Shown: piece after piece, positions 1-18,794 of the stretch
How positions within the stretch are numbered: position 1 is the stretch's first letter
Layout of the letters: each line of letters begins with the position of its first letter
Virus genome (UHGV): UHGV-0072536
Source of the DNA: a virus
DNA length: 18,794 bases
Strand: one strand, 5' to 3'
Program-made: the position numbers and the translations under genes
The notes under the pieces: generated by a model
Databases searched by the model: none
The model's input: the letters and a program-made list of their open reading frames with translations, nothing else
Told to the model about the DNA's origin: nothing

Positions 1-458
1 TGTACCGTGAAAGCGACATCGTACCGGGAGAGCAGACCGCCACCAGCATACTGAAACAGCGCACAAAAAATCTTACGCCGCTGCTTCACGCCCACCAGCA
101 ACAGAACCCACCACAGGAAAAGACGGTGGTCAGCATTGCCGTTGATCCTGAGTCTCCGGAATCTTTCATGAAACGACCTAAACGTCGCCGCTGGGTTAAC
201 GAGAAATACACACGCTGGGTGAAGACACAGCCGTGTGCGTGTTGTGGTAAGCCAGCCGACGATCCCCATCACCTGATTGGTCATGGTCAGGGCGGAATGG
301 GGACAAAATCTCACGATATTTTCACGCTACCGCTGTGTCGGGAGCATCACAACGAGCTTCATGCGGATCCGCTGGCGTTCGAAGAAAAGCATGGTTCTCA
401 GGTTGATTTAATTTTTCGTTTTCTTGATCACGCCTTTGCAACTGGCGTGCTTGGGTAA
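1..458 (+). CDS. DUF968-like phage protein, C-terminal part (5' end upstream of window); Cys/His-rich HNH-like motif
   Basis: Reading frame is open from nt 3 to the stop at 456-458; the track ORF 126..458 is its internal GTG-initiated part. Cys/His cluster (CACCG, HHLIGH, CREHH, ELH) and position directly upstream of rusA fit lambdoid nin-region DUF968 proteins. Family name is from memory. Confidence 0.5.
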   Translation, partial: YRESDIVPGEQTATSILKQRTKNLTPLLHAHQQQNPPQEKTVVSIAVDPESPESFMKRPKRRRWVNEKYTRWVKTQPCACCGKPADDPHHLIGHGQGGMGTKSHDIFTLPLCREHHNELHADPLAFEEKHGSQVDLIFRFLDHAFATGVLG

Positions 459-470
459 AAGAGGTGACTG

Positions 471-827
471 ATGCTCATAGATTTGGTTTTACCTTACCCG
501 CCGACGGTGAACACTTACTGGCGACGCCGTGGCAGCACATATTTTATCTCGGAGGAGGGAAAGCGTTATCGCCGGGCTGTGGCGCTTATTGTTCGCCAGC
601 AGCAGCTGAAATTAAGCCTGTCCGGAAGGCTGGCGATAAAGGTGATTGCAGAGCCACCGGATAAGCGTCGTCGCGACCTGGACAATATCCTGAAAGCACC
701 GCTGGATGCGCTGACGCATGCGGGAGTGTTAATGGACGATGAGCAGTTTGATGAAATCAATATCGTTCGTGGTCAGCCAGTATCTGGTGGACGTCTGGGG
801 GTGAAGATTTACCCCATAATGCATTAA
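471..827 (+). CDS. rusA: Holliday junction resolvase RusA
   Basis: 118-aa ORF with SD aagagg upstream. Translation aligns over its length with E. coli RusA (LPxPP..N.Y.., RRRDLDN, GGRL motifs). Confidence 0.9.
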   Translation: MLIDLVLPYPPTVNTYWRRRGSTYFISEEGKRYRRAVALIVRQQQLKLSLSGRLAIKVIAEPPDKRRRDLDNILKAPLDALTHAGVLMDDEQFDEINIVRGQPVSGGRLGVKIYPIMH

Positions 828-841
828 GAGCAGGTCAAAAA

Positions 842-1663
842 ATGAAACTGGAAGATTTACCGAAATACTACTCCCCAAAATCCCCCGGCCTGACTGATGC
901 ATCGGCCTCAACGTCGAAAGATGCGCTGAGTATCACTGATGTGATGGCCGCGCAGGGCATGACACAGAATCGGGCTGAGATGGGTTTTTCTGCGTTCCTG
1001 GGGAAAATGGGCATCAGTATGAATGACAGGGCGCGGGCAACAGAATTACTGGCAGATTATGCACTCAGTCGGTGCGATCGTGTGGCGGCGTTGAGAAAAC
1101 TTCCGGCAGAAATAAAACCGGTAGTGATGCGCATTATGGCTTCGTACGCTTTTGAGGATTATGCCCGCAGCGCAGCGAGTAAAAAGCAGTGCCCTTGTTG
1201 CTATGGGGAAAAATTTATTGAAAGCATAGTTTTTACAAACAAGGTCCAGTATCCGGATGGTAAGCCGCCGGTATGGGCAAAGTGTACGAAAGGTGTGTAT
1301 CCGTCTTACTGGGAAGAATGGAAAAAAGTCAGGGAGGTGGTAAAAGTTGCCTGTCCGGAGTGTGGCGGAAAGGGTGAGGTTTCCACCGCCTGTAAGGATT
1401 GCCGTGGGCGTGGTGTCGCCATTCATCGTGAAGAGTCGGTAAAACGTGGTATGCCTGTTATCAGAGACTGCCAGCGTTGTGGTGGTCGTGGCTATGAAAG
1501 ACTACCATCAACGGAGGTATTTAATGCTATATGCGAGGTGACAAACCAGATAACACGCGCGTCATGGGAAAAAACAGTTAAGAAATTCTATGATGCGCTG
1601 GTGACCCGGTTTGATATTGAAGAAGCATGGGCTGAGCGGCAGTTAAAAAAGGTAACTAGGTAA
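842..1663 (+). CDS. Q: Late gene antiterminator Q (lambda Q family, long variant)
   Basis: 273 aa. N-terminus resembles lambda Q (SPKSP, TDVMAA.GM), several CxxC zinc-binding pairs, C-terminal YDALV. Followed immediately by a pR'-like promoter and terminator. Confidence 0.85.
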   Translation: MKLEDLPKYYSPKSPGLTDASASTSKDALSITDVMAAQGMTQNRAEMGFSAFLGKMGISMNDRARATELLADYALSRCDRVAALRKLPAEIKPVVMRIMASYAFEDYARSAASKKQCPCCYGEKFIESIVFTNKVQYPDGKPPVWAKCTKGVYPSYWEEWKKVREVVKVACPECGGKGEVSTACKDCRGRGVAIHREESVKRGMPVIRDCQRCGGRGYERLPSTEVFNAICEVTNQITRASWEKTVKKFYDALVTRFDIEEAWAERQLKKVTR

Positions 1664-1668
1664 CAAGG

Positions 1669-1696
1669 TTGATTTTTCCGGAATCTGTGGTAAATT
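1669..1696 (+). promoter_or_regulatory. Late promoter pR'-like (-35 ttgatt, 16-bp spacer, TG-extended -10 taaatt), overlapping the expected qut region
   Basis: ttgatt at 1669-1674 and tggtaaatt at 1688-1696; the -10 and the downstream ataacgatggg closely resemble the lambda pR' region; sits directly after Q. Confidence 0.7.
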
Positions 1697-1744
1697 CGTC
1701 ATAACGATGGGCTTTTTATGCCTGACGTTAGAAGAGTTTCTACA

Positions 1745-1770
1745 ACCCGCCGCCGAGCGGGTTTTTTATT
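1745..1770 (+). terminator. tR'-like rho-independent terminator ending a short 6S-like leader RNA
   Basis: GC stem acccgc/gcgggt with 6-nt loop followed by ttttttatt, about 45-70 nt downstream of the predicted pR' start. Confidence 0.75.
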
Positions 1771-1806
1771 GCGGAATTAATTACGGACCGTTATTATTCT
1801 GCTCCC

Positions 1807-1882
1807 GGCCCTTTAGCTCAGTGGTGAGAGCGAGCGACTCATAATCGCCAGGTCGCTGGTTCAAATCCAGCAAGGGCCACCA
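1807..1882 (+). tRNA. tRNA with anticodon CAU (Met or lysidine-modified Ile2; ileZ-like phage tRNA)
   Basis: Hand-folded cloverleaf: 7-bp acceptor stem ggccctt/aagggcc, D-stem gctc/gagc, anticodon loop ctCATaa, T-arm gctgg-ttcaaat-ccagc, encoded CCA. Confidence 0.85.
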
Positions 1883-1889
1883 TCACATA

Positions 1890-1966
1890 CCGCCATTAGC
1901 TCATCAGGATAGAGCGCCAGCCTTCGAAGCTGGTTGCGCGGGGTTCGAGTCCTCGATGGCGGTCCA
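1890..1966 (+). tRNA. tRNA-Arg (anticodon UCG)
   Basis: Hand-folded cloverleaf: acceptor ccgccat/atggcgg, D-stem gctc/gagc, anticodon stem ccagc/gctgg with loop ctTCGaa, T-arm cgggg-ttcgagt-cctcg, encoded CCA. Confidence 0.8.
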
Positions 1967-1979
1967 TTATCTGTACCCT

Positions 1980-2056
1980 GCGTTGTTAGCTCAGCCGGAC
2001 AGAGCAATTGCCTTCTAAGCAATCGGTCACTGGTTCGAATCCAGTACAGCGCGCCA
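1980..2056 (+). tRNA. tRNA-Arg (anticodon UCU, reads rare AGA/AGG; argO/argU-like)
   Basis: Hand-folded cloverleaf: acceptor gcgttgt/acagcgc with one G-U pair, D-stem gctc/gagc, anticodon stem attgc/gcaat with loop ctTCTaa, T-arm actgg-ttcgaat-ccagt, encoded CCA. Confidence 0.85.
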
Positions 2057-2166
2057 TATTCATTCTTCCAGATTCCTTCCGGCAGAGCCTTATACTGAAA
2101 TATACCTGGCTCAGGATATTGTTGAAAATATTATATGTTTGTCAAAAATAAAAGTTCTGTTAAGTA

Positions 2167-2520
2167 TTGATTGAGTGTTTGTTATACGGTCTAATGGTTT
2201 TTTCAGCATTAAATATTTATCATTCATATGGTGTGGGTAGAGTGAATATTGATGAGGCGTCGGGGTGTTTCATCCTTAGGCAGCGTATTGATATAGTCAA
2301 TGCAGCACGAGCAAAGGCCTTCAGCCGTTTGACAGTTTTGTTTTGTACTCCTGATCGTCTTTCGGGAAGAGACGTTATTATTCTGAATAGTGATGCTATA
2401 CAAAGGGTTAGCGATGAGTTCATGGTTGCTAATTCAGAATTATTTGCTCTTGTTCAGGAGTACAACAGAATAGCCAGGACCTGTGGTATGGATGAACTTC
2501 GGATTACTCATCTGGGGTAG
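2167..2520 (+). CDS. Hypothetical protein in AT-rich cargo island (doubtful)
   Basis: 117-aa ORF starting at TTG with no convincing SD; low GC; no recognisable motifs. Confidence 0.2.
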   Translation: MIECLLYGLMVFSALNIYHSYGVGRVNIDEASGCFILRQRIDIVNAARAKAFSRLTVLFCTPDRLSGRDVIILNSDAIQRVSDEFMVANSELFALVQEYNRIARTCGMDELRITHLG

Positions 2521-2911
2521 ATACATATCTGGATTATCACCTGTTACGGTAAAAAGTGATTGCTTACTGTTTTTGTGAATGGCATTGCAGCAGCCGGATA
2601 ATGTCAGTGCTGGCTGACGGTGTGCTGGTGGCGGGTGTGGTGGTTGTTGCTTTCCCGTTGCTGAAAAAGAAAACGCCAGACTGTTAGCCGGGTATCAGTT
2701 AGCGGGAGAAATTTTTAAATACTTCACAATTCAGGCGGTTGACTGTTGTCTGGTTTGCGGGGAGTTTGTTAAAAGAAACTGGCATGGTGAATCCCCCTGT
2801 GCGGAGGGGCAATCAGCGAGTAGGTATATGGGATAATCGCGGATTCAGGTGCTGGTACTGAATTCACCGGGAGGCACCCGGCACCATGCAATGGCACATA
2901 GCGCCACTCTC

Positions 2912-2945
2912 CAGCCCCTCTCCGGAGGGGCTGTTTATATTGATT
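2912..2945 (+). terminator. Rho-independent terminator-like hairpin
   Basis: 8-bp GC-rich stem cagcccct/aggggctg with loop ctccgg, followed by T-rich tract tttatattgatttt. Confidence 0.55.
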
Positions 2946-2967
2946 TTGTCAGATGTGAGTAAACTCC

Positions 2968-3303
2968 TTATGGACTTTGTTGTTTTAGTCCATAAGGACA
3001 TATTTGCAGAGTGCAACGGTTATTAAAGCATTCATTCAATACGTTATCTGTATTTGTAGGGCATTCCTGGCTGTTTTTGATTAAATTCCAGAATGTTTTA
3101 TTGAATGGTACTACGTTGTAAATGGTTACAGGTAGCACTTTGTTATTGAGCATGATGCCTGTGTGAGTCAGTGTAAATATACTTTCAGGAGGTAAGAAAG
3201 CATCCGATTGATACCAGATTATTAATTTTATTTTACTCCATATGACTGAAAAAGATATTCCGCATGATGGCTGGATAACTGTATCAATCACAATCCACTT
3301 CAT
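2968..3303 (-). CDS. Hypothetical protein in AT-rich cargo island
   Basis: 111-aa ORF with ATG and a good SD (aaggaa, 5-nt spacing) on the minus strand; Cys-containing, no recognisable family; a perfect 10-bp inverted repeat overlaps its stop (2966-2998). Confidence 0.4.
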
Positions 3304-3548
3304 TTAGTTTCCTTGTTTATGCCTTGCTGGTGATGTTCTGAAAAGTATAAATGATATTTTTGAATGTAAACCATAGAGCAGAATTATTTTTCTGATGTTG
3401 TTTATTGTTTATTTAAATGCAGGGTGGTTTATATCTCGTCTTGTAGTTTATCCATGCATATCTGCTTGATAATCAGGTTTTTATTTAAGGTATGGTTTTG
3501 TGTTTTTTCTGTATTACATGTCAGGTATTTTAAAGAGTTATTTTTCAG

Positions 3549-3752
3549 ATGGTGGAAAGAACCATGGCATTTAAACACTATGATGTTGTCAGGGCGGCGC
3601 CGCCGTCAGATCTTGCGGAAAAGCTGACACATAAACTGAAAGAGGGCTGGCAGCCGTTTGGTAGTCCGGTGGCCATAACCCCTTATACCCTGATGCAGGC
3701 GATTGCAGCAGAAGGTGATGTGGTGGTCAGTGGTGCAACTGAGCCGGAGTGA
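3549..3752 (+). CDS. Small conserved phage protein often found upstream of lambdoid holins (possibly DUF1737-like)
   Basis: 67-aa ORF (alternative start at 3564, MAFKHYDVV); moderate GC; sits between cargo island and holin. Family name is from memory and unverified. Confidence 0.45.
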   Translation: MVERTMAFKHYDVVRAAPPSDLAEKLTHKLKEGWQPFGSPVAITPYTLMQAIAAEGDVVVSGATEPE

Positions 3753-3994
3753 TACTACGTCATCGTACTGGCCCGGCATTCCAGGCCATAAAGGACAGTC
3801 TGGCAGTGGGACTAAATGCACTGACGCTGACGGATATTACCAAAAATGCAACGTATGGCGTTGAGATAGAAAGTCTGGTGCTGGAGATAAATGCACCGGC
3901 ATCATCATAAAAAGTGAGCCAGTCAAATGGAAGGTATCGTTAAACTCACCGGTAGTGTCAGTGGATCGTCTGAGACGCTTGCATGAGTTATCAG

Positions 3995-4028
3995 AGCCAT
4001 CAGTAGTTAACTGGTGGCTTTTTTATTG
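3995..4028 (+). terminator. Rho-independent terminator-like hairpin upstream of holin
   Basis: 9-bp stem agccatcag/ctggtggct (one G-U), 7-nt loop, then ttttttatt; about 30 nt upstream of the holin SD. Confidence 0.55.
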
Positions 4029-4059
4029 TTGTCAGCTTCCGGATAACGGGAGACGGGGT

Positions 4060-4275
4060 ATGGACCAGATGGAAAAAATCACAACAGGTGTGTCATACAC
4101 CACGTCAGCGGTGGGAACGGGCTACTGGTTCCTGCAGTTGCTGGACAGGGTTTCCCCGTCTCAGTGGGCGGCAATAGGCGTGCTGGGGAGTCTGCTGTTT
4201 GGGCTGCTGACATATCTGACTAACCTGTATTTCAAAATCAGAGAGGACCGTCGTAAGGCGGCACGGGGAGAGTAA
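4060..4275 (+). CDS. S: Class II holin / pinholin, phage 21 S-type, with dual-start motif
   Basis: 71 aa beginning MDQMEK; SD gggag upstream. Near-identical over most of its length to S21 pinholin ([21 protein letters not shown]...[22 protein letters not shown]). The track ORF 3955..4275 is an upstream in-frame extension. Confidence 0.9.
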
Positions 4276-4279
4276 TTCA

Positions 4280-4594
4280 ATGACTCAAAACTATGAACTG
4301 ATTGTGAAAGGGATCCGCAATTTTGAGAATAAAGTTACGGTAACTTTAGCGTTACGGGACAAAAAACGCTTTGACGGTGAAATTTTTGACCTGGACATCT
4401 CGCTGGACCGTGTTGAAGGTGCCGCGCTGGAGTTTTATGAGGCAGCAGCCAGAAGGAGCATCAGACAGGTCTTCCTGGATGTTGCTGCCGGGTTATGTGA
4501 AGGGGACGAGCTGTTGCCAGAAACGCGCCCCTGTTCAGAGGCGCGGTATACCATAAAAATTAACAGTTCTGATAACTCGATTACAGGTTGTTAG
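4280..4594 (+). CDS. Hypothetical protein inserted between holin and endolysin
   Basis: 104-aa ORF with ATG 4 nt after the holin stop, SD ggggagag inside the holin 3' end (translational coupling); acidic, no transmembrane segment, no recognisable family. Confidence 0.6.
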   Translation: MTQNYELIVKGIRNFENKVTVTLALRDKKRFDGEIFDLDISLDRVEGAALEFYEAAARRSIRQVFLDVAAGLCEGDELLPETRPCSEARYTIKINSSDNSITGC

Positions 4595-4649
4595 CTTTTT
4601 GCAGTTGGCTTTCCAGTATCTTTCATTGGTAGCATCCTGATAAATATCC

Positions 4650-5183
4650 ATGAGCGCAAAAATCAAATACGGCCTGTCAGCTGCTGTTCTGGCGCTGATT
4701 GCTGCAGGCGCGTCTGCTCCTCAAATACTTGACCAGTTTCTGGATGAAAAAGAGGGTAACCACACTACGGCATACCGCGATGGTTCCGGTATATGGACCA
4801 TCTGTCGTGGTGCCACAATGGTGGATGGTAAGCCCGTCATACCGGGAATGAAGCTGTCGAAGGAAAAATGCGACCAGGTTAACGCTATTGAACGTGATAA
4901 GGCGCTGGCATGGGTGGAGCGCAATATTAAAGTACCACTGACCGAACCACAGAAAGCGGGTATAGCGTCATTCTGTCCCTATAACATTGGCCCCGGTAAG
5001 TGTTTCCCGTCGACGTTTTATAAGCGGCTGAATGCCGGTGATCGTAAGGGCGCATGCGAGGCGATTCGCTGGTGGATAAAAGATGGTGGGCGCGATTGCC
5101 GCATACGTTCAAATAACTGCTATGGACAGGTTATTCGTCGTGACCAGGAAAGCGCATTAGCCTGTTGGGGGATAGATCAGTGA
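4650..5183 (+). CDS. R: SAR endolysin (phage 21 R-type lysozyme, T4-lysozyme/GH24 fold)
   Basis: 177 aa; N-terminal weakly hydrophobic Gly/Ala-rich signal-anchor-release segment ([15 protein letters not shown]), then E...D...T catalytic region ([23 protein letters not shown]); conserved position after a pinholin. Confidence 0.85.
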
Positions 5184-5647
5184 GCAGAGTCGCAGCGATT
5201 ATTTATACTCTGGTTATCTGCACCATCGTCTGCCTGTCATGGGCTGTTAATCATTACCGCGATAACGCCATTACCTACAAAGCCCAGCGCGACAAAAATG
5301 TCAGAGAACTGAAGCTGGCGAACGCGGCAATTACTGACATGCAGATGCGTCAGCGTGATGTTGCTGCGCTCGATGCAAAATACACGAAGGAGTTAGCTGA
5401 TGCGAAAGCTGAAAATGATGCTCTTCTGCGGAAGCTTGATAATGGTGGCAGGGTGCTCGTCAAAGGAAAATGCCCTGTGCCATCCTCAGCCGAAACCTCC
5501 AGCGCCTCCGGCATGGGCAATGATGCCACCGTCGAACTCTCTCCAGTTGCTGGACGAAACGTTCTCGATATCCGGGACGGAATTATCCGCGACCAAACAG
5601 CACTGAGAACGCTTCAGGAATACATTAGGACGCAATGCCTTCGATGA
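5180..5647 (+). CDS. Rz: i-spanin Rz
   Basis: GTG start overlaps the endolysin stop (gtga, 5180-5183); TTG at 5165 is an alternative. N-terminal transmembrane segment then coiled-coil region; aligns with lambda Rz ([20 protein letters not shown]..., [32 protein letters not shown]). Confidence 0.85.
5400..5606 (+). CDS. Rz1: o-spanin Rz1 (outer-membrane lipoprotein) nested in the +1 frame of Rz
   Basis: 68 aa; signal peptide with lipobox (LIMVAGC), proline-rich mature part ([11 protein letters not shown]); entirely inside Rz in another frame, as in lambda. Confidence 0.8.
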
Positions 5648-5822
5648 TAGCGATAATTTTACTCATCATCCTTCACATCTGGCTCTGTAGACAGGGTGGT
5701 GATCACTTCTGGAGTAAATCCAGATTAAACATCTCATTGCTGATGCTTGATATTGAGCATCTGGCGCGCAGTAAGGGGCTGCGTTGAGATAAGAGCCAGT
5801 TCATTACAAATACCAGGATTTA

Positions 5823-5846
5823 GCCTCGCATTCGCGGGGCTTTTTA
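5823..5846 (+). terminator. Rho-independent terminator-like hairpin downstream of the lysis cassette
   Basis: 7-bp stem gcctcgc/gcggggc (one G-U), 4-nt loop, then ttttt. Confidence 0.5.
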
Positions 5847-5989
5847 TATCTGAATTTCACAGCGCATCTCACGCGCATATTAACGAGAGCCTTTCAGTAA
5901 GCGAGCCTGAGAAATGCCGTTATAGGTGGCGACCTCTCTCGGGCGGCTTTTCTGTGAGACAGGCTCACTTTCTAAAAGGTAAAGACGCT

Positions 5990-6514
5990 ATGAATAATCA
6001 TTCAGTTATTCCAGCCTTCGACTTCCGAGAAATGGTGCAAGCCAAAAACGGAGAGGTCGTTACCACATCCAGAAAAATTGCCAAGTACTTCGGCAAGCGA
6101 CACGGTGATGTTCTCAGGAAAATCGAGCAGGTTAAGGCTGATTGCTCGCGTGAGTTTAGCCAACGCAATTTTGCGTCGGCTGATTATATCGATGAGCAGG
6201 GCAAGGTTCGACCGATGTACAGCCTGACGAAAGATGGCTGGATCATGGTTGTGATGGGGTTCACCGGGAAAGCTGCTGCGGCAATCAAGGAGAGCTATAT
6301 CGCAGCATTCAACTGGATGGCAGAGCAACTGAGCCGCCGCATGGCAATTGGCGAAGAAATGCAGCACCGCTACGCCATCAAAGAAACACGCTCAAAGCTG
6401 AAAGGTACGATCGGCGGTCGGTTAATGAACGAACGGAAGAAAGAGAAGCGTGTCCTGGCTGTCGAGCATGAATACATCTTGCAGGTGACACAGCCTGAAC
6501 TGCTGATTAATTGA
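5990..6514 (+). CDS. rha: Rha-family phage regulatory protein (antirepressor-like)
   Basis: 174 aa from ATG at 5990 (SD aaagg upstream); N-terminal Rha signature EVVTTSRKIAKYFGKRHGDVLRKIE. The track ORF from 5747 is an upstream in-frame extension spanning a terminator. Confidence 0.7.
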   Translation: MNNHSVIPAFDFREMVQAKNGEVVTTSRKIAKYFGKRHGDVLRKIEQVKADCSREFSQRNFASADYIDEQGKVRPMYSLTKDGWIMVVMGFTGKAAAAIKESYIAAFNWMAEQLSRRMAIGEEMQHRYAIKETRSKLKGTIGGRLMNERKKEKRVLAVEHEYILQVTQPELLIN

Positions 6515-6817
6515 AGATGTCATTACAAAGCCTATCTACGGGGGGGCTTGATAATGGCTTATACCCTGCACGGGATAACTTAACTGATATCCCTTTTAAC
6601 GGATAAAGGTATTCAAGCCTGACACATCATGCGCTGTATCGTCGCCGTATTCCCGCATTAACCATGACCGTAGCCCGACGGGGAATTCCTTCTGCGTGAG
6701 TGTGCGGGAATAATCAAAAACGATGCACACCGGGTTATTAACGCGTCAACTGAACGCGGGGTTGCTCTTCATGTCAGCCAGTCCGGTGCAGGGGTAGAAG
6801 AAACCGGACGTTATGGT

Positions 6818-7228
6818 TTAGTGTGGAAACATTTGTGATGTGCTCTGTATGTTTTCAGTAAAGAGTAATGAATTATCAAAGGTATAGTAATATCTTTTTT
6901 GTTCGTGGATATTTGTAACCCACCGAAAAACTCCTGCTTTAGCAAGGTTTCTTCTGTATTCCTGAAATGTGATCTCTCTGGATTTCAGCTTATTAGAGGT
7001 CGTTTCTATAAGATGCCTATCCTTTGAAAATTTGACAGACACAATGTTTTTTAGGCCCTTTAATAACACTGTATTATCATTTTTTAATACAATATGAACA
7101 TTCTCTGTGGCTAAATAGTAAATGTAATGTGAGACATTGTGACGTTTTAGCTCAGAATAAAACCATTGATAGTTTAAATCGTTTCGAACTTTATCAAATA
7201 TTTGTTTAAAAATGACTACCTGATCCAT
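6818..7228 (-). CDS. Conserved lambda right-end ORF homolog (possibly DUF1398-like)
   Basis: 136 aa from [11 protein letters not shown]; AT-rich; strongly similar to the minus-strand ORF near the right end of phage lambda as recalled. Family name is from memory. Confidence 0.65.
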
Positions 7229-7285
7229 AGATAAACCTTCCATGTGATATGAGGGGGCGTAGTCTGCACGATTATCTAAATTGCT

Positions 7286-7519
7286 TCAATCTGGTCTGAC
7301 CTGTTTTCTGAGCAATTCAGTAATGTCACTCTTTTCTTTGTTTGCTTCAGAAGAAACTCTTTTTTCTGAGCACAGTCTCCGGCGGCAGGCTTCAATGACC
7401 CAGGCTGAGAAATTCCCGGACCCTTTTTGCTCAAGAGCGATGTTAATTTGTTCAATCATTTGGTTAGGAAAGCGGATGTTGCGGGTTGTTGTTCTGCGGG
7501 TTCTGTTCTTCGTTGACAT
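7286..7519 (-). CDS. Small ribbon-helix-helix-like protein, lambda right-end ORF homolog (possibly DUF3950/YlcI-like)
   Basis: 77 aa; N-terminal basic stretch then NIRFPNQMIEQINIALEQKGSGNFSAWVIEACRRRL, typical of RHH DNA-binding proteins; matches the last minus-strand ORF before cos in lambda; the overlapping plus-strand ORF 7281..7547 is judged spurious. Confidence 0.65.
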   Translation of the reverse strand: MSTKNRTRRTTTRNIRFPNQMIEQINIALEQKGSGNFSAWVIEACRRRLCSEKRVSSEANKEKSDITELLRKQVRPD

Positions 7520-7718
7520 GAGGTTGCCCCGTATTCAGTGTCGCTGATTTGTATTGTCTGAAGTTGTTTTTACGTTAAGTTGATGCAGATCAATTAATAC
7601 GATACCTGCGTCATAATTGATTATTTGACGTGGTTTGATGGCCTCCACGCACGTTGTGATATGTAGATGATAATCATTATCACTTTACGGGTCCTTTCCG
7701 GTGATCCGACAGGTTACG

Positions 7719-7730
7719 GGGCGGCGACCT
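7719..7730 (+). other. cosN: 12-nt cohesive-end site gggcggcgacct (terminase nicking site)
   Basis: Identical to the lambda 12-nt cohesive end; preceded by the lambda right-end sequence ...gatccgacaggttacg and followed by lambda left-end sequence. Confidence 0.9.
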
Positions 7731-7770
7731 CGCGGGTTTTCGCTATTTATGAAAATTTTCCGGTTTAAGG

Positions 7771-7882
7771 TGTTTCCGTTCTTCTTCGTCGTAACTTAAT
7801 GTTTTTATTTAAAATACCCCCTGAAAAGAAAGGAAACGACAGGTGCTGAAAGCGAGCTTTTTGGCCTCTGTCGTTTCCTTTC
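7771..7882 (+). promoter_or_regulatory. cosB: Nu1-binding R elements (R3, R2, R1) between cosN and nu1
   Basis: R3-like gtttccgttcttcttcg (7772-7788); R2 gaaaggaaacgacag (7828-7842) and R1 ctgtcgtttcctttc (7868-7882) form an inverted pair as in lambda cosB. Confidence 0.8.
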
Positions 7883-7907
7883 TCTGTTTTTGTCCGTGGA
7901 ATGAGCA

Positions 7908-8427
7908 ATGGAAGTCAACAAAAAGCAGCTGGCTGACATTTTCGGTGCGAGTATCCGTACCATTCAGAACTGGCAGGAACAGGGAATGCCCGTTCTGCGA
8001 GGCGGTGGCAAGGGTAATGAGGTGCTTTATGACTCTGCCGCCGTTATAAAATGGTATGCCGAAAGGGATGCTGAAATTGAGAACGAAAAGCTGCGCCGGG
8101 AGGTTGAAGAACTGCGGCAGGCCAGCGAGGCAGATCTCCAGCCAGGGACTATTGAGTACGAACGCCATCGACTTACGCGTGCGCAGGCCGACGCACAGGA
8201 ACTGAAGAATGCCAGAGACTCCGCTGAAGTGGTGGAAACCGCATTCTGTACTTTCGTGTTGTCGCGGATCGCAGGTGAAATTGCCAGTATTCTCGACGGG
8301 ATTCCCCTGTCGGTGCAGCGGCGTTTTCCGGAACTGGAAAACCGACATGTTGATTTCCTGAAACGGGATATCATCAAAGCCATGAACAAAGCAGCCGCGC
8401 TGGATGAACTGATACCGGGGTTGCTGA

Positions 8428-8453
<26 letters not shown>
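7908..8453 (+). CDS. nu1: Terminase small subunit Nu1
   Basis: 181 aa; N-terminal winged-HTH (QLADIFGASIRTIQNWQEQGMP); near-identical to lambda gpNu1 as recalled. Confidence 0.95.
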
Positions 8454-12134
<3,681 letters not shown>

Positions 12135-12154
<20 letters not shown>

Positions 12155-13454
12155 TCTCCCGCATATTGCCAGCATGGCCTTTAATGAGCCGCTGATGCTT
12201 GAACCCGCCTATGCGCGGGTTTTCTTTTGTGCGCTTGCAGGCCAGCTTGGGATCAGCCGCCTGACGGATGCAGTATCCGGCGACAGCCTGACTGCCGGAG
12301 AGGCACCCGCGGCGCTGGCGTTATCCGGTGATGATGACGGACCACGACAGGCCCGCAGTTATCAGGTCATGAACGGCATCGCCGTGCTGCCGGTGTCCGG
12401 TACGCTGGTCAGCCGGACGCGGGCGCTGCAGCCGTATTCGGGAATGACCGGTTACAACGGCATTATCGCCCGTCTGCAACAGGCTGCCAGCGATCCGATG
12501 GTGGACGGCATTCTGCTGGATATGGACACACCGGGCGGGATGGTGGCGGGAGCATTTGACTGTGCTGACATCATCGCCCGTGTGCGAGACATAAAACCGG
12601 TATGGGCGCTGGCCAACGACATGAACTGCAGTGCAGGTCAGCTGCTTGCCAGCGCCGCCTCCCGGCGTCTGGTCACGCAGACCGCCCGGACAGGCTCCAT
12701 CGGCGTCATGATGGCTCACAGTAATTACGGTGCTGCGCTGGAGAAACAGGGCGTGGAAATCACGCTGATTTACAGCGGCAGCCATAAGGTGGATGGCAAC
12801 CCCTACAGCCATCTACCGGATGATGTCCGGGAAACACTGCAGTCCCGGATGGATGCAACCCGCCGGATGTTTGCACAGAAGGTGTCGGCATATACCGGCC
12901 TGTCCGTGCAGGCTGTGCTGGATACCGAGGCTGCAGTGTACAGCGGTCAGGAGGCCATTGATGCCGGACTGGCTGATGAACTTGTGAACAGTACCGATGC
13001 GATCACCGTCATGCGTGATGCACTGGATGCACGTAAATCCCGTCTCTCAGGAGGGCGAATGACCAAAGAGACTCAATCAACAACTGTTTCAGCCACTGCT
13101 TCGCAGGCTGACGTTACTGGCGTGGTGCAAGCGACGGAGGGCGAGAACGCCAGCGCTGCGCAGCCGGACGTGAACGCGCAGATCACCGCAGCGGTTGCGG
13201 CAGAAAACAGCCGCATTATTGGGATCCTCAACTGTGAGGAGGCTCACGGACGCGAAGAACAGGCACGCGTGCTGGCAGAAACCCCCGGTATGACCGTGGA
13301 AACGGCCCGCCGCATTCTGGCCGCAGCACCACAGAGTGCACAGGCGCGCAGTGACACTGCGCTGGATCGTCTGATGCAGGGGGCACCGGCACCGCTGGCT
13401 GCAGGTAACCCGGCATCTGATGCCGTTAACGATTTGCTGAACACACCAGTGTAA
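12135..13454 (+). CDS. C: Head maturation protease / scaffold C
   Basis: 439 aa from GTG at 12135 with SD agaggaggag; the track ORF 12000..13454 is an upstream extension; matches lambda gpC (VTAELRNLPHIASMAFNEPLML...). Confidence 0.9.
12849..13454 (+). CDS. nu3: Scaffolding protein Nu3, in-frame internal start within C
   Basis: ATG at 12849 in the C frame (MDATRRMFAQ...), sharing the C stop, as for lambda nu3; 201 aa. Confidence 0.75.
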   Translation: MDATRRMFAQKVSAYTGLSVQAVLDTEAAVYSGQEAIDAGLADELVNSTDAITVMRDALDARKSRLSGGRMTKETQSTTVSATASQADVTGVVQATEGENASAAQPDVNAQITAAVAAENSRIIGILNCEEAHGREEQARVLAETPGMTVETARRILAAAPQSAQARSDTALDRLMQGAPAPLAAGNPASDAVNDLLNTPV

Positions 13455-13463
13455 GGGATGTTT

Positions 13464-13796
13464 ATGACGAGCAAAGAAACCTTTACCCATTACCAGCCGC
13501 TGGGCAACAGTGACCCGGCTCATACCGCAACCGCGCCCGGCGGATTGAGTGCGAAAGCGCCTGCAATGACCCCGCTGATGCTGGACACCTCCAGCCGTAA
13601 GCTGGTTGCGTGGGATGGCACCACCGACGGTGCTGCCGTTGGCATTCTTGCGGTTGCTGCTGACCAGACCAGCACCACGCTGACGTTCTACAAGTCCGGC
13701 ACGTTCCGTTATGAGGATGTGCTCTGGCCGGAGGCTGCCAGCGACGAGACGAAAAAACGGACCGCGTTTGCCGGAACGGCAATCAGCATCGTTTAA
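13464..13796 (+). CDS. D: Head decoration protein D
   Basis: 110 aa from [12 protein letters not shown]; near-identical to lambda gpD. Confidence 0.95.
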
Positions 13797-13816
13797 CATT
13801 ACCCTTCATCACTAAA

Positions 13817-13838
13817 GGCCGCCTGTGCGGCTTTTTTA
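13817..13838 (+). terminator. GC hairpin plus T-tract between D and E (terminator/attenuator-like)
   Basis: Stem gccgc/gcggc with loop ctgt, followed by tttttt, 13 nt before the E start. Confidence 0.4.
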
Positions 13839-13850
13839 CGGGATTTTTTT

Positions 13851-14876
13851 ATGTCGATGTACACAACCGCCCAGCTGCTGGCGGCAAATGAGCAGAAATT
13901 TAAGTTTGATCCGCTGTTTCTGCGTCTCTTTTTCCGTGAGAGCTATCCCTTCACTACGGAGAAAGTCTATCTCTCACAAATTCCGGGACTGGTAAACATG
14001 GCGCTGTACGTTTCGCCGATTGTTTCCGGTGAGGTTATCCGTTCCCGTGGCGGCTCCACCTCTGAATTTACGCCGGGATATGTCAAACCCAAGCATGAAG
14101 TGAATCCGCAGATGACCCTGCGTCGCCTGCCGGATGAAGATCCGCAGAATCTGGCGGACCCGGCTTACCGCCGCCGTCGCATCATCATGCAGAACATGCG
14201 TGACGAAGAGCTGGCCATTGCTCAGGTCGAAGAGATGCAGGCAGTTTCTGCCGTGCTCAAGGGCAAATACACCATGATCGGTGAAGCCTTCGATCCGGTT
14301 GAGGTGGATATGGGCCGCAGTGCGGCGAACAACATCACGCAGTCCGGCGGCACGGAGTGGAGCAAGCGTGACAAGTCCACGTATGACCCGACCGACGATA
14401 TCGAAGCCTACGCGCTGAACGCCAGCGGCGTGGTGAATATCATCGTGTTTGACCCGAAAGGCTGGGCGCTGTTCCGTTCCTTCAAAGCCGTCAGGGAGAA
14501 GCTGGATACCCGTCGCGGCTCTCATTCCGAACTGGAGACAGCGGTAAAAGACCTGGGCAAAGCGGTGTCCTATAAGGGGATGTATGGCGATGTGGCCATC
14601 GTCGTGTATTCCGGACAGTACGTGGAAAACGGCGTCAAAAAGAACTTCCTGCCGGACAACACGATGGTGCTGGGTAACACTCATGCACGCGGTCTGCGCA
14701 CCTATGGCTGTATTCAGGATGCGGATGCATTGAGTGAGGGTATTAATGCGTCTCCCCGTTATCCGAAAAACTGGAAGACATCCGGCGATCCGGCGCGAGA
14801 GTTCACCATGATTCAGTCAGCACCGCTGATGCTGCTGGCTGATCCTGATGAGTTCGTGTCCGTTCAACTGGCGTAA
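13851..14876 (+). CDS. E: Major capsid protein E
   Basis: 341 aa starting MSMYTTAQLLAANEQKFKFDPLFLR; near-identical to lambda gpE. Confidence 0.95.
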   Translation: MSMYTTAQLLAANEQKFKFDPLFLRLFFRESYPFTTEKVYLSQIPGLVNMALYVSPIVSGEVIRSRGGSTSEFTPGYVKPKHEVNPQMTLRRLPDEDPQNLADPAYRRRRIIMQNMRDEELAIAQVEEMQAVSAVLKGKYTMIGEAFDPVEVDMGRSAANNITQSGGTEWSKRDKSTYDPTDDIEAYALNASGVVNIIVFDPKGWALFRSFKAVREKLDTRRGSHSELETAVKDLGKAVSYKGMYGDVAIVVYSGQYVENGVKKNFLPDNTMVLGNTHARGLRTYGCIQDADALSEGINASPRYPKNWKTSGDPAREFTMIQSAPLMLLADPDEFVSVQLA

Positions 14877-14917
14877 TCATGGCCCTTAGGGGCCATTTTC
14901 TCTCTGTGGAGGAGTCC

Positions 14918-15313
14918 ATGACGAAAGATGAACTGATTGCCCGTCTCCGGTCGCTGGGTGAGCAACTGAACCGTGATGTCAGCCTGACGGGGACGAAAGA
15001 AGAACTGGCGCTCCGTGTGGCAGAGCTGGAAGAGGAGCTTGATGACACGGATGACGGAGCCGGTCAGGACTCGTCTGTCAGCCCGGAAAATGCGCTGACC
15101 GGACATGAAAATGAGGTGGTATCAGCACAGACGGATACCGTGACTGATACGGCTGCTCTGGTCACGGTTGTGGCACTGGTGACGCTGCATACCGATGCAC
15201 TTCACGCCACGCGGGATGAACCTGTGGCATTTGTGCTGCCGGGAACGGCGTTTCGTGTCTCTGCCGGTGTGGCAGCCGAAATGACAGAGCGCGGCCTGGC
15301 CAGAATGCAATAA
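14918..15313 (+). CDS. FI: DNA-packaging protein FI
   Basis: 131 aa from MTKDELIARLRSLGEQ with SD ggagg; conserved N- and C-terminal parts match lambda gpFI, central linker divergent; a perfect palindrome atggccctta/ggggccat lies between E and FI. Confidence 0.9.
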   Translation: MTKDELIARLRSLGEQLNRDVSLTGTKEELALRVAELEEELDDTDDGAGQDSSVSPENALTGHENEVVSAQTDTVTDTAALVTVVALVTLHTDALHATRDEPVAFVLPGTAFRVSAGVAAEMTERGLARMQ

Positions 15314-15324
15314 CGGGAGGCGCT

Positions 15325-15678
15325 GTGGCTGATTTCGATAACCTGTTCGATGCTGCCATTGTCCGCGCCGATGAAACGATACGCGGGTACATGGGAACGT
15401 CAGCCACCATGACATCCGGTGAGCAGTCCGGCGCAGTAATACGTGGTGTTTTTGATGACCCTGAAAATATCAGCTATGCCGGACAGGGCGTGCGCGTTGA
15501 AGGCTCCAGCCCGTCCCTGTTTGTCCGGACTGATGATGTGCGGCAGCTGCGGCGTGGAGACACGCTGACCATCGGTGAGGAAAACTTCTGGATAGACCGG
15601 GTTTCGCCGGATGATGGTGGAAGCTGTCATCTCTGGCTTGGGCGGGGCGTACCGCCTGCCGTTAACCGTCGCCGCTGA
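15325..15678 (+). CDS. FII: Head-tail joining protein FII
   Basis: 117 aa, GTG start; matches lambda gpFII. Confidence 0.9.
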   Translation: MADFDNLFDAAIVRADETIRGYMGTSATMTSGEQSGAVIRGVFDDPENISYAGQGVRVEGSSPSLFVRTDDVRQLRRGDTLTIGEENFWIDRVSPDDGGSCHLWLGRGVPPAVNRRR

Positions 15679-15690
15679 AAGGGGGGATGT

Positions 15691-16269
15691 ATGGCCATAA
15701 AAGGTCTTGAGCAGGCCATTGAAAACCTCAGCCGTATCAGCAAAACGGCGGTGCCTGGTGCCGCCGCAATGGCCATTAACCGCGTTGCTTCATCCGCGAT
15801 ATCGCAGTCTGCGTCACAGGTTGCCCGTGAGACAAAGGTACGCCGGAAACTGGTAAAGGAAAGGGCCAGGCTGAAAAGGGCCACGGTCAAAAATCCGCAG
15901 GCCAGAATCAAAGTTAACCGGGGGGATTTGCCCGTAATCAGGCTGGGTAACGCGCGGGTTGTCCTGTCCCGCCGCAGGCGTCGTAAAAAGGGGCAGCGTT
16001 CATCCCTGAAAGGTGGCGGCAGCGTGCTTGTGGTGGGAAACCGTCGTATTCCCGGCGCGTTTATTCAGCAACTGAAAAATGGCCGGTGGCATGTCATGCA
16101 GCGTGTGGCCGGGAAAAACCGTTACCCCATTGATGTGGTGAAAATCCCGATGGCGGTGCCGCTGACCACGGCGTTTAAACAGAATATTGAGCGGATACGG
16201 CGTGAGCGTCTTCCGAAAGAGCTGGGCTATGCGCTGCAGCATCAACTGAGGATGGTAATAAAGCGATGA
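15691..16269 (+). CDS. Z: Tail completion protein Z
   Basis: 192 aa; matches lambda gpZ. Confidence 0.9.
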   Translation: MAIKGLEQAIENLSRISKTAVPGAAAMAINRVASSAISQSASQVARETKVRRKLVKERARLKRATVKNPQARIKVNRGDLPVIRLGNARVVLSRRRRRKKGQRSSLKGGGSVLVVGNRRIPGAFIQQLKNGRWHVMQRVAGKNRYPIDVVKIPMAVPLTTAFKQNIERIRRERLPKELGYALQHQLRMVIKR

Positions 16270-16661
16270 AACATACTGAACTCCGTGCAGCCGTACTGGA
16301 TGCACTGGAGAAGCATGACACCGGGGCGACGTTTTTTGATGGTCGCCCCGCTGTTTTTGATGAGGCGGATTTTCCGGCAGTTGCCGTTTATCTCACCGGC
16401 GCTGAATACACGGGCGAAGAGCTGGACAGCGATACCTGGCAGGCGGAGCTGCATATCGAAGTTTTCCTGCCTGCTCAGGTGCCGGATTCAGAGCTGGATG
16501 CGTGGATGGAGTCCCGGATTTATCCGGTGATGAGCGATATCCCGGCACTGTCAGATTTGATCACCAGTATGGTGGCCAGTGGCTATGACTACCGGCGCGA
16601 CGATGATGCGGGCCTGTGGAGTTCAGCCGATCTGACGTATGTCATTACCTATGAAATGTGA
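16266..16661 (+). CDS. U: Tail terminator protein U
   Basis: 131 aa; start overlaps the Z stop; matches lambda gpU. Confidence 0.9.
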
Positions 16662-16668
16662 GGACGAT

Positions 16669-17409
16669 ATGCCTGTACCAAATCCAGCAATACCGGTGAA
16701 AGGTGCCGGAACCACCCTGTGGGTTTATAACGGGAGCGGCGACCCTTATGCGAACCCGCTTTCAGACGTTGACTGGTCGCGCCTGGCTAAAGTTAAAGAC
16801 CTGACGCCCGGCGAACTGACCGCTGAGTCCTATGACGACAGTTATCTCGATGATGAAGATGCGGACTGGACCGCGACCGGGCAGGGACAGAAATCCGCCG
16901 GAGATACCAGCTTCACGCTGGCGTGGATGCCCGGAGAGCAGGGGCAGCAGGCGCTGCTGGCGTGGTTTAATGAAGGTGATACCCGTGCCTATAAAATCCG
17001 CTTCCCGAACGGCACGGTCGATGTGTTCCGTGGCTGGGTGAGCAGTATCGGTAAGGCGGTGACGGCGAAGGACGTGATCACCCGTACGGTGAAGGTCACC
17101 AATGTGGGCCGTCCGTCAATGGCAGAAGATCGCAGTACGGTGACGGCGGCAACCGGTATGACTGTGACGCCTGCCAGCTCCTCGGTGGTGAAAGGGCAGA
17201 GCACCACGCTGACCGTGGCATTCCAGCCGGAGGGCGCAACTGACAAGAGCTTCCGTGCGGTGTCAGCGGATAAAACAAAAGCCACCGTGTCGGTCAGTGG
17301 TATGACCATCACCGTGAACGGCGTTGCTGCAGGCAAGGTCAACATTCCGGTTGTATCCGGTAATGGTGAGTTTGCTGCGGTTGCAGAAATTACCGTCACC
17401 GCCAGTTAA
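16669..17409 (+). CDS. V: Major tail tube protein V (with C-terminal Ig-like domain)
   Basis: 246 aa from [20 protein letters not shown]; track ORF 16639..17409 is an upstream extension; matches lambda gpV. Confidence 0.95.
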
Positions 17410-17424
17410 TCCGGAGAGTCAGCG

Positions 17425-17847
17425 ATGTTCCTGAAAACCGAATCATTTGAACATAACGGTGTGACCGTCACGCTTTCTGAACTGTCAGCCCTGCAGCGCA
17501 TTGAGCATCTCGCCCTGATGAAACGGCAGGCAGAACAGGCGGAGTCAGACAGCAACCGGAAGTTTACTGTGGAAGACGCCATCAGAACCGGCGCGTTTCT
17601 GGTGGCGATGTCCCTGTGGCATAACCATCCGCAGAAGACGCAGATGCCGTCCATGAATGAAGCCGTTAAACAGATTGAGCAGGAAGTGCTTACCACCTGG
17701 CCCACGGAGGCAATTTCTCATGCTGAAAACGTGGTGTACCGGCTGTCCGGTATGTATGAGTTTGTGGTGAATAATGCCCCTGAACAGACAGAGGACGCCG
17801 GGCCCGCAGAGCCTGTTTCTGCGGGAAAGTGTTCGACGGTGAGCTGA
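17425..17847 (+). CDS. G: Tail assembly chaperone G
   Basis: 140 aa; matches lambda gpG; contains slippery heptamer gggaaag (17823-17829) near its 3' end. Confidence 0.9.
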   Translation: MFLKTESFEHNGVTVTLSELSALQRIEHLALMKRQAEQAESDSNRKFTVEDAIRTGAFLVAMSLWHNHPQKTQMPSMNEAVKQIEQEVLTTWPTEAISHAENVVYRLSGMYEFVVNNAPEQTEDAGPAEPVSAGKCSTVS

Positions 17848-18140
17848 GTTTTGCCCTGAAACTGGCGCGTGAGATGGGGCGACCCGACTGGCGTGCCATG
17901 CTTGCCGGGATGTCATCCACGGAGTATGTCGACTGGCACCGCTTTTACAGTACCCATTATTTTCATGATGTTCTGCTGGATATGCACTTTTCCGGGCTGA
18001 CGTACACCGTGCTTAGCCTGTTTGATGCGCCGCGCGATAAATGCACTCTATCTTGTGCGATAAATGGCATCCACGCGGCGTTTCATTATTTGAAAAAGAA
18101 TTACATTTCAGGTTGCGTTATGACAGTCCCAACAGGGTGA
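17823..18140 (+). pseudogene. T: T part of the G-T -1 frameshift product, truncated: lambda-like only to about 18025, then unrelated sequence to a stop
   Basis: -1 frame after gggaaag reads GKVFDGELSFALKLAREMGRPDWRAMLAGMSSTEYVDWHRFYSTHYFHDVLLDMHFSGLTYTVLSLF (lambda gpT-like), then diverges (DAPRDKCTLSC...) and stops at 18140; no H gene follows. Confidence 0.7.
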
Positions 18141-18673
18141 TAGCGGTAGATCGTTGACAGTCCAATATCATAGATAATTGCCAGCCGCTTTCTGTCATAC
18201 CCTTTCTGGAGCAATCTTGCGATCTGCTCATGCTGCTCCTTCGTCAGTTTCGGGCGACGTCCTCCAACTCTTCCTTGTGCTCGCGCAGCAGCCAGTCCTG
18301 CCAGCGTGCGCTCAACTATCAGTTCACGCTCCATTTCTGCCAGTGCACCCATCATATGAAAAAAGAACCTTCCCATCGGAGTGCTGGTATCGATTGAATC
18401 CGTCAGACTGCGAAAATTGACACCTTTTGCGCGTAGCTCTTCTGTGAGAGCAATGAGGTGTTTCATTCTTCTACCCAACCGATCCAGCTTCCAGACCACC
18501 AATGTATCCCCTCTTTTAAGGCACTTTAAAGCGCGTTTCAGGCCTGGTCGTTCCGACTTGGTTCCGCTCATTTTGTCCTCAAAAATCTGTTCACATCCTG
18601 CGCACATTAATGCATTGCGTTGCAAATCTGTGTTTTGGTCATTTGTTGACACACGTATGTAGCCAATCAGCAT
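18101..18673 (-). CDS. pin: Serine DNA invertase, Pin/Gin/Hin/Cin family
   Basis: 190 aa from MLIGYIRVSTNDQNTDLQRNAL (catalytic Ser in RVST); strongly similar along its length to E. coli e14 Pin as recalled; the track ORF start at 18787 is an upstream extension. Confidence 0.9.
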   Translation of the reverse strand: MLIGYIRVSTNDQNTDLQRNALMCAGCEQIFEDKMSGTKSERPGLKRALKCLKRGDTLVVWKLDRLGRRMKHLIALTEELRAKGVNFRSLTDSIDTSTPMGRFFFHMMGALAEMERELIVERTLAGLAAARAQGRVGGRRPKLTKEQHEQIARLLQKGYDRKRLAIIYDIGLSTIYRYHPVGTVITQPEM

Positions 18674-18727
18674 TAAAAATACTCCCTTTTGAGTGGTTAA
18701 AGTACTGAGATAATGTGGGGAGGATTT

Positions 18728-18753
18728 GAGAGATAAACGTTGGTTTGGGGGAA
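18728..18753 (-). repeat. Candidate gix/pix-like crossover site upstream of pin
   Basis: Minus-strand sequence ttcccccaaaccaacgtttatctctc resembles the 26-bp crossover sites of Gin/Hin/Cin/Pin invertases (TTCC..AAACC....TTT); lies 55-80 bp upstream of the pin start codon. Confidence 0.45.
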
Positions 18754-18794
18754 GGCTCTGCACTGCCTGTTGGTGTGCCTGTTCCATGGCCCAC

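Follow-up and report, generated by a model that had tools for sequence, protein, structure and literature searches.

Which genes occupy the AT-rich stretch between the Q-tRNA block and the lysis genes of this lambda-like prophage, and do they belong together? We analysed positions 2057-3548 of a window of 18,794 nucleotides (the whole stretch of viral DNA, one strand) computationally. A first-pass annotation, made from the sequence alone, had described this interval as an AT-rich cargo island in the place where Stx phages carry stxAB, containing two orphan ORFs and several strong hairpins. This description is correct in outline: the stretch really is a slot for cargo in a lambda-like Escherichia coli prophage. 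Its content is a composite of known parts and not one island of orphans. Very probably a lambdoid prophage has its variable cargo slot here, reaching from Q-pR'-tR'-tRNAs to the lysis genes, and this slot holds two independently acquired cassettes, cassette A and iraL.

Composition of the interval

At 39.3%, the GC content of the interval lies below that of the window as a whole (52.1%) and of the left (50.2%) and right (48.9%) flanks, so that the markedly lower GC reported before is confirmed. It is the stretch of 1492 bp with the lowest GC in the 18.8 kb and lies approximately 2.3 SD under the sliding-window mean. AT-richness is not uniform, however: the outer parts have 38.1% (2057-2555) and 32.2% GC (2968-3548), whereas the middle (2556-2967) is ordinary with 50.7%. 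Both ORFs are present where they had been drawn. They are not the only content, since a gene for a 43-aa DUF3927 peptide and an STnc100-family sRNA of 190 nt also lie inside, and the ORF on the minus strand encodes IraL (Table 1). Three of the hairpins (2794-2809, 2868-2882 and the terminator at 2912-2933) are parts of the sRNA.

Table 1. Features of the cargo slot and its flanks (positions in the window).
Feature	Position	Strand	Evidence and remarks
Q	842-1663		PF03589, E 8.6e-55; 273 aa with DnaJ-like zinc finger
tR'-like intrinsic terminator, downstream of Q, start of late operon	1744..1763	+	terminator scan: 7-bp stem, then TTTTATTG
Three tRNA genes, Ile/Met-CAU, Arg-UCG, Arg-UCU	1807..2056	+	ARAGORN, Rfam
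AT-rich spacer, last tRNA to first cargo gene	2057..2166	+	31.8% GC
ORF1 as first drawn	2167..2520	+	TTG start, 117 aa
Probable true CDS of ORF1, phrog_2873 family	2242..2520	+	GTG start, 92 aa; phrog_2873, E 5.5e-57
DUF3927/TciB-like peptide gene	2556..2687	+	43 aa, one hydrophobic helix; missed by the first-pass annotation
STnc100-family structured sRNA	2753..2942	+	190 nt; Rfam RF02076
Intrinsic terminator, 3' end of STnc100 and of the plus-strand cassette	2912..2933	+	9-bp stem, 7 GC pairs, then TTTATATTGATTTT
iraL, RssB anti-adaptor, paralog of IraM	2968..3303	-	
iraL 5' UTR	3304..3336	-	33 nt; published 5'-RACE string ACATCACCAGCAAGGCATAAACAAGGAAAC, first base at 3336
iraL sigma-70 promoter	3344..3370	-	-10 TATACT 3344-3349; -35-like TTTACA 3365-3370
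iraL cassette as insertion unit	2943..3562	-	about 0.62 kb, 32% GC; between STnc100 and nanS-p start
Two small ORFs, N- and C-terminal remnants of the nanS-p/yjhS esterase gene	3549-3752, 3749-3910	+	

The interval occupies the cargo slot of Stx phages

The location between Q and the lysis genes was confirmed: Q, a tR'-like terminator and three tRNA genes precede the interval, and a P21-type holin, lysozyme and Rz follow it. The tRNA block corresponds to ileZ-argN-argO of Stx phages, and window positions 1767-2064 are 94% identical to 933W 3081-3380. Two weak Rfam matches at pR'-tR' (Trp_leader with 25 bits and isrK with 18 bits, both sub-threshold) were regarded as matches to the terminator hairpin. 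In 933W stxB2 ends at 4703 and is followed 75 nt on by STnc100 (4778-4983) and then by nanS-p. Here STnc100 trails the plus-strand cargo as it trails stxB2 there, and the cargo is flanked by the ileZ-argN-argO tRNAs, downstream of Q, and by STnc100, upstream of nanS-p/holin. The data thus agree with the proposal that cargo (a moron region) sits at the stx-equivalent position. Because STnc100 sits 75 nt after stxB2 in 933W, the true stx-equivalent slot is 2057-2752. The slot is empty in phi296, where STnc100 directly follows the tRNAs. The STEC version of the cassette is homologous from approximately 2165 on. As noted before, stx genes are absent: neither the ORFs of the interval nor the annotations of identical loci include stx.

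The plus-strand genes

ORF1 is a real gene under purifying selection. Compared with a 55%-identical homolog its dN/dS is 0.27 in frame, while the shifted frames give approximately 1 and contain 7-15 stops. The profile match together with this coding evidence places it in the phrog_2873 family. Contigs of STEC keep the order phrog_2873 homolog, small ORF, STnc100, and a prophage of Citrobacter braakii carries a family member in the same tRNA-to-lysis slot (one locus, found in a two-member alignment search). RefSeq/PGAP annotation of ORF1 is lacking in about 1,185 complete genomes, which are almost all carriers. Searches of Pfam, NCBIfam and PADLOC returned no match for ORF1, and the best PDB hit by sequence profile had an E value of only 0.61. 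AlphaFold2 predicts helices at residues 28-60 and 75-106, which would form a helical hairpin; a Foldseek comparison of this model with the PDB yielded only generic helical hairpins (best E 0.25, none at 1e-3). No convincing sigma-70 promoter or Shine-Dalgarno sequence was found for this gene. The DUF3927 peptide downstream matches PF13064 (E 1.7e-27, 95.6 bits against a gathering score of 25) and phrog_1470 (E 7.8e-13), and its gene is annotated by PGAP in strains 042 and CFT073.

The STnc100-family RNA matches RF02076 with 132.4 bits (E 2.8e-30, model positions 1-206), which is 85 bits above the gathering score of 47. The consensus fold of 10 copies has 30 pairs, six of them with compensatory changes, and invariant hairpins, showing that the structure is conserved; most of the core pairs are invariant and hence uninformative. 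The minimum free energy is -74.6 kcal/mol (z -2.4). No promoter for STnc100 was identified upstream of 2753. On the minus strand PGAP has a pseudogene for a "hypothetical protein" (2772-2897); it matches no family and overlaps the sRNA, and we treated it as spurious. For other copies of STnc100, detection by RT-PCR in STEC vesicles has been reported; no copy has an experimentally established target.

The minus-strand gene is iraL

No function had been assigned to either ORF, yet all 111 residues encoded by the minus-strand ORF are identical to those of the characterised IraL of E. coli CFT073 (WP_000871291.1/c1429; PMC4045071). The protein matches the NCBIfam model of IraM (NF007393) over its full length (162 bits, cut-off 121, E 4.7e-48) and is 62% identical to K-12 IraM over 107 residues; the IraM structure PDB 8twd is found with an E value of 9e-32. 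Among the nine RssB-contact residues listed for IraM, that is clusters I and II of the IraM-RssB crystal structure, eight are the same in IraL (I4, I6, W22, K26, I42, C14, F18, W30) and T13 is replaced by S. The good Shine-Dalgarno sequence seen before is AAGGA, 6 nt before the ATG.

The 1.5 kb are 99.5% identical to CFT073, with eight base differences; in the region of the iraL promoter and UTR only positions 3306 (UTR) and 3337 (-1 of the promoter) differ. The -10 and -35 hexamers are our own reading of the sequence, and the sigma-70 assignment is taken from PMC4045071. Inspection by eye for a PhoP box upstream of iraL gave only a single GGTTTA half-site, so that PhoP control is not proposed. 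The genes of the interval had been expected to be expressed from the Q-dependent late transcript or from their own promoters in the lysogen. For iraL the latter holds, with the 5'-RACE start at 3336, but the former does not, because the gene lies on the opposite strand.

Experiments have established IraL as an anti-adaptor of RssB by which RpoS is kept stable during log phase (Hryckowian et al., 2014; PMC4045071). Without iraL, RpoS levels in log phase are lower both in CFT073 and in S. sonnei. The RpoS half-life, measured in CFT073 only, falls from approximately 5 to approximately 2.5 min on deletion, and supplying iraL together with its native promoter (-100 to +33) brings it back. Binding of RssB, demonstrated like the effect on RpoS level for CFT073 IraL and S. 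sonnei iraL, was seen as co-purification and in a two-hybrid assay, and the iraL promoter of CFT073 is a sigma-70 promoter active in log phase (PMC4045071). We infer that the copy in this window is likewise expressed and active.

Borders and distribution of the two cassettes

Compared with phage JLK-2012, homology breaks at window position 2898 and returns at 3571, and the gap between STnc100 and yjhS is 673 bp here versus 171 bp there. As in the moron definition of Hendrix, iraL thus is an insertion of deviant composition, which separates two elements that are neighbours in related phages, and it has its own promoter (5'-RACE start sequence at 3336, TATACT -10). A terminator scan of the minus strand at 2700-2968 found no terminator-like site after iraL; the T-tract of the hairpin at 2912-2933 lies on the plus strand only. 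The stop codon of iraL and the 3' end of STnc100 are convergent and only 25 nt apart. On the other side of iraL, the nanS-p remnants correspond to positions 1-58 and 582-632 of the 634 positions of phrog_143, which leaves an internal deletion of approximately 1.5 kb. Window positions 3571-3783 and 3768-4276 match yjhS of JLK-2012 at 3983-4195 and 5687-6195, respectively, and PGAP marks the first remnant ORF as a pseudogene.

The same 1.5 kb are present in 863 of 5,426 complete E. coli genomes. Altogether, 1,185 of these genomes carry the ORF1 block, 1,446 the iraL block and 863 both; approximately 2,800 genomes match at least some part. Phage mEp460 has the left cassette (97% identical) without iraL, and strain KMi012 has iraL without ORF1. 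With such differing prevalences and contexts the interval, previously taken as one island, consists of at least two cassettes with independent distribution. The conserved STnc100 core is a recurrent junction of cassettes, and the junction sequence at which the three blocks (ORF1, STnc100, iraL) may assort is CACCATGC. Some records that carry iraL belong to the vB_EcoS-...R series. Mobilisation by viable phages is not claimed from these records; the only paper found to name them deals with phages located in the genomes of clinical isolates, which suggests predicted prophages.

Proposed explanation and alternatives

Identities, boundaries, purifying selection and population frequencies were computed here. 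In our proposal, cassette A (2057-2942, plus strand) fills the place that stxAB has in 933W. It encodes a predicted helical protein of approximately 92 aa (phrog_2873), the 43-aa DUF3927/TciB-like peptide and the STnc100-family sRNA, the 3' hairpin of which is the terminator of the whole cassette. Because cassette A is co-oriented with the late operon, Q-modified RNA polymerase would read its genes from the late transcript on induction. Cassette B (approximately 2943-3562, minus strand, 32% GC) is iraL, with its own sigma-70 promoter, from which transcription would begin at 3336. IraL binds the adaptor RssB, which prevents the handover of RpoS to ClpXP and stabilises RpoS in exponential growth. 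iraL is thus probably a lysogenic-conversion gene that rewires the general stress response of the host. On induction, late transcription might run antisense across iraL and dampen it.

The low GC and the small frames could also be explained by decayed prophage DNA, with chance frames or pseudogenes and non-coding remnants. The first-pass annotation had named such a lack of homologs and such degraded remnants as an outcome that would speak against it. Inside the interval this is not what was found, although the adjoining 3549-3910 truly is an internally deleted nanS-p gene, ORF1 is unannotated by PGAP in almost all genomes and a partial pseudogene is annotated on the minus strand. The iraL product, however, is identical to a protein of demonstrated function, ORF1 is under purifying selection with full-length homologs down to 33% identity, the sRNA is far above the Rfam threshold, and the 1.5 kb are at least 99% conserved across hundreds of genomes. 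Decay is already largely refuted by these data and has hardly any probability left. A second point concerns the size of the ORF1 product. The open frame that had been drawn is confirmed, but not its TTG start at 2167: translation probably starts at the GTG at 2242, and approximately 25 first codons probably are untranslated. With a start at the TTG, the product would have 117 aa and a hydrophobic segment at its N-terminus. Such a start is compatible with the frame, which is open from there, with the STEC homolog, which likewise opens with TTG ATT GA at the aligned position, and with products of 113-118 aa from several gene callers. Nevertheless we regard it as improbable, because the first 24 codons are near-neutral (dN/dS 0.81 versus 0.27 for the remainder), the N-terminal hydrophobicity is not conserved in the homolog, and the segment is modelled as disordered (pLDDT <50 for residues 1-25, 70 for the whole model). 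In addition, the more distant members are 91-95 aa long and align from profile position ~24, among them the Citrobacter gene, which starts with ATG and encodes 95 aa.

It might further be argued that the iraL copy is silent or redundant in its host and the island without phenotype. The cassette has 29-35% GC, a composition typical of xenogeneically silenced DNA. Compared with CFT073, the promoter is changed by one base at -1 and the UTR by another, and iraL promoter variants of unknown activity occur in other strains (PMC4045071). On the other hand, the -10 and -35 elements are the same as in CFT073, where the native promoter works during log phase and allows complementation of the deletion, and iraL mRNA responds there to temperature and loss of Fur and hence is not silent. 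Silence of this copy seems to us quite improbable. The same small chance is given to a more far-reaching reading, in one of two forms. The phrog_2873 protein and the DUF3927 peptide might form a novel module for lysogenic conversion or phage exclusion, placed exactly in the stx slot of approximately one fifth of E. coli genomes. Alternatively, iraL mRNA may run antisense into STnc100, because iraL lacks its own terminator and the two are convergent and so close to each other; this would put the iraL mRNA, STnc100 and Q-dependent late transcription under reciprocal control and, if true, would couple the induction state of the prophage to RpoS stability.

The two-cassette slot, which we prefer, contains nothing new in kind: IraL, STnc100 and DUF3927 have already been described or catalogued. 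The additions are modest, namely a precise map of the cassette boundaries with the STnc100 core as recurrent junction, the recognition that a lambdoid prophage carries iraL, with STnc100 on one side and a deleted nanS-p on the other, and a conserved, selected small gene (2242-2520) missed by RefSeq. The toxin slot of Stx-type phages is thereby shown to be a general exchange site, which in non-Stx prophages holds a host stress-response regulator (iraL), small RNAs and small proteins; roughly one in four complete E. coli genomes has iraL in this slot.

Comparison with known systems

One of the closest counterparts is the stxAB slot of 933W, with which the order Q, pR'/tR', ileZ-argN-argO, cargo, STnc100, nanS-p, holin is shared and the holin is 93% identical. 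Unlike 933W, the window has the phrog_2873 gene and DUF3927 in place of stxAB, iraL instead of the AsxR region after STnc100, an internally deleted nanS-p and a Q protein of another type (273 aa with the DnaJ-like zinc finger). The tciA-tciB cassette of JLK-2012 lies in the same slot and likewise combines a DUF3927 gene with an STnc100 sRNA (both 93% identical), but its upstream partner is TerB-like, whereas it is the phrog_2873 protein here.

The STnc100/PasD family of prophage sRNAs (RF02076; Zhu, Shabalina and Storz, 2026, preprint) is matched over the full length of the model. Shared are the conserved long-range helix GCAUGGUG/CACCAUGC, two invariant GC hairpins and the location between Q and holin in lambdoid prophages; copies differ from one another in the variable arm at the centre and in the 3' tail. 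Like the lambda morons bor and lom, which are expressed in the lysogen, iraL stands out in composition, has its own promoter and sits between genes that are neighbours in related phages; in contrast to them it has no recognisable intrinsic terminator on its strand. K-12 IraM (b1160, beside prophage e14; PDB 8twd) shares the RssB-contact residues and the NCBIfam family, but homology to iraL is confined to the coding region, with unrelated promoters and flanks. IraM is induced through PhoPQ at low Mg2+, whereas IraL acts in log phase and reportedly contacts RssB differently. The IraL locus of CFT073 (c1429; PMC4045071) has the identical protein, transcription start sequence and prophage position. 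It differs by an IS200C between Q and the tRNAs, which is absent from the window; late transcription may thus fail to reach the slot in CFT073.

Composition and Setting of the AT-Rich Interval

The region is the start of the late operon of a lambdoid prophage. The interval under study (window 2057-3548, 1492 bp) shares 100% identity with E. coli 042 and 99.5% with CFT073. The window matches the 042 prophage with 99% identity up to 4531; identity is 91% over 4634-5418, and past that point the two are unrelated, with a Rha-like gene in the place of an HNH endonuclease in 042; the window therefore represents a related mosaic prophage, not 042 itself.

Features of the AT-rich interval and its surroundings (window coordinates)
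Feature	Position	Strand	Remarks
DUF968 gene, end			upstream of interval
rusA	471-827		upstream of interval
Q antiterminator (273 aa)	842-1663		PF03589, E 8.6e-55
tR'-like terminator	1744-1763		after Q
three tRNA genes	1807-2056		after tR'-like terminator
phrog_2873 gene	2167-2520	plus	phrog_2873, E 5.5e-57
DUF3927 gene (43 aa)	2556-2687	plus	PF13064, E 1.7e-27
STnc100	2753-2942	plus	RF02076, E 2.8e-30
STnc100 long-range helix	2782-2789, 2883-2890	plus	GCAUGGUG with CACCAUGC
STnc100 invariant GC hairpins (two)	2794-2809, 2868-2882	plus
STnc100 variable arm		plus
STnc100 intrinsic terminator	2912-2933	plus
iraL	2968-3303	minus	NF007393
nanS-p remnant ORFs	3549-3752, 3749-3910		DUF1737; 53 aa
P21-type holin, DUF1327 gene, lysozyme, Rz			after interval, in that order
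Rha-like gene	5747-6514		beyond Rz
DUF1398 gene (141 aa)	6818-7243	minus	PF07166, E 1.7e-46; between lysis and terminase genes
terminase Nu1/gpA, lambda-type portal, S49 protease, major capsid protein			beyond Rz

The low GC content noticed in the first-pass annotation is real (39.3% against 52.1% for the whole window, the lowest 1492-bp stretch of the 18.8 kb), and windowed analysis splits the dip in two: 38.1% at 2057-2555 and 32.2% at 2968-3548, with an ordinary 50.7% at 2556-2967 between them. The coordinates of both annotated ORFs and the absence of stx genes from the interval were also confirmed, but the inventory of two ORFs and hairpins had overlooked the DUF3927 gene and a structured RNA.

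Downstream of Q, window 1660-1770 holds a short pR'-to-tR' unit (TTGATT, a 16-nt spacer, TAAATT preceded by TG, and the terminator) that would yield an RNA of approximately 60-70 nt; the layout resembles that of short RNAs made from late promoters in other lambdoid phages, and Rfam gave only sub-threshold matches (Trp_leader 25 bits, isrK 18 bits). In the iraL-bearing prophage of CFT073 an IS200C transposase lies between Q and the tRNAs (locus L004, 1647-2105), which may keep late transcription from reaching the slot; the window is without such an insertion.

The Minus-Strand ORF Encodes the Anti-Adaptor IraL

The minus-strand ORF, previously regarded as an orphan of no assignable function, is identified by sequence as iraL, a published and functionally characterised anti-adaptor gene, and is the main gene of the region. 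Its product scores 162 bits against NCBIfam NF007393 ("anti-adapter protein IraM", cut-off 121), is 62% identical to K-12 IraM, matches the IraM chain of PDB 8twd (E 9e-32) and equals the CFT073 protein at 111/111 amino acids, with the same RefSeq entry in 042 and CFT073 (WP_000871291.1). Of the nine RssB-contact residues listed for clusters I and II of IraM, IraL retains eight; the ninth is changed from T to S. The CFT073 gene, c1429, was described as iraL by Hryckowian et al. [quoted passage not shown]

The published 5'-RACE sequence ACATCACCAGCAAGGCATAAACAAGGAAAC is present on the minus strand, beginning at 3336. Given this start, the leader is 33 nt long and a -10 element, TATACT, lies at 3344-3349. 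Two of the eight base differences between the window and CFT073 are near the start of iraL, at 3337 (position -1) and 3306 (UTR). Homology to the K-12 iraM locus is confined to the coding region and the flanks are unrelated, consistent with the reported different regulation of the two genes. In the lysogen, iraL would be transcribed from its own sigma-70 promoter, and IraL would sequester RssB and so spare RpoS from ClpXP during growth; this action was shown for the identical CFT073 gene, and we infer it for the window copy. Of 5,426 complete E. coli genomes, 1,446 carry the gene together with its promoter, in as many as three copies each.

A second AT-rich patch (window approximately 6450-7250, about 31-33% GC) holds the DUF1398 gene. 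YcgX, a DUF1398 family member, is encoded approximately 0.7 kb from iraM in K-12, so paralogs of these two K-12 neighbours occupy separate cargo slots in the window.

Next to iraL, the ORFs at 3549-3910 are, by profile and alignment, the N- and C-terminal remains of a nanS-p gene (yjhS, SASA esterase) with an internal deletion of approximately 1.5 kb. In the 634-position NanS-p profile phrog_143 they cover positions 1-58 and 582-632, and in alignment they correspond to the ends of JLK-2012 yjhS, with a gap of approximately 1.5 kb between them; the deletion junction is at about 3768-3783. In each of the five further loci inspected, iraL is likewise found with the deleted form.

STnc100, a Possible Joint Between Cassettes

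The strong hairpins of the first-pass annotation belong to STnc100, a catalogued prophage sRNA family that is PasD-related and without an established target. The sequence covers the whole Rfam model with 132.4 bits (gathering score 47). Ten copies, drawn from the window and from five further loci of phages or prophages, gave a common fold with six compensatory pairs, and the window copy has a folding energy of -74.6 kcal/mol (z -2.4). PGAP places a partial "hypothetical protein" pseudogene at 2772-2897 (minus) in 042, CFT073 and others; it is probably spurious, since it lies antisense inside STnc100 and matches no family.

Homology to phage JLK-2012 covers window 2588-2898 (the DUF3927-STnc100 core, 93%), breaks and resumes at 3571, so that 673 bp with iraL replace 171 bp; iraL therefore forms a separate AT-rich insert of about 0.62 kb. 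Homology to mEp460 stops at 2890, within the conserved CACCATGC helix of STnc100. Homology between different phages breaks in this helix, and the sRNA core looks like a recurrent recombination joint for cassette exchange. In STEC1585 the slot contains four copies of STnc100, of which three are in tandem (L009 4075-4287, 6047-6242, 6306-6505, 6567-6756), and the iraL-bearing vB_EcoS-640R1 has two (L002 3165-3358, 3634-3822).

Judged by their distribution, cassette A (2057-2942, including STnc100) and cassette B (approximately 2943-3562, iraL) assort independently. Of the 5,426 genomes, 1,185 carry the ORF 2167-2520 block, 1,446 carry the iraL block and 863 have the whole interval; in mEp460 cassette A occurs alone, and strain KMi012 has iraL and lacks the ORF.

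Cassette A has the same orientation as the late operon, and on induction it should be transcribed by Q-modified polymerase, which does not stop at terminators. Such transcription would cross iraL in antisense, which is speculation. Equally speculative, iraL mRNA might run antisense into STnc100, because the terminator scan found no minus-strand terminator after iraL.

A Conserved Small Gene Occupies the Slot

ORF 2167-2520 matched nothing in Pfam, NCBIfam or PADLOC and is without PGAP annotation, but homologs and codon-level conservation show it to be a real gene. The frame is kept in a 55%-identical STEC homolog (mismatches 36/33/56 by codon position, dN/dS 0.35), whereas the two shifted frames give dN/dS of about 1 and 7-15 stops. 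Exhaustive profile search found further relatives of 91-95 aa (33-41% identity); the member from a Citrobacter braakii prophage has tRNAs on one side and a TerB-like gene, a DUF3927-like gene and the lysis cassette on the other. Translation likely starts at the conserved GTG 2242, giving 92 aa, because the first 24 codons are nearly neutral (dN/dS 0.81; remainder 0.27), not conserved in character, disordered in the model and upstream of the starts of all distant homologs. The AlphaFold2 prediction (pLDDT 70) is a hairpin of two helices that turns at the invariant FSRLTVLFCTPDR motif; a Foldseek search with this model returned nothing specific. Among 20 RefSeq records spaced evenly over the 1,185 matches to window 2160-2520, 18 leave the gene unannotated, which suggests that annotation systematically misses this small gene under selection.

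The adjacent DUF3927 peptide is TciB-like in PHROGs, a name that is annotation and not a tested function.

Comparison With Stx Phages and Related Prophages

The DUF3927-STnc100 pair recurs downstream of differing partner genes, such as TerB-like tciA in JLK-2012. In mEp460 and STEC1585 a gene named "TolA" is present elsewhere in the same slot. STEC prophages carry in this slot a 241-aa AraC-type regulator (PF12833) directly before the phrog_2873 homolog (L007 164-889; L009 4664-5389); it is missing from the window.

The earlier reading of a cargo region placed like stx is correct relative to Stx phages. The Stx2 phage 933W, whose tRNA block shares 94% identity with the window's, has the order tRNAs (to 3372), stxA2B2 (3463-4703), STnc100 (4778-4983), AsxR on the opposite strand, nanS-p and holin; STnc100 starts 75 nt after stxB2, as also in PMC12370729. 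In phi296 STnc100 directly follows the tRNAs, an empty slot. Since the tRNAs match and STnc100 follows either stxB2 or the tRNAs, the stx-equivalent slot corresponds to window 2057-2752, and by gene order iraL lies one position past it, between STnc100 and nanS-p.

Follow-up and report, generated by a model that had tools for sequence, protein, structure and literature searches.

A short YdfR/DUF1327-family gene between the pinholin and endolysin genes of a lambdoid prophage: identity, neighbours and candidate functions

Introduction

Lysis cassettes of the phage 21/DLP12 type encode a holin (S), an endolysin (R) and an Rz spanin with an embedded Rz1. Escherichia coli K-12 has this kind of cassette in two arrangements: in DLP12, essD ends at the very base where rrrD starts, so that holin and endolysin genes abut, while in Qin the order is essQ-ydfR-rrrQ-rzpQ, with ydfR overlapping rrrQ by 4 nt. 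Another set of phage functions relevant here is directed at host RNA decay. PhiKZ Dip, T7 gp0.7 and T4 Srd are phage-encoded modulators of RNase E; Srd has the N-terminal half of the enzyme as its target.

YdfR of K-12 (b1555, P76160) is the namesake of a family of small prophage proteins, and it is the only member for which binding to RNase E and RNA has been reported. A genomic two-hybrid screen recovered residues 1-72 of this protein, and the fragment is reported to bind RNase E, in its catalytic N-terminal half, as well as RNase G (Gopel et al., RNA Biol 2026, PMC13232886). Chromosomally encoded Rne(1-598)-FLAG was recovered together with Strep-YdfR, whose eluate contained abundant DNase-resistant nucleic acid, in keeping with co-purification of RNA; the lysate had received no nuclease treatment, and an RNA bridge between the two proteins is possible (PMC13232886). 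In the same study, full-length YdfR gave a two-hybrid signal with Rne1-597 only, its overexpression altered few transcripts and left growth unaffected, and ydfR was essentially silent in standard growth (PMC13232886). In the phage literature searched, no paper addresses the gene and the name DUF1327 appears in one paper, in passing; ydfR is likewise absent from the main text of the envelope-screen paper cited for it.

This report concerns a gene of this family in a viral DNA of 18,794 nucleotides (UHGV-0072536), hereafter the window. The original prediction, made from the letters of the DNA, had presented it as an unrecognised and unusual insert between pinholin and SAR endolysin, either a regulator of lysis timing or a cargo gene. 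We provide an overview of the identity, organization, distribution and possible roles of the gene.

The lysis cassette and its surroundings

The window is the late region of a lambdoid prophage, with a Q antiterminator, tRNAs, a lysis cassette, and terminase, head and tail genes. Strain SCU-105 has a prophage that matches 95% of the window at 99.1% identity. The features of the cassette are collected in Table 1.

Table 1. Coordinates of the lysis cassette features in the window
Feature	Position	Strand	Basis
S21-type (class II) pinholin gene, 71 aa	4060..4275	+	PF04971, E 9e-33; maximum hydropathy 1.70
Shine-Dalgarno GGGGAGAG of the ydfR-family ORF	4265..4272	+	Within the last holin codons; anti-SD duplex -8.5 kcal/mol
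YdfR/DUF1327-family gene, 104-aa short allele	4280..4594	+	PF07041, phrog_2735, identical RefSeq genes
Conserved DUF1327 domain, codons 1-77	4280..4510	+	26 invariant columns, AlphaFold, dN/dS 0.24
Allele-specific tail LLPETRPCSEARYTIKINSSDNSITGC, codons 78-104	4511..4591	+	Predicted disordered, pLDDT below 50
55-nt spacer between ORF and endolysin gene	4595..4649	+	Flank comparison, homology breakpoints, R leader classes
Endolysin (phage lysozyme), hydrophobic SAR-like N-terminus	4650..5183	+	PF00959, E 1.1e-24; N-terminal hydropathy 1.78
Rz spanin gene	5180..5647	+	PF03245, E 6.7e-31; phrog_13; PGAP model in L001
Rz1 lipoprotein ORF (lipobox), embedded in Rz	5400-5606	+	ORF list
First terminator-like hairpin downstream of the cassette	5822..5841	+	Terminator scan

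The cassette shares with those of phage 21 and DLP12 the holin and endolysin families, the Rz gene with embedded Rz1, and the gene order. Its PF04971 holin has the dual-start motif of pinholins (Met1/Met4 in MDQMEK) and is encoded by a 216-nt gene whose identical copies are named 'class II holin family protein' by PGAP, and its lysozyme begins with a hydrophobic segment. The context is that of a phage 21-type pinholin/SAR-endolysin cassette, in which pinhole formation and SAR release are predicted. The Rz gene can be read from a GTG at 5180, overlapping the R stop, or from a TTG at 5165.

The gene under study starts with ATG, stops with TAG and encodes 104 residues ending in ...SSDNSITGC. The TAA of the holin gene (4273-4275) is followed by a gap of 4 nt (TTCA) and then by the ATG, and the anti-SD pairing of the holin-embedded ribosome-binding site is the strongest of the five cassette start sites compared; both the spacing and the site within the holin 3' end agree with what had been predicted, and they are consistent with a tight translational linkage of the ORF to the holin. 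On the + strand, from the holin start to the Rz end (4060-5647), no promoter-like or terminator-like site was detected, which is consistent with co-transcription of holin, ORF and endolysin; a second terminator-like hairpin flanks the cassette on its other side, at 3993-4021. The product was correctly described as acidic, soluble and ending in Cys: it has a pI of 4.85, a GRAVY of -0.26, 18 D+E versus 14 K+R and three Cys, with no signal peptide and no membrane segment (maximum Kyte-Doolittle value over 19 residues of 0.75, versus 1.70 in the holin and 1.78 in the endolysin N-terminus). The GC3 of the gene is 0.50, versus 0.65 for the holin gene.

Several other features of the region were recorded. 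Three tRNA genes lie downstream of the Q antiterminator, at 1807-2056 (+), with anticodons CAT, TCG (Arg) and TCT (Arg); ARAGORN calls the CAT-anticodon tRNA Met, and RefSeq has Ile for its counterpart in the matching prophage. Between the tRNAs and the lysis cassette there is an Rfam match to the small RNA STnc100 (2753-2942, +; 132 bits, gathering score 47), which ends in a strong terminator-like hairpin at 2912-2933. An ORF of 111 aa at 2968-3303 (-), with no Pfam match, corresponds to the SCU-105 gene annotated as 'anti-adapter protein IraM'. A 67-aa ORF at 3549-3752 (+) consists of a DUF1737 domain only. At a related Stx-type locus this domain forms the N-terminal part of a SASA-esterase protein of 649 aa (NanS-p type), and the SCU-105 copy of the 67-aa ORF is annotated as a pseudogene; the ORF is probably a truncated remnant.

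Identity and distribution of the gene

The gene is already known: it is annotated, named and present in K-12. The protein scores 132.8 bits with Pfam DUF1327 (PF07041), whose cut-off is 25 (E 5.1e-39, aligned to profile positions 1-90 of 93), and has a full-length match to phrog_2735 (E 3.5e-55), and RefSeq genes named 'YdfR family protein' by PGAP, for instance that of WP_000193273.1, are 100% identical to it at the DNA level; no NCBIfam match was obtained for the window protein. On the Pfam and PHROG matches and the dN/dS values given below, the ORF is judged to be far beyond a chance reading frame. It is practically certain that it represents a short YdfR/DUF1327 allele, encoding a small cytoplasmic accessory protein of lambdoid phages and prophages of Escherichia, Shigella and Salmonella.

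K-12 YdfR belongs to the same family and occupies the same slot. The two proteins (103 aa in K-12 and 104 aa in the window) are 65% identical overall and 82% identical over residues 1-72, and they share the same predicted beta3-alpha domain. Their tails are unrelated (...HERPHHKYL in K-12, ...SSDNSITGC in the window), and the gene overlap found in K-12 is replaced in the window by a 55-nt spacer before R. Other relatives are considerably longer. The long YdfR forms (259-296 aa; phrog_1085; P0131, P0202 and BCI49509.1 of Stx1_499) have the N-terminal domain in common with the window protein, and in P0131 and Stx1_499 the linker ...SEERYTIQINN... matches the window tail up to codon 102; they further contain a coiled coil and a C-terminal module, neither of which is present in the window protein.

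As regards its spread, the 315-nt gene is matched in 4249 of 5426 complete E. coli genomes (78%), at 7935 places in total, and the match covers at least 80% of its length in 2099 of the 5426. The view of an unrecognised or unusual insert does not hold against this frequency, the Pfam and RefSeq assignments and the presence of ydfR in K-12 Qin. The original prediction would have yielded to a demonstration that the ORF is a common, characterised component of related cassettes; common it is, and characterised barely, by one interaction study (PMC13232886). By tblastn, the gene is present in 101 deposited phage genomes, and its carriers include Perceval, mEp460, H-19B, BP-4795, Stx2 phage 86 and YYZ-2008. 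The Perceval protein is 100% identical to that of the window, the mEp460/Perceval allele shows 98-100% protein identity, and 594 sequences make up a protein cluster with 99% identity to the product of the window gene. The family as a whole is narrowly spread, with 60 matches among 1.84 billion representative proteins. In the species genomes of GTDB it was found in Escherichia and Shigella only, a host range that is a lower bound given the pattern-limited scan, apart from two metagenome-assembled genomes that resemble contamination. These two, labelled Veillonella parvula and Bacillota bacterium, carry the Escherichia-type holin-ydfR-lysozyme cassette and are most likely E. coli prophage contigs misbinned into other genomes.

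The position of the gene is remarkably constant. At all DUF1327-bearing loci whose neighbours were checked, the gene lies between holin and endolysin; the order holin-DUF1327-lysozyme was seen in FDAARGOS_1298, mEp460, K-12 Qin, BP-4795, Stx1_499, 49 IMG/VR loci and Salmonella contigs, and all eight GTDB loci keep both this order and the 4-nt gap after the holin. In three Salmonella-type contigs, a 103-aa form stands behind a holin of another family (PF16080, Phage_holin_2_3) at a distance of about 120 nt, not 4, and a PF00959 lysozyme is still found downstream. In BP-4795 and Stx1_499 an antirepressor gene is placed between R and Rz.

Two candidate relationships outside the family were discarded. 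A search of solved structures with the family profile suggested Rab5a, at an E-value of about 1, and an exhaustive phmmer search returned two giant repeat proteins that were judged to be probably compositional or beta-repeat noise. The latter (3128 aa with G2F repeats and 2356 aa with Big_9/cadherin repeats) match query residues 7-58 or 36-84 at about 30% identity in six to eight stretches.

Domain, tail and selection

The protein comprises a conserved domain of about 75 residues and an allele-specific tail of 27. Across 20-22 homologues 26 columns are invariant, among them K10, G11, R13, N14, E16, G33-E34, G47 and L50-E54, and all 26 are kept in the window protein; variability is found in the tail that follows. 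An AlphaFold model built on a 22-sequence alignment predicts a three-stranded antiparallel meander (5-15, 18-27 and 33-43) packed on a helix (50-74), with block-mean pLDDT of 73-89 for residues 1-70, whereas the tail (75-104) is disordered, with values below 50. The same N-terminal fold recurs in the model of a 287-aa long form, whose overall pLDDT of 46 makes the remainder unusable. Structure prediction, as had been proposed, has supplied a beta-beta-beta-alpha fold but no significant structural relative: Foldseek searches gave E-values of 0.01 or more in BFVD and 0.1 or more in the PDB, and the family has no sequence match in the PDB. A dsRNA-binding domain, for which the full alpha-beta-beta-beta-alpha fold with significant structural similarity was required, was not recognised in the model.

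Lengths vary widely among loci (103, 104, 110, 114, 116, 176, 263, 268, 296 and 328 aa), and the DUF1327 genes found in the slot fall into at least five tail classes. DNA homology to most other alleles runs from the holin gene through codon 84 (4531), where there is a recombination breakpoint, and is found again from 6-16 nt upstream of the R start; with the long Stx1_499 form it extends to codon 102 and then ends. Nonetheless, the tail of the 104-aa form is not a haphazard end. The terminal Cys is kept in all forms of this class that were examined, and this tail class is also carried by a deeply diverged N-domain (P0127, ...IAGC) and by a Salmonella form (P0105, ...VCAC). Codons 1-77 have a dN/dS ratio of 0.24 and codons 78-104 one of 0.16-0.25, the latter from about 8 synonymous and 8 non-synonymous differences. 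Judged by these ratios, both domain and tail are under purifying selection, and with the recurrent Cys tail they indicate that the 104-aa form is not a casual truncation.

The possibility that the gene is a decaying, non-functional leftover of a 263-296-aa two-module gene, to which the end of Stx1_499 homology at codon 102, the deletion of about 310 nt just downstream and the many length classes could point, is very remote, since the 104-aa form recurs with its conserved tail and Cys on diverged N-domains and in Salmonella, the tail dN/dS is low, the 99% identical cluster is large, and a locus with the two modules as separate genes in the opposite order (L021, see below) makes fusion as likely as truncation.

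With regard to the downstream spacer, its first part, from 4595 to about 4633, is the conserved 3' flank of the 104-aa allele, and the rest (4634-4649) is an AU-rich endolysin leader that lacks an SD. Relative to the related Stx-type locus and to one of the Salmonella-type contigs, a segment of about 310 nt with an antisense 79-aa ORF has been deleted from it. An antisense ORF of 43 aa at 4535-4666 (-) appears to be a remnant of this 79-aa ORF (phrog_21218), of whose region about 310 nt are missing in the window; in related loci the phrog_21218 ORF lies between ydfR and R (L096, 2809-3048, -). SCU-105 has another antisense gene (90 aa, phrog_2411; L004, 5090-5362, -) at the ydfR-R position.

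Occupation of the holin-endolysin slot

The survey of S-R cassettes that had been called for was carried out on 80 IMG/VR loci with a holin at least 97% identical to that of the window, 71 of which have enough downstream DNA to be classified. A DUF1327 gene fills the slot, 4 nt past the holin, at 49 of the 71 loci; 11 have an empty slot, with the endolysin 7 nt past the holin; and the other 11 contain an unrelated gene that encodes 158-214 residues, in the typical case 185 (MNHEEMNQRFSRLENEIAELNKK...). Among deposited phages, the holin family is found in 427 records and DUF1327 in 101, and in Stx2a phages two records have the DUF1327 gene versus 124 with the holin. The premise that S and R are directly adjacent in classical cassettes is borne out by the 11 empty loci, by DLP12 and by nearly all Stx2a phages. 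In prophages, an occupied slot is at least as common as adjacent S and R.

Cassettes in which the slot is empty or filled by a different gene argue against an essential role in lysis. From these comparisons, the gene is an optional accessory and not a component of the lysis machinery.

The 185-aa slot gene matches no Pfam family. Its family gave 170 matches; all those with a named source are from E. coli and are annotated as 'hypothetical'. The protein is the C-terminal module of the long YdfR forms: alone it measures 185-222 aa, fused behind DUF1327 the product measures 259-296 aa, and phrog_1085 (296 aa) is the sum of the DUF1327 domain and the 185-aa slot protein. At L021 the modules are separate genes in reversed order, the second being a DUF1327-only gene of 75 aa (Pfam E 2e-8).

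It is important to note that empty and occupied cassettes also differ at the start of the endolysin gene. In the empty cassettes the motif GGGGAGAGTAAGCTGATG precedes R (11 of 11 loci), and R uses in all of them the holin-embedded GGGGAGAG, with a duplex of -8.5 kcal/mol. In all occupied cassettes this SD serves the slot gene, whichever gene it is, and the R start follows an AU-rich, SD-less leader (...CTGATAAATATCC ATG; ...(C/T)TGATAAATATCC ATG or ...TTTAATATATCC ATG), with an anti-SD energy of about +0.5 to +0.6 kcal/mol. The window follows this second pattern of use: the embedded SD serves the extra gene, and the R leader (4625-4649) is SD-less, with an anti-SD energy of +0.6 kcal/mol. Whatever the role of the protein, occupation of the slot is accompanied by a different mode of translation initiation at the endolysin gene.

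Possible functions of the protein

The fragment of K-12 YdfR reported to bind RNase E coincides with the conserved domain, and 59 of its 72 residues (82%) are identical in the window protein; for this reason, a late RNase E and/or RNA binder is our best guess. By extension from K-12 YdfR, the 104-aa protein would be produced late in infection and would interact with RNase E and/or RNA. RNA decay would be tuned in this way, affecting for example how stable the long late transcript or its lysis-gene segment is, with no direct action on holin or endolysin. If the K-12 result transfers, the targeting of the catalytic half would resemble that of T4 Srd. Late modulation of RNA decay by this mechanism is a tentative proposal, somewhat more apt to fail than to hold, and to the whole explanation, that is, identity as a YdfR-family accessory together with the RNase E/RNA mechanism, we assign a probability of about 0.4. 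Several considerations weaken it. The interaction comes from a single study, of a paralogue; an RNA bridge may account for it, and few transcripts changed upon overexpression. With a pI of about 4.8 the domain is acidic, an uncommon property in RNA binders. Moreover, modulation of RNA decay leaves the conserved and distinct tail without a role and does not explain the strict linkage to the holin-endolysin junction.

This linkage speaks in turn for a direct role in lysis timing, one of the two roles originally suggested. The protein, made together with the pinholin, would here bind the basic cytoplasmic C-terminus of the holin, or the SAR endolysin, and shift triggering. The gene has a fixed place right after the holin, with the 4-nt gap at all Escherichia-type loci; it keeps its holin-endolysin position behind a different holin family in Salmonella; it takes a strong SD that R otherwise uses; and an acidic protein faces a basic holin tail. 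Nonetheless, lysis works without the gene, as the slot is empty at 11 of 71 loci, in DLP12 and in most deposited phages with the holin. Known antiholins and lysis regulators (of the S107/S21-71 type, T4 RI, P2 LysA/LysB) were compared, and the protein has no membrane or periplasmic domain of their kind, that is, neither a membrane segment nor a signal peptide. It has no similarity to lysis regulators in Pfam or PHROGs, and no match to lysis-category families of Pfam, PHROG or NCBIfam was found. Overexpression of K-12 YdfR produced no growth or lysis phenotype, in an assay that lacked the holin. On balance, such a regulator seems unlikely.

The other role put forward at the outset, that of a cargo gene ('moron') riding on the late transcript, would have it serve the phage or the lysogen in a function apart from lysis and RNase E, for example in counter-defence or phage exclusion, with the S-R junction acting as a tolerated insertion site. 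The diversity of the slot fits this well: it has unrelated alternative occupants and fusions, and the DUF1327 genes show many tail classes and a recombination breakpoint at codon 84. The very narrow host range (60 matches in 1.84 billion proteins; Escherichia and Shigella in GTDB, as a lower bound) and the difference in GC3 between the gene (0.50) and the holin (0.65) point in the same direction. On the contrary, the gene lacks a promoter or terminator of its own, and in K-12 ydfR is all but unexpressed in the lysogen-like state, which means that any benefit must fall in lytic growth. No PADLOC defence model was matched (E <= 1), and the proposal names no activity. We consider it doubtful.

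A further alternative is that the gene acts mainly in cis. By parting R from the holin SD, it would lower endolysin translation or change its timing, and the protein itself would be of minor importance. This would agree with the SD-less R leader of every occupied cassette versus the -8.5 kcal/mol SD of every empty one, and with the 4-nt ydfR/rrrQ overlap in K-12, which suggests coupling. It is, however, quite improbable as the main role of the gene, given that purifying selection on domain and tail and the 26 invariant residues indicate that the protein sequence matters, and that a mere spacer would need no conserved fold.

Returning to RNase E and RNA decay, the idea could be taken further. 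The YdfR family might be a widespread and so far unrecognised group of prophage modulators of the RNase E catalytic half, co-translated with the holin in most E. coli lambdoid prophages, that would reset host RNA decay just before lysis and thereby how stable the late lysis-gene message and the SD-less endolysin mRNA are, with the variable tails and the fused C-module tuning or retargeting the activity. In this extended form we regard it as an unlikely, speculative proposal.

Concluding remarks

As a discovery the gene matters little, for it is annotated and its DNA is matched in roughly four of every five complete E. coli genomes. Among E. coli prophage genes that lack a demonstrated function it nonetheless ranks with the most common, and the lysis cassette that houses it is of the best-studied kind. 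Natural slots that are empty, or that hold the N-module, the C-module or the fusion of both, are ready-made controls. The carriers of the gene include many Stx1 and Stx2c phages, and an effect on late mRNA or on the timing of lysis could bear on toxin release.

Follow-up and report, generated by a model that had tools for sequence, protein, structure and literature searches.

The 18,794-nt window analysed here, the whole stretch from UHGV virus genome UHGV-0072536, is best explained by the insertion of a BcepMu-like transposable phage of ~37–38 kb into gene T of a resident lambda-like prophage, and we assign this reading, including the far junction that lies beyond the window, a probability of about 0.89.

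The resident prophage can be followed without interruption up to the break. By local BLAST, lambda positions 1–10309 (NC_001416) correspond to window positions 7719–18023 as one colinear block with 97.75% identity, which begins at cos and ends within T (10115–10549 in lambda), and 5' of cos the lambda likeness is confined to patches in the Q/lysis region. With this single block, the lambda gene order and near-identical proteins previously described from cos through G are confirmed. The block starts with the following feature.

7719–7730, plus strand: cos, GGGCGGCGACCT (exact), start of the lambda-colinear block 7719–18022

The end of the similarity is as abrupt as the initial annotation had described, but its position, placed there at about 18025, is 18022/18023 in the lambda alignment, and base 18023 is common to both sources by chance. 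Megablast of 17400–18794 parts cleanly at the same point, with 17400–18023 matching lambda and its relatives and 18023–18794 matching E. coli chromosomal places. All lambda-type morphogenesis ORFs in the window are full-length, and the 10.3 kb upstream of the break carries no other damage; with the insertion as the sole visible lesion, the event appears to be recent.

The break falls inside T, just after the programmed frameshift region, and four features describe the G-T segment.

17425–17847, plus strand: gene G, tail assembly chaperone, intact, 140 aa (ORF list, lambda G annotation)
17823–17829, plus strand: G-T −1 frameshift heptamer GGGAAAG (read directly; position as in lambda)
17829–18022, plus strand: 5' remnant of T, codons 1–64 plus two bases (translation compared with lambda T)
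17829–18140, plus strand: chimeric ORF T', 103 aa, with 65 T residues followed by 38 from the terminal DNA of the insert

As in lambda, the G ORF ends in the heptamer and T lies in the −1 frame, and PF06894 (Phage_TAC_2) was matched on the identical G gene in isolate contig L005. Codon 65 of the T remnant is completed by the first T of the insert, and residues 1–65 of the frame are those of lambda T except for one A→V change. After residue 65 the frame reads DAPRDKCTLSCAINGIHAAFHYLKKNYISGCVMTVPTG, 38 codons in all, and stops at 18138–18140. Comparison with lambda T thus bears out several earlier observations, namely the intact slippery site with the first 65 or so T codons, the interruption after codon 65 (65 of the 144 codons are kept) and the 38 unrelated codons before a stop. 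The T domain is incomplete, since Phage_tail_T (PF06223) is matched over positions 1–36 only of the 73 in the profile. The T' ORF is a junction artefact. In NCBI records it carries the name "phage tail assembly protein T".

The first base after the break, 18023, opens the terminal 5'-TG of a mobile element; the end of that element and its predicted target duplication are as follows.

18017–18022, unstranded: CCTGTT, predicted left copy of a 6-bp target-site duplication, from the five of five measured insertions below
18023–18794, unstranded: terminal 772 bp (tail-fibre/invertase end) of the BcepMu-like transposable prophage, beginning 5'-TGATGCGCC

In complete E. coli genomes, DNA 99–100% identical to 18023–18794 forms the element ends beside codA, ybhJ, irp2, folM, yqhA, ybaP, malE, yehR and other genes. 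The 88-bp tip is present in 597 of 5,426 such genomes, at 655 places with different neighbour genes (at most three per genome, 14 places on plasmids), and the element is thus widespread among E. coli. In the five insertions that we measured, the element is 37.2–38.4 kb long, starts with TGATGCGCC and ends with TGATCA (TAATCA in one), and in all five a different 6-bp duplication abuts TGATG.../...TGATCA.

L003, site codA/codB: duplication CGGGTA
L008, site ybhJ: duplication GTGATT
L009, site irp2: duplication CCCTTT
L010, site folM: duplication CCCTCT
L133/L134, site P2-type lysB/lysC: duplication ATTATT

A gene is split at four of these five sites; the element at codA/codB lies at the extreme 5' end of codA, a gene still given as complete in the annotation. 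Different sites, each with its own 6-bp duplication, are a signature of transposition as opposed to site-specific integration or illegitimate recombination. A Mu-like duplication of 5 bp had been assumed first and was ruled out by the 6 bp found in every measured case. In the window one flank of the element is visible. With the break at the terminal TG of an element that sits elsewhere between 6-bp duplications, the earlier proposal that the tail module breaks off through deletion or heavy rearrangement is not supported.

The initial annotation had also placed a short direct repeat right at the junction. The repeat gcgataaatg does exist, but both copies lie six bases to the right of the positions first given (18028 and 18051).

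18034–18043, plus strand: subterminal repeat 1, GCGATAAATG, nt 12–21 from the tip, predicted transposase-binding site
18057–18066, plus strand: subterminal repeat 2, GCGATAAATG, nt 35–44 from the tip, 23 bp after repeat 1

The end in the window can be written as TGATGCGCCGCGCGATAAATG...GCGATAAATG (in full, TGATGCGCCGCGCGATAAATGCACTCTATCTTGTGCGATAAATG), and the other end of the element, taken from sibling copies, as TGATCAGACATGAGATAAATG...GAGATAAAT (in full, TGATCAGACATGAGATAAATGAAGGGGGATCCGTGAGATAAAT). Together with the right end of BcepMu (TGAAGCGCGGCGCGATATTTCAGCACGTCGACGCGCGATAAAT), both share a TG tip followed by two repeats of the GMGATAWWT type at nt 12–20 and 35–43, and in all three ends copies of GMGATAAAT occupy these two positions; at the BcepMu left end, related GMGATATTT copies (GAGATATTT and GCGATATTT) stand at the same offsets. 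The termini of the element are therefore 5'-TG...CA-3', and each carries a pair of subterminal repeats, inverted with respect to those of the other end. Against an expectation of 0.35, the window contains three GMGATAAAT sites, the two junction copies among them. From their position and conservation, the two repeats are predicted to be transposase-binding sites. The repeat noted at the junction belongs to the element as its paired subterminal repeat and is not a recombination scar.

These data also bear on illegitimate recombination or deletion, in which a truncated tail module would have been fused to invertase DNA at a point marked by the direct repeat. Such an event would account for the sudden stop of lambda similarity and for a 10-nt repeat at most 45 bp from the break. 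However, the break lies exactly where a mobile element begins, in the five measured insertions this same terminus adjoins five different flanks, and the repeat is wholly inside the element, beginning 11 nt from its tip, with the same offsets at the other end and at the BcepMu right end. Since neither copy lies in lambda-type DNA, the repeat cannot have mediated a crossover from lambda to foreign sequence, and we regard this origin of the junction as very improbable.

Another possibility is a misassembly in which two prophages from the same genome or community were joined at a short shared sequence. The window resembles a metagenome-derived viral contig and ends in a repeat-rich region, as such an error might lead one to expect, but the join itself argues strongly against it. 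The exact chimeric T' protein forms a cluster of its own and occurs on 49 contigs from independently assembled NCBI isolate genomes, the longest of 71.9 kb. In one of them, WXMA01000027.1 (59.9 kb, GCA_009892545.1), Nu1 to G precede the junction and tail genes of the element follow it for at least 10 kb; in isolate contig L005, P2-like baseplate and tail genes lie past the junction, and a near-identical junction is present in one IMG/VR metagenome contig. Moreover, only one base is shared at the join, too little for a misjoin, and the join is structured exactly like a transposition junction. With T' on 49 isolate contigs, the long continuation in WXMA01000027.1 and the single shared base, an assembly chimera is extremely unlikely.

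The nature of the inserted element was examined in sibling copies, in which the transposase (in L003), the ATPase and the other end were studied. The transposase (589 aa; Pfam rve, E=1e-8, above the cut-off) is a DDE enzyme related to BcepMu gp09 and Tn552, and its identity is 98.6% to that of phage PhiKM, 68% over 98% of the length to that of BcepMu and ~57% to those of Pseudomonas B3-like phages. The adjacent ATPase (AAA_22, E=4e-20) is annotated as ExeA family, and this AAA+ (ExeA/MuB-like) protein is accompanied in the sibling copies by the further early genes Gam and Mor (E=1e-43), a BcepMu_gp16-family protein (E=3e-28) and a gp16/GemA-like protein. A holin, a transglycosylase, Mu-type head genes (DUF935 portal and virion morphogenesis), P2-type sheath, tube and baseplate genes, and tail fibres with an invertase are also encoded. 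The genes from Mor to B-A run in one direction, and the repressor, lysis, Mu-like head and P2-like tail genes run in the opposite one. TG...CA termini and a Tn552-related rve transposase are hallmarks of BcepMu-type phages (PMC2628397). As far as can be judged from sequence, the element can be classified as a BcepMu-like transposable phage, for which all the defining features that could be tested were found, mostly on sibling copies, and the inserted phage may still be active.

The part of the element that lies in the window carries three features.

18101–18673, minus strand: 190-aa serine DNA invertase, Gin/Pin type, belonging to the inserted phage (domains Resolvase, E=8e-51, and HTH_7)
18730–18755, unstranded: candidate gix-like crossover site, start of the invertible tail-fibre region (inverted-repeat start)
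18745–18794, plus strand: opening 50 nt of an ORF for a tail-fibre C-terminal cassette, continuing beyond the window

The foreign character of the downstream DNA and its oppositely oriented invertase, both pointed out by the initial annotation, hold. With a Resolvase domain and a C-terminal HTH_7, the 190-aa recombinase belongs to the Gin/Pin/Cin/Hin small serine recombinases, and its best solved relative is a DNA-invertase (entries 4m6f/3uj3, E=2e-93, residues 1–181), which we take to be Mu Gin; 18730–18755 resembles the gix site of Mu and may be its counterpart. In L005, inverted repeats of 208–522 nt start at 10907–10909, equivalent to window positions 18735–18737, and an invertible segment made of these repeats and several Collar-domain cassettes adjoins the invertase; the window holds its first ~60 nt. 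Equivalents of the cassette ORF are annotated as 'phage tail protein' in L001 and as a Collar-domain ORF in L005, and alternative arrangements of the tail-fibre region are found among different genomes. The invertase is the inserted phage's own Gin-like tail-fibre/host-range switch and is unrelated to the lambda-type module. In L005, window segment 18295–18794 recurs inverted, 100% identical and ~3 kb further on, and the tail-fibre region has an extra inverted copy of the 5' half of the invertase; this region of L005 looks rearranged, or the assembly has a problem there. The same repeat-rich region limits what the window can reveal. A sibling short-read metagenome contig, IMGVR_UViG_3300029084_000006, differs from the window at 3 positions in 5,549 nt, so that the window is not exactly its 3' end, and it stops 17 nt past the last base of the window. 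As the sibling stops in this region and the window itself ends only 772 bp into an insert of ~38 kb, nothing follows from the lack of genes H to J in the window, nor is the rearrangement once deduced from it supported.

The state of the site before insertion is preserved in a close relative. The prophage of strain SCU-105, 99.1% identical to window 1–18023, shares with it the rare A→V allele of T; its T gene is uninterrupted, with H, M, L, K, I, J, lom and tail-fibre genes behind it. A nested precedent with both junctions visible is found in AR_0085 (NZ_CP029741), in which the same element (37,595 bp) lies in lysB/lysC of a P2-family prophage between copies of ATTATT, and P2 gene order resumes directly beyond the other end of the element. 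In WXMA01000027.1 the contig runs ~41.8 kb past the junction, 3.4–4.6 kb beyond the element length of 37.2–38.4 kb. The length of this contig, the five clean precedents and the intact SCU-105 relative together favour a simple insertion with H to J ~38 kb downstream. The far junction would then read ...CATGTCTGATCA CCTGTT TTTCAGCGATCC..., also written as ...TGATCA CCTGTT TTTCAGCG... and ...CATTTATCTCATGTCTGATCA CCTGTT TTTCAGCGATCCGGATATGCA..., and would be followed by the rest of T and by H onward.

Several searches were made for this junction. The predicted 705-nt sequence gave no match spanning both halves in the complete E. coli genomes; exact and degenerate patterns were not found in the metagenome contigs, viral contigs or GTDB representative genomes; and the lambda-T/element junction of the window itself is absent from all complete genomes searched. 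An 85-aa far-side fusion ORF, calculated for a 6-bp duplication, is absent from the protein collection with either T allele, for which the use of an internal ATG by the gene caller may be responsible, and a homology search with the T C-terminus returned no far-side fusion. T fragments of 74 aa with an internal start occur on 107 and 23 contigs, and they are not diagnostic of the far junction because gene callers may also make them in intact prophages. P0019, followed as a lead to the far-side junction ORF, was discarded as it pointed only to a frameshift-ridden assembly.

Since the transposase, ATPase and other end were seen in sibling copies only, it is possible that an adjacent deletion occurred or that the element is truncated here. 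More broadly, insertion into T may have been followed or accompanied by a transposition-associated deletion or inversion that removed or displaced the distal tail genes. Adjacent deletions and inversions are known products of replicative Mu-type transposition, the far junction was not found in any collection searched, and the extra inverted invertase half in L005 would also suit such an event. We nevertheless consider it unlikely, because the isolate contig that continues ~41.8 kb past the junction fits a resumption of T'-H-M, all five resolved insertions are simple with intact duplications, one of them inside another prophage, and the 10.3 kb of upstream lambda-type genes is otherwise undamaged.

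For the simple insertion, the following course can be proposed. The Tn552/BcepMu-type rve transposase, together with the adjacent AAA+ MuB-like ATPase, would bind the paired repeats GCGATAAAT at nt 12–20 and 35–43, and the terminal 5'-TG...CA-3' ends would be joined to target DNA through a 6-bp staggered cut between 18022 and 18023, with repair duplicating CCTGTT. The rest of T and H to J would be expected ~38 kb further on, beyond the Mor-side end. The consequences for the lambda-like prophage would be severe. gpGT requires its T domain for tail assembly, and the G-T frameshift product would have a truncated one; in addition, the late operon would be split by 38 kb of DNA that mostly points the opposite way, and the cos-to-cos length of ~85 kb would exceed the packaging limit of the lambda head. 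With the truncated T domain, the split operon and the ~85-kb genome, no infectious lambda-type particles are expected. The initial suspicion that this prophage is defective is therefore very probably correct, since only half of the T domain is left, but the cause would be insertional inactivation and not the loss of genes. Since precise excision of Mu-type prophages does not reach useful rates, the lesion would be effectively permanent, and its occurrence throughout a clone of isolates agrees with this.

From a practical point of view, the region should be annotated as a nested prophage pair and not as what is left of a decaying lambda prophage that has lost its tail genes. For BcepMu-like phages of E. 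coli, the exact termini, the paired repeats and the 6-bp duplication (five of five) also provide landmarks by which insertions can be found automatically. The nested cases seen amount to two, in lambda-type T and in P2-type lysB/lysC. One may ask whether such events are non-random, in that BcepMu-like phages prefer late or tail genes of resident prophages or that the disabled prophage has been selected in the clone. The second version would draw on the 49 contigs and on the idea that the insertion locks in prophage cargo and removes the risk of lysis. We think either version improbable; if one were true, it would mean phage-phage conflict or prophage domestication by way of a transposable phage.

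Among known systems, one of the closest to the element is BcepMu of Burkholderia (Bcepmuvirus; NC_005882), likewise a transposable myovirus with a Tn552-type rve transposase (68% identity) and an ExeA-like AAA+ ATPase. In BcepMu the same early genes (Mor, GemA, B and A) are transcribed away from the late genes, the head is Mu-like and the tail P2-like, and the termini are TG...CA with repeats at nt 12–20/35–43 (GCGATATTT/GCGATAAAT at the right end, GAGATATTT/GCGATATTT at the left). In contrast to BcepMu, the host of the element is E. coli, its accessory genes differ, and a Gin-like invertase with a multi-cassette invertible tail-fibre segment stands where BcepMu has an acyltransferase; relative to BcepMu, the element has gained a Gin-type invertase system. 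With Escherichia phage PhiKM (PQ738613), the comparison was made by the transposase, which is 98.6% identical. In the literature we found no stated duplication length for BcepMu and nothing usable on PhiKM. The prophages of the 597 of 5,426 complete genomes agree with the element in gene content, random sites and the 6-bp duplication, and their terminus and invertase are 99–100% identical to its own; only the insertion site differs, being T of a lambda-like prophage here. The nested insertion in AR_0085 is a further parallel, with the same element in the late genes of another prophage; there the host prophage and the target gene are different, and both junctions are visible, whereas the window shows one.

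The element also shares much with Mu, which is likewise temperate and transposes by a DDE mechanism to near-random sites, has TG...CA ends, multiple transposase-binding repeats, Gam and Mor, and uses the Gin invertase, to whose presumed entries (4m6f/3uj3) the window's invertase is close, to flip its tail-fibre C-termini. However, the transposase of the element is of the BcepMu/Tn552 type and not MuA, its early genes are inverted with respect to the late ones, its measured duplication is 6 bp whereas that of Mu is 5 bp, and Mu is absent among the best 25 of 124 megablast matches. Mu insertions in lambda genes belong to classical genetics, and the landing of a Mu-type phage in another prophage, as described here, is an event of a known kind and textbook biology.

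Copies of the BcepMu-like transposable element were also found outside gene T. In E. coli AR_0085 (NZ_CP029741, 4184356-4221950), the element lies within lysB/lysC of a prophage of the P2 family, where it measures 37,595 bp and has the duplication ATTATT, and this host prophage carries a separate invertase system of its own. The terminus of the element is present in 2 or 3 copies in some genomes, for example NZ_CP116948 (strain CUVET21-PYO5), and 14 of the 655 places at which it was located in complete E. coli genomes are on plasmids. Such multiple termini per genome, together with the plasmid locations, fit ongoing transposition or repeated infection. The invertase-side terminus was identical in four element copies, and a one-base difference was detected in the fifth (AR_0085). 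The Mor-side terminus differs among copies, reading TGATTAGACTTGAGATAAATG in the copy at irp2 (L009, 38038-38058) and TGATCAGACATGAGATAAATG in that at codA/codB (L003, 38911-38931), and one of the Mor-side variants has only one perfect GAGATAAAT repeat.

In the isolate contig with the same T/element junction (L005, WXMA01000027.1), the 5' half of the invertase gene and its upstream region recur some 3 kb away from the full-length gene, in inverted orientation and with 100% identity:

L005 10467-11134 and 13435-14102, inverted relative to each other: repeat of the invertase 5' half (window equivalent, 18295 onward)

No tail-fibre constant-region ORF was called in L005 at 13.6-15.4 kb. The extra invertase copy arose either through aberrant inversion by the multi-cassette switch or as an artefact of short-read assembly.

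In the protein collection, we also observed three proteins (P0012, P0013 and P0014) in which the N-terminus of a head or tail protein, apparently of lambda type, is joined straight to T at ...(D)MHPLDF. One N-terminus is FI (by Pfam hit and source name), one is Z (by Pfam hit), and there is a third; P0012 is present on 22 contigs. The breakpoint that these fusions share falls at an ATGCAT (NsiI-like) sequence, which points to deletions, either engineered or recurrent, in some prophages derived from lambda.

Within the window, the likeness to lambda is confined to the genes for head and tail. From the Q antiterminator through the lysis genes, the sequence belongs to another lambdoid type, with patchy lambda matches of 81-98%:

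1-7718: DUF968, RusA, 273-aa Q, IraM, class II holin, rrrQ-type lysozyme, Rha, YdfO and YnfO
842-1663: Q-type antiterminator
1807-2056: three tRNA genes, directly downstream of Q

ARAGORN assigned the tRNAs as Met(CAT), Arg(TCG) and Arg(TCT), whereas the first is tRNA-Ile according to RefSeq in the 99%-identical prophage of strain SCU-105. The alignment with the SCU-105 prophage covers window 1-18023 except for one stretch, 4532-4633, where about 100 nt stand in place of about 420 nt that include a small minus-strand hypothetical gene in SCU-105, and the C-terminus of the YdfR-family ORF (4280-4594) is altered relative to SCU-105.

Follow-up and report, generated by a model that had tools for sequence, protein, structure and literature searches.

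A Gin/Pin-type DNA invertase and crossover site at the tip of a BcepMu-like prophage that very probably interrupts gene T of a lambda-like prophage

Among the closest described systems is the G segment of phage Mu, in which the Gin invertase neighbours the tail-fibre genes close to an end of a transposable phage, and inversion between two sites exchanges the C-terminal part of tail-fibre protein S; this system has two cassettes and the genes U and U′, and com and mom lie beyond gin. The PinE/P segment of e14 in E. coli K-12 likewise has an invertase with a silent stf fragment beside it, with two tfa genes (tfaP and tfaE), and e14 itself is a defective prophage that is fixed at icd and not transposable. 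The Min system of p15B uses a Din-family invertase and more than two crossover sites to shuffle several tail-fibre C-terminal cassettes. In gin, hin, and cin, a recombinational enhancer is located in the 5′ end of the invertase gene. BcepMu, a Burkholderia phage of the genus Bcepmuvirus, has an acyltransferase gene after the tail-fibre gene and neither an invertase nor cassettes; its relative Escherichia phage PhiKM is represented by a partial record that stops short of the invertase-side end. Mu-like phages have been found before within mobile elements, Stx phages among them: in STEC CC119, 6 out of 10 such phages had mobile elements as their insertion sites (PMC10132054), and the Stx-phage records LC727881 and LC727895 from that study carry the annotation 'region of the inserted Bacteriophage Mu-like phage'.

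We compared these systems with an 18,794-nucleotide stretch of viral DNA (UHGV-0072536; hereafter the window, meaning the whole stretch that was analysed). A preliminary description, made from the sequence alone, had placed a Pin-family invertase facing the window edge, and we found there a gene for a Gin/Pin-family serine DNA invertase of 190 aa (18101..18673, minus strand), whose protein starts MLIGYIRVSTNDQ. The gene lies inside a mechanical open reading frame (18101–18787, minus) with its start toward the window edge. The start was taken at 18673 because the 38-codon extension of the longer frame spans the crossover site and Gin has no equivalent of it; the 228-aa frame starting at 18787 was thus rejected as the gene. 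The protein has the layout of Din-family invertases, with an N-terminal resolvase domain (Pfam Resolvase, E 8e-51), the catalytic serine at position 9 in the motif YIRVSTNDQ (RVSTNDQ), and a C-terminal helix-turn-helix (HTH_7, E 1e-12). Residues 1–181 matched the structures of Mu Gin (4M6F/3UJ3) with an E value of about 1e-93, and the match to gamma-delta resolvase was far weaker (E 1e-32). A reading of the protein as a cointegrate resolvase was dropped, as it is far nearer Gin than the resolvases. Global alignments over the full length gave 138/190 identities to Gin and 139/190 to e14 PinE (73% each), and the protein is 100% identical to RefSeq WP_000904922.1, which is annotated in many E. 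coli genomes.

The first 120 nt of the gene (18554..18673, minus strand), the position predicted for a Fis-dependent recombinational enhancer by identity to gin and pinE, are identical to gin at 92/120 bases (77%) and to pinE at 96/120 (80%), levels for which coding constraint could account by itself. Residue 114 of the window invertase is Met, and Val occupies this position in both solved Gin chains, which we take to be those of a Fis-independent mutant; Met at 114 would then be the wild-type residue. The window invertase may likewise depend on Fis and such an enhancer.

The preliminary description had also pointed to a sequence resembling Gin/Hin/Cin/Pin crossover sites upstream of the invertase, and comparison with real sites read from the Mu and e14 records bore this out. 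Crossover site A (26 bp, 18728..18753) consists of an outer half GAGAGATAAACG, a TT core (18740–18741), and an inner half GGTTTGGGGGAA; the outer half agrees with the inner half at just 4/12 bases. The closest site is that beside pinE in e14, which reads TTTTCATAAACG TT GGTTTGGGAGAA in MG1655 and is followed by GGCTCT as in the window; the two sites have the same TT core and agree at 20/26 bases, or at 26/27 over ATAAACGTTGGTTTGGGNGAAGGCTCT. A 27-nt e14 probe matched the window once, with 1 mismatch, and matched 0/200 shuffled sequences. Mu gixL and gixR read TTATCCAAAACC-TC-GGTTTACAGGAA and thus share with site A a 26-bp length and a 2-bp core, but they differ in half-site sequence and have a TC/GA core in place of TT/AA. 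In the window, 54 nt separate the invertase ATG from the site, and the gap has the same length in e14 and in Mu (gixR). We regard the observation of an invertase with its site as confirmed because of the e14-probe match, the absence of matches among 200 shuffles, and the shared 54-nt spacing. On these sequence characters, all of which agree with the Din family, the invertase and its site are assigned to the Gin/Pin type.

The window ends 41 nt past site A and holds no second crossover site. Beyond the core, at 18742..18794 (plus strand), it enters a promoterless tail-fibre C-terminal cassette, of which the first 17 codons are present (GLGEGSALPVGVPVPWP); such cassettes are complete in related loci. 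The 41 nt after site A are identical in the window and in the genomes K56-43, p11B, and C7; other cassettes differ from them at 3 bases. By these three diagnostic bases the cassette is of the type that we call cas1, and we judge the window to represent the state with cas1 beside the invertase.

In complete genomes that encode the identical invertase, we found three sites with a common inner half GGTTTGGGGGAA and a TT core. Site A lies beside the invertase; site B, in the same orientation, lies between the promoterless cassettes cas1 and cas2; and site C is inverted and lies inside the tail-fibre gene, 2.1 kb from A. We built the predicted inversion products in silico and then searched for them among complete genomes. 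The arrangement pin-A-Sv170-tfa was present in 301 complete genomes, pin-A-cas1-B-cas2 in 89, and the junction Sc-C-cas2 in 87; these counts overlap somewhat, and cas1 is missing entirely from some genomes. A×C inversion of p11A, over the 2129 bp between cores, gave p11B with 0 mismatches in 7300 bp and with breakpoints exactly at the site A core; the two are ST131 isolates taken in series from the blood of a single patient (bioRxiv 10.1101/616961). B×C inversion of C7 gave C9, both being water isolates, with 0 mismatches in 7330 bp. Because these two sibling pairs differ solely by an exact A×C or B×C inversion, elements with this identical invertase and site carry an active three-state switch of the fibre C-terminal domain. 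The earlier proposal that the invertase flips tail-fibre C-terminal segments thus holds for the siblings in which it could be read directly. The switch has three sites and three cassettes where Mu has two of each.

Of the three cassettes, Sv170 alone has a tail-fibre assembly gene, tfa, behind it (Caudo_TAP; L009 3326–6937, L010 3326–6937, and L013 2856–6467), in contrast to U and U′ in Mu and to tfaP and tfaE in e14. In fusions of cas1 or cas2 to the fibre's constant part, tfa is in the wrong orientation, and in most complete genomes Sv170 and tfa are silent. Because only one cassette has a tail-fibre assembly gene, the cas1 and cas2 fibres may not be functional. The p15B Min system has six sites and many isomers, as against three sites and three fusion states here. 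The length of the tail-fibre gene differs between genomes (543 aa in L002 versus 667 aa in p11B); the length of the fibre shaft therefore varies.

The tail-fibre cassettes and inverted partner site that had been predicted past the window edge are present in related sequences, at 2.1 kb in the complete genomes and at 1.6–3.4 kb in L005 (GCA_009892545.1, WXMA01000027.1), a public contig that equals the window over 10,966 bases except at 4. One of the four differences lies far upstream, and the other three lie just after the crossover site and are the cassette-diagnostic bases. Past the position of the window edge, L005 contains cassettes with a Collar domain, a tail-fibre assembly gene, the fibre constant region, and Mu/P2-type baseplate genes, together with four inverted copies of the site 1.6–3.4 kb beyond the edge. 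Parts of the scaffold are joined through single Ns at 12626 and 14103, and a second, partial copy of the invertase gene (13595–14152) adjoins a different cassette. These joins suggest that the assembler merged both orientations of an invertible region whose orientations were mixed in the reads. L005 was rejected as a map of cassette order, given the single-N joins and the duplicated invertase fragment, which make the order unreliable beyond about 600 bp past the window. In L005, tandem repeats spaced 168 nt (56 aa) apart occur within the constant part of the tail-fibre gene (14472–15275). The cassette starts form repeats of about 270 nt within the invertible region, and these repeats and possibly mixed orientations explain why short-read assemblies break or are scrambled here.

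Activity in siblings leaves the question of this genome, where the invertase and site could be an inactive relic that flips nothing, as is the case for many pin genes of cryptic prophages. In favour of a relic, the lambda-like prophage that hosts them has itself been disrupted, the L005 assembly is not good enough to place intact partner sites in a trustworthy order, and a simple promoter and terminator scan of 17900–18794 found no terminator and no promoter-like site upstream of the invertase. We nevertheless consider a relic quite unlikely, since the protein matches WP_000904922.1 at every residue and site A has the same sequence as in elements that differ by exact inversion between siblings. 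Moreover, the window and L005 have a common junction and yet differ at the three cassette-diagnostic bases after the site, and the 5′ end of the L005 invertase gene is joined to two different cassettes, which suggests that both states were present in that sample.

On its other side, the invertase gene abuts a lambda-like tail operon. The tail assembly chaperone gene G (17425..17847, plus strand; Pfam Phage_TAC_2, E 9e-62) is followed, by way of a G-T slippery site GGGAAAG read in the sequence at 17823–17829 (plus strand), by the 5′ ~45% of a lambda-like gene T (17829..18022, plus strand), which breaks off after about 65 of its 144 codons. Of the 73 positions in the Pfam Phage_tail_T profile, only 1–36 are covered, and the full-length gpT domain is absent. 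The truncated T frame stays open across another 39 codons of inserted DNA, as far as 18140, and gene callers report the result as a 103-aa protein (17829–18140) that convergently overlaps the 3′ end of the invertase gene by 40 nt (18101–18140). The intact T of strain SCU-105 diverges from the window after ...AGCCTGTTT. In 3692 complete genomes, matches to the lambda-like part run up to window position 18023, and matches to the invertase module start at 18015–18023; the break falls at 18022/18023. In a three-way alignment of an intact T, an invertase locus, and the window, the switch occurs at ...AGCCTGTT|TGATGCGCCGCGCGATAAATG, that is, ...CCTGTT|TGATGCG.

The DNA beyond this break is the end of a transposable prophage, of which the window holds 772 bases (18023–18794), starting 5′-TGATGCG at 18023. 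The terminal 78 bp (18023..18100; 5′-TGAT...) contain GATAAAT motifs at positions 14 and 37 from the tip (18036–18042 and 18059–18065), which are probably transposase-binding repeats. In other genomes the identical terminus adjoins unrelated host genes, including codA, fabI, ydiV, an FHIPEP pseudogene next to lafU, irp2, folM, and others. The element of K56-43, located between codA and codB, spans 38,223 bp. It has genes for a transposase of the rve type with an AAA+ partner, for Gam and Mor, and for a Mu-type portal and a P2/Mu-type baseplate (Pfam rve, AAA_22, Phage_Mu_Gam, Mor, and Portal_Mu); none of these genes lies in the window. The K56-43 transposase shares 68% identity with that of BcepMu and 98.6% with that of PhiKM, which is classified in Bcepmuvirus, and Mor, Gam, the Mu-type portal, and the P2-type baseplate are common to these phages. 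Both ends of the element begin TGAT, the far ends in K56-43 and p11A being in inverted orientation; the K56-43 far end has inverted GATAAAT motifs at 14 and 37, like the invertase-side end, and the p11A far end has the motif at 14 only. Target duplications of 6 bp flank the element in both genomes checked (CGGGTA in K56-43 and TTAGGA in p11A), as compared to the 5-bp duplication of Mu. Element ends and duplications are located at L001 9007, L003 ~29445, L009 ~2605, and L011 ~2718. The element boundary, together with the ends and gene content in relatives, thus shows that the invertase gene is the final one of a transposable phage and ends 78 bp short of the phage tip, where Mu instead has com and mom beyond gin. 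PV468777.1 (L006), a GenBank 'complete phage genome' with the identical invertase, was not used, as it is a prophage prediction padded with chromosomal genes. This record combines sequence from a P2-like prophage with about 16 kb of chromosomal genes (dmsABC, pflB, serC, and aroA) and the Mu-like prophage end.

As read from the near end of the element in this lineage, T appears to have been cut by transposition of a Mu-like prophage, because the break lies at the element's terminal TG, the same terminus borders unrelated genes elsewhere, and relatives have 6-bp duplications. From the duplications in K56-43 and p11A, the target hexamer in the window would be CCTGTT (18017..18022). The preliminary description had read the junction differently, as a fibre-inversion module recombined onto a lambda head/tail backbone to give a chimeric phage, or as a deletion fusing neighbouring prophages. 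In keeping with such an event, the two modules abut without a spacer, and the far side of the junction is outside the window. The lambda-like and invertase parts are spanned together in 0/5426 complete E. coli genomes, so a simple insertion with both ends is not seen directly; exact-pattern scans of genome contigs and metagenome contigs gave no match to the near junction or to the predicted far one, and these scans are uninformative on the far junction because the near junction is absent from them too. Against a chimera or deletion, the break coincides with the exact tip of an element whose same end borders unrelated genes elsewhere and which is flanked by 6-bp duplications; the same-junction contig L005 continues into Mu/P2-type baseplate genes pointing toward the invertase, not lambda tail genes; and a chimeric phage would lack half of T and the tail tape-measure context. 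We therefore abandon the graft and the deletion as very unlikely and retain the insertion of a transposable prophage. That the T/invertase junction is an assembly chimera without biological meaning is hardly credible, since, although the window ends inside a repeated cassette start, a typical short-read contig break, and L005 shows scaffolding artefacts, the exact 103-aa T-fusion frame occurs in 48 blocks of an assembly collection, with 25 contigs read (most of 50–200 kb) and the T junction accordingly counted in at least 25 public contigs, and the junction lies at a precise transposon tip, not within a repeat.

On the whole, we consider it very probable that the window carries the end of a ~38-kb BcepMu-like prophage in gene T, equipped with a Gin/Pin three-site fibre switch. 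A ~38-kb BcepMu-like (Bcepmuvirus-type) prophage would have transposed into T of a lambda-like prophage, and the cut in T would separate the lambda-like head and proximal tail genes from the remaining tail operon. The invertase would pair site A, or the direct site B, with the inverted site C inside the tail-fibre gene, cut at the central TT/AA dinucleotide, and invert the DNA between the paired sites. Inversion would select which C-terminal receptor-binding cassette (Sv170, cas1, or cas2) joins the constant part of the fibre, giving a three-state host-range switch of the Mu G-segment kind, in which a change of cassette would be expected to alter host range. On the far side in this lineage, we predict the prophage end ...ATCA, the duplicated CCTGTT, and then the rest of T, TTTCAGCGATCC; the prophage would then be complete here, with the remainder of T at its far end, unless a later deletion followed the insertion.

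For the proposed insertion in T, the Mu-like phages already found inside mobile elements, including Stx phages, provide a precedent. The Sp18-like Mu-like phages of STEC resemble this case in that a transposable phage sits inside a lambdoid prophage, but their invertase is a different one, 77% identical, and the target proposed here is T, a tail gene, in a lambdoid prophage where we saw no stx gene. A more far-reaching reading would make this an undescribed three-site, three-state Din-family system, acquired by Bcepmuvirus-type phages of E. coli, in which two of three cassettes work without a cognate chaperone, flips occur within a patient between serial bloodstream isolates, and the insertion in T represents the permanent disabling of a resident lambdoid competitor by another temperate phage; we consider this combination unlikely.

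For annotation, the preferred account means that a "lambda T fused to invertase" marks a transposable phage inside another prophage and not the design of a chimeric phage. The three-state switch of the tail fibre occurs widely among clinical E. coli, ST131 included, and its flipping is visible between sibling isolates, which makes it useful for the study of phage host range; the mechanism itself is textbook and holds little surprise.

Elsewhere in the window, a Q antiterminator gene (842–1663) is followed by three tRNA genes (1807–2056; Met-type CAT, Arg TCG, and Arg TCT). Q followed by tRNA genes is the layout found upstream of stx in Stx phages, and no stx gene was present among the open reading frames scanned between the tRNA genes and the holin gene at 3955. 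Between the tRNA genes and the lysis genes, at 2753–2942, the window also contains a full-length match to the sRNA family STnc100 (RF02076; 132 bits).
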